The notes under the pieces: model-generated | The model's input: the letters and a program-made list of their open reading frames with translations, nothing else | Databases searched by the model: none | What the model was told of the DNA's origin: nothing | Sequence record: OR608733.1 | Length of the DNA stretch: 64,000 bases | Reading direction: 5' to 3' (one strand) | Made by a program: the position numbers and the translations under genes | Part shown: piece by piece, positions 1-64,000 of the stretch | Layout: each line of letters opens with the position of its first letter | Numbering within the stretch: the stretch's first letter is position 1

Positions 1-181
1 CTTGTTTTAGTGATTTGTCATCTTTGTCAGTAGTTGTATCAATTTTTACGTAATTTTGATATAGTTCACTAAAACAAGACATGATGTCATCATGTAGTTT
101 AATTACATCATATCCATTTCGTTCAAGCGCTTTATGCGATACGTTAAAACCGATACGAATTTTATTAGAACGACGTGCCAT
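1..181 (-). CDS. hypothetical protein, 5' part (runs off window edge)
   Basis: Hand-translated MARRSNKIRIGFNVSHKALERNG..., open to position 1; AGGTG RBS upstream of ATG at 181. Confidence 0.75.
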   Translation of the reverse strand, partial: MARRSNKIRIGFNVSHKALERNGYDVIKLHDDIMSCFSELYQNYVKIDTTTDKDDKSLKQ

Positions 182-222
182 GGTTATATCACCTATGTTA
201 AATTAATGAATTATTTATTCAA

Positions 223-585
223 TTACCGTACTACATCTGTGATTAGAATAAGTTCACCATCACTATTGATAACACTATAGCTTTTTACAATTTCGATGCG
301 CTTACTAATAATCTTATTCTCTAGATCTACTTTTACGATATTAACACGAATTACCTTATTCGATTGATCATGCATTTCTTTAAAAATGCATTCGATATTT
401 TTACCAATGACAGCTTTTAATTTTTCAATGCTGTCAATGGATGAATATTTAAAACTATATGCTTCTGCCAGGGTTTTTGCATTACCCACAACCGTAGTTA
501 GGGTACCCCAATAATCATAAACATACAACGCAGTATCACTATTGGGATTATCGATAATTTCAATTATAAAATCCACTTGTATCAC
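223..585 (-). CDS. hypothetical early protein
   Basis: 120-aa ORF directly downstream of the TATATTAC promoter at 613-620. Confidence 0.75.
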   Translation of the reverse strand: MIQVDFIIEIIDNPNSDTALYVYDYWGTLTTVVGNAKTLAEAYSFKYSSIDSIEKLKAVIGKNIECIFKEMHDQSNKVIRVNIVKVDLENKIISKRIEIVKSYSVINSDGELILITDVVR

Positions 586-612
586 TCCTATTAGTTTATT
601 GATAGTACACTT

Positions 613-644
613 GTAATATAGATCTTAAATAAATTATGATCTAA
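613..644 (-). promoter_or_regulatory. phiKZ-type early promoter
   Basis: TATATTAC core at 613-620; upstream part overlaps the stop of the 641-1105 gene. Confidence 0.75.
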
Positions 645-1105
645 CCATTTAAAATAGATAAAGCCTCTATATGCCAATGGTGTATTAGTTCTTCTTTACT
701 AATAATATTATTGAAGTAGTTTAACCGATGTGATACCATTAATTTAGAATGCATATCGACTTCACTACTTACCTTAATCACCCCAGTCTCTAATAATTGC
801 AGAGAGCCAACATACGCAAATAAAGTTGGTTTTAAATACCAGTGTTCCCTATATTGTTTTTGATCAGGTACATTTCCTATAATGTAGTCAGTAGAATTAC
901 TTCGGTATGCGTAAATAGTTGATTTAGAACCAAGTAAATTAAGATCGATATCATAACTCCCGCTTTTAGCTGCAATACATTCAATAACTGATGGGGCCAC
1001 ACATATACGGTTGGTTACACTGTCTTCGCCATCAGCTCTATTACTTGGAATATATGGCCTTAATAAAACATAATCCCCAAGGTATACTGTCGATATGTGA
1101 TACAT
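641..1105 (-). CDS. putative ADP-ribosyltransferase-fold protein
   Basis: YHIS...LRP..P...ED...RICVA.S...IYAY...VPD...EHW pattern typical of small phage ART-like proteins. Confidence 0.55.
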   Translation of the reverse strand: MYHISTVYLGDYVLLRPYIPSNRADGEDSVTNRICVAPSVIECIAAKSGSYDIDLNLLGSKSTIYAYRSNSTDYIIGNVPDQKQYREHWYLKPTLFAYVGSLQLLETGVIKVSSEVDMHSKLMVSHRLNYFNNIISKEELIHHWHIEALSILNG

Positions 1106-1120
1106 AATTAACCTATTTAA

Positions 1121-1648
1121 TTAAAACAGATAACGCTCTGTTACTGAACGATATTGTGACATGATGTTTAATGGATCAACATCCACTGGTGCTTTAGTGA
1201 CAGTTAAGCGAGCACCTTTTAAAAATTCACCAATATCTAATTTCCTTACAGTAACATCATGGATAGTGTTTTTCGTAATCCACTCAGTATCAATGCTATT
1301 GTGAGGATTATTATTCTTAATCCATTTGTCAGAGTCCCTAAATGGAATGGTATAAACATACACAACCATTTTTAAAATATCACTTTTATCGATATTATTT
1401 TGACAATAGATTGTAATATCCCTATCAACAGTAGCATATCTATCACTATCAAATAACTTTTCGATAGCGCTACCAATACCTAAATAAGATGCATCTTTTT
1501 CAGATGACGTTGCATATAGGTATTGGTTAGACTCAATACCATCCCACATAACAAGTTCACCAGATCTTTTAAATCCTGGCATTAATTCATCTTGTTTATA
1601 AAGAGAACCATGGTAAAGTAATTCTGGTTTATTCATAATAAAATCCAC
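1121..1648 (-). CDS. putative ADP-ribosyltransferase-fold protein (Arr-like); ATG at 1636 may be the true start
   Basis: LYHGS...L.PG...SNQYLYAT...A...VYVY...EW, resembling the H-Y-E class/rifampin ART Arr layout. Confidence 0.6.
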   Translation of the reverse strand: MDFIMNKPELLYHGSLYKQDELMPGFKRSGELVMWDGIESNQYLYATSSEKDASYLGIGSAIEKLFDSDRYATVDRDITIYCQNNIDKSDILKMVVYVYTIPFRDSDKWIKNNNPHNSIDTEWITKNTIHDVTVRKLDIGEFLKGARLTVTKAPVDVDPLNIMSQYRSVTERYLF

Positions 1649-1682
1649 TATGCTTTATAAGAGTTATGGTTATCAATTAACT

Positions 1683-2039
1683 TCAAGGTAGCAGTGTGGC
1701 CATATTGAAGTGATTGGTTACTGCTTCGATCAGCATATGCTCGATGTTGATTTTGTAGTATTCCGGTTCTTCGTTCAATTCCCAAATGACAGTCGCACGT
1801 AATAGTGCAGGTGCTATGAATCTAACTACCTTACCATGTGTGTCAAACTCTACATTAAACATTGCATAATGTTCAGTGGTATGATCTTTGTAAAAAGTGA
1901 AAGTACCAGCGTAACTGCGAACCTCTATTTCACCGTGAACACTGGAGTAGACTTCCTGGTGGAATACTTTACCTTTAAGGCGTGTATTCTCTTCAATGAT
2001 ATTTACCAATTCTTTCAATTTGTCTTTATCTAGTTGCAT
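1683..2039 (-). CDS. hypothetical protein
   Basis: 118-aa ORF with RBS, in co-directional run. Confidence 0.8.
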   Translation of the reverse strand: MQLDKDKLKELVNIIEENTRLKGKVFHQEVYSSVHGEIEVRSYAGTFTFYKDHTTEHYAMFNVEFDTHGKVVRFIAPALLRATVIWELNEEPEYYKINIEHMLIEAVTNHFNMATLLP

Positions 2040-2079
2040 TTGTAGGTTCCTATTAATAAATGTATACGATGGATATCTT

Positions 2080-2445
2080 TTACGATTTCCGGTGCTTATC
2101 CATATCTAGTTTTACATCAGCATATATCTTGAATCTATCAGATAGACTATCCATATCTACACGCAATGCCCGAATATGCATATGAGTATCTTTTGGTTTA
2201 CCTTCAGACTCCCATACGGCCTTTACGATATCAAATACCACATTGTTCAAATAGTATTCGACTTCATGTTCATCAAGCAAAAGAGTGTCATGGAAACCAA
2301 TACGTGATAAAATGGCGTAATCACGCTGATTAACATCTCTCCAACCTTTACGTACTAAGTAACTTTTACAGATTCCATCTTTTTTACAACTTTTACTAAT
2401 AATTTCTATAATGAACTTATCATGCCATTTATAATCCATAATCAT
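2080..2445 (-). CDS. hypothetical protein
   Basis: 121-aa ORF, GGAG RBS. Confidence 0.8.
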   Translation of the reverse strand: MIMDYKWHDKFIIEIISKSCKKDGICKSYLVRKGWRDVNQRDYAILSRIGFHDTLLLDEHEVEYYLNNVVFDIVKAVWESEGKPKDTHMHIRALRVDMDSLSDRFKIYADVKLDMDKHRKS

Positions 2446-2452
2446 TACTCCT

Positions 2453-2965
2453 TCATTTAATCAGCTTCATTACTAGAGGAACAGATAGACTTATGCCATT
2501 GGCCATTTTAGCTAGGCTATGATAGACATCGTCTGCTTCTTGATTATTGGTACAAGGTATAGAAATGGCATCACCATAGTAAGGACTGTAGTTAATACGG
2601 TCGCCATACACACCACTCACAAAACTATAATCTAATCCATCCGTAGTAGTCATAATAACTACAACATGATCATCCCCAACTATACCGGATTCTAAATCCT
2701 CACATAGTTCCAGTTTTTGTTGCACACCTCGTTGACAGATCCATACCTCACGGTATTGATGATGGGGATATGGATTACATGCTACATCATTTTCACTAAC
2801 GAAGTACATAGTCCCCCAGTTGTAAGACTGGAATTGGGTTGTTTGTTTGTGGGCTTCCCATACCTCCTCCATACAAAAGGTATGTTTGTTAACCCATAGA
2901 CCATCGTTATTAAGACTATCAACGATCCCATCACGGACACGTACTACACGGAGTGTTTTAGTCAT
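2453..2965 (-). CDS. hypothetical protein
   Basis: 170-aa ORF, 8-nt overlap with upstream gene. Confidence 0.8.
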   Translation of the reverse strand: MTKTLRVVRVRDGIVDSLNNDGLWVNKHTFCMEEVWEAHKQTTQFQSYNWGTMYFVSENDVACNPYPHHQYREVWICQRGVQQKLELCEDLESGIVGDDHVVVIMTTTDGLDYSFVSGVYGDRINYSPYYGDAISIPCTNNQEADDVYHSLAKMANGISLSVPLVMKLIK

Positions 2966-3398
2966 CTACGTAACCCTCATCAGATACATAAGTGCGTTCA
3001 GGGCTGAACACATATTTGATGTTATTAATTACAGCTGTGATATAAACCTGATATTCTTTTGAAATAGATTCCATCAGTTCAATAGATACGGAATTTGAAC
3101 TCTGAATAAGTTTATTTACTTTCTTTAGTTCATCAAATTCTAACCGACCGTATATTACACCAACATCTCTGAAACTGATAACTGGATAGTGTTTCCAAAT
3201 ATAACAATTCAGTTTACCAAGATGAATTACTTGAATTGTTTCATCGCACCATTGTTTCTTTTTCTTATTGTAGTATTCAACACGACGTTCGATGAAGACG
3301 CGAGTACCAGAAACAGAGGTGTACGCATTCAGTTCATAACCATACTTATGGTCAACGTTATTTGGATCTTGGCGCCATTTTGGAATGAATGCTTTCAT
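2958..3398 (-). CDS. hypothetical protein
   Basis: 146-aa ORF after terminator at 3426. Confidence 0.8.
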   Translation of the reverse strand: MKAFIPKWRQDPNNVDHKYGYELNAYTSVSGTRVFIERRVEYYNKKKKQWCDETIQVIHLGKLNCYIWKHYPVISFRDVGVIYGRLEFDELKKVNKLIQSSNSVSIELMESISKEYQVYITAVINNIKYVFSPERTYVSDEGYVDD

Positions 3399-3425
3399 TT
3401 GTATTTTCCTTTTTACGAAATAGAA

Positions 3426-3443
3426 GCCCTCCCGAAGGAGGGC
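3426..3443 (-). terminator. intrinsic terminator
   Basis: GCCCTCC-TTCG-GGAGGGC hairpin on - strand. Confidence 0.8.
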
Positions 3444-3456
3444 AATTATACCATTA

Positions 3457-3756
3457 TTAAATTACGAGTCTATATACTTCTTTTAATTTTTCACCAGGGG
3501 TAGCTAGATAATCTACATTATATTTAATAGCAATTACACCCACAAGTTCTTTTCTCAGTAGCTGTTCTACCTGATCGCATAATTTATCAATAGCTCCATC
3601 TTCTACATCCTCGTATAATGGATATTGACTATAAATATTATCAGGTGTAAGTACAGACAGTTTCAATTCCCCATCTTTACCAATGACTGGGTGATATGTC
3701 TGTTTAAGACCTTTACAATGATAGTGATAGGTAATGCGCTGTTGTTTAGTGGTCAT
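3457..3756 (-). CDS. hypothetical protein
   Basis: 99-aa ORF. Confidence 0.75.
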   Translation of the reverse strand: MTTKQQRITYHYHCKGLKQTYHPVIGKDGELKLSVLTPDNIYSQYPLYEDVEDGAIDKLCDQVEQLLRKELVGVIAIKYNVDYLATPGEKLKEVYRLVI

Positions 3757-3767
3757 GTAAAGATACC

Positions 3768-4289
3768 TTAAATAAACCGTTGGGTAGTTCCGTCTTTAAA
3801 GACAGTTAGTTGATTAACATCTTTCAATGAATTATCTGCAATATTCTTAGCCAATAACAATAGATCATCGTGATATGTTTTAATGAGAACTTTAAGCCTC
3901 TCCCTTTGTTTATATCGGAAACCTTTATTAATCACAGTAACTCCATCTGGATTATTTTTATAATTCAGTACAGTGATTGGTGTATTCGGTACAAAGACGG
4001 CTAGTTCGTCATCGAATACAATGTAAACCATCACTTTATAATTATTAACCGATTCTTGGAATTGTTGTGTGATTACATTATAGTCTTTTGTGCGATGGCT
4101 AAGAAACAGCTCACTATTAGCTCGGCAGAAACTATGTCGCGCTTTTTTATCAGCACTCATAACAGCGATACCACGGATAATGAATTTATTATCTAAGGTA
4201 TATTTTCTTTGAGACATCGCATAGTCGACTACATCAACATCGCCGCCAAATAGCACGGCATTTTCACCGTATCCACAAATAAGAGCCAT
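3768..4289 (-). CDS. hypothetical protein (weak Ntn-hydrolase/proteasome-subunit-like N-terminus)
   Basis: MALICGYGENAVLFGGD resembles MTCIVG....V..GAD but lacks the N-terminal Thr nucleophile. Confidence 0.7.
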   Translation of the reverse strand: MALICGYGENAVLFGGDVDVVDYAMSQRKYTLDNKFIIRGIAVMSADKKARHSFCRANSELFLSHRTKDYNVITQQFQESVNNYKVMVYIVFDDELAVFVPNTPITVLNYKNNPDGVTVINKGFRYKQRERLKVLIKTYHDDLLLLAKNIADNSLKDVNQLTVFKDGTTQRFI

Positions 4290-4303
4290 TTATAATTACC
4301 TGT

Positions 4304-4663
4304 TTAAAAATTATATTCAATAAATTGAAGAGTGAATAGTTCACTACATTCCCATGTACGACTTGCTAATTTATATTTACCTTTAACAGGTAAGTCAAAA
4401 TAACGTAATGCTTTTTCTACTGAACCAGCCTCATGATTAACCAATAGAACATTCCTAGCCTTCAGAATATTTGAACAATTTACAAGTTCATAATCATCTC
4501 GCTTAGGTGTCAACATAGCTACATTAGTGCCTGGTTTTCTAGCATACCAGAGCACCTCATGACCCTCTGGATTAATAATAGAGATATATAGCTGACGTTC
4601 AGCGGGTAACCACAAGTTACGTGGATCATACTCTCCATTAACATCAAAGAATTTAAATATCAT
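4304..4663 (-). CDS. hypothetical protein
   Basis: 119-aa ORF, 4-nt overlap with upstream gene. Confidence 0.8.
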   Translation of the reverse strand: MIFKFFDVNGEYDPRNLWLPAERQLYISIINPEGHEVLWYARKPGTNVAMLTPKRDDYELVNCSNILKARNVLLVNHEAGSVEKALRYFDLPVKGKYKLASRTWECSELFTLQFIEYNF

Positions 4664-4899
4664 AGAGTTGGAACCGGTTTTGATGGATCAGCAATTAGTG
4701 CAGATTCTTCTACATAAACCATTGCGAAGTTTTCACCTTCTTTACGAATACCAGTAGAAGGTGTTTTCGATGGATCATAAACGATAATTTGGCACTGCTG
4801 TCCAGCTGTTAAATAAGTTGGGCCAGTTAATGCATTGGGTTTTGGATGAGGAATATCAATTTTAGTAATACAATATTGACCAGTACGAAACTCACGCAT
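4660..4899 (-). CDS. small SH3-like beta-barrel protein
   Basis: FRTGQYC.T..DI...AGQQCQI strand pattern, similar to 6765-6977. Confidence 0.6.
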   Translation of the reverse strand: MREFRTGQYCITKIDIPHPKPNALTGPTYLTAGQQCQIIVYDPSKTPSTGIRKEGENFAMVYVEESALIADPSKPVPTL

Positions 4900-4911
4900 T
4901 ATATTAACCTC

Positions 4912-5598
4912 TTAATGAATAACTGTTGCAGAAGGACGACATTTCATAGTTTTAAAAATGTCAGTAGGATAGATATTACCAGCTTGTCCGAAAGGTTTAT
5001 CGGCTAGAAGAAACTGCGGACAAACTGTTTGTAGATAACCACTATCAGTGGGTAGGAATCCTTCAATATCACTGATGAGAATTTGCCAGATGGGCAATTG
5101 GTTATAATAGTCATCCATATTGTAGTATGCGTGGAGTTTACCACCGAACCCATATACAAACTGATGAGTATCAATTAGACGAATACCAAATTTAGGTTGT
5201 CGTCCCATCCTTTGATCTTCTTCAAATGCGCTCAGTAAATCTGCAATCTCTACGCCACCCGTGATCTGTTTCACTTCTTTTAATTTTTCAAAAATGGCGT
5301 AAAAGGTATTTACTGCCGATTCCTTAGTAATGCAGGCAGTGATCACCAGTTCAGGAAAGAGTGGATCTTCTTTATTACATCCACACGTGTAATAAACAAC
5401 ATTGGAACCAATATCACCTTCTCGTTCAACCACGGCAAAAGGTTTTTTGGATAGTTTCATTTGCTTTTCAATTAACTGTCTGCTATTCTCACGAATAGAT
5501 TCATATTCGTGACTGGCCTTAAAAATAGGTGCTTTGTAATCTATCTCTTTTGGTTCTACTAGATCACTTGCCGATTTGATAACTAATGGATTACTCAT
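4912..5598 (-). CDS. hypothetical protein
   Basis: 228-aa ORF with AGGA RBS. Confidence 0.85.
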   Translation of the reverse strand: MSNPLVIKSASDLVEPKEIDYKAPIFKASHEYESIRENSRQLIEKQMKLSKKPFAVVEREGDIGSNVVYYTCGCNKEDPLFPELVITACITKESAVNTFYAIFEKLKEVKQITGGVEIADLLSAFEEDQRMGRQPKFGIRLIDTHQFVYGFGGKLHAYYNMDDYYNQLPIWQILISDIEGFLPTDSGYLQTVCPQFLLADKPFGQAGNIYPTDIFKTMKCRPSATVIH

Positions 5599-5626
5599 TG
5601 TATATTTCCTTTTCTTATATAAGAAA

Positions 5627-5646
5627 AGGGAGGTATTACCCTCCCT
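5627..5646 (-). terminator. intrinsic terminator
   Basis: AGGGAGG/CCTCCCT stem followed by a T run on - strand. Confidence 0.7.
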
Positions 5647-5980
5647 AATTAAGCATTAAATATTTAGGTTCAGTAGTGGCTCGGATCTTAGCAATAAGTG
5701 CTTTTTGATCACTAACCTTACTAATGGGATATTCTAATAAACGTAAATCCATGTCCCGATGTACTAAACCTAACATTGCCTTATTTTGATGACTATTATT
5801 ACGTAATGCAGCGATATGTTTATCAACTTCATTACTAACAGTCTTTGAAAGCCCTACTAAATACTTCCCAGTTGCAATGTGTTCAATAACATAAACACCT
5901 GCTCCAACTATTTCGCTTCTTTTCCCACGACCGTGCGAAGTACTTGACCAACTATAACACTTATCATCAACTATAAACAT
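5645..5980 (-). CDS. stand-alone, probably degenerate GIY-YIG domain protein
   Basis: GVYVIEHIATGKYLVGLS...H...L...H.N pattern; the catalytic Arg helix reads NEVDKH; no DNA-binding C-terminal domain. Confidence 0.65.
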   Translation of the reverse strand: MFIVDDKCYSWSSTSHGRGKRSEIVGAGVYVIEHIATGKYLVGLSKTVSNEVDKHIAALRNNSHQNKAMLGLVHRDMDLRLLEYPISKVSDQKALIAKIRATTEPKYLMLN

Positions 5981-6023
5981 GGTTAATTCCCGTCCTATAA
6001 CTATCTAATTGGACGGTCAAGTA

Positions 6024-6389
6024 TTAGCTACCAGTCCATGAATACTTATCATAAACTAACCACATTGAATGGATCTTATTGATGATATTGAAAATAGGTT
6101 CTTGGACATCTTCAAAATCACCTAGATCAGCTGCCAGATTGGCCATATATTGGAATAGCCGCTCAGTTGATACATCCACCAGATTGGCAAATGGAATACT
6201 GGCATATGGGATTTGCTTTAACATACCAAACTTATAAATTTTAGCAAACCATGCATCCAACATTGCAACATCTGCTTTAAACATCCAATAAGTTTCAGCT
6301 GGATATGTGCCGTCATGGATAGAGCAGAACAAATCACCAGTAATCGTTTCAACAAGCATTTCCACTTCAGCAGAATTAATTTCGATCAT
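6024..6389 (-). CDS. hypothetical protein
   Basis: 121-aa ORF. Confidence 0.8.
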   Translation of the reverse strand: MIEINSAEVEMLVETITGDLFCSIHDGTYPAETYWMFKADVAMLDAWFAKIYKFGMLKQIPYASIPFANLVDVSTERLFQYMANLAADLGDFEDVQEPIFNIINKIHSMWLVYDKYSWTGS

Positions 6390-6390
6390 C

Positions 6391-6768
6391 TCAACCCACC
6401 TTTAGTTTACTGCAATATAGTCTAAACTTAAGAATATCCTCTACTAAGTTAGACCATAGAGTATACCTATTTCGTGATGCATTTACTTCTTCAATCTTAG
6501 CATTTATATTTTGGCGAAGAACTTTGTAATGCTGATACGCATTAGTCGCATGTTTAGAGAATAAGATAATAATATCATCAGGACTTTTATTTAGCACATC
6601 AGCTAGTGAATCATCATCATATATTTCAATAAGCGCATTAACGATACGATGATGAAGATGGGTTAGTAATTGGTAAATATGATATTCGCTACCAATATAA
6701 TTACCTTTTATAAAAGCTCTTTTACTGTAGAGGATCTGTGCAGTATCTCTTACGCATTCAAGTTTCAT
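6391..6768 (-). CDS. hypothetical helical protein
   Basis: 125-aa ORF, 4-nt overlap. Confidence 0.8.
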   Translation of the reverse strand: MKLECVRDTAQILYSKRAFIKGNYIGSEYHIYQLLTHLHHRIVNALIEIYDDDSLADVLNKSPDDIIILFSKHATNAYQHYKVLRQNINAKIEEVNASRNRYTLWSNLVEDILKFRLYCSKLKVG

Positions 6769-6977
6769 TGTGCATTAACCTGATGTAGATGAACATAAAA
6801 TCCATTACTAGGACCGCTATTAGATGGATATACTAACAGATGGTCTCCATTAACAGATTCGATTATAACTACAGTACCAGCTTTGCATAGTGTAAGATCA
6901 TAGCCGCATTCACCAGTGCTATTAATAATATCTGTGTTGACTACAACTTTGTCACCGGCTTTAAATGAATTTGACAT
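6765..6977 (-). CDS. small SH3-like beta-barrel protein
   Basis: FKAGDKVVVNTDI...KAGTVVIIESV. Confidence 0.65.
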   Translation of the reverse strand: MSNSFKAGDKVVVNTDIINSTGECGYDLTLCKAGTVVIIESVNGDHLLVYPSNSGPSNGFYVHLHQVNAQ

Positions 6978-6985
6978 ATATCACC

Positions 6986-7288
6986 TCAGTTATAGGCGTG
7001 AAGAATATCATCCATATCTGTACATTGTACAGTTTCAATTTGATTATAATTGTCGGCATTTAAAACTCTAAAGCCGCCTTCGGGATTACCCTCATCAACA
7101 CCTAATACGGTTAGGTCATCACCTTCATTAGCAAACTTCCATTCTAAATAACCATTCTTTTTACAAGTACGCATGATCCAAATATCCTGTGTTGCTTGTA
7201 GAATCATACCTACTTGAACTTTATTCTTAGCGATAAGACTAATACCATTAGCTAGCACGTTTGCTAGACAGCTCACTGTTGTACTCAT
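6986..7288 (-). CDS. hypothetical protein
   Basis: 100-aa ORF, GAGG RBS. Confidence 0.8.
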   Translation of the reverse strand: MSTTVSCLANVLANGISLIAKNKVQVGMILQATQDIWIMRTCKKNGYLEWKFANEGDDLTVLGVDEGNPEGGFRVLNADNYNQIETVQCTDMDDILHAYN

Positions 7289-7344
7289 TTCTTTTTACCT
7301 CTTTACCACTTTTATCTTCAGTTAACCATGACTTGTTAAAGATA

Positions 7345-7497
7345 CTATTTATGATGGGATTGAATTTCGGTGATTCTTTCTTTTTCTGATCTATATCCAT
7401 CGATATCACCTATACTAATAATTTTATTAATACCAACTAATGTACTACTTAAAATAGCTATAATCAAAAACAGTGCTACATATTTGATTCCTTCCAT
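7345..7497 (-). CDS. small single-pass membrane protein (not in ORF track)
   Basis: Hand-translated MEGIKYVALFLIIAILSSTLVGINKIISIG... (50 aa), GAGG RBS. Confidence 0.6.
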   Translation of the reverse strand: MEGIKYVALFLIIAILSSTLVGINKIISIGDIDGYRSEKERITEIQSHHK

Positions 7498-7580
7498 TTT
7501 GAGTACCTCAAATAATGATTATCTAACTTAGCATGGTTATTATATATTTTTAAATTTACTTATAATAAACCATTTATGCA

Positions 7581-7883
7581 TTATGGCAATAGTTCACTGT
7601 ATTTAGAATAGTTGTCAATCACCCATTGATTAGACATATACTTAGGAGTATCACCTAGTAGTTTAGTATAGGTTAGAAGATAGATTATTTGTGCTTTATT
7701 AAAGTCTAATCCAGCCTCTTCCCAACCATTACGGTACTGCTCCACCTTATCACCATGTGCGCTAATGAGCCCAGTACAGGACTCAATATACCGGTCTTCA
7801 CCAGCGAATACAGTACTAATGAACTTATCGGTATTAGCCAACATATACGACGCCGAGTCAATTACCTTATTATTCATTTTCAT
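7581..7883 (-). CDS. hypothetical protein
   Basis: 100-aa ORF. Confidence 0.8.
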   Translation of the reverse strand: MKMNNKVIDSASYMLANTDKFISTVFAGEDRYIESCTGLISAHGDKVEQYRNGWEEAGLDFNKAQIIYLLTYTKLLGDTPKYMSNQWVIDNYSKYSELLP

Positions 7884-7917
7884 TTGAATATACCTGTTTA
7901 TATAAAGGGATATAAAA

Positions 7918-7935
7918 GCCTCCCCGAAGGGAGGC
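7918..7935 (-). terminator. intrinsic terminator
   Basis: GCCTCCC-TTCG-GGGAGGC followed by TTTT on - strand. Confidence 0.85.
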
Positions 7936-7945
7936 CATTATGACG

Positions 7946-8377
7946 TTACATTGTGAAACGAATTGACACACCACAAATAGGACTATTAGAATCTGTCCAA
8001 ATTTTAGCTGTACCATCATTTTTAATAGTTACACAATAACCCCAGCGAAGGTTATTTATTTTAGTGGTATACCCACTTTTAAATACAGTCATGTCTTTAT
8101 AAAGCTGTGGGATAGTTGGTACTTTTTTAAACTGCATTTTACCAGATAAATCACGATAGTAGAGTTTATCTACAATCACATTATCGAATTTTTTATAATC
8201 ACCAAAGACTTCAGATAGATTGAACTCTACCCCATCTGTTTTTAGTGGGGCAGTCATAAAACTACCTTGCTCAGTTGTAACCATGCTGATAGCAACATCA
8301 TGGTCTAATAGAAATCGAGTTTCACCATTAGTTTTCTTATATACTGGGAAACTTCCTAGCTGTTGTAGAACACTCAT
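7946..8377 (-). CDS. hypothetical beta-rich protein
   Basis: 143-aa ORF, AGGAG RBS. Confidence 0.8.
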   Translation of the reverse strand: MSVLQQLGSFPVYKKTNGETRFLLDHDVAISMVTTEQGSFMTAPLKTDGVEFNLSEVFGDYKKFDNVIVDKLYYRDLSGKMQFKKVPTIPQLYKDMTVFKSGYTTKINNLRWGYCVTIKNDGTAKIWTDSNSPICGVSIRFTM

Positions 8378-8413
8378 TATTAACTCCTGATTGATGGTCT
8401 ATAAAATTGACCA

Positions 8414-8860
8414 TTATAAACCTTTATAGCATTCTACACTAATTTTCTTTATGACCATATCAAACTCACTATCAACATACTCATTGTCATGATAGTACTC
8501 ATCTGAATAACCGATGAGTTTTTTCTGGTTATGATAATTTAAAAAGAAAATAACACGCATTACAATACAAGCATGTTCGGGATGATTAAGATATAATTCT
8601 TTCTTATCTAGGTCTAAATAAAGTGTTTTTATTTGAACTGGTTCATTAGTGAAAACTAGTTTTACAGGGTTATCCAGCTGTATTACTTTGGGTTCACTAT
8701 TAAAAAATGTATCACCGGATTCACCTAAGTAATACGTAATTGATTTAACATAATAGGCTATATCTTCGGTTTTCTCTAACCGGGTTATACAATAGCCGGT
8801 TATGACTGAAAGAACAAACAATGATAAAATAACTAATATTATCTCAGTCACATTGACCAC
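8414..8860 (-). CDS. N-terminally anchored membrane protein
   Basis: Hydrophobic IILVILSLFVLSVITGYCI at N-terminus. Confidence 0.75.
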   Translation of the reverse strand: MVNVTEIILVILSLFVLSVITGYCITRLEKTEDIAYYVKSITYYLGESGDTFFNSEPKVIQLDNPVKLVFTNEPVQIKTLYLDLDKKELYLNHPEHACIVMRVIFFLNYHNQKKLIGYSDEYYHDNEYVDSEFDMVIKKISVECYKGL

Positions 8861-9140
8861 CTATGTAAAGTGTTGTTATATCGATACACTGTGAAACAGA
8901 ATGTTTACGTGGAATAAATATTTCATCGATGGTTAAATCATCATCAATGGGTTGAATACTTTCTAATCTACCAAATCCATCACAGTTAAATTTAAGTGCT
9001 GGATAACCTTCAATACCCATGCTAACCCAGCTATTATTCTGTTTAGTTACATGGTTGAATTTAAAATTACGCATCTTTCCTAGAAATTCAATTGTCCATG
9101 TAGCATCCTTCTGTTTCTTCAAATGGTAATATTTATTCAT
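8844..9140 (-). CDS. hypothetical protein
   Basis: 98-aa ORF. Confidence 0.75.
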   Translation of the reverse strand: MNKYYHLKKQKDATWTIEFLGKMRNFKFNHVTKQNNSWVSMGIEGYPALKFNCDGFGRLESIQPIDDDLTIDEIFIPRKHSVSQCIDITTLYIGGQCD

Positions 9141-9186
9141 TAGTATTCACCATTATTAAGATTAGTTTCATTCTATTAAATAGATA

Positions 9187-9204
9187 GGGGGTCTTTAGAC
9201 CCCC
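9187..9204 (-). terminator. intrinsic terminator
   Basis: GGGGGTC/GACCCCC hairpin between genes. Confidence 0.7.
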
Positions 9205-9218
9205 ATTTTCATAATTAA

Positions 9219-9638
9219 TTAGAATGCAGAAATGGTCAACTCATTGCACTTAACGGCAGCGAGTTTTTCCCAATTTTCTTCATGTTCCATCAAGCATTCA
9301 ATTACAACATGCATGGACCATGACTCGCCATCAATATTTGCAAATACAAAGAAACCATCATCAAGCTCAGTAATGCCACTAATCAGATTATTTTTGATCA
9401 GGTAGACCAATTGATCATTAACGATTTTAACTTCATGATCAATGAGATGGCTGGCATATTTGCTAGTGATATCAAACACTTCTTTTGATGAAAGTGATCC
9501 ATCGCGTTTGACGGCAGTTAGGCTCCAATTAACCAAAGACGGTGAACACCAATGAAGACCATGCACATTCATCAAAACTGGATGTTTGTTATCCATAGCT
9601 TTTACAGAATGAGCCCAGTACTTTTCATCAATATACAT
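9219..9638 (-). CDS. hypothetical protein
   Basis: 139-aa ORF, AGGA RBS. Confidence 0.8.
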   Translation of the reverse strand: MYIDEKYWAHSVKAMDNKHPVLMNVHGLHWCSPSLVNWSLTAVKRDGSLSSKEVFDITSKYASHLIDHEVKIVNDQLVYLIKNNLISGITELDDGFFVFANIDGESWSMHVVIECLMEHEENWEKLAAVKCNELTISAF

Positions 9639-9664
9639 TTATATTTCCTTTTTTTCCAGATTGA

Positions 9665-9943
9665 TTATTTTATTACAATGCCTTCAGCATTGCGTACTGC
9701 TTCTTTAGCAAATTGAACATCTCCAAATACATGTTCAATAAACTTTGATGCATCTGACCCAGCTACATCGCTTGATAGTAGTTTCACAGTCTTGGTAATC
9801 TTACCAGGATAATAGAGGATGATATCCCATCCATCACTTTCTTTAACAGAGCGAATTTTTAGAATAGGCTCTTCTTTACCAAGGTGTTCAAGACTAACAC
9901 CACTTTTGACAGCGGCTTCATATACTACATCAGAGATAGACAT
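9665..9943 (-). CDS. hypothetical protein
   Basis: 92-aa ORF. Confidence 0.8.
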   Translation of the reverse strand: MSISDVVYEAAVKSGVSLEHLGKEEPILKIRSVKESDGWDIILYYPGKITKTVKLLSSDVAGSDASKFIEHVFGDVQFAKEAVRNAEGIVIK

Positions 9944-9970
9944 ATTAGTTACCTTCTTAAAAGAAAGCGG

Positions 9971-10204
9971 TCATGCGACCGCATCTTTAATCAGCGAGAT
10001 AATTCGCGCTGATGGTTCGCGCCAAAATTCAATACGTACATTATTGAACTGGCTATCGTGATGCATAAAAGCTGACGATTGCTTTGCTGCATCGTGATTC
10101 ATAATAGAACGTAGCTGGATAATATTTTTGTCTTTGAGTCGGATACCATCCAGATCAATGACTTTCAGTCCAGAGTTCATAGTTTTTACAGTTACATGTT
10201 GCAT
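9971..10204 (-). CDS. hypothetical protein
   Basis: 77-aa ORF; its 3' end overlaps hairpin GCGGTC/GACCGC (9967-9982). Confidence 0.75.
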   Translation of the reverse strand: MQHVTVKTMNSGLKVIDLDGIRLKDKNIIQLRSIMNHDAAKQSSAFMHHDSQFNNVRIEFWREPSARIISLIKDAVA

Positions 10205-10255
10205 TTACAATTTCCTTTTAGTTGGATTAAAAATCTGTTAAACTTCTTTTATAAG

Positions 10256-10678
10256 TTATTTCGGTTTTGCGATAGCTTTAATGAGTTCCTGTTCAAGTTG
10301 CACGAGTTCATCATCTGCGATGTCGCGTGAAACACACATACACCGTCCTGGTCGTTTATACCAAGTAATGCAGACATCACGCCAAATAAGCGCACCTTCA
10401 TCGATATCATTGAGCCTGAAAGTCTTTAGCTCGTCAGTGTTAAGAGAAGGACCACCAGGATAAGGATAAAATCTTTCGTAATCAATTCCACTATATTTCA
10501 TCACTAGGGCATATAGTGGTGGTTGAACCATTTTCCAATATGAAGCTAATTTAATATCCTCACTTGGTACAGATGCCCAATACTCTTTTTCTGCTTCATC
10601 CATTTCTTCTGGTTTAGGAAGTCCACCAATCAGGCAATATGCATGTTCAGCAACTTCAACTAAGCGTGTATTTTTCAT
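10256..10678 (-). CDS. hypothetical protein
   Basis: 140-aa ORF. Confidence 0.8.
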   Translation of the reverse strand: MKNTRLVEVAEHAYCLIGGLPKPEEMDEAEKEYWASVPSEDIKLASYWKMVQPPLYALVMKYSGIDYERFYPYPGGPSLNTDELKTFRLNDIDEGALIWRDVCITWYKRPGRCMCVSRDIADDELVQLEQELIKAIAKPK

Positions 10679-11019
10679 AGCTTAATCCTAATCTTTGTAA
10701 TACCGCAATCGTGCTCACCGAACTCGACTTTTCTCCAGCCCGCTTCACGCAATCGTGCTTTAACAACCTTCATTACAGATGGAGCAATTTCATCCTTATG
10801 TTCGACAACAATTTCATAACTGCGAATAAAATGGAAGTTGTTGAAACCAGGTAGGTCTTCAAGCATCTTTCTCCGAATACCCGCACAGACTTCATTGGCT
10901 TGCCGTTCAACCAACATTGCATGAATTTCATTTTTGGTCGGAATAGAGCAATTGCCAGTTTCTATTTGAAGAGTTTTGATTGCATTTTCCAAAAGAGATT
11001 TTGAAATACCAAGAGTCAT
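10675..11019 (-). CDS. hypothetical protein (possible paralog of 43794 and 44360 genes)
   Basis: IPT..EI near the N-terminus and L...GW..V near the C-terminus. Confidence 0.75.
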   Translation of the reverse strand: MTLGISKSLLENAIKTLQIETGNCSIPTKNEIHAMLVERQANEVCAGIRRKMLEDLPGFNNFHFIRSYEIVVEHKDEIAPSVMKVVKARLREAGWRKVEFGEHDCGITKIRIKL

Positions 11020-11072
11020 CGTATCAGTTCCCCGTGAGTTAAATAAATTTTAATACGCGTTTTGATGGTTTA

Positions 11073-11432
11073 TTATTTACCAATAGATACAATTACCTCT
11101 TTTAATTTACCATGGTCATTAATTGCCATCTGACAAGTGGGGCACGGATACGCATCCAATGGCCTGCCATCAGCACCGACCCGCGCAACATAGATCCTAT
11201 ATCCTTTTCCTTTGGAGAGGATGATAGAACGCAACTCACTATGCATCTCACAACGTAGATCAGACAATCCTGCTTTTAGAGAATAACGTTTCTGAACAGG
11301 ATGTGTTTTACCATACATATTTTGGCTTTCACTAATAATCCTGCCACGCTTATCAGTAATGACTGAATAAACACGTTGACGATGTTTTACATAAGGGATC
11401 TCGCGACACTTTTCCAAAGCATAATCCAACAT
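11073..11432 (-). CDS. zinc-dependent cytidine/dCMP deaminase-fold protein
   Basis: HSE and PCPTC Zn motifs; start moved to ATG 11432 (AGGT RBS), downstream of the early promoter at 11476. Confidence 0.8.
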   Translation of the reverse strand: MLDYALEKCREIPYVKHRQRVYSVITDKRGRIISESQNMYGKTHPVQKRYSLKAGLSDLRCEMHSELRSIILSKGKGYRIYVARVGADGRPLDAYPCPTCQMAINDHGKLKEVIVSIGK

Positions 11433-11475
11433 AATTGATTTACCTATTTGAAATTTAGATAGTTTTATCACATTT

Positions 11476-11507
11476 GTAATATACTGTTTAAAATGCTTTA
11501 AATACAA
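11476..11507 (-). promoter_or_regulatory. phiKZ-type early promoter
   Basis: TTGTAT-N18-TATATTAC on - strand, just downstream of terminator 11523. Confidence 0.85.
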
Positions 11508-11522
11508 AAAAATAAAATATAA

Positions 11523-11543
11523 GCCCTCCCGCAATGGGAGGGC
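11523..11543 (-). terminator. intrinsic terminator
   Basis: GCCCTCCC/GGGAGGGC stem; identical to 49668-49688. Confidence 0.85.
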
Positions 11544-11556
11544 AATATAATAACTA

Positions 11557-11991
11557 TTACAATTTATTCGCCATTTTACCTGGTACTATAACCCAGTGTA
11601 AATTACATTTAATGTGTTTATTTTTAAGAGACATTCCTGAGATACACACATCCTCTTTGGTTATGCTAATTTTAAATAAAGCTTCCCATTTATTAGCTGT
11701 GATGATTTCATCAACAGTGTGATGGAATTTAAGTGTGTTATCTAATACTGAAATATAAAAGTCTTTATTGGGTTGACCTTTAGTTAAATCAATTATTAAC
11801 CTATTATTTAATTTAGGTGAAAAAGTTGTTAATGTACCATCTTCATTATTTTCAGATATATAAGAGCAACCAGTAACAATGAAGACATTATCATTTACAC
11901 TATTGGCATAAATTATTTTTGGGTGTTTAAAAATATTAATTAGATAAACAATAATTGCTGACAGGATTAGTGCAATTACTATATCAGCCAT
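11557..11991 (-). CDS. N-terminally anchored membrane protein
   Basis: IVIALILSAIIVYLINIF hydrophobic N-terminus. Confidence 0.75.
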   Translation of the reverse strand: MADIVIALILSAIIVYLINIFKHPKIIYANSVNDNVFIVTGCSYISENNEDGTLTTFSPKLNNRLIIDLTKGQPNKDFYISVLDNTLKFHHTVDEIITANKWEALFKISITKEDVCISGMSLKNKHIKCNLHWVIVPGKMANKL

Positions 11992-11993
11992 TA

Positions 11994-12368
11994 TTAACCC
12001 CTATTAACAAAGATAAAATAATCTCGTAGTTCACCAGCTAAATCTAATGGTTGATAATTATCACTACCATCATCATAAGGGATATAATCAGCACCTGCTT
12101 CTACAGCCGCTAAATATTCTTCCTCACCAACTGCTGGAATTAAATGAAACGCTGGGCAATCGTCATTATTGCCATCTAGTATATCTAGCATGCCTGTAAT
12201 GACACTATCTGCTACAGCCCTGTCCCGATCAGCTGGCTCTGTAAATTGATCAAGTTTAGAGTTATTGATAGCATTATCACGCATATTGACAACACTACTA
12301 ATAAATAGTTCTTTAACTTGTTCCTGTGTTACAGGTTTAACATTACCATCGCCTTCAAAATAGATCAT
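11994..12368 (-). CDS. conserved phage hypothetical protein, paralog of 12413-13099
   Basis: Shared LDGN....P.F.LIP.V and D(L/I).G.LR motifs. Confidence 0.8.
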   Translation of the reverse strand: MIYFEGDGNVKPVTQEQVKELFISSVVNMRDNAINNSKLDQFTEPADRDRAVADSVITGMLDILDGNNDDCPAFHLIPAVGEEEYLAAVEAGADYIPYDDGSDNYQPLDLAGELRDYFIFVNRG

Positions 12369-12412
12369 AATTACATACCTTGTTATCAGTAGCTTATAAA
12401 TTTATTAGTTCA

Positions 12413-13099
12413 TTAACGCATTATTCGACTGATATCATCAGCTATTTGTGATTGTATCTTTTCCGCTTTTTCTTTAGCTTTTTCTACTAACATAGCAAGT
12501 TGCTCTTGCGTAAAATTACCCGAGTAATACTTAACAGGTTTCTCACCTGCTAAACTAAGGAAATGGTTCAATAGTGCATGTGGTCCTTTGAAAGGTTCCG
12601 TAAATGTCTTAGAAACTTGATAACGTAGATTACCAGAAATATCAACTGCATCACACTTTGCACGGATATTATCTTTTAAATTTTCAACTGGGTTTACTGG
12701 CCAATAATTCTCACCAATACTTATTAGGTAGTCAATATCCTCTTGAGTAACATTAGGTATAAGTTTGAATCCGGGTATATTTGGATCATTGCCATCTAGG
12801 CCAGCTGCGATGCTATATATAAATCCATCAAGCATATCTCTGATAGATAGTGCCTTATCTGTATTTTGAGTATCGGTATACTGTTTATGCCAGTAATTAC
12901 GTGTGCTTTGAAGCCAATTTACAAAGAGAGAAGTTTGTTCCTCTTTTGTATATTCTCTCGGATCATCTACTTTCTCCCATTCTTTTTGTTTATTTATCTT
13001 AGGAGTCTTAGTTTTCTTTACAGGTTGTTCAATCGGTGAATCTGAAACCTTTGTTTCAAATCCTATACCAACTATAGTTTTATCGGTTGTATTGATCAT
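12413..13099 (-). CDS. conserved phage hypothetical protein, paralog of 11994-12368 with extensions
   Basis: PREYTKEE..LF...LDGNDPNIPGFKLIPNV...GENYWP...DISGNLR. Confidence 0.8.
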   Translation of the reverse strand: MINTTDKTIVGIGFETKVSDSPIEQPVKKTKTPKINKQKEWEKVDDPREYTKEEQTSLFVNWLQSTRNYWHKQYTDTQNTDKALSIRDMLDGFIYSIAAGLDGNDPNIPGFKLIPNVTQEDIDYLISIGENYWPVNPVENLKDNIRAKCDAVDISGNLRYQVSKTFTEPFKGPHALLNHFLSLAGEKPVKYYSGNFTQEQLAMLVEKAKEKAEKIQSQIADDISRIMR

Positions 13100-13326
13100 A
13101 GAACATGAAACCTTTGTATATAGTTTGGTTTTATGCGTTTAGTAAATTGCGCTGAATGCTCAATGTAATAAATGCATTTATCATTAAGTGAATACACTGT
13201 ATAATAGGTTTTAGCACATATATGTCGTATGCCAATAGTAACACATATTTCCCAACCGATCTTTGTAAATACATAACCTAACTGATTAGGCTCTATTTCT
13301 AAACATCTTTTGTCGAAGTTAACCAT
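13096..13326 (-). CDS. hypothetical protein
   Basis: 76-aa ORF. Confidence 0.65.
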   Translation of the reverse strand: MVNFDKRCLEIEPNQLGYVFTKIGWEICVTIGIRHICAKTYYTVYSLNDKCIYYIEHSAQFTKRIKPNYIQRFHVL

Positions 13327-13766
13327 TGTGGCTTCCTCGGAATAGTTCGCAAGTACTGAACAATAAGTCGCGCGAATTCATCCATATCGTCTTCAACTAG
13401 AATTAACTCATCCAATGTATACCAGCCATCATCAGTTGTTTCAATTAGATTAGAATCATCTTTGATTTCTCTATCTAAGATGGCGTATAATCTAGTTGGT
13501 CCAAAATCAGGCTCTTCTATAACCCCAAGATGTATCAAAGAATTTCTATTATTAGTATCATCTGTGATAGTTGGCTGAACACTAATATTGGAAGTTTCCT
13601 CTGGGAAGTTATAACTATCTAAAATAGCAAAATCAGTTAATTGTCTAATAGCCTTTCTAGTGAAATCATAAACCTTCACTATGGGATGAATCACATAGGT
13701 TAGTTTATCATTAACTAAACGTTGCCTTAAATTAATAAATGCGCAGTTATTCATCGACATACTCAT
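13299..13766 (-). CDS. possible degenerate NUDIX-fold protein
   Basis: DD.N.....HLGV...W.TLDEL....DM.EF..LI resembles the C-terminal half of YmaB-type NUDIX proteins; no intact Nudix box. Confidence 0.45.
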   Translation of the reverse strand: MSMSMNNCAFINLRQRLVNDKLTYVIHPIVKVYDFTRKAIRQLTDFAILDSYNFPEETSNISVQPTITDDTNNRNSLIHLGVIEEPDFGPTRLYAILDREIKDDSNLIETTDDGWYTLDELILVEDDMDEFARLIVQYLRTIPRKPQWLTSTKDV

Positions 13767-14121
13767 GTACCATTTTAATAGTTTTCAAAAATACTTCTTG
13801 ATTATTACTATCATCTGCTTTTAGAATAACAGGATGACACATAAATTCATTTTCCAATGATACTCGATAATATTCATTAATTGTCTGAATGAAATCAAGC
13901 GGGGGATAAATAATAATATCCTTATCTGTTTCGGCGTAATTAACTACATTTGGTTCATGTTTAAATTTGGATTTATTTAATTTATAAACAAAGTATTTTA
14001 TATCATTTTTATCTACTTGTGATACAAATACAATTCGTTCATACATTGATAAATCAATATCTTTACCAATATTGATAGACAGTGGCATACCAATAAATGA
14101 GCGTTTAATATTTTCATTCAT
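13747..14121 (-). CDS. hypothetical early protein
   Basis: 124-aa ORF following the early promoter at 14161. Confidence 0.8.
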   Translation of the reverse strand: MNENIKRSFIGMPLSINIGKDIDLSMYERIVFVSQVDKNDIKYFVYKLNKSKFKHEPNVVNYAETDKDIIIYPPLDFIQTINEYYRVSLENEFMCHPVILKADDSNNQEVFLKTIKMVHEYVDE

Positions 14122-14160
14122 TTTTTAATTACCTATTTAATAGTTTAATGTTGTATTAGT

Positions 14161-14192
14161 GTAATATAGATTTCAAAAAAAATTTAATGTAA
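14161..14192 (-). promoter_or_regulatory. phiKZ-type early promoter
   Basis: TATATTAC core; 29 bp identical to 29275-29303. Confidence 0.85.
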
Positions 14193-14194
14193 AA

Positions 14195-14216
14195 GCCCTC
14201 TCCTTTGGGAGAGGGT
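14195..14216 (-). terminator. intrinsic terminator
   Basis: CCCTCTCC/GGAGAGGG stem followed by TTTT on - strand. Confidence 0.8.
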
Positions 14217-14224
14217 TTATGACT

Positions 14225-14332
14225 TTATTTATATTTTTTCTTATGAGTGTGATAAATATAGCTAAATAGCATACCGATTGACATTGATACAGCTACCATA
14301 CCCACATAGAAAAGTTCATTACTAAGTTGCAT
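14225..14332 (-). CDS. 35-aa single-pass membrane peptide (not in ORF track)
   Basis: Hand-translated [35 protein letters not shown]; GAGG RBS; basic C-terminal tail. Confidence 0.65.
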
Positions 14333-14393
14333 TAGATTTCCTCAAATAGTTTAATTTATCCCACCTAGTTTTAACCGTCCAGTCGGTTAAAAA

Positions 14394-14411
14394 GAGGACC
14401 CGAAGGTCCTC
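14394..14411 (-). terminator. intrinsic terminator closing the exported-protein operon
   Basis: GAGGACC-TTCG-GGTCCTC followed by TTTTT; a second hairpin TTTTAACCG/CGGTTAAAA follows immediately. Confidence 0.85.
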
Positions 14412-14414
14412 TAA

Positions 14415-14654
14415 TTATTTCTTATAACTCTCAGGGCATCCCATTTTGAGTTTGCCATCCTTTGGGTCTTCAGCGAATAATACTTCATCTGGACACTTCT
14501 TAACAGGAGTGTCCTTCGCCTTATCTTCCCATTCTACAACAGGCATTTCTAATTTCTTACGAAATTGATACGTATCATAAAGAACATACGTAATCATTCC
14601 CATAAGAGAGATTACCCATACCCATGCAACAATTAGGATGATTCTAGTTATCAT
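14415..14654 (-). CDS. small membrane-anchored protein with Cys pair
   Basis: N-terminal TM segment; KKCPDE...MGCPES. Confidence 0.75.
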   Translation of the reverse strand: MITRIILIVAWVWVISLMGMITYVLYDTYQFRKKLEMPVVEWEDKAKDTPVKKCPDEVLFAEDPKDGKLKMGCPESYKK

Positions 14655-15021
14655 ACAACTCCTCGCCGACTATATTGAAACACCCATTACTGAGTTTTTC
14701 AGTCAGCATCTCACCAAGATCACTTCCCTCGCTCTTTGCCAAAAGCTTAAGTGCGGGATCAGTGAGATTTTGGTATATTACATCGACATTATCCAATGCG
14801 ATATTAATAGCGAGTGCCTTATCACTCTGGTTTTTATCTATGGCAATGGATAGTTCATCTTGCAGTATTGCATACATCTCCAATGGCTCACCGCCATTAG
14901 TGTAGAATTGAACCATATTCTTTGCCAAGCTGTGCAGCACGTAGCAAGATGACACGGTTACGGGTTGTGCATTAACCGACATTGCTACCATAGTGATAAT
15001 GAGCGAGAAGACGTATTTCAT
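14644..15021 (-). CDS. exported helical protein, two-Cys family
   Basis: Signal peptide ending VNA; VTVSSC...NGCFNIVGEEL. Confidence 0.8.
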   Translation of the reverse strand: MKYVFSLIITMVAMSVNAQPVTVSSCYVLHSLAKNMVQFYTNGGEPLEMYAILQDELSIAIDKNQSDKALAINIALDNVDVIYQNLTDPALKLLAKSEGSDLGEMLTEKLSNGCFNIVGEELYDN

Positions 15022-15053
15022 CCTATTTTCCTTTTGAAAGTATTCGATATGAA

Positions 15054-15509
15054 TTAAATGAGTTCAACAATTACCATGTGAGTGAATTTCTCACCAATAT
15101 GCTTCATGCAGTAATTGCCATAATACCCGCTGATAAAAGCTGCCAGATTAGGAGTAGTCACATTGTAACCTTGACTACGGATATAATCATGGATCTCTTT
15201 ACTGTTAAGGTCATTATTGATTTTATTAAGACTATTGAATACGAATGTTAACGCAATCCAATTATTGGTATCCAACTCATCTTTGAGTTTAGCAGAGTTG
15301 TTGAGCATAAGCACACCAACTTCATCTGCGCTATGACCTTCACTCATTCGAAATACAGCTTGTTTAGTAATGGTTTCAACCATTGCACACGACTGCACAG
15401 TGAGTTGAACATCTTTTTTACCAATCTTGATTTCAGCCATTGCGGTATTGAACATGATACCGGTAATGGCAATGAGACCAGCGAAAGCTGCTGCAATTAC
15501 ATTTTTCAT
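15054..15509 (-). CDS. exported helical protein, two-Cys family
   Basis: Signal peptide ending AMA; LTVQSC...NYCMKHIGEKF. Confidence 0.8.
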   Translation of the reverse strand: MKNVIAAAFAGLIAITGIMFNTAMAEIKIGKKDVQLTVQSCAMVETITKQAVFRMSEGHSADEVGVLMLNNSAKLKDELDTNNWIALTFVFNSLNKINNDLNSKEIHDYIRSQGYNVTTPNLAAFISGYYGNYCMKHIGEKFTHMVIVELI

Positions 15510-15526
15510 TTTAAATCCTTCTTCAT

Positions 15527-15910
15527 TTATTTAATGGTAAGAATAGTAATTTTTTCAGGATTTACTGGAACTTTAATTTTAGATTTATGTTGGAGAAACT
15601 CAACAACCACCATAGACTTATCCATTTTATACACTTCACATACTTTGACAAGCCTATCTACTACGCAACCAATTTTACCGGCATTTTGAGAAAAGAAAGA
15701 TTTTGCTTTTCTAATAGCCTCGCGTTTCTCAAGCATTTCCATATGCATATTTTCAATATGTTTATCGCGTTGAACACGATTAAACTTACGCATATGTCGT
15801 TCGATCTTACTAATTTCAGAAGAGTGTAATGAATAAGCAGCAGCTTCTTTCAGTTTCTCATATACTTCCACTGCCATTACCACGTGATCATCTTCAAAAT
15901 TTCTTTTCAT
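15527..15910 (-). CDS. hypothetical protein, paralog of 40274-40876
   Basis: Shared M.RN...V.M..E.Y..L...I.RH.RK.N...IR.A..FF..N..KI. Confidence 0.8.
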   Translation of the reverse strand: MKRNFEDDHVVMAVEVYEKLKEAAAYSLHSSEISKIERHMRKFNRVQRDKHIENMHMEMLEKREAIRKAKSFFSQNAGKIGCVVDRLVKVCEVYKMDKSMVVVEFLQHKSKIKVPVNPEKITILTIK

Positions 15911-15923
15911 ATCTATGCCTTTT

Positions 15924-16718
15924 TTACTGTTTGATTAAATTTGACACTGCTTCTTGTTTACATTGAGTATTCATCCATAATGCAATGTCTTTGGGTTCTT
16001 GTCCAGTTTCCACCATATCGATAATGATACGGGTATTACGTTGTGCTTTCTCACGGGCATTTAACATATCAGGATCATTAATAATGAATTCCCTACCCAT
16101 AACTGGATCTAATCCAATATAAGCTTTAGATGCAATAGTTCTCACCATTGCTTCATATTGGTCACATCCACGTTCAGTTAATACAAGGTTATCTGCATTG
16201 GCACTACCGCCAAATAGCAAACCTAGGAATCCATAGAAAAAAGTGTGACGTATTGTCTTCCAACAAATACGCATCTCTTCATTTTTTGTATAAAGCTTTT
16301 CCCAATCAAACATTAAATAGAAACTTTCTTTTTGGATAGAAGGGTGTAACCAAATAGGTTTAATACTTACTTCAAGAAGTTTACTATTTGGATTTTTACC
16401 AATAAAGATAACTTCAACAATGGCTCGTGCTAAAGCATCTTTTTCTTTACCATTCCATCCAAATTTTATTTCATCAGCCGTGATATAAAGACGTATTCCG
16501 TCACCCACGTATTTGGGTAACCAAACAGCTTTACCTAGTTGCATTGGAACACTATTAGGGATCCCCCCAACCATCCAGGTAGCATTGGTGAAATGAATAG
16601 CGACATCATCATTTAACCACTTTAGAATAGCTGGCCTTACCCAGCTATCTACCAAATTACCACATGTCAATGCAGCTAGCATAGCCATGAGTATAATGAC
16701 AATATAAATACTAACCAT
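15924..16718 (-). CDS. membrane protein fused to a two-Cys exported-family domain
   Basis: N-terminal TM; internal signal-like segment ending ANA, then LTERGC...NTQCKQ. Confidence 0.75.
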   Translation of the reverse strand: MVSIYIVIILMAMLAALTCGNLVDSWVRPAILKWLNDDVAIHFTNATWMVGGIPNSVPMQLGKAVWLPKYVGDGIRLYITADEIKFGWNGKEKDALARAIVEVIFIGKNPNSKLLEVSIKPIWLHPSIQKESFYLMFDWEKLYTKNEEMRICWKTIRHTFFYGFLGLLFGGSANADNLVLTERGCDQYEAMVRTIASKAYIGLDPVMGREFIINDPDMLNAREKAQRNTRIIIDMVETGQEPKDIALWMNTQCKQEAVSNLIKQ

Positions 16719-16721
16719 ATT

Positions 16722-17081
16722 CTACTCCAAGTTAAATTTAGTACCAATTGCTTCAACACAGTTTTCAGCTAGCCTATCTAGAATAGCTCCATTGGTAAAT
16801 CCTTTTCGTTTATTTACGCGAATATCAACTAAGTTTAATTTAGCATATACGGTACCTGCATAGAACTCTAAGTCATCCATATCCTTACGAGAGATCATAT
16901 CTAACTGCATCATTATCTCAAATTGGGATAGGTTCTTATCATAAAGCTCAGTTGCTTTTTGTGAAAGATTTACTGCCACATTACATGATTTCTTAGTAAT
17001 ACCCACTTCTACAGCGTGGGCAGGCTGACATGCAATGGACAGGATTGGCAGGAAAAGGAATAATAGCCAATTCTTAAGCAT
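16722..17081 (-). CDS. exported helical protein, two-Cys family
   Basis: Signal peptide ending QPAHA; ITKKSC...ENCVEAIGTKF. Confidence 0.8.
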   Translation of the reverse strand: MLKNWLLFLFLPILSIACQPAHAVEVGITKKSCNVAVNLSQKATELYDKNLSQFEIMMQLDMISRKDMDDLEFYAGTVYAKLNLVDIRVNKRKGFTNGAILDRLAENCVEAIGTKFNLE

Positions 17082-17093
17082 GTTGTACCTCCA

Positions 17094-17501
17094 TTATTTT
17101 AGAGTAAGTGGTTTTGCTTCAAACGCACCTGCCGCTACACAACGCTGGAAATAACCATCAATGATGAATTTCTCAGGAGTGGTCTTATAGACTTTAGCAG
17201 CATTTGTTGCACGTGGCAAACTTGCCTCAATTGCCATTTTATCTACCTTAGACCATAGGTAAAATAGACCAGTGAGTTCTTCAACTTTAGACTGGTTGGT
17301 CTTTAGATCTTTAGTGTTATTAAGGATATAATGAATCCTTTCATAAGTCTTCATTTGCACTTCAGTTACAGATGCACCTTTTACAAACAATTCATCTGCC
17401 TGTTTTACAAACTCGATGCATGAATCACGATTAGTGTACATGACAGCCGAGTTAGCAGTGATAGTTACAATAGACAACATAAATACAATTACATATTTCA
17501 T
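17094..17501 (-). CDS. exported helical protein, two-Cys family
   Basis: Signal peptide MKYVIVFMLSIVTITANS; TNRDSC...QRCVAAG. Confidence 0.8.
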   Translation of the reverse strand: MKYVIVFMLSIVTITANSAVMYTNRDSCIEFVKQADELFVKGASVTEVQMKTYERIHYILNNTKDLKTNQSKVEELTGLFYLWSKVDKMAIEASLPRATNAAKVYKTTPEKFIIDGYFQRCVAAGAFEAKPLTLK

Positions 17502-17527
17502 AATGAATTACCTCAAAATTAATTTTA

Positions 17528-17791
17528 TTAACTATTGGTTTCACCACGAGTATTGAATTCTAAATCCAATACAACTTTAGTAAATTCTTCCAGTGCACCA
17601 CCCTCGTAGATGAGTGGGTCACTGTCACCCCGGTACATGCTACCTACCGGTACTTGACCACGAAACACCATCAGCATATCGTTTTTTACTATGACATGAT
17701 GTTCATCCCCGACAGCAATGTCTTGGATGTGTCTCCAGCGTTCACGCAGTAAGCTGCAAGCGCACCATACGGATTTCAAACGTTCAGTCAT
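17528..17791 (-). CDS. hypothetical early protein
   Basis: First ORF after the promoter at 17825. Confidence 0.8.
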   Translation of the reverse strand: MTERLKSVWCACSLLRERWRHIQDIAVGDEHHVIVKNDMLMVFRGQVPVGSMYRGDSDPLIYEGGALEEFTKVVLDLEFNTRGETNS

Positions 17792-17824
17792 TGTATTGCC
17801 CTCTTGGTTATTAAATTCATATTT

Positions 17825-17856
17825 GTAATATAGCTTTTTAAATAGTTTAAATACAA
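17825..17856 (-). promoter_or_regulatory. phiKZ-type early promoter
   Basis: TTGTAT-N18-TATATTAC. Confidence 0.85.
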
Positions 17857-17871
17857 AAAAAGATAAATAAA

Positions 17872-17891
17872 ACCCTCCCCGAAGGGAGGGT
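17872..17891 (-). terminator. intrinsic terminator
   Basis: ACCCTCCC-TTCG-GGGAGGGT followed by T run. Confidence 0.85.
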
Positions 17892-17909
17892 GTATATTAA
17901 GTAATTATT

Positions 17910-18566
17910 TTAACATACAATTTCATTATCAGAAAATAGTTTATTATATTCTTTTAGTGCATCCCCACCAACCATAGTACACCTGCCATAGAGAACAGAT
18001 ATAGCCAGATCTTTAATAGCGGGGTGACAATTATTTAACTTACTGATTAGTTGAGCTTTCTCAGTCAGATACAGTTCAGCAAAATCAGGCTTATCATTAA
18101 CAATCGACCACATGTTTGAAATGGAATCTAGTAACTTAAGAGATTGACCACTCCATGAAATGCGAGAAAGTCTTTCATGTTGTAAACTAATCCTAGTTTT
18201 ACGATTACCTTCGTAAGTTACATTTGTTAGTTCAGTTACTAAATTAACAACAGGGATTGAGAATAGTTTAGTTAGATCAGAAGCAGTTACAGCAGTATCC
18301 TCAATTACATCATGTAACCATGCTGCTTTATAAGCAGCGTGAGATAGGTCGAATAATTGCGCCATCTCAGCTACTTGTAATAAATGATGCCAGTAAGGTT
18401 TTCCTGAACCATCTCGCAATTGACCAACAGCAGTATGTGCCGCAATGGCATATGATGCAGCCATTGCATTACCCGCATTGGAATATTTGCCATTACCTAG
18501 ATGGTTAGTTAAGAGAATATTCTCTTTCCCTCCTTCTAGAATATCGATAATTTCATTCATTAGCAT
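17910..18566 (-). CDS. RelA/SpoT-family HD hydrolase (small alarmone hydrolase / Mesh1-like)
   Basis: AH..VGQLR..SG.PY..H...V, WLHDVIEDT, LKLLDSISN; no synthetase domain. Confidence 0.85.
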   Translation of the reverse strand: MLMNEIIDILEGGKENILLTNHLGNGKYSNAGNAMAASYAIAAHTAVGQLRDGSGKPYWHHLLQVAEMAQLFDLSHAAYKAAWLHDVIEDTAVTASDLTKLFSIPVVNLVTELTNVTYEGNRKTRISLQHERLSRISWSGQSLKLLDSISNMWSIVNDKPDFAELYLTEKAQLISKLNNCHPAIKDLAISVLYGRCTMVGGDALKEYNKLFSDNEIVC

Positions 18567-18596
18567 AGCTATATTCCTATTTAAATTATTGGAAAC

Positions 18597-19031
18597 CTAA
18601 TATAGGTCTTCACTAAATAAATATTTAGTTACTAATCTATTTTCTAATTCAGCTCGATATAACTGATTATTATTCTTAGCGATAATTACTGCTTCTTCCC
18701 TAGAGTGGAAGTTTTCATACTGATCAATAAAACCTTGTTCATGATCATCTCCTGCATATTCATGCAATACCTTAAGACCACCATACATTAGCTGTTGTTG
18801 AGTCATTATGATTGATGAATGCCTCGCTGCAATGAAATAAACATCCTTCCATCTATTGCAGGCGGCAACTATCCTTAATTTCACATCGGGATGTTGTTCC
18901 CACCACCATAGACCAGTTTCCTCATTCCAATACCTTTCTTTCATTTGAGTTTTTCTAAACTCACCTTGTATGTCTAAAAGTCTAAATGCCTCTTCTTTAG
19001 ACATAGCTTGTAGAATAGGATACTTATCCAT
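18597..19031 (-). CDS. conserved phage protein of unknown function
   Basis: ARH...QGFIDQ...F.SREEA..IA...Q...LFSEDL motif that I recognise from many phage hypothetical proteins. Confidence 0.8.
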   Translation of the reverse strand: MDKYPILQAMSKEEAFRLLDIQGEFRKTQMKERYWNEETGLWWWEQHPDVKLRIVAACNRWKDVYFIAARHSSIIMTQQQLMYGGLKVLHEYAGDDHEQGFIDQYENFHSREEAVIIAKNNNQLYRAELENRLVTKYLFSEDLY

Positions 19032-19060
19032 TTAATACAGATACCTAATTGCGAAATAGA

Positions 19061-19080
19061 AAGAGCCCCGAAGGGCTCTT
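19061..19080 (-). terminator. intrinsic terminator
   Basis: AAGAGCCC-TTCG-GGGCTCTT. Confidence 0.85.
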
Positions 19081-19081
19081 A

Positions 19082-19438
19082 TTATACAAGTAGCTTTTCA
19101 ATAGTGAAGCTTGTCCAGACCATTGCCCTATAACCAACACTCTCTTCAGTATAAGTGATATCATCAAACTTATTAGGTGGCATGAAGCCACGTTGTGCAC
19201 TAGCATTAGTCACAACAAGATTAGAATCTTTTAAAGTTTCATTTAGAGCCTTAAGTTTATCCTTACTAATTGATCCCTTAACATGGAACTTAAAATAAGC
19301 ATTTCCTTTATGATTGATACGACAACTGTCAAGAACAGTTTGTTTATCATTCATTTGACTCATCAGATCACTAATAACTGCATCATCTTCAGGAGTATCG
19401 TCATTGACAATATTGATTAATTCAATATAAGTTGGCAT
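19082..19438 (-). CDS. probable minor capsid/vertex decoration protein (phiKZ gp244-like)
   Basis: Ninth gene after thyA by count (gp235 -> gp244), from recalled phiKZ order; TATG late motif upstream (19468-19471); own terminator. Confidence 0.6.
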   Translation of the reverse strand: MPTYIELINIVNDDTPEDDAVISDLMSQMNDKQTVLDSCRINHKGNAYFKFHVKGSISKDKLKALNETLKDSNLVVTNASAQRGFMPPNKFDDITYTEESVGYRAMVWTSFTIEKLLV

Positions 19439-19495
19439 TCTTTTTGTTTCCTTAATTAGATAAACTACATAAGATAATTTTTAATTGATATTCTA

Positions 19496-20392
19496 TTAAA
19501 TTTTCAATAGGAACCCATTGTGATTAAATGAGATAATACAGTTATGCCCCATCATGACAGTATGATAAGATACTATATTGTCACGTGTATTATTTGAAAT
19601 CTTGTTCACCTTAAATTCATTCATGATAGCATTATGAATGGCTAAGTCTTTTTCTCGATACTGATTTGAAAAAATAATAACAGCAGGGTTAATATTGATA
19701 GTATCCATTGCATTAAGAAAATATTCAACATCAAACTTTTTAATAGTTTCAGATTTTCCAACACAACATTCGGTTTTATCAATTAATGAAAAACCAATAG
19801 TCCTAATTGGTTCATCCTTATTATGGAAGCTATAATTGGTAATGCTCATACCTATCAATAGTCCATTTTTATCTACATTAACTACTTTAGAATCAGTGTA
19901 CTTATAAATATCACTGATTGCATAACCAGCCGAATACAATACATCTTTAAAATGACTAGTTACTTTATCAATAATAAAGTTTTGATAATCTGATTGATAT
20001 AGTTTATCACTATATTCAAGCTTTTTGATAATATCACTTAGTTCATGATACACGTTGGTAAAACTATTCGAAAAATAATTATCTTTTATTCCTAACCTAG
20101 TTAACAGATCTAGCTGGATTTCTTTTTTAGATAGTTTCGTAGAATTACTAAGTTTTTCAATGACGGATGTAATTGTACGTAGATCAATTGCTAGTGAAAG
20201 TGATTTAAAGATATTATTAATTGGTGTATCAGATAGCTTTGAAATAGCTATTAGTAGATTATCTAATTCATCATTAGTAATTTTCAGTTCTTTCACAATA
20301 TCATTATATTCAATTAGTTTACCATCAATAATATTACAGATTAAAAGTTTATGTAATTCTTTAATAGTGGTATTAACTTGTAGATTATTCAT
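19496..20392 (-). CDS. hypothetical protein (very AT-rich)
   Basis: 298-aa ORF, AAGG RBS. Confidence 0.8.
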
Positions 20393-20412
20393 TTTTTTAC
20401 CTTTTAGTTAAT

Positions 20413-20850
20413 TTAAAATTTATTTACAGCTCTAAGAAAATATTCAGATGGATCGTCGAAGAAGACAATACTATCAACAACACTATTTTGTCGAGTACAC
20501 CTTACTTTGATAAGATTATATTCTCTGAATTTATTAAGACCCCAAGCTTCTTTAGCACGATGGCGTAATCCACTACCAACAATAGCCCCATACCTAGTTT
20601 GTTCAACAAATAAATAAACATCCCAGCCATGATGATTATCATGGTATTTTGCGTAGTATTTATTGTCTTTAGTTTTGTTTAAACTAAGACTATACCTTTC
20701 TGTCTGTAGTTGATTAATATTCGATTTAATCATTTCATTTAATTTGGGTTCCACTGTATGAATGACATCGCCAGCAGTAGTGGCCATTACCTTTAGTTTG
20801 TGATGCACGTTCGTAAGAACGTCCTCCCAAATGTTAGTAACTACGTCCAT
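20413..20850 (-). CDS. hypothetical early protein (gp242-like by synteny)
   Basis: 145-aa ORF after the promoter at 20896. Confidence 0.8.
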   Translation of the reverse strand: MDVVTNIWEDVLTNVHHKLKVMATTAGDVIHTVEPKLNEMIKSNINQLQTERYSLSLNKTKDNKYYAKYHDNHHGWDVYLFVEQTRYGAIVGSGLRHRAKEAWGLNKFREYNLIKVRCTRQNSVVDSIVFFDDPSEYFLRAVNKF

Positions 20851-20895
20851 CTATTAAAACCTCGACACATTAATTTGATTTTGTAATACACACAT

Positions 20896-20927
20896 GTAAT
20901 ATATATCTCAAATAAAATTTAGTGCAA
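20896..20927 (-). promoter_or_regulatory. phiKZ-type early promoter
   Basis: TTGCAC-N18-TATATTAC. Confidence 0.85.
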
Positions 20928-20949
20928 TAGCCCTCCCCGAAGGGAGGGC
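20905..20949. repeat. 45-bp exact direct repeat (terminator plus promoter upstream region), copy 1
   Basis: atctcaaataaaatttagtgcaatagccctccccgaagggagggc also at 36028-36072. Confidence 0.9.
20930..20949 (-). terminator. intrinsic terminator
   Basis: GCCCTCCC-TTCG-GGGAGGGC. Confidence 0.85.
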
Positions 20950-20961
20950 CATATGCTCTTA

Positions 20962-21291
20962 TTATCGATTAACTACACGATAATTATCAATAATAAACTC
21001 GATGTACTGCTCGACATCATGTAAGAAGCAGTTGTAACTATACCGATCAAGTTTATTTAAAGCTTCAGTTAGAACTGGTTCGATATAGATATTTATTTCA
21101 GCTATTGATGGAATCTCAACATACTTATTTTCATATTCGGTAAGCTGCTCCTTTACCTTAGCCATTTGCTTTTTGTAAATGTATTCCATCGACCATTCTT
21201 TATAAATGGAGCGTGCCCCATCAAAGAGATGGTAACCAAATGCGATGCCACCTAGTACCAGAACACCAGTGGAAATAGTTGACACATTCAT
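20962..21291 (-). CDS. monocistronic early membrane-anchored protein (phiKZ gp241-like by synteny)
   Basis: N-terminal hydrophobic GVLVLGGIAFGYHLF; own early promoter and terminator; sixth gene after thyA. Confidence 0.7.
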   Translation of the reverse strand: MNVSTISTGVLVLGGIAFGYHLFDGARSIYKEWSMEYIYKKQMAKVKEQLTEYENKYVEIPSIAEINIYIEPVLTEALNKLDRYSYNCFLHDVEQYIEFIIDNYRVVNR

Positions 21292-21327
21292 GATATATCT
21301 CCTTTTTTCAAGATTGAATTCATATTA

Positions 21328-21359
21328 GTAATATACTGTTTAAATATGTTTGAATACAA
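21328..21359 (-). promoter_or_regulatory. phiKZ-type early promoter
   Basis: TTGTAT-N18-TATATTAC. Confidence 0.85.
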
Positions 21360-21374
21360 AAAAAAACACAATAT

Positions 21375-21400
21375 AAAGGCCTCCCCGAAGGGAGGCCTTT
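21375..21400 (-). terminator. intrinsic terminator
   Basis: AAAGGCCTCCC-TTCG-GGGAGGCCTTT. Confidence 0.85.
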
Positions 21401-21423
21401 ATGGTAACTTTGTAAAAGACTTA

Positions 21424-21906
21424 TTATAGTTGAAAGTCTTTATCTTCTTCAATGATTTCATAACCTGGTAAATTAACTATATTTTTATTTAAACGGACTC
21501 GTTCATCTACTATGTATTTAACTACTTTAAGTAATTGACTTATCGACAGGTCATTATTTTCATCAGTATCTGATTTAAAAATACGACCACTGGTAGGTGA
21601 AGCATTCGTAAAACAAATACCTTCATTATCTTTATAAATATCATAATACCATACGACATATGGATTATTGGTATTACTTATGACAAATACTAAAAACAGA
21701 TCTTCATCATCACCTTGACCACTCAGGATCCCGATATTTTTTCGATGCGTTATACCACCTGTAATAACTAGGCCGTTGACATCATCACTGAATTTAAATA
21801 TATCATACCCACCTTCAAGTTTACCATTTTCAAAATACTGTAATAGCGCACCACCTACTACAGCACCCCATGAAAAGAAGTTATCTTTATTTAAATGCTC
21901 AACCAT
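21424..21906 (-). CDS. hypothetical protein
   Basis: Start moved to ATG 21906 (GAGG RBS). Confidence 0.75.
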   Translation of the reverse strand: MVEHLNKDNFFSWGAVVGGALLQYFENGKLEGGYDIFKFSDDVNGLVITGGITHRKNIGILSGQGDDEDLFLVFVISNTNNPYVVWYYDIYKDNEGICFTNASPTSGRIFKSDTDENNDLSISQLLKVVKYIVDERVRLNKNIVNLPGYEIIEEDKDFQL

Positions 21907-22047
21907 CTTAAAAATCCTCTTTAGGTTCAGTGATCCGAGAATAAAGAACAAACATATCAGTTAGGATATTTCTATCTAGAATGGTACGTGTAAGTAAGAT
22001 TCCATATTGAAATATACCTGTAGTATACAAATTATAAAACAACATAA

Positions 22048-22076
22048 AAAGAGAGAGGATAAATTCCTCTCTCTTT
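22048..22076 (-). terminator. intrinsic terminator
   Basis: AAAGAGAGAGG/CCTCTCTCTTT stem. Confidence 0.75.
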
Positions 22077-22092
22077 ATGCAACTAAATAGTT

Positions 22093-22215
22093 TTATTCTT
22101 TTTGCTTTTCTTTAGCTTCACGTTTAGCTTTGAGTTCTGCATTATTAAGCCGCCAAGCAGCTTGCATAGTAGCTAGATTGACAAACTTAGGCTGTTGCTT
22201 ATTTTTAACTTTCAT
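22093..22215 (-). CDS. 40-aa basic peptide (not in ORF track)
   Basis: Hand-translated MKVKNKQQPKFVNLATMQAAWRLNNAELKAKREAKEKQKE; terminator follows. Confidence 0.6.
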   Translation of the reverse strand: MKVKNKQQPKFVNLATMQAAWRLNNAELKAKREAKEKQKE

Positions 22216-22286
22216 TTGCTAATTCCAAATTTATTTCAAATGGTTAATCTAAACTATTAAATTGCTTCATATTCTTCATGCATAAT

Positions 22287-22580
22287 TTAATCCTCAGTCA
22301 GCGTAGTATAATCTACATAAAGATCATTGAGTTGCTCTTTTAATGAAATATTTATTTTTAATTCATTAAGAGTAATCCTATTCCAATGTTTACGCGGATT
22401 ACCACATAGCATACAACGAGACCTACCGCAGTTAAACGGATTATGTTTACGCCATTTACCTTTAGCCTTTACTGAAGGATTAGTGTCATTATAAAGACTC
22501 GCGGCTAGTGAAACATAATAATTAACTATACGAGTATTGTGATGACGATTAAGTTGTACAGTTAGTTTGTTGCTTGACAT
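22287..22580 (-). CDS. small basic protein with putative Zn-binding motif
   Basis: KHNPFNCGRSRCMLCGNPRK; start moved to ATG 22580 (AGGTGGAG RBS). Confidence 0.75.
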   Translation of the reverse strand: MSSNKLTVQLNRHHNTRIVNYYVSLAASLYNDTNPSVKAKGKWRKHNPFNCGRSRCMLCGNPRKHWNRITLNELKINISLKEQLNDLYVDYTTLTED

Positions 22581-22679
22581 ATTTATACTCCACCTTAATA
22601 CCCCTACCCCAATATGGAGTAGGGTAAAGTATGTAGTAGAGTAAATTGAATACATTAACTTTTAACATTCTAAACTTCA

Positions 22680-23180
22680 TTAATTTTCCACAATATCCTG
22701 GATGGTAAGTAGACGTTCACGCATCGCCAGTAAGTAATTACGATTAGGCATCCAGCCAGCCCAAAAAGGTCGCATGTTTAACCTATTAGTAACCTCTTCT
22801 AAAAATTCTTTATACTTATAAAGATTAATAGTGAATTTATTACAATCTGGATCAGTAGTAGTTGGGATAATATAATTACGAATAACGTAGTCAAGATGAA
22901 TATTACCGATAGGTTCAACTAAAGTATAAGGATTATCATCAATGAATTTCTGTGCTTCTTTTTCTCTTAGGGCGAAATCTTCTCGTTCAACGATTTCATG
23001 AAGTAGTGGCCCTAAGAACTGCATTGGAATCACACCATACGTTTTAGTGAACTTCTTAATATCCTTATACATTACTTCTGGATTAGGATATACCTCACGA
23101 GTCCGACCAATATTTTTAACTAGATATAGTTTTTCTTTTACTAAGATATTTTCGATGCATAGTTCATCTTTAAATAGCAT
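22680..23180 (-). CDS. hypothetical protein
   Basis: 166-aa ORF. Confidence 0.8.
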   Translation of the reverse strand: MLFKDELCIENILVKEKLYLVKNIGRTREVYPNPEVMYKDIKKFTKTYGVIPMQFLGPLLHEIVEREDFALREKEAQKFIDDNPYTLVEPIGNIHLDYVIRNYIIPTTTDPDCNKFTINLYKYKEFLEEVTNRLNMRPFWAGWMPNRNYLLAMRERLLTIQDIVEN

Positions 23181-23229
23181 AAAATATTTTCCTTTTAATA
23201 AGATGGTATTAAACTTTTTTCTTTATTGA

Positions 23230-24063
23230 CTAATATTTTCTTCGTTCGATGCCCTGTAGTTTCGCGAATGTGTCGATCTTGTACTGGTCAACAAAATGCC
23301 AGGCTAGATCGGTAAGTGCATAGATGTCCGGACGTTCGTATTTACCGAAGTCTGGTTTCTCACGACTCAATTGAAAATCGATGAACTGATCTAATATAGG
23401 GCAACGATCTATCAGATCCTGTTCAGTAGCCCCAACCTTATCATTAACCAGTTCTTGGATACGTTTATAAAGGATAGGATCTGTTAGAAGAGGCAGTAGA
23501 TCATGGAATACCATCGGTGGATGTTCCAGACTTTCACGGACCCACATTGCAGCCAACAGAGGACGAAGAGAATAGAAGTATTTCTTCATCCGGACCTTCT
23601 CATCTGACAACCAACGCATTTTGTTTTGTTTGGCCATCGAGATATAATGCATGTAACTCGATTCAGGGATGAAGTGCTTTAGCGCAGCATCACGGATTAA
23701 CTTGTAGTCCCGATCAACCTTACGGTAAACGATTGGGGAGTTTAGCCATTCCAAGAGAGTGGGATTAGACTTGTAAGCAAGCTGAAGAGTCTTAGTGATA
23801 CTCCAACCAGCTAGGTCTAGTTCTTTAGACACCATCTCTTCAATAGTATCACGTGCTTCATTATCCACACGAACATAATGACTCGGATGGTTAACGTAAA
23901 TGAAACGAACGTCATAGTCACTATTGGTTGAAGCAAAGCCCCATCCACGACTACCGGACTCACAAGCATAAATAATCTTTACACCATATTTCTTTTCGAT
24001 ACGGTCTAGTTCTACATTAATCGTTACCCGCATCTCATCGTTAACTGGATGACGTTGATCCAT
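23230..24063 (-). CDS. Pol-beta-superfamily nucleotidyltransferase (RlaP/YcgL-like)
   Basis: IIYACESGSRGWGFAS..SDYDVRFIY; DLAGW...K...L..KSNPTLLEWL.SP.VY. Confidence 0.85.
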   Translation of the reverse strand: MDQRHPVNDEMRVTINVELDRIEKKYGVKIIYACESGSRGWGFASTNSDYDVRFIYVNHPSHYVRVDNEARDTIEEMVSKELDLAGWSITKTLQLAYKSNPTLLEWLNSPIVYRKVDRDYKLIRDAALKHFIPESSYMHYISMAKQNKMRWLSDEKVRMKKYFYSLRPLLAAMWVRESLEHPPMVFHDLLPLLTDPILYKRIQELVNDKVGATEQDLIDRCPILDQFIDFQLSREKPDFGKYERPDIYALTDLAWHFVDQYKIDTFAKLQGIERRKY

Positions 24064-24470
24064 TATCCACCAACCTTTTCAAATTTGAGTTTTTCTTCTT
24101 TACCTGTGTCCAGATACATGAACATCGATGTACCCAGCAAGTTGTATACAAACCAACCTTTGCTCACAAGTTCCTCTTCGAATTTCAGTGGTGCCGATAG
24201 TTCGCATATAGCCTCGTACGGGATGACAATAGGCTCTTTCTCGGGCTTAGTAAGAATCAGTGCATGATCTGCAAGCTTCAACCATTGCTTGCGACTACTG
24301 ATACCAAGACCAATACTAAACTCTTCACCTGGATCTTTTCCGTTAAAAAGGCTACAGCGAGTTTCTTTGGTTACTCTATTACCGGCGATACCGATCGTGA
24401 GAGGATCAGGAAAGACCCCCATCAGTTCAATAACCATTTCAAGTTGACGCTTCAGTTCAGTGTTGTTCAT
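24063..24470 (-). CDS. hypothetical protein
   Basis: 135-aa ORF coupled to the nucleotidyltransferase start. Confidence 0.8.
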   Translation of the reverse strand: MNNTELKRQLEMVIELMGVFPDPLTIGIAGNRVTKETRCSLFNGKDPGEEFSIGLGISSRKQWLKLADHALILTKPEKEPIVIPYEAICELSAPLKFEEELVSKGWFVYNLLGTSMFMYLDTGKEEKLKFEKVGG

Positions 24471-24578
24471 AGGACAAATTCCTTTGTATTGTATTTACGT
24501 ACTACATCGGTCCACTAGGCAGGAGTCTGTGCATAGTAGTATTCGCTGAATATCCCAAATGAACCATAGGGAAATAAA

Positions 24579-24596
24579 GCCTCCCCAAAGGGAGGC
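24579..24596 (-). terminator. intrinsic terminator after thyA
   Basis: GCCTCCC/GGGAGGC stem followed by TTT. Confidence 0.8.
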
Positions 24597-24603
24597 ATTT
24601 ATG

Positions 24604-26070
24604 TTAGACAGCAACTTTACCAGCAATGTGTGAATGATATTCGTAGTTTTCGATAACAAAATCATCTACACCAATTTCCCGAATATCTTTACCAATAGCT
24701 TCTTGTTTGAAACGAATAGTTGGTAGAACCTTCGGTTCACGAGTTAATTGAAGATCAGTCTGTTCTTGGTGATTAGAGTAAATATGTACATCACCACCAG
24801 TCCAGATAAACTCTTCAGCAATCATATTCATTTGGTTAGCTAACATGTGAGTCAGCAGACTATAGAACGTGATGTTAAAGGGTTTTCCTAAGAAAGTATC
24901 ACAAGATCTTTGATAGAGTTGACAACTGATGGCTCGTTTCGGAGCACCATGTTGATCCAGCCATTCTACTACTGCTTCATCTGTAGCCTTTTCATAACCA
25001 CGACAGACACGCAGAAGTGCTTTAACCTGCTCAGCACTATCGAATGGAGGTTGACCACGAGTAATCTCACCACTAATCTTATCATGATAAGCATCAGCTT
25101 CGAACTGGGTTTGGTCTAGAGCTTGCACTCGTTCATCTACGGTCAGTTCACGGGTCCAGAACTGAATAAATGCGTGGCAAGGTGGGAGTGCCTGCTCATC
25201 AATAAGATGTGGCGCCCATGCACAAACAATGATCCGACGAGAATCCGGGTTGGTGCGAAGTTGATCGATGATGTCTTGGATTTGGTCGATACGTCGAGTA
25301 ACCACGCATCTATCGGTTTCCATGGTTGTACCTGGGATATCCGCCACGAAGTCAAAACCACGCTTCTCATAATCAAACCACTCATATTTAGGGATTACAC
25401 GAGTGTCTTCAAGATTACGCCATGTCTTACCGTAAACAGCACCTAGATCGCCGCCGACCAGACGCTCTGGTTCTTTATGCATCAAAGCACGATACAGTCG
25501 CTTGTTATATTCAGCACGAATACCTTCAGGATTTTTGGCTTCATCGAACCCTTCAGTAGCGAACCTATTCCACGACGTTACGCTAACTCCAATGATGTAT
25601 TGGATTTCCTCACGGTTAACTGGATATTCATCCCAGAAGGCCTGAATAGTCTCTGGAGTCATACCCGACTCGAATTCCGCTACAGTCTCAATGAATGGAG
25701 TAGAGTCATCGTTCATACAATGTAAGTACATTACGAATGGGGCACCAATGAGGGCAGTTACTGCTTTAAGAACGGCCTCATCGGTCATCGGCTCATATAC
25801 TGCGGTTTCAGGTTTAACCCACTCGTTCCAGATGCGTACACCATTAGCGATCAGGTAATCCACCTTAGTATCACCTGACAGCATCCAGAACAATTCATGA
25901 ATTACAGAAGCTAGATGAATCTTCTTGGTGGTTACAACTGGTAGCCGATTATTACGCAGACTATAACGTTCTTGTTGACCAAACATGCTCTGAGTACCAG
26001 TACCAGTACGGTCACCTTTATGTACACCGTGTTCTTTAACTAAACGGATTGAATTAAGATATTGTTCCAT
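24604..26070 (-). CDS. thyA: thymidylate synthase with large insertions
   Basis: DRTGTGT, TTKKIH...ELFW, DLGAVYG..WR, DQI, SRR, ALPPCH, LYQRSCD..LG.PFN, GDVHIYSNH. Confidence 0.95.
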   Translation of the reverse strand: MEQYLNSIRLVKEHGVHKGDRTGTGTQSMFGQQERYSLRNNRLPVVTTKKIHLASVIHELFWMLSGDTKVDYLIANGVRIWNEWVKPETAVYEPMTDEAVLKAVTALIGAPFVMYLHCMNDDSTPFIETVAEFESGMTPETIQAFWDEYPVNREEIQYIIGVSVTSWNRFATEGFDEAKNPEGIRAEYNKRLYRALMHKEPERLVGGDLGAVYGKTWRNLEDTRVIPKYEWFDYEKRGFDFVADIPGTTMETDRCVVTRRIDQIQDIIDQLRTNPDSRRIIVCAWAPHLIDEQALPPCHAFIQFWTRELTVDERVQALDQTQFEADAYHDKISGEITRGQPPFDSAEQVKALLRVCRGYEKATDEAVVEWLDQHGAPKRAISCQLYQRSCDTFLGKPFNITFYSLLTHMLANQMNMIAEEFIWTGGDVHIYSNHQEQTDLQLTREPKVLPTIRFKQEAIGKDIREIGVDDFVIENYEYHSHIAGKVAV

Positions 26071-26270
26071 TACTTGATCCTCGGATTGTCTACTAGTCCA
26101 CAGTTGAACCAGAGATGTTTATCATGGCGGCGATCATCACTAATAGATACGATCGTACCCTTACCATCTTTAAAGTTAATAATCAATGCCCGAACTCGGC
26201 CATGGGAGAGAGCATTGAAAATTTTGTACGACTTTACACTGAATGCGATTCTTTCATCAAGACGATCCAT
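26070..26270 (-). CDS. hypothetical protein
   Basis: 66-aa ORF coupled to the thyA start. Confidence 0.75.
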   Translation of the reverse strand: MDRLDERIAFSVKSYKIFNALSHGRVRALIINFKDGKGTIVSISDDRRHDKHLWFNCGLVDNPRIK

Positions 26271-26297
26271 ACTTCATTCCTCTAACCTTACTGGTAA

Positions 26298-26591
26298 TCA
26301 TAGATCAACCTCTATCCGTTTGTATTTGATATTAACTGGAATACCTAATTCATTTTTTACAAGATTAAATGAGTTTTTCGATGGAGTGTATGTAGCAACT
26401 ATAACGGCTTGACTATCAACTACAGCTACATCTCGCCATTCCATGTGCATGTTATCGAAATCATCTTTACCCATGATCAAGTAATAAGACGTATCATTAT
26501 GCGTAATGGTATTTTCAAACGGTCTAATTACAAAAGCACTTAAACTAGACGGTATACGGTGTCCTACTTGTTCAAGTGTAACTGTATACAT
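26298..26591 (-). CDS. hypothetical protein
   Basis: 97-aa ORF, GGAGG RBS. Confidence 0.8.
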   Translation of the reverse strand: MYTVTLEQVGHRIPSSLSAFVIRPFENTITHNDTSYYLIMGKDDFDNMHMEWRDVAVVDSQAVIVATYTPSKNSFNLVKNELGIPVNIKYKRIEVDL

Positions 26592-26612
26592 AAAACCTCC
26601 TAGACGATATAC

Positions 26613-26632
26613 GGGAGTCCCGAAGGACTCCC
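26613..26632 (-). terminator. intrinsic terminator or hairpin
   Basis: GGGAGTCC-TTCG-GGACTCCC; U-tract weak. Confidence 0.65.
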
Positions 26633-26696
26633 TAAGCGCAACTAACCAATCGGCTAGTATCTTACCTATATTATTAGTCTATAAGAAGTATTTTTA

Positions 26697-27404
26697 TTAC
26701 AGACCAATACGAGTCAAAATTTCAGCCCAACCTTTCTCTTTAGCATATCGCAATAGGCTATTTTCAATATGGGTCTCACTATAGACAATAGGCTCATGAC
26801 CACCTTGCACATGATACATTGTTAATGGTTCCACCACATGTTGACTAGACCAAGCATCGTATAAACGATCATTGATTTTAATCACCACATATACCATCAA
26901 TTTATCGTCGATGTCAAGATCAATACCTGCTACAAATGCATTAACATTGGAACGCACTTGGTCAGCAGTTAGTTGCACTTGCAGCCCGCCATGTACTTCA
27001 AATTCGATATCACAGATATTCTTATTTAACCAAGTATACACTGCCTGATTAGCATATGTCTCAATTGGATCACTACTACGTAAATCTATTAATGGACCAT
27101 ATGTTTCTAATGATGAGACACTGGTATCAACTAAGTCATTCAATGAGTATTCGGTACTAGAACAACTATCTAAAACACAGATAGTGTTATCCTCGATATG
27201 GATAGGTAATACCTTGAATACCACATTAGCAACATTAGGTAATGAGGTACCTGGTTCAGAACTATTGAATGGAGTATAAAATAATCGATCAGCCACTTCA
27301 TTATCAATAGTTGATACATCCATTGGAACGAATCCATTAAGATCTTGTTTGATTACGTCATTGTGTCCAATTCCAGAAAAAGATAAATACATTTTCTCAG
27401 ACAT
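26697..27404 (-). CDS. hypothetical protein
   Basis: 235-aa ORF. Confidence 0.8.
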   Translation of the reverse strand: MSEKMYLSFSGIGHNDVIKQDLNGFVPMDVSTIDNEVADRLFYTPFNSSEPGTSLPNVANVVFKVLPIHIEDNTICVLDSCSSTEYSLNDLVDTSVSSLETYGPLIDLRSSDPIETYANQAVYTWLNKNICDIEFEVHGGLQVQLTADQVRSNVNAFVAGIDLDIDDKLMVYVVIKINDRLYDAWSSQHVVEPLTMYHVQGGHEPIVYSETHIENSLLRYAKEKGWAEILTRIGL

Positions 27405-27412
27405 ATCCGTAC

Positions 27413-27670
27413 CTATTTATTTACACAGATTAGAGTATGTTCTACTTTACTAGTACTAGAAGAAAAATAACGTAATAGAACACCATCACTGATTTTTACA
27501 GTCTCTACATTATTACGAATAGCACTTGCTTTAGCTAGTTTTTGAATGCGCTCAATCGCGCTAAAACAAGTAGCCATGTCAGAGAACTCAGCGGTTGACT
27601 GCGATGCACCATTGGCTTGATAACCAGCGATACTGATACTACTAAAAAGAATTGCTAAAGTTGCATTCAT
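27413..27670 (-). CDS. small exported/membrane protein with Cys pair
   Basis: Hydrophobic N-terminus; F.D...C.....C. Confidence 0.7.
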   Translation of the reverse strand: MNATLAILFSSISIAGYQANGASQSTAEFSDMATCFSAIERIQKLAKASAIRNNVETVKISDGVLLRYFSSSTSKVEHTLICVNK

Positions 27671-28575
27671 TTCTTACCACCTTTAATAACAGTGAGTTTT
27701 GGTGTACCGGTAGGACGAGAAGGTTTATTAATAATAACCTGCGAATTGGAAGAATTATTGAAATCCTCAACCATCTTATTTACATCATTGTCAAATGAAT
27801 TAGATGTATCGTCGCCCGAGTCAACAGTTGATTCACTGACCACATTTGAAATAGGGTAACTGAGAAGTTCCATCATAAGTACATTGATGTTATCCTGATA
27901 GTTTTCATTACGTGTACAATTAATAACCCGCTCACACCAATCCATAATCAATTCTGGTGCATTCTGTTTAATTGCAGTTACCGCTACTCTAATATGTGCA
28001 TCTAATTCTGGATTACTAAATTCAGTTACTTTGTTAATGGCGCTTTCAATCATCTGATCATACTCATTATCAGATGTATTCCTTACAACTAACTTACCAT
28101 TAGCAGTATCGGCTTTATTTTTAAAATTAACCTCAGTGACATTACCTACGGTAGTTAATACTGGGTTTTTGTCAACTACATTATTAACAGTTCCTTCTAA
28201 TGTTGCACGAATAGTATCTGCATTGAGATATCTATCTACTAGCGGCATTTCAAAGAATGCGTTAGAATTATCATCAATAGGTGTAACTACACCCAATACT
28301 GCATAAAGAGGAAGTTTAATACTGACCCCAACTCCATTTACTGTTACATTGAAAGAGATATATTCGTCACTGATATAAAAATTCTTTGCACAGCGTGGAT
28401 GGATATTGAAAGTGATAGTGTGATCTTCTTTCGCATGCTTTAGAGCTACCTCAGATAAATCAGGTACTAATTGAGTATGTGCTACAATTAGAATATCTCT
28501 GAAGTTATTCTCAAGAAACCAATCATAGGTAGCTCGAAGAATATGGCCAGTGAGTAATGATTTTACCTTAAGCAT
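27667..28575 (-). CDS. sspB: SspB-like ClpXP adaptor
   Basis: ILRATYDWFLEN...ITFNIHPR...ISFN...G....LPLYAVLGV; C-terminal RPTGTPKLTVIK resembles the ClpX-binding tail (RPALRVVK). Confidence 0.85.
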   Translation of the reverse strand: MLKVKSLLTGHILRATYDWFLENNFRDILIVAHTQLVPDLSEVALKHAKEDHTITFNIHPRCAKNFYISDEYISFNVTVNGVGVSIKLPLYAVLGVVTPIDDNSNAFFEMPLVDRYLNADTIRATLEGTVNNVVDKNPVLTTVGNVTEVNFKNKADTANGKLVVRNTSDNEYDQMIESAINKVTEFSNPELDAHIRVAVTAIKQNAPELIMDWCERVINCTRNENYQDNINVLMMELLSYPISNVVSESTVDSGDDTSNSFDNDVNKMVEDFNNSSNSQVIINKPSRPTGTPKLTVIKGGKK

Positions 28576-28597
28576 ATTTGTATTACCTTTAAATAAA

Positions 28598-29065
28598 TTA
28601 TAGGAAGATATCTTCTACTGAGGGCACTATATTCTTTTCTTTTACAAGTTCAGTAGATTTGGTATAATGCACATTAAATAATTTCTTTAAATCTGCTTTT
28701 TCATATTTTACAGTATCTGCTAATTTCCAAATAGTAAGACCTAGATGAATACTAACTGAATTAACATGTTTTACGCATAGATCAATTAATTTGTTAAACT
28801 CTTCTAATTCATTTTTAATCAACGTTGCATCTAAAGCTTGGTGCAAACGATTAGATAATTTAACTTTATCTTTGTCAATTGTAAAGTTATTTTCAATATC
28901 CTTAGCACTCATCGGTGGTTCAACTTTATACCACACATTGGTTAGTTTACCGTCCACACGCGTCGTGATGGGATGTTTATAATCAGTCCAACTTCTATGT
29001 AGATTATGTTTATCATCAAGAACATCTACAGTAACTTTCTCATTACCTGTAAAGAATGGATACAT
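28598..29065 (-). CDS. hypothetical protein
   Basis: 155-aa ORF. Confidence 0.8.
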   Translation of the reverse strand: MYPFFTGNEKVTVDVLDDKHNLHRSWTDYKHPITTRVDGKLTNVWYKVEPPMSAKDIENNFTIDKDKVKLSNRLHQALDATLIKNELEEFNKLIDLCVKHVNSVSIHLGLTIWKLADTVKYEKADLKKLFNVHYTKSTELVKEKNIVPSVEDIFL

Positions 29066-29238
29066 TAGGTTGCCTTTATTTTATCAATGAGTAATTTTAA
29101 TAGTTCATCATTAGTTAAATTGTCTTTATTTTTAATAATGTCTTTTAGTTTAAACATATTGAAAGTATACCACAACCACTTATGAATTATATAACAAATC
29201 ACTATAACTAATAATAGTAGTGAATGTAATGCTAGCAT
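29065..29238 (-). CDS. 57-aa early membrane peptide (not in ORF track)
   Basis: Hand-translated MLALHSLLLLVIVICYIIHKWLWYTF...; AGGT RBS; first ORF after promoter 29275; stop overlaps next ATG. Confidence 0.7.
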   Translation of the reverse strand: MLALHSLLLLVIVICYIIHKWLWYTFNMFKLKDIIKNKDNLTNDELLKLLIDKIKAT

Positions 29239-29274
29239 TATAACTACCTATTTTGATATGACTTGACCAAATAT

Positions 29275-29306
29275 GTAATATAGATTTCAAAAAAAATTTA
29301 ATGCAA
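29275..29306 (-). promoter_or_regulatory. phiKZ-type early promoter
   Basis: TTGCAT-N18-TATATTAC. Confidence 0.85.
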
Positions 29307-29310
29307 TAAA

Positions 29311-29330
29311 GGAGAGCTAAATAGCTCTCC
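29311..29330 (-). terminator. intrinsic terminator
   Basis: GGAGAGCT/AGCTCTCC stem followed by TTT. Confidence 0.8.
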
Positions 29331-29339
29331 TATTTATGC

Positions 29340-29630
29340 TTATTTATTTTTCTTTCTTGACTTATCTTTAATAACTAAGTCTAATGCTTCAAACATTTTA
29401 ACAGCAGTTAAATGGTCGATAGAGTATGCCTTTTTACGTAAACGTCCAATAGCTACTGTATACTGGTATTCAGATAAACCATCACTCATATTGTCAATAA
29501 TTGATAGTGCTTCTTTATAAAGCCTGTTACACTTTATCGTGTGTTTGATGGCATAATAACCCCAGTTAATTAAAGCCATCATTATAATCAGAAACAAAAT
29601 ACCTATAATTACTGTCATGATATCATTCAT
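29340..29630 (-). CDS. single-pass membrane protein
   Basis: N-terminal TM VIIGILFLIIMMALINW. Confidence 0.75.
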   Translation of the reverse strand: MNDIMTVIIGILFLIIMMALINWGYYAIKHTIKCNRLYKEALSIIDNMSDGLSEYQYTVAIGRLRKKAYSIDHLTAVKMFEALDLVIKDKSRKKNK

Positions 29631-29940
29631 TTGCTGTTTCCCTATTATTACATTTTAATATAATCAATGAGTTGATATCGTAAATAAAAGATGTAAAAAT
29701 ATGTTGATTTGTTATTTTAGATGATTCTTTATCTATAATGTCTTGGACAGCATTTTGATAGAAAAAATAACTTATACCATCGGGCATTTTATCTAATACA
29801 TATCTAACCTTATAAACACCCATCCAGTGAATATAATGATTTTTTATATTAATAATGAAAGTTACACATGTTGATATAGCTGTTAGTGTTATCATTGATA
29901 TAACAAATACTTTATACATTTGCAACCCACAGATTCTCAT
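29623..29940 (-). CDS. single-pass membrane protein, similar to 29340-29630
   Basis: N-terminal TM; both genes share D.M.DG.S...YQ.A. Confidence 0.7.
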   Translation of the reverse strand: MRICGLQMYKVFVISMITLTAISTCVTFIINIKNHYIHWMGVYKVRYVLDKMPDGISYFFYQNAVQDIIDKESSKITNQHIFTSFIYDINSLIILKCNNRETANE

Positions 29941-29953
29941 CTAGATGAAATAA

Positions 29954-29973
29954 ACCAGCCCCGAAGGGCTGGT
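29954..29973 (-). terminator. intrinsic terminator
   Basis: ACCAGCCC-TTCG-GGGCTGGT. Confidence 0.8.
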
Positions 29974-29975
29974 AT

Positions 29976-30344
29976 TTATTTTACAACCACAGCTTTACCG
30001 TAGTTGTTATCCATACAGGTTTTAAATGATGTAACGTATGCATCACGTGGGCTTTGTCTACGTGAATACACAACGTGCACCTCTTTAATTGCTGCTGGGA
30101 GAACATTGTAAAGAACGTTATCTTTGTTCTTCACGCCGTACCCTTTTAGGGATCGTAGGTTTTCTTCCCATTGTAAAATGGGTGTTTTACGCTGACGTGC
30201 TTCTGCTGTGGCATGTGCTATAAGTGCAACACCATTACAGTAATTCTCGTCAACTACCAACGATGCAGCTAGTGGGTTTGATACGTATAACAACGTACTT
30301 AATACGGCCACTAACTTCATTACGTGTGTTAAACATTGCATCAC
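29976..30344 (-). CDS. exported helical protein, two-Cys family (outlying member)
   Basis: Signal peptide ending LAA; VDENYC...KTCMD. Confidence 0.75.
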   Translation of the reverse strand: MMQCLTHVMKLVAVLSTLLYVSNPLAASLVVDENYCNGVALIAHATAEARQRKTPILQWEENLRSLKGYGVKNKDNVLYNVLPAAIKEVHVVYSRRQSPRDAYVTSFKTCMDNNYGKAVVVK

Positions 30345-30397
30345 GTTGTACCTAGGTTGCTAAGATCAGAATATAAAGCTACTAAAATAGCCTTAAA

Positions 30398-30997
30398 TCA
30401 TTCTACAACCTTAACGTTACCATCTTCAATAACTAGATCTTTACCTACAACATCGGCAAGATCTAACTTATCTTTTACTTCCAGTTTCTTGATACTGTGT
30501 ACAAAACGGAATACAGATAGACGAAGAATTAGTTCTTCTGGTACATCAACAACATCAATAAAGTATTCTGATGGGTTGATATCACAATTGACATATTCCC
30601 AACTTTGTCTTAGTTCAGTTTCATTCTCAGTTACTTGTGCATCAAGAACTTCTTCAAAGTTAATATTGGCAATATTAGTATCATTATCATTCAGATAAGT
30701 AAATTGAAGACTAGCATTATTAATGAATTCTTCTTCAACTACAGTTAGTGCACGTTGAGCGTGAATGGGTAGATGATATCGAATACACCCATTAATAATA
30801 ACCTCATTTGCCTTTTCAATATAACGTTCTTCTTTGAATTTTACATTAGATACGACGTAATCTAGGATTGCCTTGTAATATTCTTTATGATCTGGGTGGC
30901 TCTTTTCAATCCACTGTCGGCTACTTACGCTAATTTTTTTCTCGGCTAGAAAATCTCGGAATTTAGCACGATCGATATAAGCGGTACGTTTTTTCAT
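30398..30997 (-). CDS. hypothetical protein
   Basis: 199-aa ORF. Confidence 0.8.
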   Translation of the reverse strand: MKKRTAYIDRAKFRDFLAEKKISVSSRQWIEKSHPDHKEYYKAILDYVVSNVKFKEERYIEKANEVIINGCIRYHLPIHAQRALTVVEEEFINNASLQFTYLNDNDTNIANINFEEVLDAQVTENETELRQSWEYVNCDINPSEYFIDVVDVPEELILRLSVFRFVHSIKKLEVKDKLDLADVVGKDLVIEDGNVKVVE

Positions 30998-31009
30998 CAG
31001 TAGTTCCTA

Positions 31010-31525
31010 TTATTTAACATTTCTAGGTGTTAGTTCGATATGTGAACAGATCACATAAGATGCACATGCCAGTACATCTAAACCATAATACTCATCATAA
31101 TGGAAATATCCTCTGAGATTACCTTGTTTAGTAAAGGTGTATTCATCAGCTAAATCTAACTCGTTACTTGTCTCTAGCACATTGATTAATTTATCATATT
31201 CAACTTTTAGTGCTATATCAGTACAGATTATTTGCTTGATATATTTATCAGAGTTTGGATCATTTTTATAATCTAAAGTATCAGTTAATACAGTGGTTAA
31301 TGCTAGAATAACATAGTCATGGTAACTTTCCGGTTGTTTAATCTCACCTTCAGGTATTTCAATCCATTCCCAACCATGTCGTAATATATTTAGCATTACA
31401 TGCCACTTACTGGTTTCATTACTAACCACAGCTATTGGTGAATCATTATAAGGTTTATACAAACCTGTTGTTTTTAAAAGATCTTTTTTAATAGCAGCTA
31501 TATATAACGGGCGGTTTTCTGACAT
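31010..31525 (-). CDS. hypothetical protein
   Basis: 171-aa ORF. Confidence 0.8.
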   Translation of the reverse strand: MSENRPLYIAAIKKDLLKTTGLYKPYNDSPIAVVSNETSKWHVMLNILRHGWEWIEIPEGEIKQPESYHDYVILALTTVLTDTLDYKNDPNSDKYIKQIICTDIALKVEYDKLINVLETSNELDLADEYTFTKQGNLRGYFHYDEYYGLDVLACASYVICSHIELTPRNVK

Positions 31526-31534
31526 TTTTATAAC

Positions 31535-31864
31535 TCACATATATTTCAAATGTTTGCCAATTGGTCTGTTAGGGTTATACATATAACCACGACCTGCTGC
31601 TGCCCTAATTACTAATTTCTGCATATCTGTTAATTTTCTATAATTATCACCAATTAATTTAAGTATAATACTTTCTATAGAATCATTAGTTAATTCAGAA
31701 GGATCTGTTACTTTGAAATAATTATATACTAATTCTCTTTTAACTAGAAAATCAACTCTTCGTTTTTCTTTAATTCGTTTATAACGTTGCGATACATGGA
31801 TAAATGAAAATAAAACAACTATCCAGAATAAGGTCAAAAGTAGGTACTCATCAACTACATTCAT
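31535..31864 (-). CDS. single-pass membrane protein
   Basis: LLLTLFWIVVLFSFI followed by a basic stretch. Confidence 0.75.
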   Translation of the reverse strand: MNVVDEYLLLTLFWIVVLFSFIHVSQRYKRIKEKRRVDFLVKRELVYNYFKVTDPSELTNDSIESIILKLIGDNYRKLTDMQKLVIRAAAGRGYMYNPNRPIGKHLKYM

Positions 31865-31866
31865 TT

Positions 31867-32190
31867 TTAATCCCTATCTTTTTTTTTCAAATTATCTTGT
31901 AACTCAACTAGTGTTCTGTTTAATAAACTAATTTGTTTCTGTTGTTCACATACAAGTTCACTTAACGTATTAATCTGTGCCTGTAGTTCTTTAGTATTAG
32001 TATCAATAACATCAAGAATATATTCTTTATTTTTCTTAGGCATTCTTTGCTTCCTCAACGTTAATTCACCAAACGGCAGAAAAGATGACTGGGCAGCCAA
32101 CACTCTTTTAGAATGTCTTTTGCCCAGTCTTTTAAATGTCTTACGAAGTTTAATTGGTATAAGCATTAAATAATATCTCTTGATGCCCAT
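31867..32190 (-). CDS. basic coiled-coil protein
   Basis: Basic N-terminus, heptad C-terminus. Confidence 0.75.
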   Translation of the reverse strand: MGIKRYYLMLIPIKLRKTFKRLGKRHSKRVLAAQSSFLPFGELTLRKQRMPKKNKEYILDVIDTNTKELQAQINTLSELVCEQQKQISLLNRTLVELQDNLKKKDRD

Positions 32191-32600
32191 GTACCATCTA
32201 CAGAGTCATTTACAAATGGTGCACGGTCACCAGGTATTACTTGAGCCCATAAATCCACTTCAAGTAATATCCGACGACATGCATAAAAAGGCTCTACTTC
32301 TACCCTGTATGAATTATCTTTAGGATCAATATACACAGTAGCAACTAGCTTAGGCTGGGCTCTTCGCCATTTATCCCATACTTTAAGAATTACTTCGCCT
32401 TCCATTCTGGCTATACGTGGAGTTATCTTTACCTCACTAATGATTAGCCCATCTGGACCTACCACTCGTTTAGGGGATAGCCATTTATGATAACCAATAT
32501 CATTAATCCCATTCTTTGAAAATACCGAGTCTTCAAGATATCCTCTCACACCAGGGTATAACGGAACCATTGTAAGCATATGACACCTATAGTGATCCAT
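32166..32600 (-). CDS. hypothetical protein
   Basis: 144-aa ORF. Confidence 0.75.
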   Translation of the reverse strand: MDHYRCHMLTMVPLYPGVRGYLEDSVFSKNGINDIGYHKWLSPKRVVGPDGLIISEVKITPRIARMEGEVILKVWDKWRRAQPKLVATVYIDPKDNSYRVEVEPFYACRRILLEVDLWAQVIPGDRAPFVNDSVDGTWASRDII

Positions 32601-32985
32601 TGGATGTCCATAAAACTGAATAAGGATTTTGAGTTAATTGGAATCTAATTGCAAAGTTTTCGATTTCCCAAAAACGATCAGTCTTATTCCACTCTAATTC
32701 CTTTTTCGCCAGATCAACATTAATTGTTGATATAATACGATTACGCTCTTCTTCAAATACAGTAAACCTGACGATTGCTGGAAATAAGCAATCTCTTTCT
32801 TTATAAAAGTTTAGAGTATTCTTATCGATATAACCTGGTCCTGGAATAATTTCAAGGATATTAAAATCAGTCCATCCTAAGTCTGGTGTACCTAGATCAG
32901 GTAAATGTTTTAAAACCCCATTGCGTATAAAGGGTTTTCCATATTCTAGTGTGACCTCATGAAAAGAAGAACCATAGATTTTCAT
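32587..32985 (-). CDS. hypothetical protein
   Basis: 132-aa ORF. Confidence 0.8.
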   Translation of the reverse strand: MKIYGSSFHEVTLEYGKPFIRNGVLKHLPDLGTPDLGWTDFNILEIIPGPGYIDKNTLNFYKERDCLFPAIVRFTVFEEERNRIISTINVDLAKKELEWNKTDRFWEIENFAIRFQLTQNPYSVLWTSNGSL

Positions 32986-33145
32986 ACAACCACCGTGCGT
33001 TTTAATTCATAGGGTTAGTATGTTTAGTACCGTTTGAATTTTATTTCATTACAGATGATCGCTTTGTTATATTTGGTGTTTGAATATTTTAGACTAGTTT
33101 CAATAAATGCTTTCTTTTTCATATATACACTTACGCAAAATAAAT

Positions 33146-33168
33146 AGGGACTCTCATTAAGAGTCCCT
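33146..33168 (-). terminator. intrinsic terminator
   Basis: AGGGACTCT/AGAGTCCCT stem. Confidence 0.8.
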
Positions 33169-33173
33169 TAATA

Positions 33174-33506
33174 TTAAACGAATAATAACTCCAGTACTAA
33201 TACTGGAAATTTATGCCGATATTGTGGATGTACATACGTATGAAATTTATGTGTGCCTAAATGGAATTCAACGTACAGTACAATAAAATCTTTAGCTGCA
33301 TTTCGATCATGTACGTAAACAGTGAGTATTTCACCATCATCATCTTTCTTACGTCCATAATCAAAATAGTAATTTTTGTTATCAGCTACCCCTTCAGCAT
33401 TTAATTGAATGCCTCTTACATCGACAACATTTAAACTAGAATCTTCATCAAATAAAGATCTAGTACTACCATGGTAAACCATTAATGGATCTAATTGAAT
33501 CTGCAT
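33174..33506 (-). CDS. hypothetical protein
   Basis: 110-aa ORF, GAGG RBS. Confidence 0.8.
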   Translation of the reverse strand: MQIQLDPLMVYHGSTRSLFDEDSSLNVVDVRGIQLNAEGVADNKNYYFDYGRKKDDDGEILTVYVHDRNAAKDFIVLYVEFHLGTHKFHTYVHPQYRHKFPVLVLELLFV

Positions 33507-33574
33507 GTGTTAGTCCTCTACTATGTAGTGAGGCACATGCCTCACTTATATTGTTTTAATTTTCATATTAATGA

Positions 33575-33922
33575 TCAATTAAAGTTAACAGTGCTATAAG
33601 CTTTACCTAATGCTGTAAATAGTTCTTCATTAAGTTCATCAAATTCTAACCAACCATTCATTTCACCTAAGATAGTTTTAACAATCGTAAGATTAACAAT
33701 CTCAGAGCTAGGAATGATATCTCGAATTCTCTCATGGAAATTAACTACTTGCTGAATACTTACTTTAGTATCATTGACTGAGATATCATCATCAGTTAAC
33801 TTATTAATAGCCATCATTGCTATACGTGAGAATAGATCAGTATGTTCTTCCTTAACAATTTCCCATGCTGCATTAAAGGAGTCAAGAACATCTAGATCAT
33901 CAGAATTTAGTTGCTTTTGCAT
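33575..33922 (-). CDS. hypothetical acidic helical protein
   Basis: 115-aa ORF with a structured leader (33947-34021). Confidence 0.8.
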   Translation of the reverse strand: MQKQLNSDDLDVLDSFNAAWEIVKEEHTDLFSRIAMMAINKLTDDDISVNDTKVSIQQVVNFHERIRDIIPSSEIVNLTIVKTILGEMNGWLEFDELNEELFTALGKAYSTVNFN

Positions 33923-34024
33923 TTTAACCTCTTAAACATTATAACACATATACCCCACAACATAAGTCATGGAGTATATGCCTCGAAAGGTACGTAATAG
34001 AAATACTACTACATAGTATTGTAT

Positions 34025-34495
34025 TTACTCATTAATAACAGATACTTTGTTATTCTCAGCTTTATTTTTAGCCGATAGGGCTAAATAGAGACAACTATAC
34101 CAAGTGAAGTAGTCTCTTGGGAAATAACCCTTTAAAAAAGTAGCCATATTTTTAGCACACGCTTTATTAATATTCTTATTAATGATTTTCCTCTCATTCA
34201 TTATTTTACAAGCTAACAATGAATAATGTAGTTGATTATTAGTACTTAGGTCTTCAAGGAATAGTTCTTTCACTGCTTGTGGCTTAGAACTTAGACACAT
34301 TATAATTTCTTGAACAATATAGTCATTCGTCACTGAATGAATGAGTTCAAGATAGAGTGAAAGATTAATCGAATACAGATCTTGTTTATTATTGAAAATG
34401 TATCCATTTCTATCTAATGTAACTAATTTCTTATATGTGGGAGACATCTTTTCATTAACTATTTTATAAAAAAGACTAATCACTAATTTAATCAT
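34025..34495 (-). CDS. hypothetical protein
   Basis: 156-aa ORF. Confidence 0.75.
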   Translation of the reverse strand: MIKLVISLFYKIVNEKMSPTYKKLVTLDRNGYIFNNKQDLYSINLSLYLELIHSVTNDYIVQEIIMCLSSKPQAVKELFLEDLSTNNQLHYSLLACKIMNERKIINKNINKACAKNMATFLKGYFPRDYFTWYSCLYLALSAKNKAENNKVSVINE

Positions 34496-35625
34496 TTTAA
34501 TAAACTTCCATCTACTCTATAAAAACCATGGACATCACGTTTACCATTTAGACTAGGTATCTCATATGGATCAGTTGATGGATTTATCAGTTTGATTTTG
34601 CATTTATCTAAACGATCACGCAAGCTGATATTACCAGATAATGTTAAACCACGATACTGAATATCGATATTATCTAAATCAACAATGAGCGTACTAAGCT
34701 CCCCATTTGTTAAGTATGGTACCACAACCGAGTCAATTACTTTTGCAATTGTCTTAGCTTCAATATGTATCCAGTTTCCAATATGATTAGCAATCTCTGG
34801 AAACTTATCTAGATCTAATATGATACTATAGTCACACCTAATTTTGATAATTCCATTACTTGACCAATAATGCATTGCACTATTTATACCACCTAAATGA
34901 TTCTCCATAGGTGTGAACTTTAGCCGTCCATTGAAATCTATAAGCACTTTTGAGTTATTACATGTATCAACTATTCTTGACTGATACATAAACATATTAA
35001 GTAGTTTTCTATTGATGGCCACAGTTGTACCATTAGTTAGTTCAACTACGACGATATCACCATCTGCTTCATAAGACTCTACAATTAGAGTTATTGGGTT
35101 ACTATCAAATTTGGAATTATTAGATAACCCACCCATCACAATCTTGTAATTACTATTAACTGATTTAACTTGATCTATTAAAGATGGATCAATGAAATCC
35201 TTAGTGAGTGGTTTTGATGTGAAAATTACAGCCACATTTAGATCACTATTGATTGGTGTATTTACAGGTATGTATTGTTCATTAGAGAAATAGAATAATT
35301 TAAGATCTTCTATATCAGTTAGATTAATAATATCTAATGAATTATTAGTTACTTTATACATGAATGAATCAAAATTTTGTTCAACAAAATAAATCATCCA
35401 TGTCTTAGTTTCTTTGGTATAATAACCCCATACTAAACTTCGATCATGTAATTTCCCAGATAGCATTCCTGTGAAATAACCTGACAGAATATCAATTTGA
35501 TCAACATCTACATTTTCTCTGATGTATTTATCATTTAGATTAGCTATCTTTTGTTCTAATGTATCTACCTTTTTTGGTTTGTTAAAAATATCAATAACAT
35601 TTTTTAAGTACTTAAACATAATCAT
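34492..35625 (-). CDS. hypothetical protein
   Basis: 377-aa ORF. Confidence 0.85.
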   Translation of the reverse strand: MIMFKYLKNVIDIFNKPKKVDTLEQKIANLNDKYIRENVDVDQIDILSGYFTGMLSGKLHDRSLVWGYYTKETKTWMIYFVEQNFDSFMYKVTNNSLDIINLTDIEDLKLFYFSNEQYIPVNTPINSDLNVAVIFTSKPLTKDFIDPSLIDQVKSVNSNYKIVMGGLSNNSKFDSNPITLIVESYEADGDIVVVELTNGTTVAINRKLLNMFMYQSRIVDTCNNSKVLIDFNGRLKFTPMENHLGGINSAMHYWSSNGIIKIRCDYSIILDLDKFPEIANHIGNWIHIEAKTIAKVIDSVVVPYLTNGELSTLIVDLDNIDIQYRGLTLSGNISLRDRLDKCKIKLINPSTDPYEIPSLNGKRDVHGFYRVDGSLLK

Positions 35626-35656
35626 AAATTACCTTTTGAGTATAAACACGGAATAA

Positions 35657-35676
35657 AAGCGGTGTACACACCGCTT
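35657..35676 (-). terminator. intrinsic terminator
   Basis: AAGCGGTG/CACCGCTT stem followed by T run. Confidence 0.8.
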
Positions 35677-35974
35677 ATTGTTCAAATTTGATTTTGATAT
35701 ATCCACCACCAACATTAGGCTGCTTAGGTCTTAGCCATCCTAGATTAAGATCCATATTCAAAACAAACGTATATGCTGTTACTCCATTTTCATCATCAAC
35801 ACTAATGGAGTGCCATCCATCATGATTTTGATCTTTAAGAGAATGGATTTTGGGATATAGTTGATTATGATTCAAATCAAATACTGTAACATCTCCAATT
35901 GATCTAATTGGATAACCGCGAGATCCTAAATGATGGGCTCCTCTGCGGTCCAGTGAAATAATAGCTTCGTTCAC
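35675..35974 (-). CDS. hypothetical early protein
   Basis: 99-aa ORF, GAGG RBS, after the variant promoter at 36019. Confidence 0.75.
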   Translation of the reverse strand: MNEAIISLDRRGAHHLGSRGYPIRSIGDVTVFDLNHNQLYPKIHSLKDQNHDGWHSISVDDENGVTAYTFVLNMDLNLGWLRPKQPNVGGGYIKIKFEQ

Positions 35975-36018
35975 GATAATTACCTCATGTAGATGTTTCC
36001 ATTAGTATATGCTAATCT

Positions 36019-36050
36019 ATAATGTAGATCTCAAATAAAATTTAGTGCAA
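36019..36050 (-). promoter_or_regulatory. variant early promoter
   Basis: TTGCAC-N18-TACATTAT; upstream part identical to the 20896 promoter. Confidence 0.65.
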
Positions 36051-36072
36051 TAGCCCTCCCCGAAGGGAGGGC
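36028..36072. repeat. 45-bp exact direct repeat, copy 2 (includes cUUCGg terminator 36053-36072)
   Basis: Identical to 20905-20949. Confidence 0.9.
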
Positions 36073-36084
36073 TTTATGACAACA

Positions 36085-36315
36085 TTACCGCTTACTCATT
36101 ATCGCAGCTAGTTCAACTTTAAATAATGCTTCTTCGACTTTACGAGAAATAGCATTTATTTGAACACGTTTATTATTTTCACGATCTAATGCAATTGTAT
36201 TTTTTCGTGTACAATAATCGTGTAAACCCAGTTGTCGCCTAACATAGAAAATAACAATTAATTTCAAAACACGAATATATCTCATAACGCGCTTGAACAT
36301 TTTATAAATCCTCAA
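36085..36315 (-). CDS. hypothetical basic protein
   Basis: 76-aa ORF. Confidence 0.65.
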   Translation of the reverse strand: MRIYKMFKRVMRYIRVLKLIVIFYVRRQLGLHDYCTRKNTIALDRENNKRVQINAISRKVEEALFKVELAAIMSKR

Positions 36316-36319
36316 TAAT

Positions 36320-36511
36320 TTAAGGAATTGCTTTTAAAGCTTCTTCGCGTTCAGCTAAAAGCTTATCATATTGTATTTGTAATCGGTTAATTTCCGCACG
36401 AGTTAATTTTGTCTTAGCATTAGGTTTCAACTTATGGTTAATATCAACGGTAATACCATGGTACCTAAATAGAGCTTCCATTTTGGCTATTTTCTTTTCA
36501 ATATCATCCAT
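36320..36511 (-). CDS. small coiled-coil protein
   Basis: 63-aa ORF. Confidence 0.7.
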   Translation of the reverse strand: MDDIEKKIAKMEALFRYHGITVDINHKLKPNAKTKLTRAEINRLQIQYDKLLAEREEALKAIP

Positions 36512-36542
36512 AGCTAAAATCCAAAAAAAATAATAATGACTA

Positions 36543-36562
36543 AGGGGACCAGAAGGTCCCCT
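36543..36562 (-). terminator. intrinsic terminator
   Basis: AGGGGACC/GGTCCCCT stem. Confidence 0.8.
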
Positions 36563-36568
36563 ATATCG

Positions 36569-37045
36569 TTAGGCAGTAATAGCGCGGCGGAAGACTGAAT
36601 CAAACTCTTCCTGGTATGCTTTAATCAGCTTTGCAGTTTCTTCACAAATGGTATTATTACCATAAAATGCATCTGCAAAAGATTCTTGCTTACGTACTTC
36701 ACAACCGAATAGCTCAAGACCATTTTTTGCTAGCTCAACTTTGAACTTAGCTAATTCGGTCATACCAATTGGTTTGGCCCGCCCTTCTTCGATACCATTT
36801 TCTTTTAGTTTAATATTATCACATACACTGCAATGACGAACATCTTTTTGTTTGTTCTTACGGAAGTTAGGACTTGATTTAGTTTGTTTTGCAGCAATGT
36901 CCATAAAGGTTTCCCTAGAATTTTTACGAACCGCAGCTTCATGATTCTTTTTAGCTCGATTTTTCTGTTTCTTCTGAACCGGCTTCGGCTGTACACCCAG
37001 CATTGAACCAAGTTCACTCCAGGAAGAAATAGTATTGCGTGACAT
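36569..37045 (-). CDS. monocistronic early basic protein with CxxC
   Basis: K/R-rich N-half, HCSVC...C...C; AGGAG RBS; own promoter and terminator. Confidence 0.8.
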   Translation of the reverse strand: MSRNTISSWSELGSMLGVQPKPVQKKQKNRAKKNHEAAVRKNSRETFMDIAAKQTKSSPNFRKNKQKDVRHCSVCDNIKLKENGIEEGRAKPIGMTELAKFKVELAKNGLELFGCEVRKQESFADAFYGNNTICEETAKLIKAYQEEFDSVFRRAITA

Positions 37046-37084
37046 GTATTAGAATCTCCTATATATGTTGATTATATCACATTT

Positions 37085-37112
37085 GTGATATACTGTTTAA
37101 AATGCTTTGAAT
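37085..37112 (-). promoter_or_regulatory. variant early promoter (TATATCAC)
   Basis: 37075-37112 matches 11466-11503 at 36 of 38 positions. Confidence 0.75.
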
Positions 37113-37135
37113 GTATAAACCACTATGTTGGTCAA

Positions 37136-37372
37136 TCATAGATAGAATGGTTCATGAATAACAACCCGATAACGAGTGTTATATTGGTTAATTGGAAACA
37201 TATGAACAATCTTAAAATGCAGTTCAGCAACCAAATTAAAGAATTCAGCATGCATGTTATCAGTTGAAATATCAAATGAGATTGTATCATTAACTGCACA
37301 AAGTTCTGAATCAGATGCCTTTGTAATTTCAGTTAGCCGACTGACAAACTTTTCTTGGTTAGGACTAAGCAT
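37136..37372 (-). CDS. hypothetical protein
   Basis: 78-aa ORF. Confidence 0.7.
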   Translation of the reverse strand: MLSPNQEKFVSRLTEITKASDSELCAVNDTISFDISTDNMHAEFFNLVAELHFKIVHMFPINQYNTRYRVVIHEPFYL

Positions 37373-37374
37373 TA

Positions 37375-37944
37375 TTAAAGTCTCGCTGTTGTGATACCAA
37401 TTTGATTTTGATATTTACCATTACGTTTTGCATAACTAACTTCACACGGGGCATCACCTCTAAAGAACATAAACTGAGCAATACCCATATCAGCATAAAT
37501 TTTTAGAGGTAGTGTAGTGCAGTTTGCAATCTCAATAACGACTTGTCCTTTGAAACCTGGTTCAATAGGAGTGACATTAACAATTGCACCTAGTCGTGCA
37601 TAGGTTGATTTACCTGTGCAAATAGCTAGGACATCATCTGGAATATTAAACGATTCTACAGTATGACCAAGAATATAACTGTTAGGTGGAATAATACAAT
37701 AATCACCAGTCCAATCTACTAAGAATCCATCACTAGGGTCTAATGGGTCAATAACTGCACTTGTTACATTAGAAAAGATCTTAAAATTACGGGCTAGCCT
37801 TACATCGTACCCATATGAACTAAGCCCATAACTAATAATCTTTTTACCATCTTTTTCACGGACCTGGTGACCAATGAAATCCGTAATCATTGGTTCACGA
37901 CCTTTAGATAAGTCAGTGATTGTTTTATCAGATAGAATAGCCAT
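37375..37944 (-). CDS. dcd: dCTP deaminase
   Basis: ILSD, ISYGLSSYGYDVRL, TGKSTYARLG, TPIEPGFKG...EIAN, AQFMF, YQNQ. Confidence 0.95.
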   Translation of the reverse strand: MAILSDKTITDLSKGREPMITDFIGHQVREKDGKKIISYGLSSYGYDVRLARNFKIFSNVTSAVIDPLDPSDGFLVDWTGDYCIIPPNSYILGHTVESFNIPDDVLAICTGKSTYARLGAIVNVTPIEPGFKGQVVIEIANCTTLPLKIYADMGIAQFMFFRGDAPCEVSYAKRNGKYQNQIGITTARL

Positions 37945-37967
37945 TTTTAACTTTTCCTGTTAAGTAA

Positions 37968-38516
37968 TCATCCCCAGAATCGGGCGATGAAGTGAACACA
38001 CTCCATCTTTTTAGTTTCTTCCAGGAACTTGAAATAACCATCATCCACACCATTGCTCAAAAATAGCTGGCGATAGGTTTTTTCCGAAATGACTTCACCA
38101 TTAACATCTTGATCGAACATCGTTGGCTTCTGATCATAATCGAAGTTCCAGAGGTCTTCCATATTGAAGATCATTGTAAGTGGGTACCAACCATCTTCAC
38201 TATAATAGGCGTACGGTGTTAGATTGTCCTGTTTGGAATTGACAATTTGTGAAAGGCGACCTTCAAAGTTGTTCCATACTGGATGCGAGTCATCACTGAC
38301 GAGTGTACCAAATCCACAGCCTTTAAGAGTCGGTCGACAGAATCGGTTGGTATACTCATTATTATCGGTTAACCAATCCCAAAGATAATAGCAACGGCTA
38401 AAGTTAAGAGCCTCGCATGTATGCATGTCAATGAATTTAAGTACACGTGCACCATCTGAAGAACGTGTGGAACGTTTGGTAACTACAGGGAAAACATCAA
38501 TACCCATTTTAATCAT
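37968..38516 (-). CDS. conserved phage hypothetical protein (MG.D family; ATG 38507 possible)
   Basis: MGIDV...R.Y.L..WL...L..FDYD; related to 42841-43551. Confidence 0.8.
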   Translation of the reverse strand: MIKMGIDVFPVVTKRSTRSSDGARVLKFIDMHTCEALNFSRCYYLWDWLTDNNEYTNRFCRPTLKGCGFGTLVSDDSHPVWNNFEGRLSQIVNSKQDNLTPYAYYSEDGWYPLTMIFNMEDLWNFDYDQKPTMFDQDVNGEVISEKTYRQLFLSNGVDDGYFKFLEETKKMECVHFIARFWG

Positions 38517-38520
38517 CCAT

Positions 38521-38865
38521 TTAACAGAATTTTTCTTGACCAGGGATTTTACCGTCCATAACCTCTAGTACCCAACGACCAGTCATCAACTCACGTGCAA
38601 CCTCACATGCCACCCCGCCAATCTTCTCAGCTACTTTGTCCAGCAGAATTGGATGATAGTTGTGATCACCCATTACTGAGAACTTGCTTTCCCGTTCTAT
38701 TTCAGCAAGTAAATCAGTGTCAACCCATTCAACACGCCCATCTGGATAGACAATATTAAGACCATACCACTTACAATAGTTTTCGATGGTTACAACTGGA
38801 ATGTCATAAACACCTTTAAAACACAGCGGTAACTTACGATCTGAGTAATGAATACGTTCAGTCAT
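38521..38865 (-). CDS. hypothetical protein
   Basis: 114-aa ORF. Confidence 0.8.
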   Translation of the reverse strand: MTERIHYSDRKLPLCFKGVYDIPVVTIENYCKWYGLNIVYPDGRVEWVDTDLLAEIERESKFSVMGDHNYHPILLDKVAEKIGGVACEVARELMTGRWVLEVMDGKIPGQEKFC

Positions 38866-39281
38866 TTGCCATTCACCAATTCAAAATAATTTTTTAGTAG
38901 ATCTTCAGTTATTGGACGAGTATGTTCTTTAATCGATAATTCCTTACTGTCCATTTCAATTTCATATTCAGAAATTTGAAATTGCTTATGTGGCACTGAA
39001 CCATCTAACATAATGATCACATCTGCTAAGACTTGATCCACTGCACATTGCAACAAATTATTAACTTGTTGATTATCAGTAAGTGAGTAATCATTGATGG
39101 CTTTATTACGAATGTCATATAGCCTTTTACTTAAAGGAGTATTACGTTCAATATGTTCTGTTCGCCACTCTTCTAAAATCTGTTCTGTACTTAGTTTGGA
39201 TAATGACGATCCGCCAAGTTTCTTCCTAACTTCATTTTCTGAAAATGGTTTATCATGCCAGAATTGATGATCTTGTTTCAT
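38862..39281 (-). CDS. hypothetical protein
   Basis: 139-aa ORF. Confidence 0.8.
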   Translation of the reverse strand: MKQDHQFWHDKPFSENEVRKKLGGSSLSKLSTEQILEEWRTEHIERNTPLSKRLYDIRNKAINDYSLTDNQQVNNLLQCAVDQVLADVIIMLDGSVPHKQFQISEYEIEMDSKELSIKEHTRPITEDLLKNYFELVNGK

Positions 39282-39293
39282 AGTAAATCCTTT

Positions 39294-39551
39294 TTATAAT
39301 TTAGAAATAGGTTTTAATACCGTATCTTTTTCATTGAATGGATTATAAACTTTATGCGGATTAATCATCTTTAGTTGCTCATTCTTTCTTTCTAAATAAG
39401 CATCTGATGGTTTAATTGTTTTAGTTTTCCAAAAGTCATCGATTGGTTTTAACTTATCCATTTCTGACTGTTCGTTATCAAAAGGAGTTTCCCGATTTCT
39501 TAGTCGGGTCGAATTGAATAGGAGTCGTAAACTCCCGTCGTAATTCCTCAT
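39294..39551 (-). CDS. hypothetical protein
   Basis: 85-aa ORF. Confidence 0.65.
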   Translation of the reverse strand: MRNYDGSLRLLFNSTRLRNRETPFDNEQSEMDKLKPIDDFWKTKTIKPSDAYLERKNEQLKMINPHKVYNPFNEKDTVLKPISKL

Positions 39552-39667
39552 CTAAATTCTTCTCTTGAATTAATTTAGGAAAATGTTTTCTAACTGTTTT
39601 AATTGAAGCTATTAAATTGGAATAGGCTTTTTCTATGGACATTTTTATAACTCAAAATACATTATAA

Positions 39668-39691
39668 AGACAGTGGCTAAAACCACTGTCT
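39668..39691 (-). terminator. intrinsic terminator
   Basis: AGACAGTGG/CCACTGTCT stem followed by TTT. Confidence 0.75.
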
Positions 39692-39813
39692 AATTATTTC
39701 CAATAATGATCCACCTATAACTGCACTTAGAAAAAGCATCTTGAATATGGGTGGTTCTTCTTGTTCATGTTGTATGTCTGATTTATTATTTTCGCTAGTC
39801 ATTTTCTTTTACT

Positions 39814-40146
39814 CTAATACCCACCATATTCTCTAATTTTCTCACCATCCCAAAACTCATAACCAGTCATATTGTGATTAAATGGCTTTGTTTTAGTAAA
39901 CCCACTACGATAAATCCAGAAATGACCAGTGCCTCTTTTTAAGCGGCACTTATACATTTCTTTTTTCTCATATTCCGTGGGAGGGCTAATTTCTAGAACT
40001 TCAAGTTCATCACCCCGTATACAGAATAGCGCTGGTGGATGCTCACAGGATGCTTTCATACCGAGAACACCTGTTGACCAAACTGTATCACCTGGCTTAA
40101 TAACAGTGATGTCATTTGATACAGGTATTACAGGAATTGCACACAT
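39814..40146 (-). CDS. SH3-like small protein
   Basis: IKPGDTV...RGDELEVLEI; start moved to ATG 40146 (GGAG RBS). Confidence 0.7.
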   Translation of the reverse strand: MCAIPVIPVSNDITVIKPGDTVWSTGVLGMKASCEHPPALFCIRGDELEVLEISPPTEYEKKEMYKCRLKRGTGHFWIYRSGFTKTKPFNHNMTGYEFWDGEKIREYGGY

Positions 40147-40273
40147 ATTAGATGCTCCAGAGTAATTACCTCCAAAGAGCAAACACTGATATATTCATAG
40201 TCTGCTCTTTAGTAATATTTAAGAAGTTGGAATACTCATACTGGAGATAAACTAATGTCCATTTATACTAATC

Positions 40274-40876
40274 TCATTGTGTATAATAATTCTTTTTGAG
40301 ATTATCCATATCGTAAGAATCATGTTTGAACTCAAACTTCTTAGCTATCTCACTCGAAAAAGCTTGTTTACGTTTTTCTTCTTGTTCACGGATATCGTAA
40401 GGACCATTCTCTTTAACAAGATATTTTTTATACGGCCCAGTTCCTTGGATATATCCATCAGGAATAATGGTTGTGAGATATTTAGCCTCTACCAACCGGA
40501 TGCACCGTCCATAACCAACTTCATTGGCATGACGAACTTGGATTAGTTGTCTATTCTTGGCAATACGTTCAGATATGCATGGGAAGTAAACCGGATCATC
40601 TCCTTTTTTACAGTTACCCATATCAACCTTTGCGTACAGAATTTTTCTATGATTGGCTTCGAAGAAAGCCCGAGCTTCACGAATACGTTGGGACCGAATA
40701 GCTTCCTTAGTTCTGACATTCTTTAGATGTGCAGGTTGTAAAAAAGGATTCATCTTTCGCACGTGACGTTGGATAAGTTTTGTCGTGTAATGAGGTGAAT
40801 CATTAGCCATAGCCAGTAGGCTATTGTACATCTCAATCGACATGATTACTTGCTGCGGGTCATTATTGCGCTGCAT
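40274..40876 (-). CDS. hypothetical basic protein, paralog of 15527-15910
   Basis: Aligned N-terminal ~80 aa. Confidence 0.8.
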   Translation of the reverse strand: MQRNNDPQQVIMSIEMYNSLLAMANDSPHYTTKLIQRHVRKMNPFLQPAHLKNVRTKEAIRSQRIREARAFFEANHRKILYAKVDMGNCKKGDDPVYFPCISERIAKNRQLIQVRHANEVGYGRCIRLVEAKYLTTIIPDGYIQGTGPYKKYLVKENGPYDIREQEEKRKQAFSSEIAKKFEFKHDSYDMDNLKKNYYTQ

Positions 40877-40983
40877 GCTGATCTCCGTATGTGAAATAAT
40901 GCTTTACTTTAAGGTCATCAGGATTATAAATAACACGTTGGAATTCATGTTTCTTCGCTAGTTTAAAAGCAGCTTACTTTTCC

Positions 40984-42084
40984 TTAGAAACCTACACGAC
41001 TTGCTTTGCGTGGGCTACTGCAAGAACTAGTATTCAATGCTTCAGCTAAAGTAAGATTATTACCGACAAACTCAACTGGATCTAGACCATTAGCTAAACG
41101 AGCTGCATTCGCTTGTTCAGCAGTAAGTGTTTTGAAGGTAAGAATATCGAAAGCACGGCCAGGTCGAACTAAAGCTTCATCAACATCACGAAGAGTCGGA
41201 AGATTAGTAGAAATGATAATCTTGGTCTTAGTAGATACTAGACCAGCTGTAGCATTTAATAGCCCTGACATATTACTATTACCATCTACACGTTTAGCCA
41301 CCATTTTATCAGAGTCTTCTGTAATAATGAGTGAATTATCCTCAACACCACGAATAAAATTAGTCAAACCGGCGTGGCCAAGTACATCATCTTGATCAGC
41401 TAGATACACATTACGATCATTATAACCACGAGCCCGAATAATCTCATTGATATAATTAGACTTACCAGTACCAGGAGGACCAATCAATAGTAGAACATTA
41501 GATTCAGATGCAGCGAATTCAGTCCAGATTTCAGCTGGAGATCGATCTAGGAATGGATACATTTCCATCATATTTGGATTGTAGTTACGAACAGAAATAA
41601 CTTCACTAAAGCTATATAGTTCATTATTTTGATAGTTAACCCGAATTCTTTTAATACTAGGTGGACGAGTCTGATCAAATACTTCTTCAAAACGTAATTT
41701 AAATACTTTGATCAGTTCTTCATTGGAGTATAATCTAAAGTTCTGACTAGTGGTACCTTCCATTCCATTCATTAGGAAACCAATGATTCCTTCATCATCT
41801 AGTAATGCAAAACCACCACTAATTCTGAATGCTTTCAGATTTAAAGGGCTTATAACTTCATCACATAGTTTGTAAATTTGTTCTTTGATGAATTCTTTTC
41901 TATCAACTCCAAAAGGATAGTGAATACGTAGATCTTCACTATCTGAACTAATTCCCTGTTCATTAAGAGTATAGCGATATGCATTGGAAATTGCACGGCC
42001 ATTATCAACCTCCATAGCAATGGAGATAAAACGATCAATCCACTTCTGCTGGACTAACGTAAGTTTGCTATTACGATAATTCAT
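40984..42084 (-). CDS. AAA+ ATPase
   Basis: Walker A GPPGTGKS, Walker B IITEDSD, STN, Arg finger LVRPGR. Confidence 0.9.
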   Translation of the reverse strand: MNYRNSKLTLVQQKWIDRFISIAMEVDNGRAISNAYRYTLNEQGISSDSEDLRIHYPFGVDRKEFIKEQIYKLCDEVISPLNLKAFRISGGFALLDDEGIIGFLMNGMEGTTSQNFRLYSNEELIKVFKLRFEEVFDQTRPPSIKRIRVNYQNNELYSFSEVISVRNYNPNMMEMYPFLDRSPAEIWTEFAASESNVLLLIGPPGTGKSNYINEIIRARGYNDRNVYLADQDDVLGHAGLTNFIRGVEDNSLIITEDSDKMVAKRVDGNSNMSGLLNATAGLVSTKTKIIISTNLPTLRDVDEALVRPGRAFDILTFKTLTAEQANAARLANGLDPVEFVGNNLTLAEALNTSSCSSPRKASRVGF

Positions 42085-42129
42085 TTGATGTTCCTTTTCT
42101 AATTGATAATCTAATTTGAGACGATATAA

Positions 42130-42151
42130 ACCCTCCTACTAAGAGGAGGGT
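42130..42151 (-). terminator. intrinsic terminator
   Basis: ACCCTCCT/AGGAGGGT stem. Confidence 0.8.
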
Positions 42152-42187
42152 TTATTTTGGCTATTATAACTAATTCATTTGAGAAAA

Positions 42188-42841
42188 TTAATTATTATAT
42201 TCATCCATCAATTCAGGTAGACGGCTATCTCTAGGATCTAAGATTTCAGACCAATCAATTGGCATATATGGCTCATCAGATTCATTTTTATTTAACCATT
42301 CTTCTAGTCTCTTTACATCATCGGACCAGTATAGGTTATACATAGTTGGCACATTTGCATCTAATGCCAACTGCCACGCTGTATTAGTACCACCACTAAT
42401 TACAGAGGTTGGTGTCTTTTGTTCACCGTATGCAATAATAGTTGAAACAGGTTCACGTAAAGTATGGCCATGAATTTGAAATACATTACGAGTATGTAGT
42501 TCAATACCTGTTCTACCTAAACCATTGAAACTTCCCCGAGCTGCACAGGCCATTGCCATAGCTGTGGGAATGGTATCAGTATATACGGAGGCATCATGAA
42601 ACCACGCTAGATTCTCAATTCGTCTTCCAAGAAATCCATTTCGAATAATGTAAATACGACTTTCTACTGTATCCCATTTATCAGACTGAATTGCACCATA
42701 CCAACCAGCTCTATCTGATCCATATGCATCGCCTGATGAAATACCTATACCTAGATCAACAAATGTTCTTCCTGCGCGTATCATCAATTCTAGGGCCCAT
42801 GTAGGGGCATAGCGACTACCGACAATAGCTGTCATTGCCAT
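42188..42841 (-). CDS. SLOG-superfamily (DprA/Smf-like Rossmann) nucleotide-binding protein
   Basis: AIVGSR, ISSGDAYGSD, RNVFQI.G, SGGT..A..LA...P..NL. Confidence 0.75.
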   Translation of the reverse strand: MAMTAIVGSRYAPTWALELMIRAGRTFVDLGIGISSGDAYGSDRAGWYGAIQSDKWDTVESRIYIIRNGFLGRRIENLAWFHDASVYTDTIPTAMAMACAARGSFNGLGRTGIELHTRNVFQIHGHTLREPVSTIIAYGEQKTPTSVISGGTNTAWQLALDANVPTMYNLYWSDDVKRLEEWLNKNESDEPYMPIDWSEILDPRDSRLPELMDEYNN

Positions 42842-43551
42842 TATCTAACCCTCATTAGAAGACGGATATCACCGTACTTAAGAACGGCATTTCGGACTTG
42901 ATAAATAAAAGGTTTAAATTCTTTTCGCTGTTGATCAGCCGTGAGTGTATAAGTTACTTTGATAGGTTCATTAGGAACATTGCAGAAAGATAGATAACGC
43001 GATACTCGACGTAGATTACGTAGGTGATTCTTACCACATTTAGGCCCGACTCGTTGTAACCGACCGTCGATAACCTTCCAATCATAATTAGCTTTAAGGT
43101 TTAGAGAATAAAAACTTTCAGTTAAATTCTTATAATACTGTAATTGTTTTTGAGAGATTTTATTAATTTTTGGTTCATCTGTTACAAGACGTGGGCTATA
43201 CCGTGAATAGCAATCTGGTTCTGACATACGATCCCAGGACATATAAGTATATAGACTCATATATACTGTTTTAGTAACTGGTTTAAGCTCACTCATACCT
43301 TTTAGAATAGCTTCACCACTAATCCATGCATCACAGCGTGGATCATCATCATAACTACTCCACCATTCTGGTTTCTTTTTCAGATCATCAGGAACACCAT
43401 TATGGTAAGCAAATGGTTTTACATCCCAATAATTGCGAATATCAAGTAGATATGCATAAAGATCATAATTCTGTGTTAGTTCAATATCTTCGATACCAAT
43501 CCATTCATTATTTACTTTAGCTTGAGTTTCTAAATATACATAATCACCCAT
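42841..43551 (-). CDS. conserved phage hypothetical protein (MG.D family)
   Basis: MGDYVYLE...W...NYDLYAYL.DIRN...P....GVPDD. Confidence 0.8.
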   Translation of the reverse strand: MGDYVYLETQAKVNNEWIGIEDIELTQNYDLYAYLLDIRNYWDVKPFAYHNGVPDDLKKKPEWWSSYDDDPRCDAWISGEAILKGMSELKPVTKTVYMSLYTYMSWDRMSEPDCYSRYSPRLVTDEPKINKISQKQLQYYKNLTESFYSLNLKANYDWKVIDGRLQRVGPKCGKNHLRNLRRVSRYLSFCNVPNEPIKVTYTLTADQQRKEFKPFIYQVRNAVLKYGDIRLLMRVR

Positions 43552-43755
43552 TTTCTTTATTTCCTGTATTAGATTAATATAAATGTTTTATAACAACTAT
43601 TTCAATATTGAATAACGTATTATTGGTTGTTTTAATTTACTACTCAACCTGATAATGTGTAATACGTCTATCTATATATCTCTTTTCTCTGGTGAAGAGC
43701 ATTAGCATTATTCCAAGGTAGAGTCCTTATTCTATTAAACATATAAGTAAATAAT

Positions 43756-43777
43756 CCCTCCCCAATAAAGGGGAGGG
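43756..43777 (-). terminator. intrinsic terminator
   Basis: CCCTCCCC/GGGGAGGG stem. Confidence 0.75.
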
Positions 43778-43793
43778 TATATGTTATCTTAAT

Positions 43794-44195
43794 TCATGCT
43801 TTTGAAAGATCATATTTAATAGCTTCATCTTTCATAGGAGTTAATACAATAGTCACTTTTTCAAAACCATGTATATCCCTACCATTATAAGAAATATCAA
43901 TACTCTCCCAATCCTGGTTAACTACTTCAGCATGAAGAATATTTTTAATATTGATAGCATCTGTTTTATCAAACCATTTAAAAACCTTTGGGTTAAATAC
44001 AAGTTCGAAAGTAGTTTGATATGGATAGCTTTTCTGTTTAACAAGCCTACTAGATGCTAGTGATGTATTCTCAATGTTTCGAATAACATCAATCATTGCT
44101 TTACGGATAGTAAGTAATTTACTTTTCAGAACCAAATCAATAAATGCTGGATCAGTTGTCATTACTTCTTTTACAGATGGAAATGTGATTTCCAT
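43794..44195 (-). CDS. hypothetical protein
   Basis: 133-aa ORF, GAGGA RBS. Confidence 0.8.
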   Translation of the reverse strand: MEITFPSVKEVMTTDPAFIDLVLKSKLLTIRKAMIDVIRNIENTSLASSRLVKQKSYPYQTTFELVFNPKVFKWFDKTDAINIKNILHAEVVNQDWESIDISYNGRDIHGFEKVTIVLTPMKDEAIKYDLSKA

Positions 44196-44359
44196 AGCAT
44201 CCTCTTATAGGTTAATTATTAAAAGATAAATCATAATCACTTTGTCTGCGATTCGGATTAACAGGATCAGGATATTTTCCAGTTTTGATAACTTCTTTTA
44301 TAGCTCTAAAATCACGTTCTAGAAAATCTAGTTTTTTAACTAACTCTTTTTCTAATTCT

Positions 44360-44755
44360 TTATTGAGTAGTCTTCTTAATTTGCTCATCTACGTATACTC
44401 TTACAATGAACCAATTGATTAGGCCAAAACCTTTTGGTGTGATGGTAATGTCATCTTTATATCCATTTTTAGTGATTACATTACGTAATACTTTAATTGC
44501 TTCAGGTGGAATAAGATTAGCATTACCGGTAACACTATACTCGAAATAATAACCTACACCTGGTAAATAACCTGATGCAATCTGGTTAGTACCTGTGATA
44601 TTACTAACGTGTTGGAAGTCACTAAAAGCATTCTTGTAGAATAACAAAATATTAGGAATTACTTCATCCCTAATAGTAGAACTAGTAATGGCATCCGCCG
44701 ATGGAAAATAAGGTACTAATTCATCTGTTACATTGGTGCTATTAATATCGGACAT
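44360..44755 (-). CDS. hypothetical early protein
   Basis: 131-aa ORF after the promoter at 44802. Confidence 0.8.
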   Translation of the reverse strand: MSDINSTNVTDELVPYFPSADAITSSTIRDEVIPNILLFYKNAFSDFQHVSNITGTNQIASGYLPGVGYYFEYSVTGNANLIPPEAIKVLRNVITKNGYKDDITITPKGFGLINWFIVRVYVDEQIKKTTQ

Positions 44756-44801
44756 AATCTTTTCCTCATTATAAAAGGATAAATATCTTTATGGTAATCC
44801 T

Positions 44802-44833
44802 GTAATATAGATTTAAATTAATTTATAATGAAT
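44802..44833 (-). promoter_or_regulatory. phiKZ-type early promoter
   Basis: TATATTAC core with AT-rich upstream region. Confidence 0.8.
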
Positions 44834-44838
44834 GGCAT

Positions 44839-44863
44839 AAAGGAGCCCCTGGTGGGCTCCTTT
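44839..44863. terminator. terminator-like hairpin, potentially bidirectional
   Basis: AAAGGAGCCC/GGGCTCCTTT stem. Confidence 0.75.
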
Positions 44864-44875
44864 AATGTAATAGGT

Positions 44876-45038
44876 CCGACCCCTATCTAGAGGTCGGTGA
44901 GTAGCAAGGCACCGTAGTTGGGGTTCGTGTCGTTCCTGACGATACTTTAGTACCCCGGTTTATTTACGACTGGATCACCCCCTTAAAGTGCAGTGCGTTT
45001 TACGCAAACTGCCTTGCTCTATATCATTGCACTGTGCG
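44876..45038. ncRNA. candidate structured RNA or leader (function unknown)
   Basis: GC-rich intergenic tract with several stems, including a 9-bp long-range helix AGCAAGGCA(44903)/TGCCTTGCT(45010). Confidence 0.4.
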
Positions 45039-45105
45039 TATTTTTATTCGTTAGCTAATCTTATGACTTAGAGTTATATTTACATACCCCTTAAGGAAAA
45101 ATGCA

Positions 45106-47217
45106 ATGATAGACTCATTTAGGAAGCTAATGGGCTCGCTATCAATTACTGAAACTGATCAAGAAATTATCATCAGTGGTTTTGATGGTGCTGCATTCAT
45201 TAGAGATATTAACAAGTATTGGCGAACCACTAAATTAGCTACGCAGTTATTTAACACGGTTAGTCGTCGTAGTATTTCATTTTATAAATTCTTTGCTCCT
45301 GAAATATATTACATGCTAGAAGCAGTAAAGAATTATAGAAGTAGATACATCTCTATTAAAACTGTTAATGCCATCCGTGAAGCAATGCTTCAATATACCT
45401 GGTTAAAAAATACTCGTCCTGTAGATACCAACTCTGTACCAGGTAGACTCAATTTCAAGATGTTAGACAAATTGACATTTACACCAGATGAGTCTCAAAA
45501 AGCTTATTTTGAAAATTATAATTATCGAATTGACCAGTATGGTTTACGTGGTGATATTGTTGCAGGTAAACCTGGTACTGGTAAGACATTCATGACGATG
45601 GCTATTGCTGAAATGGTTGAGTCGGATATCATTATAGTTGTTTGTGAAAAGAAGTCTATTGATCTAATATGGAAGCCATCTATTATTGAGATGTATAAGG
45701 AAAGACAAAAAGTATGGTCGACCATTGATGATAAAGCCTACAACGGTCAAAGAATACTTATATCCCATTACCAGGCGCAAGATAAAATAATTGATCTATT
45801 AAGAAGCGGTATATTCAAAGGTAAGAACATTACGGTGATTCTGGATGAATCACACAATATGAACGATCCTAATTCTGCACAATCTCTTAAGTTCCAGCAA
45901 ATATGTTTTATGTCTAACTCTAATAACAGATTATTAGCGTCAGGTACCCCTGTTAAAGCACTTGGTTCTGAATTAGTAAGTGCATTAAGAGTATTAGACG
46001 ATCTCTTCACCAATGAGGTTGAAGAACGTTTTAAGAAAGCATTTGGAAAAGAGACACAGAAAGGATTAGATATTGTCCAACATCGCTTTGGGTTAATTGC
46101 GTACGTCATTGAAAAGAAAGATACTGAGGTTTTACCACCGAGGATAAAAGCGTATCGTATCAAGATACCAAATGGATCACAGTATACTCTTAATGCCATT
46201 AAACGTGATTGTGAAGCTTTTATTAGAGAACGTGTAAAGTTCTATGCTGCGCGCCGACCAGAAGATGAGAAGTATTGGGCTAAACTAATGGCGATACACG
46301 AGAACTCTCTTAAGACCCAGGCGCAGAAAGATGGTTTCGCTCGCTATAAGAATTTGATTAAAATAATTCAGAAGAATCAAGACCCGCGATACATTGGTGA
46401 AGAAATTAAAGAATCTAACCAATATGAAAAAATGTTTATAGAGCCAACTTTACCTCGTAATGAAATAGCTGCTTTTAGAGATATTAAATCAGTTATAAAA
46501 TACGTTATGCTAAAGATACAAGGTGAATGTTTGGGAAGGGTTTTAGGTGCTAAACGCATTCAGTGCCATGTGGACATGGTACCGTATATTGACTGGGTTG
46601 GTATCACTGAATCAACTATGAAGAAAACGATTGCATTTACATCGTTTGTTGAGGTTGTTGATACTGTTGATAAGTACACCAATAAATTAGGTATGCATCC
46701 GGCGGTGGTGTATGGTAAAACCAATGACAATTTACCTCAAATAATCAGTAGATTTGAGAAAGACCCTAAATTAAATCCATTGGTAGCTACATATGCTTCC
46801 CTTTCAACAGCGGTCCGTATGACGATGGCTGATACTATGGTGACAATTAATTCACCGTTTAGGCATTACATTCTAGAACAAGCTATTGCTCGAATTTACC
46901 GTAAAGGTCAGGATTCACAAACAGTCGTATATCAATGTACTCTCGATACAGAAGATGAACCGAATATCTCAACAAGGTCAGATGACATTCTAAAATGGAG
47001 TCAGGCAATGGTTGAAGCTATTATGGGTATTAAATCTCCATTTGAGATCACAGAGTCATTAGAAAGTTATGTTGATAAAAATAATAATTTTGATGAAAAT
47101 AAAATCATTTATCAGATGCTAAAAGAATCATTTGAGAAGTATGATATCGCAATTGATTTTAATGACTTTGATACACGTATGTATAAACCATATCAGCCCG
47201 CATATATGCGGTTTTAA
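45106..47217 (+). CDS. SF2 (SNF2-like) helicase, gp203-like
   Basis: GKPGTGKT, ILDESH, SGTP, SLSTAVRMT, QAIARIYRKGQ; TATG late-type motif at 45062-45065. Confidence 0.9.
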   Translation: MIDSFRKLMGSLSITETDQEIIISGFDGAAFIRDINKYWRTTKLATQLFNTVSRRSISFYKFFAPEIYYMLEAVKNYRSRYISIKTVNAIREAMLQYTWLKNTRPVDTNSVPGRLNFKMLDKLTFTPDESQKAYFENYNYRIDQYGLRGDIVAGKPGTGKTFMTMAIAEMVESDIIIVVCEKKSIDLIWKPSIIEMYKERQKVWSTIDDKAYNGQRILISHYQAQDKIIDLLRSGIFKGKNITVILDESHNMNDPNSAQSLKFQQICFMSNSNNRLLASGTPVKALGSELVSALRVLDDLFTNEVEERFKKAFGKETQKGLDIVQHRFGLIAYVIEKKDTEVLPPRIKAYRIKIPNGSQYTLNAIKRDCEAFIRERVKFYAARRPEDEKYWAKLMAIHENSLKTQAQKDGFARYKNLIKIIQKNQDPRYIGEEIKESNQYEKMFIEPTLPRNEIAAFRDIKSVIKYVMLKIQGECLGRVLGAKRIQCHVDMVPYIDWVGITESTMKKTIAFTSFVEVVDTVDKYTNKLGMHPAVVYGKTNDNLPQIISRFEKDPKLNPLVATYASLSTAVRMTMADTMVTINSPFRHYILEQAIARIYRKGQDSQTVVYQCTLDTEDEPNISTRSDDILKWSQAMVEAIMGIKSPFEITESLESYVDKNNNFDENKIIYQMLKESFEKYDIAIDFNDFDTRMYKPYQPAYMRF

Positions 47218-47228
47218 AGGAGACAGAA

Positions 47229-47699
47229 ATGTCTGATCCACATTCATCTAATACTGGTGAAGATCTTATTCTTGGGCCTGAAGCCACCAGTGAAGAAATG
47301 TATAATGCGATTTTAAGGTGGGTTGACAAAGTAACAACCATCCTAGAATCTGGTGGTGGCCCTGGTCCAGGTCCTAGTACTGGTTTAAAACCAATTCTAT
47401 TTCAAACTGGTACATTAAACCCAGGAGATGTAGTTACTTATGATCTTTCCAAAGTTATTACTTCTATGGGTGATTATACTCTGGCTACAGCCATCGTTGA
47501 TCTCAAGATTATCGACCCTGAAACTACTAGTCCTACTAGTGGTAAGCTTATTAGCGCTTCTGCTAGTATTGGTTGGGATCTCGATTCATCTACAGGGATT
47601 TTAAATATCCGTGGGTATAGCCTGTCTGTACCAATCACTTATTATATTCGAGTTGACTCACCTATTAAGACGGCTGATATTCCCGTGTATACCCCGTAA
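47229..47699 (+). CDS. probable virion structural protein (gp202-like)
   Basis: Beta-rich with GGGPGPGP linker; in the inverted late block. Confidence 0.7.
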   Translation: MSDPHSSNTGEDLILGPEATSEEMYNAILRWVDKVTTILESGGGPGPGPSTGLKPILFQTGTLNPGDVVTYDLSKVITSMGDYTLATAIVDLKIIDPETTSPTSGKLISASASIGWDLDSSTGILNIRGYSLSVPITYYIRVDSPIKTADIPVYTP

Positions 47700-47709
47700 G
47701 GAGTGAGAA

Positions 47710-49659
47710 ATGCCTTCTATTGTCCCGTCGCAAGTGCCGGGTCCTGTGGCACTAAACTCTAAAGTTAAATTTAACTTTAGTTCAGATATTCAGAAGGTGT
47801 ATTATACAGTGAGCCCGGAGTTACCTCCGGTGCTCTCTGAATACATTGCTTATGATGGTGACCCTGCAACAGGTGGTAGTCCATTTATTGCTGTTGTGCA
47901 AGATGGCACTGGTAATGTTCTTTATGATTGTAGTTTTCCAAAATTCTATAATTTAAACTATGATACTTACCAAATTCCGGCTAATACAACAAACCCTCAA
48001 GATCTATGGGGATGGGTAAGATATTTTTATAATGCTATTGGGTTTATTAGGAATGGTAGTAAGTACGAATCAACTGGAAAGAAATTCTTAGTAATCACAG
48101 ATAGTAATCCTAGTGAACCTTATTCAGTCCTCAATACGTCAGGTAATGGTTTTAAAAAGATACTAGATACGGCTGCTCGTGTACAAGATTCTACCTATGA
48201 TGTTTATTACCCAGAAATGATGGGTGGCACAGTAGACCTTACTTTAACAGATCTTAATAAGTATTATGCATGTATTCTATTCTCTACTAAAGATCATAAT
48301 ACTGGTGCATTAACTCCTGAAAGAGTGAGTCAGGCGACTATTGATAATCTAGCTACTTGGCGTAAATCGGGTAATGGTATCTTTGTTATAACTGATTCTG
48401 CTTCAAGAGATTACACTAATATTGAAGATGCTAAAGAAAATAATGGTAGTTTTGCATTTACCGCTAATAGACTAGCCTTTAATTTTGGTTCTTATTTCTC
48501 TGGTGTTGTTGATAGGTCAGATGTTCAATATACTGTAAATCAGATGCTAAGCTGGTCACCAAAAGCTGCATCATCTGGTTTGTTTACAGGTATGAATAAA
48601 TCTATTGGTAATGGTCAAGTAACTGACTTTGTTATCAAAGGTGATTCAAGTGAAAGTGAGATTAAGCTTGTTACTTTCCCAGCGTATAACAAAGAAGATA
48701 TTCCTGAATTTACCTTCGATCATACTGGCGAGTACATTTACAATTTTCTTTGTACGACATCTGAAAATCCTAATAAACCGTATGCTATTTCATTTAGATT
48801 CCAAGTTGGTGTAGATGATGGTATCTTTGTTGCACGTGATAATGGCCAAGCTATTGATACTACTCAGATACTAACAGCTAAGCGTTATTTTGATCTTAAT
48901 CTAGGTTACTCAAATGGTACTGACCATCAGGATTATCTAGGCGATATTCAAATAAATGGCTATTTAGTTGGATCATTCTTATTTAGTCAGGGCATTACTC
49001 AGTGGGATCTGATAACTCATGGATCAACTCTTTTAATCCATGATAATGATCAGATACGTATTAACGTACGTGTACCTTATACTTACACAATGCAGCATCA
49101 AGTGGTACTTAGTTCAAAACCTGCTTCTCTTTATAATGAAGCATCCCTTATAGGTACAATGGCATGGGATGATTATAAAGGGATAAGTAAAGCTAAAATT
49201 TATGAATATATTAATCTTAGCATGACCAAGTATATGTATCGTGTAGCGAATGCATATAAGAATAACATTAATATAAAACCAATAGTATTGACTGCATTAC
49301 GCCGTACATTCCTTGGTGAGACATTAAATACAGCTAATGTATATGTTTATGATAATAACTCCACATGGGGTAAACTATCACAACGTGTCCAGAACGGACG
49401 ACATGGTGATATTGTTATCTTTGCAGATACTTCTAAAGTTGTCCAGTATGATGAACTGGCTTCAACGCCTGGCTGGTATGTAATGAAAGATCCAGGATTA
49501 GCCGATGTAACAGTAGCTAAACTAGTTCCATTCTTTGGAAATAACCGAGCTATTAAAAATAGGTTAAAGACTGGTGACATTCTTGATGAGACCACTGGTC
49601 AACCAATTTCTTTCCATGCTAATTGGAAAATAGAAAATGATAAACTTGTAAAAGTTTAA
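47710..49659 (+). CDS. probable virion/tail-associated protein (gp201-like)
   Basis: 649 aa; beta-rich ends flank an alpha/beta Rossmann-like middle; synteny with phiKZ. Confidence 0.7.
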   Translation: MPSIVPSQVPGPVALNSKVKFNFSSDIQKVYYTVSPELPPVLSEYIAYDGDPATGGSPFIAVVQDGTGNVLYDCSFPKFYNLNYDTYQIPANTTNPQDLWGWVRYFYNAIGFIRNGSKYESTGKKFLVITDSNPSEPYSVLNTSGNGFKKILDTAARVQDSTYDVYYPEMMGGTVDLTLTDLNKYYACILFSTKDHNTGALTPERVSQATIDNLATWRKSGNGIFVITDSASRDYTNIEDAKENNGSFAFTANRLAFNFGSYFSGVVDRSDVQYTVNQMLSWSPKAASSGLFTGMNKSIGNGQVTDFVIKGDSSESEIKLVTFPAYNKEDIPEFTFDHTGEYIYNFLCTTSENPNKPYAISFRFQVGVDDGIFVARDNGQAIDTTQILTAKRYFDLNLGYSNGTDHQDYLGDIQINGYLVGSFLFSQGITQWDLITHGSTLLIHDNDQIRINVRVPYTYTMQHQVVLSSKPASLYNEASLIGTMAWDDYKGISKAKIYEYINLSMTKYMYRVANAYKNNINIKPIVLTALRRTFLGETLNTANVYVYDNNSTWGKLSQRVQNGRHGDIVIFADTSKVVQYDELASTPGWYVMKDPGLADVTVAKLVPFFGNNRAIKNRLKTGDILDETTGQPISFHANWKIENDKLVKV

Positions 49660-49667
49660 CGGCATAA

Positions 49668-49688
49668 GCCCTCCCGCAATGGGAGGGC
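49668..49688. terminator. bidirectional terminator between convergent genes
   Basis: GCCCTCCC-GCAAT-GGGAGGGC. Confidence 0.85.
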
Positions 49689-49699
49689 ATTATGTTGTT

Positions 49700-50359
49700 T
49701 TAACCACGCGTTATATTAAATAACCGTCTTTTCTGATCAAGTAATAAAATAGCGCTTGTGGTAATTTTAATGTTAAACCTACGTTTAGCTAAACTCTGAG
49801 CTACTAGTTCAATAGCATCAACTAGATCGATTGATTCTATATCACCTGTATTTTTAGATTTACTAATTGGTTTACTAAGAATTTTCCATCCCTTAGTAAA
49901 ATTACTAGCTGATGGCTTTTGACCTATCTTGCTACGAAAAAATAGTCCAACTAATTTACTAGCCAGTTCACGTGGATCATTAAAATCTGCTTCTGGTGAA
50001 TGTAAGGTAATATTACTGTTTGCCAGGAATTCATGGTTCTCCGCACGATCCTCGATAGTTTTAGCACGTGGATCAAAATCCCAACAATTAACAGTTATAT
50101 TTACGTCATTACCATTACGACGTAGATCAATACATCTAACGAAATCAGTCATGTCAAACTTACGTTCAACATCACGCATGTCATTAGCAATCTTCTCTAA
50201 TTCATCGTTATCAGTAATACCAACTTGCTTAGTAATATCAAAAGTCAAATCGGCTAAAACGGATTGAGGAAAACTGGTTGCGATCAGCAAACGCAGTACG
50301 ATTTCTGGACGACTTTTTCTATCTTTGTCGCCTGACATCTTCTCAAAGGTATTAGTCAT
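49700..50359 (-). CDS. hypothetical protein
   Basis: 219-aa ORF. Confidence 0.85.
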   Translation of the reverse strand: MTNTFEKMSGDKDRKSRPEIVLRLLIATSFPQSVLADLTFDITKQVGITDNDELEKIANDMRDVERKFDMTDFVRCIDLRRNGNDVNITVNCWDFDPRAKTIEDRAENHEFLANSNITLHSPEADFNDPRELASKLVGLFFRSKIGQKPSASNFTKGWKILSKPISKSKNTGDIESIDLVDAIELVAQSLAKRRFNIKITTSAILLLDQKRRLFNITRG

Positions 50360-50378
50360 GATGGCTATCCCAAAAAGG

Positions 50379-50810
50379 TTAGTTCACACCATTTAAACGC
50401 TCCCAGTCATCTAGGGTTGCACGAGCATCAAATAGTGCGTTGTGAAGCATTTTAGAACCTTTTCCACTTAGCTCATGATTTAATTCAAATATAGTTGGTA
50501 ACTCAACAACTTGTTTACCTTTACCCATATCCATAGCTTTACCAGTGTAAACCATATCGTTAACATGATTAGCTATAAAATGTAATCGAGCAAACTGACC
50601 AAGAAACTTGGCTAGTCTATCATGGAATTCTTCTAAAGAGATTGGTTCTTTTTGAAGAATAGGAATAACGTTTTCTTTAACCCATTCATCTTCAATATTG
50701 TCATATGGTAGAACTTCGTAGAATTCACAACGTCGATCTTCACTAACAATACCGAGTGAAATAAGAGTACCAGTAGGCGTATCAAATTCTGTATCAACAA
50801 AAAGTAACAT
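50379..50810 (-). CDS. DEDDh 3'-5' exo(ribo)nuclease (Rv2179c-like)
   Basis: FVDTEF...LISLGIV...EFY...WVKENV...HNALFDAR. Confidence 0.8.
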   Translation of the reverse strand: MLLFVDTEFDTPTGTLISLGIVSEDRRCEFYEVLPYDNIEDEWVKENVIPILQKEPISLEEFHDRLAKFLGQFARLHFIANHVNDMVYTGKAMDMGKGKQVVELPTIFELNHELSGKGSKMLHNALFDARATLDDWERLNGVN

Positions 50811-50866
50811 AGTAGTTTTCCTTATACGAAAGTCTTATCATAACAATAATGCACTTACGTCAAAAA

Positions 50867-50889
50867 GAGAGAACCATGGCGGTTCTCTC
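50867..50889 (-). terminator. intrinsic terminator
   Basis: GAGAGAACC/GGTTCTCTC stem followed by T run. Confidence 0.8.
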
Positions 50890-50900
50890 CTATAAAAGTA

Positions 50901-51389
50901 TTAGACTTTTAGTCCACGAATATTGAAGATTATTTGACAAGCTGCAATTATTCTATTTCTAGAAATCTTTACAGGAATTTTATAGTGATTGAGTACAGCT
51001 TTAGGATTCTCAACACTCATCAATTCTTTAAGTAATTCGTCGCTAATTTTATTATGTGTTAGGACAAAGGTTGCGACATCGTGGTCCCAGCATCGTTTTA
51101 TTGCACTACAAGCACGAATATACTTCTCGGCTAATTCGGGGCTAAAATCTAATGCTTCTAGCCATTTCTTACGACCAGCAGTGTAAATCACTCGTGTACG
51201 AGTATTCGATGGGACAGCTACAATATAACCTGTACCTGGTGTCCTACGCTCTTCAATGGGTCTGATGTTCCAATCACCAATCATCCTAATTAATGTAGAT
51301 AGATCATCATTAGCACCATAGTAACCAATAGGTAAACCTAAACTCACTTGTGTATCTATCTGGTCTACAGTTTGATGTGTAATAACCAT
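50901..51389 (-). CDS. hypothetical protein
   Basis: 162-aa ORF. Confidence 0.8.
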   Translation of the reverse strand: MVITHQTVDQIDTQVSLGLPIGYYGANDDLSTLIRMIGDWNIRPIEERRTPGTGYIVAVPSNTRTRVIYTAGRKKWLEALDFSPELAEKYIRACSAIKRCWDHDVATFVLTHNKISDELLKELMSVENPKAVLNHYKIPVKISRNRIIAACQIIFNIRGLKV

Positions 51390-51498
51390 TGTAGTTCTCT
51401 TCCCAATAGGGTTTTATAAACTTCCACAAGACTAAACTCCATTATAGCCCTATCAGATTGGGTAATAAAACTTAACAAAAAAAAATATTAAACATAAA

Positions 51499-51520
51499 AC
51501 CCTCTCCCGAAGGAGAGGGT
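51499..51520 (-). terminator. intrinsic terminator
   Basis: ACCCTCTCC-TTCG-GGAGAGGGT followed by TTT. Confidence 0.85.
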
Positions 51521-51531
51521 AATATATAACT

Positions 51532-51894
51532 TTATCCATACATTACGAAAGGTACTTCGTAAACAATTAGATAAGTATACATCAGTTTAAAACCAATGTG
51601 TAACCACTGATCTTGATTAAATGTAATTTTATTATCACATTTTAAATAATCAATAATGCAATGAGCAATTGCTTCAATAAGTCCTAAAACTAATGAACCA
51701 GTGATGAAATAAACTGCACCGCCATGCATAAAACTATGCGCGGGTAATACCCATTTCCAGTATAGCGAACCTAGTTCAGTAGTATGATTTTTAGCCTTTG
51801 CAATGAAATCATTTTGCAATGAAAAATCAAAGATGAAGTGTGCCACAATTAAACCAAAGAATAATGCCATTGAGCTGACACTGATTAATTCCAT
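51532..51894 (-). CDS. DUF3307-like membrane protein
   Basis: AHFIFDFSLQ...HSFMHG...AH.IIDY.K...DQWLH in TM helices. Confidence 0.8.
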   Translation of the reverse strand: MELISVSSMALFFGLIVAHFIFDFSLQNDFIAKAKNHTTELGSLYWKWVLPAHSFMHGGAVYFITGSLVLGLIEAIAHCIIDYLKCDNKITFNQDQWLHIGFKLMYTYLIVYEVPFVMYG

Positions 51895-51905
51895 TTTATT
51901 TCCGC

Positions 51906-52268
51906 CTAGAAAGGTATTTCATCTTCAACAATGTGTGAATAGTCGATATTATGTTTTTTACATAATTCTTTAAACTTATTTAATTTAGTTTCAGTTTCTA
52001 ATAGATCAGAATGTAACTTTGTCTTATAGTTTTTTCCGAAGTCAGCTGGGTTGAATACGGAATTGTAATAAGCATGTATCTCAGAATATTCTTTCTTTAT
52101 AAAATCAATAAATTTTGGATCATTGCCGTCGCCAAGATAACTAATTAAATGACCTAGATCATAATTCTGTCGTCTAGCTGCTTTTAATATAAGTTCATTA
52201 ATCTCAATTAATTCAGACGTATTACACCGCCTTCTTTTAAAATATCGGATAACTTTATTAAATAGCAT
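51906..52268 (-). CDS. hypothetical helical protein
   Basis: 120-aa ORF ending EDEIPF. Confidence 0.8.
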   Translation of the reverse strand: MLFNKVIRYFKRRRCNTSELIEINELILKAARRQNYDLGHLISYLGDGNDPKFIDFIKKEYSEIHAYYNSVFNPADFGKNYKTKLHSDLLETETKLNKFKELCKKHNIDYSHIVEDEIPF

Positions 52269-52269
52269 A

Positions 52270-52644
52270 TTAAGTAATCCCTAGCCATTGTAAATATCCA
52301 CTATCACTTAATCCACGATAATAATCATCTTTATTTTTACGTAAATAACAATAAACTATTTTACCCATTAATTGATAACTAGTTTCATTATCAAAGATAA
52401 ATTCTTTTTCTAATCTATTATTACTATCCACTAATGAGATTACTACATTACCGTAACGTACTGTTAATTTCACAGTTCTAGTGGAATCAGCATCATGAAA
52501 GATATAAGTCAACCCATAATTCAATTCATTATTTAATACTTGAATACTAGTAGACCTATCAGATTTAATCTGAAGTGGATGTTCGACAATCGCCTTGAAT
52601 GCTTTATTGCATAAGAGAATGTTTTGTATTTTTAATGAATCCAT
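52270..52644 (-). CDS. hypothetical protein
   Basis: 124-aa ORF. Confidence 0.8.
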   Translation of the reverse strand: MDSLKIQNILLCNKAFKAIVEHPLQIKSDRSTSIQVLNNELNYGLTYIFHDADSTRTVKLTVRYGNVVISLVDSNNRLEKEFIFDNETSYQLMGKIVYCYLRKNKDDYYRGLSDSGYLQWLGIT

Positions 52645-52793
52645 GACATTACCTGATTTAGTATTTATAATTTACCTATATCGAATTAGAATTAGGTAAT
52701 AGTGGGTTGACTCAGTAGTCTTCAATCTAATCAGATCAGTGTTTAGACTGAGATTGAGTATTAAGCTGTAGTGACACTTTAATCAATGACGTA

Positions 52794-53150
52794 TTATGGA
52801 TTCCCGGCAAGCCAGTTTACTGCACATGTTGCTGCTTCATCAAATTGATTCAATGAGAATTTGGTTATCCGAACAGCCTGTGCCATATTAAGAACTTTAA
52901 ATTCACTATCACCAGACTCAATATAAGATATCATGGCATGATGATCATTACTAGTATCATAAACTGCAATGCGGATATCCTTGCCCCTTTCAACCACATA
53001 TGCGATAGATCGTTTTGTTACAGGGTTATCGATGACATTAACTGTTTCACGTAATGTAGCGTCAATCTGGGATGCATTAATATGGGTACTAATAGCATTC
53101 AGCAAATAATGCTCAATCTGTCGCCCTGTTTCAAGAGTTAGAGAACCCAT
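52794..53150 (-). CDS. hypothetical protein
   Basis: 118-aa ORF, AGGAG RBS. Confidence 0.8.
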   Translation of the reverse strand: MGSLTLETGRQIEHYLLNAISTHINASQIDATLRETVNVIDNPVTKRSIAYVVERGKDIRIAVYDTSNDHHAMISYIESGDSEFKVLNMAQAVRITKFSLNQFDEAATCAVNWLAGNP

Positions 53151-53162
53151 TGTAATCTCCTT

Positions 53163-53525
53163 TTAGAATCCAATATAATCTAGGAACCCATGGTAATCGA
53201 ATGTTCGTGTTGGGATACTTGTATCCGAAAAGAACGTATTTATTTGTTTAGCTAATTCAGTATGGTGATGTGAATTATCTTTGTTGATCTTAGTAACCAC
53301 TTTCTCATCAAAGAAATAGGTTACGCACATATTTAGTGGTTTATCTATATTGATTTCAACAACTACCTTACGAACCGTATCCTCAGACAAGAGTGTACAC
53401 TTAGCGCCCCACGGTGAAACCTCTATTTTAATATCTACATGAGGCTTGAGGTTATCATGATATTTCGTGAGTTCCTTCAATACATCATCCATCGTTTGGA
53501 TGAGCTTTATATTGGTAATATTCAT
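53163..53525 (-). CDS. hypothetical protein
   Basis: 120-aa ORF. Confidence 0.8.
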   Translation of the reverse strand: MNITNIKLIQTMDDVLKELTKYHDNLKPHVDIKIEVSPWGAKCTLLSEDTVRKVVVEINIDKPLNMCVTYFFDEKVVTKINKDNSHHHTELAKQINTFFSDTSIPTRTFDYHGFLDYIGF

Positions 53526-54262
53526 TATAACCCCTCATAAATATCCTTTCGTTTTGGATTTATGCCTGCAACCTTGCCTTTACTATTATCGATGTAACAA
53601 AGGTATTCATCACAAATGGTAGTCTTTACAAAAGGAATCAATTGGTTTAGTTCCAATAGAGTGTACTCTTTACCCAAATATTTACACATCTGGGTCAATG
53701 GACTACACATCACATTATAAATTCCCTTAGTATTTTTTAGAGAGAGGTATTCGCCATCAATATCTCTATCATTATTTATCATGTAAATATCACGAATAGG
53801 ATAATTATCTTTTAATGGTCCGTTACCAAACTTAACACCATGTACACCATTGGGTCCATTTAGTAGATAATAACCAGTTGGCACAGACCAATATGTGGTG
53901 CCTTTAAATCCTGAAAGTAAACCATACGGCTCATGATAATCAGAAGTAAAGCATTGTTCATCATTACAGATGACTTCTTGATACATCGAATAATTAACAA
54001 GAATCTGTTTAGTTGGATCACTTGGTTTAACTAATGGAATAACTGAATATTCTGGATAACTAGTCCATCCGCAACTACCAAGTCCAGATTGTTGGTCGAA
54101 GTTACATGGAGCAATTCGCGGAGTATGATTAGAGTAGAATAGTGGTACACCATAAAAAGCAAGTGGTTCGTAATTAACACTAGCTTTAGTACACATGCCG
54201 ATACTAATCAGAAATACCGCACAAAATACACGCATCGATAATTTAAACATCAGTGCATCCAC
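53525..54262 (-). CDS. Cys-rich exported protein
   Basis: Signal-like N-terminus ending TKA; four close Cys pairs in the mature part. Confidence 0.75.
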   Translation of the reverse strand: MDALMFKLSMRVFCAVFLISIGMCTKASVNYEPLAFYGVPLFYSNHTPRIAPCNFDQQSGLGSCGWTSYPEYSVIPLVKPSDPTKQILVNYSMYQEVICNDEQCFTSDYHEPYGLLSGFKGTTYWSVPTGYYLLNGPNGVHGVKFGNGPLKDNYPIRDIYMINNDRDIDGEYLSLKNTKGIYNVMCSPLTQMCKYLGKEYTLLELNQLIPFVKTTICDEYLCYIDNSKGKVAGINPKRKDIYEGL

Positions 54263-55034
54263 CCTCGGTTTCCTTAATTGCCAATTTTACTAATACATTA
54301 ACCCATGCACCTTCATCGAGCAGCCAACCGGCCGCGCCTGTACCATGCTCGGCAAATCCAAGACTATCTAGATAATGTAGCATGAATGTAGTCGGACCAA
54401 ATCCATATTTCTTATCACATTCATTACGTTTAGAAGTATTCCAACCTTGGCGATATATATCCAATACGTCATCAATATAACGCAACTCTGCTTCTGGATG
54501 ACCACAGCCACACAGGTTAAATAATTTGCGTGTAATGGTGTTGTATGTATCACTATATTCTTTTTCATTATAATCAATGAAAGAGCCTTCTCGTTTGAAT
54601 AGTTGCTTATCGGATGCTAAATCATTAAAATGACCAGGGTAATCTTGAGATGGAAGTGCACCTAGCGCCATTAGTATAATAACGCGCGGGTCTTTACGTT
54701 CAACTGATTCAATGAGTACTTCAAAGTTAAGTTCTCGTTGCACCACATTGTTATTGCTGTTGATATTATTCAGCAGAATGTCCATAGCTTCTTGACCATG
54801 CCAACTACGGATGTTAGGTTGGTTATTAGTATAACCAGTAATGGTCAATTGGTTAGCTGTATTTGATTCACCAACAGTAACATGTAGGTAATAAGGACAT
54901 TGTTCTAATTTCTTAGTAATATCAGTTGAAAATTTATTACCCTCAAGTAGTCCAATATCGCCATGACCGATATACAAACAGATACCTTCAGTAGAAGGTT
55001 GAGTGGTGTAGTTAAAGTTCAAGGATTTAAACAT
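54243..55034 (-). CDS. hypothetical two-domain protein
   Basis: C-terminal LCGCGHP...LDSLGFAEHG...WL motif of a widespread small phage protein. Confidence 0.8.
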   Translation of the reverse strand: MFKSLNFNYTTQPSTEGICLYIGHGDIGLLEGNKFSTDITKKLEQCPYYLHVTVGESNTANQLTITGYTNNQPNIRSWHGQEAMDILLNNINSNNNVVQRELNFEVLIESVERKDPRVIILMALGALPSQDYPGHFNDLASDKQLFKREGSFIDYNEKEYSDTYNTITRKLFNLCGCGHPEAELRYIDDVLDIYRQGWNTSKRNECDKKYGFGPTTFMLHYLDSLGFAEHGTGAAGWLLDEGAWVNVLVKLAIKETEGGCTDV

Positions 55035-55061
55035 ACTCTTTCCTCTATTATAAATGATTAG

Positions 55062-55502
55062 CTATTTACCGTTTATATAAAGATTAAATGGACATTGACA
55101 CATGAATTCCGCATTTAGAATACTTTCGATATTGTAACTAATTGATTTATCAGTGATGATGTTGATATCTAAATGCCATGTCTTAGTATTTTGAGTAACT
55201 AACCTGTATTCAATGTCAATACTAAAACCTGGTGCATCAACTGGATCATCATCTCCTTCATTCTGATGGATAAAGTATGAAGATAAAGTATACCTGGCTT
55301 TAATATATTCATCTGGTTTTATAACTTTTAAAGGGGCATTGATATGTGAAATAAAACCATGATAATTAAATTCTTTATCCCTAATATCGATAACTTTAGG
55401 AGTAACCGATACATAGGCTGGCCATTGTGGTAGATCTAGTTCACCATGTTTAGATTGGTCTTTATCGATAATGTGAAAAGCTCTAACAATTCTATTGAAC
55501 AC
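55062..55502 (-). CDS. hypothetical protein
   Basis: 146-aa ORF. Confidence 0.75.
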   Translation of the reverse strand: MFNRIVRAFHIIDKDQSKHGELDLPQWPAYVSVTPKVIDIRDKEFNYHGFISHINAPLKVIKPDEYIKARYTLSSYFIHQNEGDDDPVDAPGFSIDIEYRLVTQNTKTWHLDINIITDKSISYNIESILNAEFMCQCPFNLYINGK

Positions 55503-55535
55503 TTGATATACCTTTTAACAAAAAAATTATAAAGA

Positions 55536-55558
55536 AGAGTCCCCGTAATGGGGACTCT
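55536..55558 (-). terminator. intrinsic terminator
   Basis: AGAGTCCCC/GGGGACTCT stem. Confidence 0.8.
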
Positions 55559-55571
55559 ATTATATCGTATT

Positions 55572-55823
55572 TTATTTTTTATCGCGATTAGATGGTGCTA
55601 GTTTATAAAACTTCCGGAATTTATTAATAGACAATGTAAATGAATCTTCCCTACCATCCGGATAACCAAGATAAACATCTCGGCGAGAGAGTTTAATTAG
55701 CTTATGCGCTGTAGACACGCCATTTCGTTCGACTAGAAAAGTACGACCAATATAATCTTCTAGGTTATCTAGATTAGTTGCAGGGATGTATTTAGATTCT
55801 TTCAGAGTCAGGGTAGTGCTCAT
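55572..55823 (-). CDS. small SH3-like protein
   Basis: 83-aa ORF, beta-barrel pattern ending F.KFYK. Confidence 0.7.
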   Translation of the reverse strand: MSTTLTLKESKYIPATNLDNLEDYIGRTFLVERNGVSTAHKLIKLSRRDVYLGYPDGREDSFTLSINKFRKFYKLAPSNRDKK

Positions 55824-55860
55824 TTAATTTCTTCACCAATTACGAAATAATAAATTAATT

Positions 55861-56919
55861 TTATTTCCAGAGTGTTTTACCAATTAGATCATTTTCTGCA
55901 ATGAATGCATCTAATTGATGTCCATAGTAAAGTAAACTATGAATTTGTTGATTTAGACGTTCTTTATTTGAACCTAAGAACATCTTGTGCTTTTCACTAT
56001 CAGGTAGCTGATCGTAAACTCGTTGGCAGTACTTCTGTGCCACAACCTTACCAGATGCAAGGAAACGATCATCACCTTCGAATAACTGAGGGATAATATT
56101 TTCATCAAGATACTTACTGATTTCAGCATCTAGATCAAAATTAATAGTGTCATCGGTTGTTGCGACAGTATCTTCTTGCTGTTCATCATTCCATGGTATT
56201 TCAGAACTTACACTATCATCAAACTGATCACTAGTTGTAGTTTTAGCTAGTTGTTCATCAAATGATGATTGTTTATTTTTCTGTTTATCACGCAGGAAAA
56301 TAATTGATTCAACAATCTCATTAACAATGATGTCTAGATCGCGATTGGTATCTACAACAATTGAACTAGGTTGATTAATTAAGCGTCCATAACCTTCATC
56401 TACTTTATTAAAGTAACTGGAACCCTTAGACTCATAATAGTCAAGACCTCGGTCGCGCATTTCAATTCGTTTTTTACGAACTTCTTCAGGAGCAGTTAAA
56501 AAGAAAGTAGCCGGTTCTGGAATAGAATGTAGTGTTCCTTGAAGAATATCCATAAATAGTTTTGATAGGTATGGATTAGTTTCTTCAAAAGGTACTACAT
56601 TAAGAGCATAAGTAGATGCAATGAAACGTTCAGTGATAACGATTTTATCATCTTTTAAAGCAGGTCGAATAATGTTTTCTACATTAAGCATCCTACCTGC
56701 ACTATGCATCAATACATCGAATTCTGGCGGACGAACTTCATCTTTAAATTCTGGCCAAATTAACATTTGTCGAATCTTTTCCGATGTAGCTGTACCACCT
56801 GGTTCACGCATTGCTACTACATCGTAATTGCGCTTACGTAGTTCCTCAACAACCATCTTTGTAACAGTTGTTTTACCAACACCTTCAGTTCCTTCGATAC
56901 ATACAAATAAACCATTCAT
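55861..56919 (-). CDS. tmk: thymidylate kinase with C-terminal extension
   Basis: FVCIEGTEGVGKTT, REPGGT, ITERF..STYA, FFL.AP. Confidence 0.9.
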   Translation of the reverse strand: MNGLFVCIEGTEGVGKTTVTKMVVEELRKRNYDVVAMREPGGTATSEKIRQMLIWPEFKDEVRPPEFDVLMHSAGRMLNVENIIRPALKDDKIVITERFIASTYALNVVPFEETNPYLSKLFMDILQGTLHSIPEPATFFLTAPEEVRKKRIEMRDRGLDYYESKGSSYFNKVDEGYGRLINQPSSIVVDTNRDLDIIVNEIVESIIFLRDKQKNKQSSFDEQLAKTTTSDQFDDSVSSEIPWNDEQQEDTVATTDDTINFDLDAEISKYLDENIIPQLFEGDDRFLASGKVVAQKYCQRVYDQLPDSEKHKMFLGSNKERLNQQIHSLLYYGHQLDAFIAENDLIGKTLWK

Positions 56920-56921
56920 TA

Positions 56922-57251
56922 CTAATCCCTCATCTTAAGTTTAATTACTGCTTCAACATTATCTTCTAAATCTTGTTGCGATAATTCTAATGAAGCTCTA
57001 TAACCTAAGCTATATAGAACATCAACTAATACATCAATGCTTAAAGCTGGTAAATTAAACATTTTAATATTCTCACTAAGTTCATCAGAGATGCCTAGTT
57101 TAGTGAAAACATCATCAATCAATACTTTTTGAGAAATGGCTTTTTGACGGGCAGTTTGTACAATTGCAATAACTAGATTATATTTGATATTGTCAGAATG
57201 TGATTTTTTATTATCACCATGAACTTCTTTAAATAAATTCTGATCCGCCAT
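56922..57251 (-). CDS. XRE/HigA-like helix-turn-helix protein
   Basis: Q.AISQ...KLGIS...LSID.L...L..LGY...L.L. Confidence 0.55.
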   Translation of the reverse strand: MADQNLFKEVHGDNKKSHSDNIKYNLVIAIVQTARQKAISQKVLIDDVFTKLGISDELSENIKMFNLPALSIDVLVDVLYSLGYRASLELSQQDLEDNVEAVIKLKMRD

Positions 57252-57318
57252 AATACTCAGTTCCTTAAATTATTAAAATGTACTATTTAGCCATTAAACT
57301 TTTTTAATATAAAAAATG

Positions 57319-57345
57319 ACCAGTGGGCAATGCACCCACTGATCT
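57319..57345 (-). terminator. intrinsic terminator
   Basis: CAGTGGG/CCCACTG stem followed by T run. Confidence 0.7.
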
Positions 57346-57371
57346 TATTATATTGAAATAGCTAGTATATA

Positions 57372-57776
57372 TTAGCTATTGACATCTTCAAAGAAGCTGG
57401 CTACACTTTCAACAACGTCAGTCATAGCGCTACTCTTATATTTGGTATCTACAACTGTTACAAGAGCACCACTGCGATCAATGATACCAGAAACAGTTGC
57501 ACCGCCTACATTATAAGAATAACCAAGCTCAGCAATGCTTTCATTTTCTTTCATGTACGGTGCGGCTTTTTCAGCAAATACATAACTTACAGCCGCTGCT
57601 AGTTGACCTGCACCTTCATGTACCTGCGCATACTGCTCGGCAGTAACGCCTGCTGGTTGAAGAACAACTTCTTCAAATAGACCGTCAGGGATCTCAAATA
57701 CCCCGGCATCAGACATGCTTACTTTTTCATTTAGGTTGTGGGTTTCGATAAACTTCTTGGTGGTTTCGATGGACAT
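57372..57776 (-). CDS. conserved hypothetical protein
   Basis: 134-aa acidic ORF. Confidence 0.85.
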   Translation of the reverse strand: MSIETTKKFIETHNLNEKVSMSDAGVFEIPDGLFEEVVLQPAGVTAEQYAQVHEGAGQLAAAVSYVFAEKAAPYMKENESIAELGYSYNVGGATVSGIIDRSGALVTVVDTKYKSSAMTDVVESVASFFEDVNS

Positions 57777-57806
57777 TTTAGTACTCTCTCTATTTACGGT
57801 GGTGGT

Positions 57807-58100
57807 TTAATTTACATCTTTTATCACAAAGCAACTACCATCATTAAAGACAACCTTAATTAGATTATCAGTTAATGGTCGTTTATATACAACACATTTT
57901 ACATCGGGGAGTTTAACTACTTCTTTTAAAGCATCTGGCATACCAATTAGATTAATGGTAGTTAATACTTTATTCAGTGGGCCAAGATGTGAAGTCAGTT
58001 CTTGCGCTGACTTAATCAAATCTACCATTGTTTTGTCTTTATCTACCATGCTAGTTACTCGATTTGATATATGAAGTACATACGTCACCCAGGTCTTCAC
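57807..58100 (-). CDS. hypothetical protein
   Basis: 97-aa ORF with GTG start, overlapping the upstream gene. Confidence 0.7.
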   Translation of the reverse strand: MKTWVTYVLHISNRVTSMVDKDKTMVDLIKSAQELTSHLGPLNKVLTTINLIGMPDALKEVVKLPDVKCVVYKRPLTDNLIKVVFNDGSCFVIKDVN

Positions 58101-58605
58101 CAGAGTCGATCATCTCACGAGCATCACCGATGGGAGTACCAGGGTGCTCACGCTCGGTTGCTTTAGCCACGTGTTCAATTGCAACTGGAGACCATCGAGC
58201 GGCGACAGCCTCACATACACCGATCGAATTCACTCTACGGATCATATGTGCACCAGTATCAATTACACTGAAACTGAGTTCACTAATAATTTCCACTCCT
58301 TTTAGTTTATCGATACTATCAATAACCTGCGTACTAATTAGATAATTAGCTGTATCGTTATTATACGCAAGCACTAGTTTGAAACTCATTAGGGAGTTAT
58401 CTTTATCGGTGTCCCCAGCGATTAACTCATGATTTGAAGTGAGTGTATAGATACAACTACTCTCCTGAGCAGTAATTGGTGATCCTGGTGAAGAACTATA
58501 TACACTAGGTGCATTAGCTGTATTTAGTGCAAACTTATTTACAGTGGAATTAGCGCCAGGAACTTTATAACCAATAGGTCTGGCAGTGAAAATTACAACG
58601 CTCAT
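58051..58605 (-). CDS. hypothetical early protein
   Basis: 184-aa ORF, GAGG RBS, after the promoter at 58651. Confidence 0.8.
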   Translation of the reverse strand: MSVVIFTARPIGYKVPGANSTVNKFALNTANAPSVYSSSPGSPITAQESSCIYTLTSNHELIAGDTDKDNSLMSFKLVLAYNNDTANYLISTQVIDSIDKLKGVEIISELSFSVIDTGAHMIRRVNSIGVCEAVAARWSPVAIEHVAKATEREHPGTPIGDAREMIDSGEDLGDVCTSYIKSSN

Positions 58606-58650
58606 TGTGATTCCTCTTTACTAGATAGATGGTTTCCTAATTACACACTA

Positions 58651-58682
58651 GTAATATAAATCTCAAATTTTTTTTAATACGA
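58651..58682 (-). promoter_or_regulatory. phiKZ-type early promoter
   Basis: TCGTAT-N18-TATATTAC. Confidence 0.85.
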
Positions 58683-58688
58683 AATAAA

Positions 58689-58706
58689 GCCTCCCCGAAG
58701 GGAGGC
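58689..58706 (-). terminator. intrinsic terminator
   Basis: GCCTCCC-TTCG-GGGAGGC followed by TTT. Confidence 0.85.
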
Positions 58707-58713
58707 ATTTATG

Positions 58714-59406
58714 TCAATTACCACTATAGGTACCTTCAGTACCTTGTTCTTTACGTCTTACGAGGCGTTGATGAATTGCACTAAGAGCACGGTCCATTGA
58801 ATTAATCACTACCTGATTCTCTTCACATGCAAATGGGCCTGCTTGATAACCTTCAAATAAATCTTTAACGATTTTAAGTAGACAGTCAGCAGTTAGGCCA
58901 TTTACACCAACTTCTGGAACAAGTCCATTCTGCATTAGGATAACACATTCAGTCAGATTATCACCAGGCATAGCAGCTGGGTTAGTCTGAGCATTATAAC
59001 CAGTTACCACATAACGTTTAGTTGCACCTGATTTCTGATCAATACCACTTGCTTCAATATTTAGACCATTTTCATCAAAATGTTCATGGCCATAAATACC
59101 TTGCATAGTTACCCATCCACCATCTTCTTGATAAATCCAATCTACCCCATTTACATGATAAGTATCACCTGGTTCAGGGTCAGTTGGAAGATCTTTAGTA
59201 GTGGTTAATGCACGGATACGCGCATATTCTTCAATTGCAATTTGTACATCAGTTGCAGTAATTTTCTTCTCAGGTTCAGTAGCTTCATCTTGTTGAGACT
59301 TATCGCTACCTTCCTTTTGATCATTATCCATATCGGAAGAATCTACTGTACTTTTAGCTTCTTTACTTTCTAAGGAAGCTAACCACTCAAGATTAGGTTT
59401 AGACAT
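58714..59406 (-). CDS. Tad1-like (anti-Thoeris/CBASS signal sponge) domain protein with N-terminal extension; probable minor capsid protein (gp184-like)
   Basis: C-terminal MQNG.V.EVGVNG...LL.IV.D..EGYQAGPFAC.EN...AL...R..R...G.EGT matches the Tad1 pattern; start moved to ATG 59406 (GAGG RBS). Confidence 0.75.
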   Translation of the reverse strand: MSKPNLEWLASLESKEAKSTVDSSDMDNDQKEGSDKSQQDEATEPEKKITATDVQIAIEEYARIRALTTTKDLPTDPEPGDTYHVNGVDWIYQEDGGWVTMQGIYGHEHFDENGLNIEASGIDQKSGATKRYVVTGYNAQTNPAAMPGDNLTECVILMQNGLVPEVGVNGLTADCLLKIVKDLFEGYQAGPFACEENQVVINSMDRALSAIHQRLVRRKEQGTEGTYSGN

Positions 59407-59413
59407 ACTTACC

Positions 59414-59719
59414 TCAATAAATGAAACCACCAATGTAAAGTGACACTACTACATCGGCAACCCGAGGGTCTTGTGAATATTTAGATTTGACTAGTTTAAT
59501 AAGTTCGGCTCGATTTTTAATGAAGCCTAGTTTCTTATTATCAATTTCTTCAGCTTTAATTAGGAAGTCATCTAACTTCTTCTTACTACCCAGTAAATTA
59601 ATCACCATTTGATCAATAACTGCATTAGAATTTGATAGTTTAGTTAATTCTTGTTCAAAAACTTCCTTACGTCCTTCTGATCCAATTAAAGCTAGACCGA
59701 TCTTTTTAAGTAGAGACAT
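59414..59719 (-). CDS. hypothetical helical protein (gp183-like)
   Basis: 101-aa ORF. Confidence 0.8.
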   Translation of the reverse strand: MSLLKKIGLALIGSEGRKEVFEQELTKLSNSNAVIDQMVINLLGSKKKLDDFLIKAEEIDNKKLGFIKNRAELIKLVKSKYSQDPRVADVVVSLYIGGFIY

Positions 59720-59777
59720 GTTAATTACCTATTACATTGGTTTAAGAATGGTTACAATAAATAACTATTCCAAGTAT

Positions 59778-64000
<4,223 letters not shown>

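Follow-up and report, generated by a model that had tools for sequence, protein, structure and literature searches.

The window analysed here, a stretch of 64,000 nucleotides from sequence record OR608733.1, is DNA of a phiKZ-type jumbo phage, one of the giant phages of Pseudomonas. The genes PHIKZ246.1 to PHIKZ253, flanked on the minus strand by a copy of an early-promoter element and by a hairpin terminator, are strongly indicated to form a single promoter-to-terminator transcription unit (Table 1). The core of the promoter-like element, the exact 9-mer CTATATTAC, occurs five times in the window against 1.3 copies expected, in every case on the minus strand, which is the coding strand. It lies within a longer AT- and T-rich element that recurs at nine sites, 40 to 60 nt upstream of start codons. 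Published early promoters of phiKZ consist of an extended -10 box and an upstream T-rich motif (PMC8244752), with which the element preceding PHIKZ246.1 agrees, and the terminator of the preceding unit is likewise of the type described for this phage (PMC10914365). With such an element upstream and an intrinsic terminator downstream, early transcription of the unit is indicated. The initial annotation had proposed this early promoter-to-terminator arrangement, and both the early-type promoter element and the terminator were recovered, as were all the open reading frames that it had listed, which are on the minus strand and match PHIKZ247, PHIKZ248, PHIKZ249, PHIKZ251, PHIKZ252 and the unlinked PHIKZ229.

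Table 1. Features of the PHIKZ246.1-253 unit, and PHIKZ229, in window coordinates
Feature	Position	Strand	Description
Upstream terminator	17872..17891	-	Intrinsic terminator of the upstream unit, after PHIKZ246; 8-bp G+C-rich stem, 4-nt loop, T-run
Promoter element	17825..17833	-	Early-promoter-like element core, exact 9-mer CTATATTAC; T-rich stretch just upstream
PHIKZ246.1-253	17833..14393	-	Putative transcription unit
PHIKZ246.1	17528..17791	-	87 aa, without export signal; first gene of the unit, not a family member
PHIKZ247	17094..17501	-	Exported-type two-Cys helical protein; 135 aa, C28/C121
PHIKZ248	16722..17081	-	Founding family member; 119 aa, C33/C108, plus C18 within the signal
PHIKZ249	15924..16718	-	Predicted two-part membrane protein; 264 aa, C185/C253
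PHIKZ249, internal segment	16194..16274	-	Signal-like segment, residues 149-175
PHIKZ249, C-terminal domain	15927..16193	-	Family-type domain, residues 176-264, with C185 and C253
PHIKZ250	15527..15910	-	127 aa, without export signal; not a family member
PHIKZ251	15054..15509	-	Exported-type family member; 151 aa, C41/C134
PHIKZ252	14644..15021	-	Exported-type family member; 125 aa, C26/C114
PHIKZ253	14415..14654	-	79 aa, N-terminal transmembrane segment and two-Cys tail; last gene of the unit, not a family member
Terminator	14393..14412	-	Hairpin directly 3' of the PHIKZ253 stop codon; 8-bp stem, 4-nt loop, T-run on the coding strand
PHIKZ229	29976..30344	-	Unlinked exported-type two-Cys protein; 122 aa, C36/C110

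The genes of the unit are real and constrained, with dN/dS values of 0.03 to 0.23 between phiKZ and a relative whose operon is 60 to 96% identical. Their protein products have been observed in infected cells: the Churi orthologue of gp248 has been detected by proteomics 15 min after infection (PMC11849849), and PHIKZ247 to PHIKZ252 are among the phage proteins in published SEC-MS tables (PMC10449902). At the two ends of the unit lie genes outside the family: PHIKZ246.1 is missing from the diverged relative L007, and PHIKZ253 has 96% identity to its L007 counterpart, similar small Cys-bearing membrane proteins coming after the family genes in PA1C, Phabio and L018.

A Sec-type signal and a pair of Cys residues, one close to each end of the mature domain, are common to gp247, gp248, gp251, gp252, the C-terminal domain of gp249 and the product of the distant gene, gp229. 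Judged by inspection and hydropathy, the hydrophobic segments reach Kyte-Doolittle 11-residue maxima of 2.4 to 3.1 and are followed by a cleavage-type small-x-small site; five of the six signals have this site together with a full n-h-c layout, the putative site of gp229 being weaker, and the best site of gp247 is less canonical than those of the other members. From these features we infer that all six are exported through Sec, and the signals that the initial annotation had read into these proteins are present throughout, that of gp249 being internal. Its reading of gp248 needs amendment. A standard cleavage-type site does occur, as claimed, but a Cys in a lipobox-like position (C18) precedes it by a few residues. 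Of the 12 full-length orthologues seen, 10 have this residue, which follows Gly, Ala or Ser in 8 of them, and gp248 may thus be a lipoprotein instead of a soluble protein of the periplasm; the Cys is absent from the other two orthologues, and one source labels gp248 'Lipoprotein'. In gp249, a hydrophobic N terminus (about residues 3 to 19) without a positive N-region is followed by a domain of approximately 130 residues, the internal signal-like segment and the family-type C-terminal domain, and L007 and the more distant L018 have the same two-part arrangement.

Exactly two Cys residues are found in each of the six mature domains, a number that rules out the canonical saposin pattern of six Cys and three disulfides. 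The positions first reported for them were correct, as were the five-residue strings noted ahead of the first Cys and, in gp248, gp251 and gp252, the tail with a Gly that follows the last one. The proposal of a conserved N-to-C pair was likewise sustained, since the pair is invariant in all relatives found: 9 of 9 relatives of gp248, 12 of 12 rows of the gp248/gp251/gp252 alignment, all five rows of the gp247 alignment (three distinct lineages) and all six gp229 orthologues (six genera); it is also kept in the 60 to 96% identical relative of the whole operon. On the strength of this conservation and of their helix positions, the two residues are probably joined in a disulfide that pins the two ends of the domain together. 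Alternatively, the hydrophobic N termini could be anchors or targeting helices of proteins that are not exported and that act in the cytoplasm or on a vesicle surface, with the Cys pair serving, for example, to bind metal. The first hydrophobic segment of gp249, lacking a positive N-region, and the plain membrane protein gp253 of the same unit are compatible with this alternative, but we hold it to be very unlikely given the full layout of five of the six signals, the independent labelling of gp248 as a lipoprotein and the location of the two Cys residues in the first and last helices beside paired terminal strands, which is the pattern of exported disulfide proteins.

By sequence comparison, gp248, gp251 and gp252 are homologous, and the evidence strongly indicates that gp251 and gp252 are diverged duplicates of gp248, the most widespread copy, whose orthologues occur in all Pseudomonas phiKZ-like genera examined. 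An HMM built from gp248 orthologues only retrieved gp251 (E 1.2e-4; 7.8e-6 for its L007 orthologue) and gp252 (E 1e-3; 1.3e-4 for the L007 copy), the next unrelated ORF scoring 0.12, and in leave-out searches the paralogues were the sole matches ahead of 430 ORFs. The HMM of gp252 itself matched L007 gp251 (E 8.5e-9); hhalign joined gp251 to the gp248 orthologues (84%, E 7.5e-6, 94 columns) and gp252 to the gp251 group (62%, E 7.4e-5, 100 columns); gp251 matched the PHROG of gp248 (PHROG 15284, E 2.7e-4); and phmmer on the mature domains also linked the three. The C-terminal domain of gp249 is probably a further homologue, as a diverged duplicate of gp248, aligning with the core family over 80 columns with both Cys residues in register (hhalign 57.5%, E 1e-4; controls below 1%), and a 264-residue model in the viral library, taken to be gp249 from its length only, superimposed on the gp248 model with a TM score of 0.72 and an rmsd of 1.7. 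For gp247 and gp229, no significant sequence link to the core family was obtained with hhalign in the first case (3.9%, E 0.011) and none was detectable in the second (0.2%), and what the models strongly indicate is that they have only architecture and fold in common with the gp248 family. gp247 aligns collinearly with its PA1C/PS119XW homologue at 21% identity, both Cys residues being invariant, and its best AF2 model, of moderate quality (pLDDT 74.3, pTM 0.70; the other four, pLDDT 52 to 59), has its elements in the same order as those of gp248, with family members as the best non-self fold matches. The PS119XW orthologue of gp229, its accession confirmed, matched the gp248 model with a TM score of 0.78, a probability of 1.00 and an rmsd of 2.5 over 100 columns. 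The diversified family of the initial annotation is therefore demonstrated at the sequence level for three proteins (gp248, gp251, gp252) and probable for the gp249 C-terminal domain, and it is a matter of fold only for gp247 and gp229.

The confident AF2 model of gp248 (pLDDT 93.1, pTM 0.83) consists of a strand, five helices and a strand, and the models strongly indicate a common plan of roughly 90 to 130 residues in which a short N-terminal strand leads into five helices and a short C-terminal strand pairs with the first; the first and last helices each contain one invariant Cys. Five of the eight products of the unit, gp249 by its C-terminal domain, together with gp229, are in all likelihood built on this plan, and the five-helix models of gp248 and gp247 are in keeping with the helical character first ascribed to these proteins. 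In the viral library, the gp248 model matched its orthologues and gp251-like, gp247-like and gp229-like proteins in addition to the 264-residue protein, with TM scores of 0.62 to 0.78 for the nonorthologues. Its six best matches in the PDB, obtained with Foldseek, are all saposin-like (saposin A, saposin C and a nematode saposin-like protein), covering 73 to 92 of 96 residues with TM scores of 0.51 to 0.69, probabilities of 0.57 to 0.92 and E-values of 0.5 to 1.2. Because of these E-values, the matches are read as likeness and not as homology, and the predicted fold may be called saposin-like in that sense. Human saposins A and C and hookworm Na-SLP-1 are four-to-five-helix bundles of about 80 to 95 residues in which a disulfide joins the first helix to the last, as is predicted here, and such an N-to-C staple is a hallmark of saposins. 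The best saposin chains superimpose on the gp248 model with an rmsd of 2.9 to 4.1; the phage proteins have one putative disulfide where saposins have three, add the paired terminal strands and would reside in the bacterial periplasm, whereas saposins are found in the lysosome or a secretion granule. No sequence match to saposins was found among solved-structure sequences or in Pfam, whose saposin models gave nothing at an E-value of ≤1 with the proteins or ≤10 with 12 aligned members.

This likeness raises the possibility that the domains handle lipids, binding or extracting them on the periplasmic side, which may include the lumen of the lipid-bounded early infection vesicle, and so remodel or destabilize membranes early in infection. 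The coverage of the saposin matches, the shared disulfide staple and the possible lipid anchor of gp248 are consistent with such a role, as is the existence in phiKZ-like phages of an early vesicle with a lipid membrane (bioRxiv 10.1101/2023.09.20.558163 and 10.1101/2024.03.24.586471). We nevertheless regard it as rather unlikely: the Foldseek E-values fall short of significance, two of the three saposin disulfides lack a counterpart, Pfam saposin models are not matched even at the relaxed threshold, small five-helix bundles can come to look alike by convergence, and the main text of the early-vesicle preprint examined makes no mention of the family proteins.

The initial annotation had linked the family to T4 Spackle and envisaged an arsenal of lysozyme inhibitors or envelope sensors. 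The product of T4 gene 61.3, Spackle acts in the periplasm to inhibit the tail lysozyme and is small and mainly helical, with a signal peptide and a disulfide, and made early; the phiKZ family, as proposed here, resembles it in size, helical character, export signal, putative disulfide, periplasmic location and early production, and in being phage encoded. The two differ in that the phiKZ proteins are present in multiple copies, one of them fused to a membrane protein and one possibly lipid anchored. The lysozyme-inhibitor reading gained no support, and the link itself was not borne out. Spackle was absent from the best 50 of 98 PDB fold matches of the gp248 model and from the best 50 of 181 viral-library matches; the family profile matched none of 177,635 distinct solved-structure sequences at an E-value of ≤0.1, the best being unrelated chains at 0.23; and Pfam, NCBIfam and PHROG gave no Spackle connection.

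The family as a whole matched nothing in Pfam, NCBIfam or PADLOC, gp248 had only 9 relatives in 1.84 billion representative proteins, and orthologues of gp248 and gp229 were found only in Pseudomonas phiKZ-like phages. Because the genes carry 4 to 33 transposon insertion sites each and a viable orf252 insertion has been isolated, the family proteins are accessory, none being required by the phage to form plaques on its laboratory host, and they are best described as uncharacterized accessory proteins whose export is indicated by sequence features. Such dispensability would be expected of a competition function, in which each paralogue inhibits the tail cell-wall enzyme of a different competing phage in the manner of Spackle. 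The early-type promoter, the export signal, the small helical domain with one putative disulfide and the presence of several diverged copies whose surfaces differ widely (pI 4.2 to 9.4) all fit a superinfection exclusion of this kind, but we judge it unlikely, with the best fold matches being saposin-like and Spackle absent from the fold matches listed and from the sequence matches. The strong purifying selection (dN/dS 0.03 to 0.16) between phiKZ and its 60 to 96% identical relative, in place of the rapid diversification of an arms race, also speaks against it and weakens the wider proposal of an inhibitor or sensor arsenal a little.

Other envelope-acting systems invite comparison. T5 Llp and Cor of phi80 and N15 are small superinfection-exclusion lipoproteins that block a specific outer-membrane receptor from the periplasmic side, and the lipobox-like Cys of gp248 is reminiscent of them; neither was among the sequence matches or the fold matches listed for the phiKZ family. 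The immunity arrays against type VI cell-wall effectors (for example, those of the Rap/Tai4 type) comprise tandem paralogues of small, helical, disulfide-bearing periplasmic proteins, each directed against a different incoming enzyme, but these genes are bacterial and lie beside their effectors whereas those of the phiKZ family are early phage genes, and no such immunity protein occurred among the PDB fold matches listed or the solved-structure sequence matches.

T4-type lysis inhibition uses periplasmic antiholins, and the exported domains might similarly sense periplasmic events and delay or tune lysis; in gp249 an exported-type domain is attached to a membrane-spanning protein that has a further domain. 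Lysis by phiKZ is reported to be slower at high multiplicity, and a lysis-inhibition system has been suggested (PMC12894885). According to the same study, however, the phiKZ holin has its large soluble domain in the cytoplasm, which leaves little to be targeted in the periplasm; the operon lies far from the lysis cassette (gp141-144), and early rather than late expression is indicated. We place this lowest among the readings considered and think it highly improbable.

The interpretation that we favor, to which we accord slightly better than an even chance, is that this early unit encodes exported, disulfide-stapled, saposin-like binding modules that condition the envelope of the infected cell. 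Synthesis of the proteins would take place within minutes of infection and be followed by Sec-dependent export, and in the oxidizing periplasm the Cys pair would form the disulfide stapling the ends of the bundle. gp248 would perhaps also be lipid anchored through its lipobox-like Cys, and gp249 would link a family domain to a protein embedded in the membrane whose other domain lies on the opposite side. The copies, with their widely differing surfaces, would serve as compact binding modules, located in the periplasm or at the membrane surfaces facing it, each binding a different envelope component, whether lipid or protein, with the outcome that the envelope is conditioned or protected, for example, against secondary attack. 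A bolder version, which we consider improbable, is that the unit supplies a Sec-exported, disulfide-stapled, lipid-binding battery, sent within minutes of infection to the periplasmic side of host membranes, and perhaps to the interior of the lipid vesicle in which the injected genome is first housed, where it would remodel or open membranes. If true, a bacterial virus, here a nucleus-forming jumbo phage, would for the first time be known to carry a membrane-active protein family with the saposin fold.

The operon lies in a 3.5-kb region that matches Pseudomonas phage 6B with 100% identity, at unchanged coordinates, and phiKZ with 99.9%; in the phiKZ record the minus-strand genes are PHIKZ246.1, 247, 248, 249, 250, 251, 252, and 253; the unlinked open reading frame (ORF) at 29976 is PHIKZ229. 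All are annotated as hypothetical, no family was found for their products in Pfam, NCBIfam, or PADLOC, and the literature searched holds no function assignment for these genes. The record of phage U5 (MT995928) names gp247 a "MazF family toxin-antitoxin system protein," gp248 a "putative DNA methylase," and gp249 a "putative methyltransferase"; since none of the three databases yielded a family, we regard these names as unsupported.

The genes form an early-type transcription unit, as the initial annotation had proposed in placing a promoter at 17825 and a terminator at 14394. At its head, shortly after the hairpin closing the preceding gene, is the 9-mer CTATATTAC, which occurs five times in the window (1.3 expected), on the coding strand every time, and sits within a longer T-rich element that recurs nine times, 40 to 60 nt 5' of start codons and frequently directly 3' of a hairpin terminator. 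Early promoters of phiKZ have been described as a T-rich motif followed by an extended -10 box (PMC8244752); our element fits this description, and its nine occurrences probably map the early-type promoters of the 64-kb stretch. A ribosome-binding site is present at every gene, and a second hairpin follows the last stop codon. The products are made at the protein level: in the near-identical phage Churi, the gp248 orthologue was found by proteomics 15 minutes postinfection (PMC11849849), and protein tables from SEC-MS of infected cells include PHIKZ247-252 (PMC10449902).

Coordinates of features of the unit, of their counterparts in related loci, and of other ORFs in the window
Feature	Window	Strand	Related loci	Remark
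Strong hairpin terminator	17891-17872	minus		closes preceding gene
9-mer CTATATTAC	17833-17825	minus		40 bases downstream of 17891-17872 hairpin
Extended T-rich element ending TATATTAC	620, 11483, 14168, 17832, 20903, 21335, 29282, 44809, 58658	minus		first base of 8-mer
gp246.1	17528-17791		absent from L007 (1861-1994)	first gene of phiKZ unit
gp249 fusion	15924-16718		L007 2782-3567; L018 5322-6080	fusion kept in both diverged relatives
gp253	14415-14654			most conserved gene of operon
Hairpin	14412-14393	minus		after gp253 stop codon
gp253.1	14225-14332			between operon hairpin and next terminator
Small membrane proteins with tail Cys pair			L006 6369-6539; L004 5351-5506; L018 7545-7814	
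85-residue ORF	27413-27670	minus		
241-residue ORF	53525-54250	minus		

On inspection and by hydropathy, gp247, gp248, gp251, gp252, and gp229 each start with a hydrophobic stretch that leads into a small-x-small site, and each mature domain contains exactly two Cys residues, the first 8 to 16 residues past the putative cleavage site, the same range as first described, and the second 11 to 17 residues before the end. The signal-bearing two-Cys ORFs of the initial annotation were thus recovered as claimed. When the 64-kb window was scanned, this signature was concentrated in the PHIKZ246.1-253 unit, in which gp250 and gp246.1 bear no export-type signal; the two Cys are invariant throughout every alignment made (family, gp247, and gp229). 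From the signals and the paired residues we infer Sec export of the family proteins and oxidation of each pair to an end-to-end disulfide; the rival account is that the proteins are not exported. gp248 may be a lipoprotein: a lipobox-like Cys, in most cases with Gly, Ala, or Ser before it, lies inside the signal in 10 of 12 full-length orthologues (the other two lack it), and one source labels the protein "Lipoprotein." Because there is also a cleavage site of the standard type five residues beyond this Cys, both the lipoprotein route and standard cleavage are possible.

Pairwise BLASTP among the putative paralogues gave nothing significant, and we therefore collected relatives and compared profiles. 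Orthologues of gp248 were found in phiPA3, Phabio, PA1C/PS119XW, Psa21, D6, and 201phi2-1; gp251 and gp248, as queries in word-indexed protein searches, returned close relatives only, and tblastn with gp247 and gp249 returned the phiKZ species group only. An exhaustive HMMER search of 1.84 billion representative proteins found only nine gp248 relatives, which made a deep alignment impossible. After removal of the signal peptides, an HMM trained solely on gp248 orthologues placed gp251, gp252, and the second Psa21 copy above all 430 other ORFs (E values of 7.8e-6 to 1.3e-3 for the paralogues, 0.12 for the next ORF), and reverse searches were concordant. hhalign gave 84% over 94 columns for the gp248 group against the gp251 group and 62% over 100 columns for gp251 against gp252, compared with <1% for unrelated control families. 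The C-terminal domain of gp249, with the orthologue from the metagenomic relative L018 added, aligned end to end with these three proteins, the core of the family, at 57.5% (E value of 1e-4), with both Cys in register. These comparisons establish common descent for gp248, gp251, and gp252 and make it probable for the gp249 C-terminal domain. The paralogous battery first envisaged therefore holds for the core and probably for gp249 but is unproven for gp247, which reached only 3.9% against the core, although it is collinear with a PA1C/PS119XW protein (21% identity, both Cys kept). The same is true of gp229, proposed as a sixth member: it has the signal, the two Cys, and a fold match but no sequence link (0.2%). 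Consecutive genes with a signal and two Cys also occur in PA1C (three), Psa21 (two), and L018 (three); phage 6B positions 64001 to 114000 and 227852 to 277851 contained no further members.

An AlphaFold2 model of mature gp248, built from a 12-row alignment, had a pLDDT of 93.1 and a pTM of 0.83 and consists of five helices between two short strands. Helix 1 holds the first Cys and helix 5 the second, at a distance of about six residues from the terminal strand in each case. The top six Foldseek matches in the PDB were all saposin-like (Na-SLP-1, saposin A twice, saposin C twice, and a second Na-SLP-1 chain; TM scores of 0.51 to 0.69, probabilities of 0.57 to 0.92, E values of 0.5 to 1.2), and all those ranked below were poor. 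True saposin-like lipid handling, possibly within the early infection vesicle, is one rival reading of the function. In the viral library the orthologues matched best, followed by A0A494W8Q1 (151 residues) and A0A494WC04 (264 residues), which we provisionally equate with gp251 and gp249 from their exactly matching lengths. Next came two PS119XW proteins, the gp229 orthologue (accession confirmed; TM score of 0.78) and a gp247-like protein, and then the second copy from Psa21. The gp247 model was weaker (pLDDT of 74), with elements in the same order as in gp248, and its best non-self matches were the gp248-family members that gp248 itself matched. The models thus share one helical fold in which the Cys pair is conserved. 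The initial annotation had likened the proteins to T4 Spackle and had named putative inhibition of lysozymes as one possible role, a rival to the reading given below; the family profile had no sequence match among solved structures, and Spackle was absent among the best 50 of 98 PDB and the best 50 of 181 viral-library fold matches, so the likeness to Spackle would be an analogy of lifestyle only.

gp249 has a hydrophobic N terminus, a domain of approximately 130 residues for which no relatives were detected, a second, complete signal-like segment (residues 149 to 175), and the family-type exported domain. The Met ahead of this segment has a weak, badly spaced ribosome-binding site, and the fusion is kept in two relatives; a separate nested gene for the C-terminal domain was therefore not adopted. 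As judged from its sequence, gp249 is a genuine two-domain membrane protein, because L007, a Logan contig, and the distant L018 preserve the entire architecture. Its charge distribution suggests a cytoplasmic loop ahead of the second hydrophobic segment and a periplasmic C-terminal domain, and with its two domains on opposite sides of the membrane, it looks like a transmembrane coupling device.

The operon is under purifying selection and is accessory. L007 carries the same operon at 60 to 96% amino acid identity with every family Cys kept, and dN/dS, with dS saturated, was 0.03 to 0.23, marking the genes as constrained and not fast-evolving. Its gp246 and gp247 orthologues lie only 133 nt apart. 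In a phiKZ transposon study a viable orf252 insertion was isolated and orf184-304 was described as largely nonessential; in its tables, PHIKZ246.1-253.1 and 229 have 4 to 33 insertion sites per gene, against almost none for the neighboring essential PHIKZ228. Many short partial proteins ascribed to Klebsiella pneumoniae (P0003, P0006-P0009, P0031, P0032, P0044, P0045, and others), 86 to 93% identical to phiKZ proteins where reported, come from contigs of 210 to 635 bp and look like phage reads within bacterial assemblies, not Klebsiella genes.

Research on phiKZ-like phages has centered on the cytoplasm, namely, the phage nucleus, early vesicle, ribosome, and RNA polymerases; our findings suggest that these phages also direct a conserved set of six domains to the cell envelope, probably early. 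With pIs spanning 4.2 to 9.4, the exported, disulfide-oxidized copies would be diversified binding modules acting on envelope components, and our best guess is that they condition or protect the envelope of the infected cell. Putative control of lysis timing is a rival role; a lysis-inhibition system is hinted at in the study of the phiKZ lysis cassette (PMC12894885). The family gives a defined entry point to the periplasmic activity of a nucleus-forming phage, whether competitor exclusion, envelope protection, or membrane remodeling. Each of the Pseudomonas phiKZ-like genera examined has a gp248 orthologue, and the protein exists nowhere else among the 1.84 billion representative proteins; gp248 is therefore likely to be adapted to the envelope of Pseudomonas. 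Early phage proteins that are small and exported are an already known kind, of which the gp248 family, with its fold and its multicopy organization, is a new form. A comparative survey of jumbo phages makes no mention of exported, lipoprotein, or disulfide families, and in the literature searched no paper connects exported proteins of phages with a saposin-like fold; on the models, the family would add a bacterial virus to the known sources of saposin-like, end-stapled helical bundles.

Downstream of the exported family in phiKZ, PA1C, Phabio, and the metagenomic relative L018 lie small single-pass membrane proteins with a Cys pair in the tail. In phiKZ this protein is gp253, 96% identical to its L007 counterpart, and beyond it gp253.1 encodes a 35-residue hydrophobic peptide. 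Elsewhere in the window, the 85-residue ORF, with a signal-like N terminus and C35 and C82 near the ends of its mature part, is a candidate for another exported disulfide protein, with no sequence link to the gp248 family; the 241-residue ORF, with a signal-like N terminus and ten Cys, likely encodes a further phage protein that is exported or resides in the envelope.

Follow-up and report, generated by a model that had tools for sequence, protein, structure and literature searches.

An abundant structured RNA of phiKZ-like jumbo phages carries an invariant block complementary to the 3′ tail of 16S rRNA

The intergenic spacer beside the virion helicase gene of phage phiKZ carries an abundant, structured non-coding RNA (ncRNA) of a family shared among phiKZ-like jumbo phages, and the main feature of this RNA is an invariant single-stranded block complementary to the 3′ tail of 16S rRNA. 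The strand, both ends and the abundance of the transcript can be read from public RNA data, its structure covaries across the family, no open reading frame (ORF) is conserved, and the complementarity to 16S rRNA has sharp boundaries. The family is real and well supported, and its predicted target is an unusual one. A preliminary description of this DNA, made from the letters of the sequence, was right about the RNA but wrong about its strand, one of its helices and its role, and it missed the block. We regard an independent minus-strand gene for a structured ncRNA, with the strand and fold given below, as almost certain. For the explanation as a whole, which joins this gene and its fold to docking on a 16S partner, the chances appear to be even.

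The window is the whole stretch analyzed, 64,000 nt of record OR608733.1, and consists of phiKZ-type DNA. Positions 44700-45300 are 100% identical to phiKZ (AF399011) on the reverse strand, and window position x corresponds to phiKZ position 257873 - x. The element lies in a 350-bp spacer (44756-45105) between PHIKZ204 (44360-44755, minus strand) and PHIKZ203 (45106-47217, plus strand), the latter encoding a virion SNF2-type helicase; ordinary Shine-Dalgarno (SD) sites (AAGGA, GAGGA) stand upstream of both genes. The preliminary description had noted a GC-rich element with no ORF, and both points hold: the spacer contains no ORF of at least 30 aa, and its GC content reaches 0.44-0.51 over 44850-45049, where the surroundings have about 0.27-0.35. 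No tRNA or tmRNA gene is predicted by ARAGORN anywhere in the window. An Infernal/Rfam search, which had been proposed for the element, returns no family match: Rfam 15 gives none in the window at gathering thresholds, and a relaxed scan of 44700-45200 gives chance-level matches only (E of at least 1.1, 16-20 bits), none of them on the RNA core.

Four public RNA runs were compared with 44400-45300, and transcript ends were read from adaptor and poly(A) junctions in contigs. The summed word depth in Nanopore cDNA is 2,300-8,000 over 44865-45019 and falls to 20 towards PHIKZ204 and to 76-138 towards the helicase, word depth in such (Logan) contigs being a rough guide that reflects expression poorly. 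Three Nanopore records have the reverse complement of the strand-switch primer joined directly to 45020, and in one record poly-T stands directly before 44871, equivalent to a poly(A) tail on a minus-strand RNA. Read in the sense of the RNA, the order is primer, minus strand from 45020 to 44871, and poly(A); we presume the Nanopore primer sequences used to read these junctions to be correct. A second study has an Illumina adaptor joined to the same position, 44871, and in a third an Illumina contig spans 44834-45043, which fits a longer form ending past a second hairpin. The same reading has an internal control, the forward strand-switch primer being joined to 45065 and poly(A) coming after 45245, which places the start of the plus-strand helicase transcript at the G of TATG. 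The TATG motif (45062-45065), one of the two bounds given to the element at the outset, is therefore a real start site. This plus-strand species is 181 nt long, with a depth of 138 versus 77 further downstream, and its end at 45245, within the helicase ORF, may be premature.

A small RNA, one of the readings considered in the preliminary description, is thus present in public data, on the minus strand, and it is abundant, structured and conserved. It has ends of its own, the 5′ one at a promoter-like motif and the 3′ one defined by a hairpin, in contigs that pool enriched and control libraries. The spacer almost certainly holds an independent gene, on the minus strand of the window and the plus strand of the phiKZ reference (about 212853-213002), for an abundant ncRNA of about 150 nt. 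The main species (44871-45020) begins at 45020, the A of TATA, and ends at 44871/44872, 4-5 nt beyond hairpin P4. The promoter region (45021-45045, minus strand) has TAT ahead of the first transcribed nucleotide and, following an A-rich run, a conserved TAC at about -18 to -20 (45038-45040). TAT(A/G) stands directly before helix P1 in all 14 aligned homologs, and the upstream TAC is kept in most; transcription would start at this phage TAT(A/G)-type initiator and would end either past P4 or about 35 nt further, past the second hairpin. Since the RNA is on the minus strand, with its 5′ end 45 nt from the helicase start site at 45065, it is neither a leader of the helicase mRNA nor antisense to it: a riboswitch or attenuator of the helicase would be part of the helicase mRNA, on the plus strand and upstream of the start codon, while the structured RNA is on the other strand and bounded at 45020.

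The second, terminator-like hairpin (44842-44860, minus strand) and the conserved CUUUAUGCC that follows it (44834-44842) form the end of the longer species. In the alignment the hairpin covaries and the trailing motif is kept in most homologs. The preliminary description had bounded the element by a terminator, which is not confirmed: a canonical terminator scan finds no site, the hairpin fails its rule, and a short U run follows it on the minus strand only. The CUUUAUGCC motif also occurs in the Escherichia phage Goslar and contains a TATG initiator motif, and its sequence suggests that it may have a double role as terminator tail and start site for the downstream genes. Between the terminator hairpin and PHIKZ204 there is an AT-rich motif (44802-44811, reading TCTATATTAC on the minus strand), which also follows the homologous RNA in Phabio, uv31 (L031) and Psa21. 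This motif resembles the phiKZ early-promoter core, and PHIKZ204 would accordingly be a separate unit.

The RNA takes the form of a three-way junction, where P1 closes the ends, P2 is a short hairpin and P3 is a long bipartite hairpin, all on the minus strand. The 5′ strand of P1 (45010-45018) pairs with its 3′ strand (44903-44911), and five of the six modelled pairs show compensatory changes. P2 (44990-45012) has a nearly invariant lower stem, GCAG/CUGC, with 99% of cells paired; this stem is swapped for other complementary sequences in Psa21 and in L396/L414, while the upper stem and loop are variable and are absent from the short uv12/DT01 type. The P3 domain (44920-44956) is built of P3a (44920-44924/44952-44956) and P3b (44927-44933/44939-44945), with compensatory changes in 5/5 and 7/7 pairs. 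Its apical loop is a GNRA tetraloop in most homologs (GGGA, GUGA, GAGA, GCGA), in the minus sense only, and CAGGA in phiKZ. P4 (44876-44897) is a 9-bp GC-rich 3′ hairpin whose sequence varies between phages, the hairpin itself being always there in folds and alignment. Most of these helices had been seen from the letters: the CCGACC/GGTCGG helix is P4, the 9-bp long-range helix is P1, the pairings GGGGT/ACCCC (44920/44952) and GTGTCGT/ACGATAC (44927/44939) are P3a and P3b, and a hairpin described as competing is P2; P1, P3a and P3b covary across 21 distinct homologs. The exception is a proposed pseudoknot, whose arm GCACTGTGC at 45029 is not conserved in relatives and, lying upstream of the mapped 5′ end at 45020, falls outside the RNA.

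The covariation that had been suggested as a check is clear, and four helices have support. In a model-guided alignment of 22 sequences, 91.5% of cells are paired and 18 of 25 pairs have changes on both sides, above the shuffled and slid controls. The covariation score is 0.556, compared with 0.229 for shuffles (none of 500 reaches the observed value) and no more than 0.124 after sliding the partners by 1-3 columns, in an alignment that was fitted to the model and in which pairing is somewhat inflated. The fold is nevertheless secure because of the size of the effect and the slid controls. MAFFT and RNAalifold alone missed P1 and P3a owing to misalignment, and for this reason a hand-drawn structure and re-alignment with a covariance model were needed. 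Significance comes from covariation and not from the energy of one sequence, as the phiKZ fold is modestly better than shuffles (z of -1.8 for the plus and -2.9 for the minus strand). Across the family, cells with G.U outnumber those with A.C by 33 to 11 in the minus sense, the reverse of the earlier view that most G-U pairs favor the plus strand.

P3a is GGGGU/ACCCC only in phiKZ and SL2, the other genera having GAUAC/GUAUC. The ACCCC of phiKZ and SL2 implies that this C run (44952-44956) can pair with the G run of the invariant block (44972-44983), and in the minimum-energy fold of the single phiKZ sequence the two are indeed paired. It is possible, judging from this modelled fold, that the pairing is a masking switch specific to phiKZ.

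How widespread is this RNA? By blastn, PA1C/PS119XW, PhiPA3, Phabio and 201phi2-1 share its core (about 44967-45049) at 70-85% identity, and the helicases of PA1C, PhiPA3, Phabio and 201phi2-1 have only 51-58% protein identity with that of phiKZ. Pattern scans that covered IMG/VR and named phage records, together with one metagenome scan, added Viktualia, DT01, Psa21, a Noxifer-like contig, seven IMG/VR contigs and five metagenome contigs. A covariance model built from 16 sequences and the hand-drawn structure scores 42-118 bits on 22 loci. It has a single match in a phiKZ-type genome and one copy per genome across the family, the positive genomes being phiKZ, SL2, PA1C, PhiPA3, Phabio, 201phi2-1, Psa21, DT01, Viktualia and uncultured relatives. 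It has no significant match in Xanthomonas RTH11, Ralstonia RP12, Erwinia Rebecca, Serratia Moabite, Vibrio Yong XC32, Aeromonas D6 or the Pseudomonas phages EL and OBP, and the few motif matches in these eight chimalliviruses lie inside ORFs. Most matches to the 17-mer in the metagenome scan were ParB-type coding sequence and a few were real 16S genes, the only members among them being L385, L448 and L396/L414/L474. A loose viral scan (8-mer, gap, 8-mer) gave noise among the matches listed. One IMG/VR contig (L340) appeared to co-vary with the enterobacterial 16S tail and was rejected, as it carries a true 16S 3′ end and a tRNA-Ile spacer beside a lambdoid prophage; contigs of this type are a trap in scans for motifs complementary to the anti-SD.

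The element is near the helicase gene in every setting, and its flanking genes and their orientations differ between genera. It is directly upstream of the helicase in phiKZ, SL2 and PA1C; in Phabio and 201phi2-1 it occupies a gap of about 320 nt between two genes of the opposite (minus) strand, 0.7-1.6 kb from the helicase, and in PhiPA3 it is codirectional with all its neighbors. Such changes of neighbors and orientation argue for a gene of its own and not for a switch of the helicase/virion block, a role that had been proposed for it and that is also at odds with an RNA on the minus strand.

The block itself (44968-44984, minus strand, J2/3) is the sole long invariant run of the family. It is located in the junction between P2 and P3, it is free of pairing in the consensus structure, and it reads as an extended SD sequence, its 17 nt being complementary to nt 1525-1541 of 16S rRNA. 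In E. coli numbering, 16S nt 1530-1542 constitute the single-stranded anti-SD tail, while nt 1525-1529 belong to helix 45. The Pseudomonas 16S 3′ end has exact matches in many Pseudomonas genomes. The positions facing 1525-1541 are compatible with pairing in 16-18 of 18 homologs, and one position beyond the two boundaries this falls to 5/18 and 10/18. Among the same 18 homologs, U1541 is faced by A, or by G in five, with one exception; U1537 by G, or by A in three; and G1526 by C, or by U in four, again with one exception. The substitutions therefore keep a pair apart from the two exceptions, all pair-keeping ones being A/G or C/U. Contiguous complementarity extends over 14-21 bp, and cofolding with the last 20 nt of 16S rRNA yields -16 to -29 kcal/mol net, the cost of unfolding being deducted. 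The core is GGGGG in 15 of 18 members, so that a G.U wobble falls midway along the predicted duplex; the perfect GGAGG is confined to Phabio, Psa21 and the Noxifer-like member.

We infer a 16S partner because the conserved block and the accessible tail coincide exactly and because the substitutions preserve wobble pairs. From these sequence comparisons, the 16S tail may be the functional partner of the RNA with about equal odds for and against. All confirmed hosts are Pseudomonas and share one tail sequence, which means that no true co-variation with the target can arise, and the informative substitutions in the block are few and are transitions, a common class of change in any case.

A second conserved unpaired segment, AACUACGG in J3/1 (44912-44919, minus strand), is complementary to the 5′ strand of 16S helix 45 (CCGUAG). 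Together with the 3′ strand of P1, it provides runs of 5-10 nt against 16S nt ~1499-1516, that is, the 5′ strand of helix 45 and the preceding linker, the segments targeted differing by homolog. CUACGG(C/U) faces GCCGUAG itself in five rows, and the general core is only ACG(G). Read on its plus strand, the locus resembles the end of a 16S gene in which the apex of helix 45 has been replaced by P3. Because this second arm is not uniform and the 3′ strand of P1 follows its own partner and not 16S rRNA, its complementarity is suggestive and is perhaps a trace of origin; the RNA family may have evolved from an antisense copy of the 3′ end of a 16S gene.

What could such a block do? The P2-P3 junction would expose an invariant super-Shine-Dalgarno element of 17 nt, predicted to pair in trans with the anti-SD tail of the host 16S rRNA (nt 1530-1541) and with a further 5 nt reaching into helix 45. 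The RNA, itself untranslated, would thereby dock on 30S subunits, and the mRNA-docking site might be occupied, masked or re-purposed during infection. Tethering, competition with host mRNAs, protection of the tail and interference with 30S maturation are other effects that docking could have. Docking on 30S as an untranslatable super-SD ligand seems the most economical mechanism. More broadly, the family could represent a natural “anti-anti-SD” acting in trans, which, in cells infected by nucleus-forming phages, occupies, tethers or reprograms the 30S subunit or else invades helix 45 of nascent 16S rRNA; we offer this tentatively and put its chances at a little under even. Several findings weigh against such a mechanism. 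EL and OBP also infect Pseudomonas and yet lack the RNA, the minimum-energy fold of phiKZ would hide the block, and invariance could instead reflect a protein site or a tertiary contact. In addition, nearby phage genes use ordinary SD sites, and a blanket masking of the anti-SD would thus hurt the phage as well.

Like the SD sequence of an mRNA, the block is purine-rich, single-stranded and complementary to the 16S 3′ tail, with a GGAGG/GGGGG core. It differs in spanning 17 nt and not 4-8 nt, in reaching into helix 45, in lacking a start codon and a conserved ORF, and in being placed in a junction of a covarying three-way fold, where it is invariant across phage genera. A search of the literature for phage RNAs aimed at the anti-SD found none, the nearest idea being the SD/anti-SD mimic of OLE RNA, which binds bS21 (PMC12054373). 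Both OLE RNA, through its P6 element (PMC12054373), and the phage RNA are structured ncRNAs with a ribosome-docking sequence linked to the 30S platform, a link that for the phage RNA is predicted. However, OLE pairs both strands internally and mimics the duplex, whereas the phage RNA has the SD-like strand only, unpaired in the consensus, and no anti-SD-like strand. The two also differ in distribution (Bacillota versus phages of Pseudomonas), their sizes and folds are unrelated, and the phage RNA has no Rfam match. There is a conceptual likeness to 6S RNA and to ribosome-associated ncRNAs, where an abundant RNA imitates the nucleic-acid ligand of a machine and occupies its binding site; unlike 6S RNA, the phage RNA would target the 30S anti-SD and not RNA polymerase, and no sequence or fold is shared.

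ONT-cappable-seq has delivered short RNAs of phiKZ and 201phi2-1, including, according to the main texts, an sRNA upstream of gp182 that is conserved in phiKZ, 201phi2-1, EL and PhiPA3 (PMC10914365, PMC11512511). The RNA described here resembles these as their main texts present them (PMC10914365, PMC11512511), being an abundant, structured phage transcript of less than 250 nt with a mapped start and a hairpin, conserved across jumbo-phage genera; it differs from the sRNA placed there upstream of gp182 in its locus, the PHIKZ203/204 spacer. The main texts of both papers, as distinct from their supplementary tables, contain no 16S complementarity, covariation model or family description for it (PMC10914365, PMC11512511), and neither the locus nor the 16S complementarity is mentioned in the main texts of the phiKZ dRNA-seq, Grad-seq and ONT-cappable-seq papers or of the 201phi2-1 transcriptome paper. 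The published phiKZ Grad-seq was sampled 10 min after infection, and its text does not mention the RNA. The RNA may be among the 17 “5′UTR-derived” candidates of phiKZ or the three intergenic sRNAs of 201phi2-1, which are listed in the supplements only.

Complementarity to the 16S 3′ tail is also what a translation initiation region would show, which raises the question of whether the RNA is an mRNA for a very small protein translated from a strong ribosome-binding site. The block is indeed a near-perfect site of this kind, and in the 201phi2-1/uv20 group a GUG 14 nt downstream opens an ORF of 11-15 codons. No ORF is shared across the family, however, a start codon at SD spacing (~5-10 nt downstream) is absent from most members (phiKZ, SL2, PA1C, PhiPA3, uv12/17/19, Psa21 and the Noxifer-like member), and substitutions in the helices are compensatory and not codon-like; we therefore consider a coding role highly improbable. 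Even less credence is due to a DNA-level element, such as a replication origin or a priming or packaging site, or to a plus-strand RNA. A divergent junction and a GC-rich inverted-repeat structure would suit the former, and an ssDNA origin or priming site was among the first ideas for this locus, but a minus-strand transcript with defined ends is present, the G.U bias and the GNRA loops are specific to a minus-strand RNA, and the placement relative to divergent junctions is not conserved. The RNA might instead be a cis-acting leader or attenuator of the minus-strand operon that begins with PHIKZ204, the short form being a by-product of premature termination like the 5′UTR-derived candidates of phiKZ, 17 of which are reported in the main text of Putzeys et al. 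2024 (PMC10914365). It lies directly upstream of PHIKZ204 in the same orientation, and two successive hairpins and a longer species reaching 44834 would be in keeping with attenuation. Such a leader is very unlikely all the same, for the early-promoter-like TCTATATTAC intervenes between RNA and PHIKZ204 and is kept in Phabio, uv31 and Psa21, the genes that follow vary from phage to phage, with the neighbors in PA1C running the opposite way, and the depth of the flanks is about 100-fold lower.

Two other readings accept the ncRNA and differ in its partner. The RNA could serve as a scaffold or sponge for a phage or host protein, for instance a ribosomal or RNA-binding one, that recognizes the block and the GNRA-capped P3, its likeness to an SD being a by-product of protein specificity. 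The block is invariant even where a wobble would be allowed, RNP scaffolds typically show a structured three-way junction whose unpaired segments are conserved, and the binding of ribosomal protein bS21 by the SD/anti-SD mimic of OLE RNA is a precedent (PMC12054373). Against it, the boundaries of the block match the 16S segment 1525-1541 within one nucleotide, the substitutions seen keep 16S pairing, and the RNA lacks the intramolecular anti-SD strand of OLE P6; overall a protein partner appears unlikely, if the most plausible of the alternatives. It is a good deal more doubtful that the target is nascent pre-16S rRNA and not the mature ribosome, with the block, J3/1 and the P1 3′ strand pairing with the tail and with the two strands of helix 45 while the 3′ minor domain is still unfolded, and new 30S subunits being blocked or destroyed. 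The plus-strand likeness to a 16S gene end with a swapped helix 45 apex speaks for this, as do the recurrent 5-10-nt complementarity to nt ~1499-1516, in segments that vary by homolog, and the nominal energy of -46 to -64 kcal/mol predicted for a duplex over the last ~44 nt. The second arm is not uniformly conserved, however, and the 3′ strand of P1 covaries with the 5′ strand of P1 instead of tracking 16S rRNA.

Docking on the mature 30S subunit would be of interest for the biology of these phages. Nucleus-forming phages separate transcription from translation, and must therefore control host ribosomes from a distance; to our knowledge, only proteins, such as PHIKZ014, are so far known to do so. 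If the proposal is true, an abundant and conserved RNA of a phage, directed against the one part of rRNA by which mRNAs are selected, would open a new way of taking over translation. Natural RNAs that target the anti-SD in trans are rare, and this would be one of them. Tools that already exist allow the hypothesis to be tested directly in the best-studied jumbo phage. Even if the 16S idea fails, the RNA is among the best-supported structured RNAs of phiKZ-like phages, and the covariance model offers a ready marker for its family.

Two further observations concern relatives of this locus. Goslar has an intergenic element between two ORFs of the same strand (L239:1385-1560:-, 87.2-87.4 kb of the record), made of a 7-bp hairpin, GGAGGUGAUCC, a strong fold (z -3.8), a hairpin and then GGGCUUUAUGCC. 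It has the 11-nt motif and the trailing-hairpin signature of the family, but the model gives it only 9.5 bits and it was not counted as a member. A covariation test is impossible because the one relative found, the Goslar-like IMG/VR contig L303, is near-identical, and the element could be an analogue or a very distant relative. As for the helicase, its homologue measures 2.9-3.2 kb in SL2 (L106), PhiPA3 (L002) and PA1C (L003), compared with 2.1 kb in phiKZ; its tblastn match in these three phages is in two pieces, and the annotation of PA1C has two overlapping CDSs. The sequences suggest an insertion in these helicase genes, which may be an intron, an intein or an extra domain.

Follow-up and report, generated by a model that had tools for sequence, protein, structure and literature searches.

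Phage proteins of the Tad1 family are sponges that take up the gcADPR of Thoeris, as well as some cyclic dinucleotides of CBASS, in a pocket located at the dimer interface. Gene 184 of phage phiKZ joins a domain of this family to a protein of the capsid interior, which raises the question of what an immune-signal sponge does in a phage head, how it gets there, and which signals it can absorb. The analysis covered a window of 64,000 nucleotides from sequence record OR608733.1, in which the open reading frame starts with an ATG at 59406 and ends with a stop codon at 58714–58716 (sequence and ORF table). Bases 58000–60000 are 100% identical to phiKZ AF399011 and to ~20 close relatives; the window is a phiKZ-type genome. 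The frame is annotated in AF399011 as PHIKZ184, a ‘structural protein’, and its product is identical in 230 of 230 residues to chain I of PDB entry 8y6v, the phiKZ capsid cryo-EM entry, where it is named ‘gp184’. The gene lies downstream of genes 181 (tail-associated endolysin), 182, and 183 and upstream of genes 185–188. Its ribosome-binding site overlaps the TGA stop of gene 183 (59414–59416), an overlap that suggests probable co-translation of gene 184 with genes 182–183, and an intrinsic terminator follows the gene (three terminator-like sites were found, against 0.6 expected). All features are collected in Table 1.

Much of the answer is in print: gp184 as a packaged, injected Tad1 sponge is already known, and the present analysis adds no new biology. 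Its modest additions are a residue-level prediction of specificity, a domain boundary, and a comparison of architectures. Yang et al. 2024 (PMC11297242) assigned gp184 to the inner vertex-binding complex, with five gp184 anchors per vertex, and reported its processing by gp175; less of the protein was modelled than the proteolytic product contains, a difference explained as ‘likely due to flexibility’. Fossati et al. 2023 (PMC10449902) loaded gp184-3xFLAG, which carries a C-terminal tag, into particles and followed its injection into translation-blocked cells by western blot. AntiDefenseFinder, described by Tesson et al. 2024 (PMC11724313), finds one anti-defense gene in phiKZ, namely Tad1. 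In the work of Chan et al. 2025, orf184/tad1 was non-essential and competition-neutral in TnSeq, the structural partners gp28/91/119 were essential, and in the model stated there the N-terminus of gp184/Tad1 is wedged in the capsid, while the head protease releases the C-terminus for injection. The same model is repeated in a review of 2026 that cites Li 2024. The original prediction for this locus, that gp184 is one of the minor proteins of the inner capsid and that it is a sponge packaged in the head and delivered at injection, agrees with these studies and with the identity to chain I of 8y6v, though the sponge had already been published.

Table 1. Features of gene 184 and of its product. 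Positions are those of the window; counts refer to the rows of a 171-row family alignment.
Feature	Position	Strand	Residues of gp184 or equivalence	Details
phiKZ gene 184	58714..59406	minus	230 aa + stop	probable precursor of a Tad1 sponge that is packaged in the head and injected
Ribosome-binding site GAGG	59412..59415	minus		5 nt upstream of the gene 184 ATG
Leader MSKPNLEWLASLE	59368..59406	minus	1–13	ends in S-x-E prohead-protease motif (SLE-13)
Acidic low-complexity linker/propeptide	59227..59367	minus	14–60	motifs SKE-16, ATE-44, AIE-59
Capsid anchor	59083..59226	minus	61–108	short helix and small beta module; ends in GHE-108
Tad1 domain	58717..59082	minus	109–230	antiparallel sheet of three strands, two long helices, and GTEGT lid at the C-terminus
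Intrinsic terminator GCCTCCC-TTCG-GGGAGGC, then TTTATTT	58689..58706	minus		strong hairpin, 8 nt past the gene 184 stop
gcADPR / 2',3'-cGAMP pocket			CbTad1 F82 = gp184 Y187	F or Y in 162/171
gcADPR / 2',3'-cGAMP pocket			CbTad1 N92 = gp184 N197	N in 170/171
gcADPR / 2',3'-cGAMP pocket			CbTad1 R109 = gp184 R214	R in 169/171
gcADPR / 2',3'-cGAMP pocket			CbTad1 R113 = gp184 R218	R in 163/171
Cyclic-trinucleotide phosphate contact			CbTad1 R90 / CmTad1 R88 = gp184 E195	R in 16/171
Cyclic-trinucleotide phosphate contact			CbTad1 T97 / CmTad1 T95 = gp184 N202	T in 21/171
Hexamer contacts			CmTad1 K96, Q98, E99, M102, W103, K106 = gp184 S203, D205, R206, S209, A210, Q213	

The C-terminal domain of gp184

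Pfam and NCBIfam scans of gp184 and of its C-terminal domain returned nothing useful. WASH-7_C, the lone Pfam line for gp184, was rejected as a chance match (E 0.22), and the PHROGs assigned to the protein are solely families of unknown function (phrog_22140, 23843, 2428). Direct comparison with known structures is more informative. A phmmer search with the last 120 amino acids against all PDB sequences matched gp184 itself and six Tad1 chains only (CmTad1 8kbb and CbTad1 7uav/8kbe/8kbg/8kbh; E 5e-7 to 1.4e-6), the best E-values being 5.5e-7 for CmTad1 and ~1e-6 for CbTad1. A first profile, made of gp184 and 19 close relatives and run against 1.84 billion representative proteins, yielded a Tad1-domain family of 4,410 members (E up to 0.001), many of which are free proteins of ~130 aa. 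A second profile, built from 139 of these members, found CbTad1 at 1.7e-30 and CmTad1 at 1.1e-25 over ~115–130 residues, i.e., nearly their full length, and profile alignment places the start of the Tad1 domain at about residue 100 of gp184. Along the same lines, a tblastn search of phage genomes reaches SBSphiJ7, the Bacillus phage with the founding Tad1, as well as a gene with the annotation ‘anti-thoeris viral protein’. A word-based homologue search returned close jumbo-phage relatives only, and the canonical Tad1s were reached only with the exhaustive profile search.

The predicted fold points the same way. An AlphaFold2 model of residues 109–230, computed from a deep alignment, has a pLDDT of 93.7 and consists of strands at 8–14, 21–27, and 45–50 and helices at 65–81 and 87–112 (numbering of that model). 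Searched against the PDB with Foldseek, it gave 20 matches, all of them Tad1, with TM scores of 0.58–0.75 (most 0.69–0.75); the next match after this set has an E-value of 0.095. The original prediction, in which the last ~110 aa follow the Tad1 pattern, and which had proposed a structure search against Tad1 as its check, is borne out by the phmmer, profile, and fold results alike. A full-length AlphaFold run with 20 sequences was poor (pLDDT 55.8; TM ~0.4 and rmsd ~16 Å against Tad1 in Foldseek), so it was used only to place the 34 capsid-resolved residues discussed below, not to judge the fold. The Pfam family PF24729 (Acb2_Tad1_hairpin) did not match gp184 or its C-terminal domain even at E-values up to 10, and the precomputed matches of PF24729.3 to gp184 homologues are marked ‘weak’; this model is short, and the other Tad1 tests are stronger. 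By sequence, profile, and fold, it is established that gp184's C-terminal domain belongs to the Tad1 family.

The N-terminal half and the boundary at Glu108

The 108 residues in front of the Tad1 domain comprise a leader, an acidic linker, and an anchor module. The leader is of the kind found on ejected and inner-body proteins of phiKZ, i.e., gp93 (KLSLE-13), gp94 (SLE-11), gp95 (SLE-13), and gp97 (SLE-13), and its E13 is nearly invariant among gp184 homologues. Within the window no other protein with an SLE-13-type leader was found; gp93, gp94, gp95, and gp97 are encoded elsewhere in the genome. The prohead protease gp175 is reported to cleave gp93 at SLE-13, cutting after Glu (PMC5694885), and the major capsid protein of phiKZ is cut after Glu163. 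The linker that follows contains 14 D/E in 47 residues and lies within a stretch (residues 1–69) predicted to be disordered, with pLDDT < 50 in the full-length model; an acidic stretch is present in all gp184 homologues, although its sequence is poorly conserved. Downstream of it, a small beta module extends over about residues 64–107; its DLPTDPEPGDTY...W...GGW part is modelled as three short strands at residues 82–85, 88–92, and 98–100.

Which part of gp184 is visible in the capsid can be read from the same entry. Chain I of 8y6v has 34 modelled residues, which match the full-length model in 34 of 34 columns, with 100% identity and a TMt of 0.82; in the Foldseek search of the PDB with the 109–230 model, this chain was not among the matches. 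Since the full-length model matches the chain and the 109–230 model does not, the capsid-resolved piece must lie within residues 1–108. In print, gp184 is described as ‘mainly beta-strands’ lodged between gp86 and hexamer 1 (PMC11297242), which identifies the piece as the beta module. The N-terminal 108 residues are best explained as a head-incorporation device. The acidic, disordered linker and the small W...GGW module ahead of Tad1 had both been picked out in the original prediction, and both are real; its further suggestion, that the N-terminal extension is a packaging tag, gains support from the likeness of the leader, the capsid-resolved piece, and the occurrence of the module in phage Psa21.

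In Psa21, the protein at the syntenic place, gp249, is only 91 aa long and consists of a similar leader (...VSNE-13), a linker, and the anchor module, with no Tad1. It is 41% identical to gp184 over residues 64–107 (E 3e-12) and stops at ...GLYGH, where gp184 reads GIYGHE-108. The G-x-E at the end of the module is kept in five of the five homologues that bear it. Conversely, PhiPA3 gp217, 201phi2-1 gp280, and ~15 metagenomic relatives have a leader, an acidic stretch, and Tad1, without the beta module; these anchor-less relatives occupy the same gene neighborhood, made up of a giant protein resembling that of gene 181, a protein resembling that of gene 182, and a thymidylate kinase. Other jumbo-phage contigs (up to 252 kb) encode Tad1 as a fusion with a stretch similar to the I domain of major capsid protein of the phiKZ type. 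At least four architectures can be distinguished: leader, acidic stretch, and Tad1 (PhiPA3, 201phi2-1, and many relatives from metagenomes); the same with the capsid-wedge module added (phiKZ clade); the wedge alone (Psa21); and the fusion of Tad1 to the I-domain-like segment. As judged from these sequences, anchor and sponge are separable modules, because Psa21 has the anchor without Tad1 and PhiPA3 and 201phi2-1 have Tad1 without the anchor.

The boundary between the two modules is also the likely place of release. GHE-108 is a candidate gp175 site at which the sponge would be freed, because the Psa21 protein ends there and the G-x-E is kept in the anchor-bearing homologues. Were gp184 cut solely upstream (e.g., at AIE-59), its Tad1 domain would remain attached to the capsid wall. 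Experimentally verified cleavage sites, gp184 included, were reportedly described by Thomas et al. in 2012. Motifs of the form [SAG]-x-E are frequent in acidic sequence, and their presence alone is weak evidence. Those found just upstream of Tad1 in the anchor-less homologues were considered as evidence of cleavage and rejected, being expected by chance in such sequence.

Ligand pocket, specificity, and assembly

We compared the ligand-binding positions of Tad1 in an HMM alignment of 171 rows, made up of relatives, gp184 itself, and two crystal-chain fragments. Residue roles were taken from the preprint of Li et al. (bioRxiv 10.1101/2023.11.15.567273), which does not mention phiKZ. According to that work, mutation of CbTad1 F82, N92, R109, or R113 abolishes binding of both gcADPR and 2',3'-cGAMP, and a site for cyclic trinucleotides sits at the trimer-of-dimers interface of CbTad1 and CmTad1. 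All four residues of the first site have counterparts in gp184, one of them as a Tyr in place of Phe (Table 1), and by this alignment the gcADPR/dinucleotide pocket of gp184 is intact. The C-terminal lid likewise keeps its G-x-E-G-T motif (QGTEGTY at 221–227, corresponding to CbTad1 116–122), with G225 in 155 and T226 in 124 of the 171 rows. The lid is modelled at a lower confidence (pLDDT 58–78), as expected of a mobile element.

The second site has a different fate. Both phosphate-contacting positions, E195 and N202, and the residues equivalent to the hexamer contacts of CmTad1 are changed in gp184. With the pocket kept and these positions altered, we predict that the Tad1 domain of gp184 binds gcADPR, possibly cyclic dinucleotides, and not cyclic trinucleotides such as cA3. 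Because the CmTad1 interface residues are unconserved, the assembly of gp184 may also differ from that seen in the crystal structures. The trinucleotide site belongs to the dual anti-CBASS activity of Tad1, not to its anti-Thoeris activity.

Observations on phiKZ itself are in line with the predicted loss. When nlp1 is deleted from phiKZ and gene 184 is left in place, a cA3/NucC type III-C CBASS kills the phage, and provision in trans of Acb2, a sponge for cA3, rescues it; NucC has a modest effect on wild-type phiKZ too (Chan et al. 2025); the sensitivity of the deletion mutant fits the predicted loss of the cA3 site. The original prediction had pointed to two other substitutions, the missing His of the GA.H.Y motif and the final Arg replaced by Gln, as possible causes of altered specificity. 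Both are real: gp184 has Lys130 in place of the family-consensus His and Gln221 in place of the Arg. These two positions are variable across the family, which makes them less telling for specificity; the idea of a changed ligand range stands, in that the cyclic-trinucleotide site appears to be lost, although at E195 and N202 rather than at the residues named. It is tempting to combine these results into one broader proposal, a narrowed sponge, with its pocket kept but the cA3 site gone, and perhaps the hexamer too, within a recurrent, modular virion delivery of Tad1 in jumbo phages that takes at least four architectures. We put this forward tentatively, rating its chances somewhat below even. 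If true, a narrowed sponge would explain why phiKZ triggers cA3/NucC CBASS and needs Nlp1 to survive.

Virion delivery and comparison with known systems

The most coherent account of the locus, and one that we consider highly probable, is that gp184 is a two-part precursor in which a head-incorporation N-terminus carries a Tad1 sponge that is released and ejected before phage gene expression. The gp184 precursor would be made with the late structural proteins and taken into the prohead by its leader and propeptide, and the beta module would dock in the vertex complex. Cleaving behind the Glu of S/A/G-x-E motifs, the protease gp175 would trim the leader and most probably also cut at GHE-108, setting the Tad1 domain free inside the head. 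Ejected with the DNA, the domain would be present in the cell ahead of all phage gene expression and would bind the first gcADPR produced by Thoeris TIR proteins. In this scheme we infer the exact cleavage site, the release of the domain, its ligand spectrum and oligomeric state, and the importance of the injected dose. By the anchor route, the dose is estimated at no more than ~55–60 sponge domains per particle, or ~0.1 micromolar in a cell of ~1 femtoliter; for a stoichiometric sponge, ~55–60 anchors per head make a low dose.

The Tad1-like domain might instead be a capsid-internal building block or cement that binds no immune signal and contributes to head stability only. Such a structural reuse, which the original prediction had also raised, would suit a protein that belongs to the vertex-binding complex, the annotation of several Bacillus phage homologues as ‘putative structural protein’, and the divergence of the trinucleotide site and hexamer contacts. 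It is nonetheless very improbable: the capsid map resolves 34 residues only, and the Tad1 domain is invisible in it; the four gcADPR/dinucleotide residues are kept and nearly invariant; and the two modules occur apart, the anchor without Tad1 in Psa21 and Tad1 without the anchor in PhiPA3 and 201phi2-1. Moreover, gene 184 is dispensable, in contrast to the essential gp28/91/119, which fits an accessory counter-defense role rather than a structural one.

The main rival to an injected sponge concerns timing and dose, i.e., that gp184 acts mainly after new synthesis, its packaging being incidental or confined to a few copies with no measurable effect. The low number of anchor sites and the resulting concentration favor this possibility, as does the position of gene 184 at the end of the structural operon with its own terminator, by which its product is probably abundant among the late proteins. 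Thoeris and CBASS signaling, however, starts before late phage proteins accumulate. Conservation of the leader, of the processing motifs, and of the synteny with virion genes in phiKZ, in PhiPA3 and 201phi2-1, and in metagenomic relatives speaks for selection on packaging, and the C-terminally tagged protein has been directly observed to be injected (PMC10449902), leaving action mainly after synthesis unlikely. A Tad1 domain that is not cut off at Glu108, and acts inside the head or is freed when the capsid is disrupted, with the injected species a minor one, is quite improbable as well. It could draw on the modelled part of gp184 being smaller than the proteolytic product in the capsid study (PMC11297242), but it is at odds with the demonstrated injection (PMC10449902), with the published reading of a liberated C-terminus (Chan et al. 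2025), and with a G-x-E that, in every homologue bearing the anchor, falls precisely on the module boundary, where the Psa21 protein ends.

A virion-loaded sponge, as preferred here, would solve a problem of timing, for Thoeris and CBASS can fire before any phage protein is made, and phiKZ hides its DNA, but the cytoplasm stays exposed to such immune signals. In practical terms, the analysis offers a residue-level prediction of the signals that can be absorbed and, in Glu108, a boundary for the design of constructs. A separable head-targeting part could be useful for loading other cargo into jumbo-phage heads, and separable modules aid the search for further packaged counter-defense proteins.

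Among known systems, the closest to the C-terminal half of gp184 are the Tad1 of SBSphiJ7, the CbTad1 of a Clostridium botulinum prophage (7UAV/7UAW/8SMD/8KBE), and CmTad1 (8KBB). gp184 shares with them the antiparallel sheet, the two long helices, and the lid, a pocket lined by an aromatic residue, Asn, Arg, and Arg, and the motifs QNG, GVNG, FQxGPF, EN, and GxEGT. It departs from them in its 108-residue head-targeting extension, the characterized Tad1s being free proteins of ~125–140 aa; in Glu195 and Asn202, which stand where the trinucleotide site has Arg and Thr; in S209, A210, and S203, which replace M102, W103, and K96 of CmTad1; and in being delivered by the virion, whereas the other Tad1s are made early. 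Acb2 (anti-CBASS 2) also works by stoichiometric sequestration of cyclic nucleotides and has the hairpin domain common to Tad1 (PF24729 Acb2_Tad1_hairpin), but Acb2 binds cA3 and gp184 aligns with Tad1 structures; no Acb2 chain was among the gp184 matches in the PDB phmmer, profile, or Foldseek searches.

The N-terminal half has its parallels in the phiKZ head itself. Like gp184, the proteins gp93, gp94, gp95, and gp97 have a leader ending in SLE-11/13, are processed by gp175, packaged in the head, and injected, and in gp93, too, an N-terminal piece is woven into the capsid while a C-terminal part is released. Unlike gp184, which carries a known counter-defense domain, they have a helical PF12699-type domain without an assigned activity. 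A functional parallel is the IPI* of phage T4, a small anti-defense protein with a short N-terminal capsid-targeting sequence that is removed after a Glu by the prohead protease. Injected with the DNA, IPI* blocks a host defense, the restriction enzyme GmrSD, before phage genes are expressed. It differs from gp184 in being a protein inhibitor of an enzyme, in having no anchor module, and in its unrelated sequence.

N-terminal extensions and capsid-like segments

The sample for counting extensions comprised the top 150 profile-search matches (P0021–P0167), and 168 closest Tad1-family representatives were counted. N-terminal extensions of at least 60 residues occur in 75 of these representatives (about 45%), the longest reaching 475 residues, and 22 carry a C-terminal extension of more than 20 residues. 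Most extensions scanned had no Pfam family match; one extended representative contains a Phage_gp49_66 (N4 gp49) domain.

In a Pfam scan of 46 N-terminally extended Tad1-domain proteins, seven, among them P0102, P0114, P0103, P0081, and P0095, begin with a segment that matches PhiKZ_MCP, the family of the phiKZ major capsid protein gp120. The matched span, profile positions about 142–270, corresponds to gp120 residues about 243–371, which make up the N-terminal half of the capsid I domain; over gp120 residues 265–331, identity to P0102 is 36%. Such a segment may represent a further route by which a sponge is attached to a jumbo-phage capsid, or it may be a reused fold.

In two relatives that lack the gp184-type β module, the Tad1 homologue is followed, four genes further downstream, by a 373-aa gene whose match to PhiKZ_MCP (profile 176–331) scores 26 bits, below the cut-off of 27. 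By this weak match it encodes a further I-domain-like protein near the Tad1 locus.

Features located in the window and at the compared loci
Feature	Location	Strand	Length	Description
P0102	L008:8001-9455		484 aa	PhiKZ_MCP-like start and Tad1 domain; 252 kb metagenomic contig
373-aa gene	L003:7902-9023; L004:7902-9023		373 aa	Weak PhiKZ_MCP match
Pseudomonas phage Psa21 gp249	L006:2357-2632		91 aa	Leader, linker, and capsid-wedge module, all gp184-type, nothing else
phiKZ gene 188	window 55861..56919	(-)	352 aa	Thymidylate kinase ORF
Gene 183 TGA stop and gene 184 GAGG ribosome-binding site	window 59412..59416	(-)		Stop lies inside the ribosome-binding site

The anchor module alone and the gene 184 neighborhood

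The capsid-wedge module also occurs by itself: Psa21 gp249 ends in GLYGH, coinciding with the module boundary of gp184, and no Tad1 domain was found downstream of it at the Psa21 locus. Either the phiKZ lineage gained Tad1 or Psa21 lost it.

Within the window, the small gene 183 (101 aa) is spaced 7 nt from gene 184, and this spacing, together with the placement of its stop codon, suggests that translation of gene 184 is coupled to that of gene 183. Gene 188, whose position is kept in relatives, combines an N-terminal kinase-like part with an acidic extension that makes up the C-terminal ~150 residues.

Tad1 homologues annotated as structural

Among tblastn matches in phage genomes, short Tad1 homologues of several non-jumbo myoviruses, namely Bacillus phages Bcp1, BCP8-2, PK16, JBP901, CM1, and BC-T25 and Xanthomonas phage Xoo-sp15, are annotated as ‘putative structural protein’ or ‘structural protein’. 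These labels may have been copied from record to record; if they derive from virion proteomics, Tad1 packaging may extend beyond jumbo phages.
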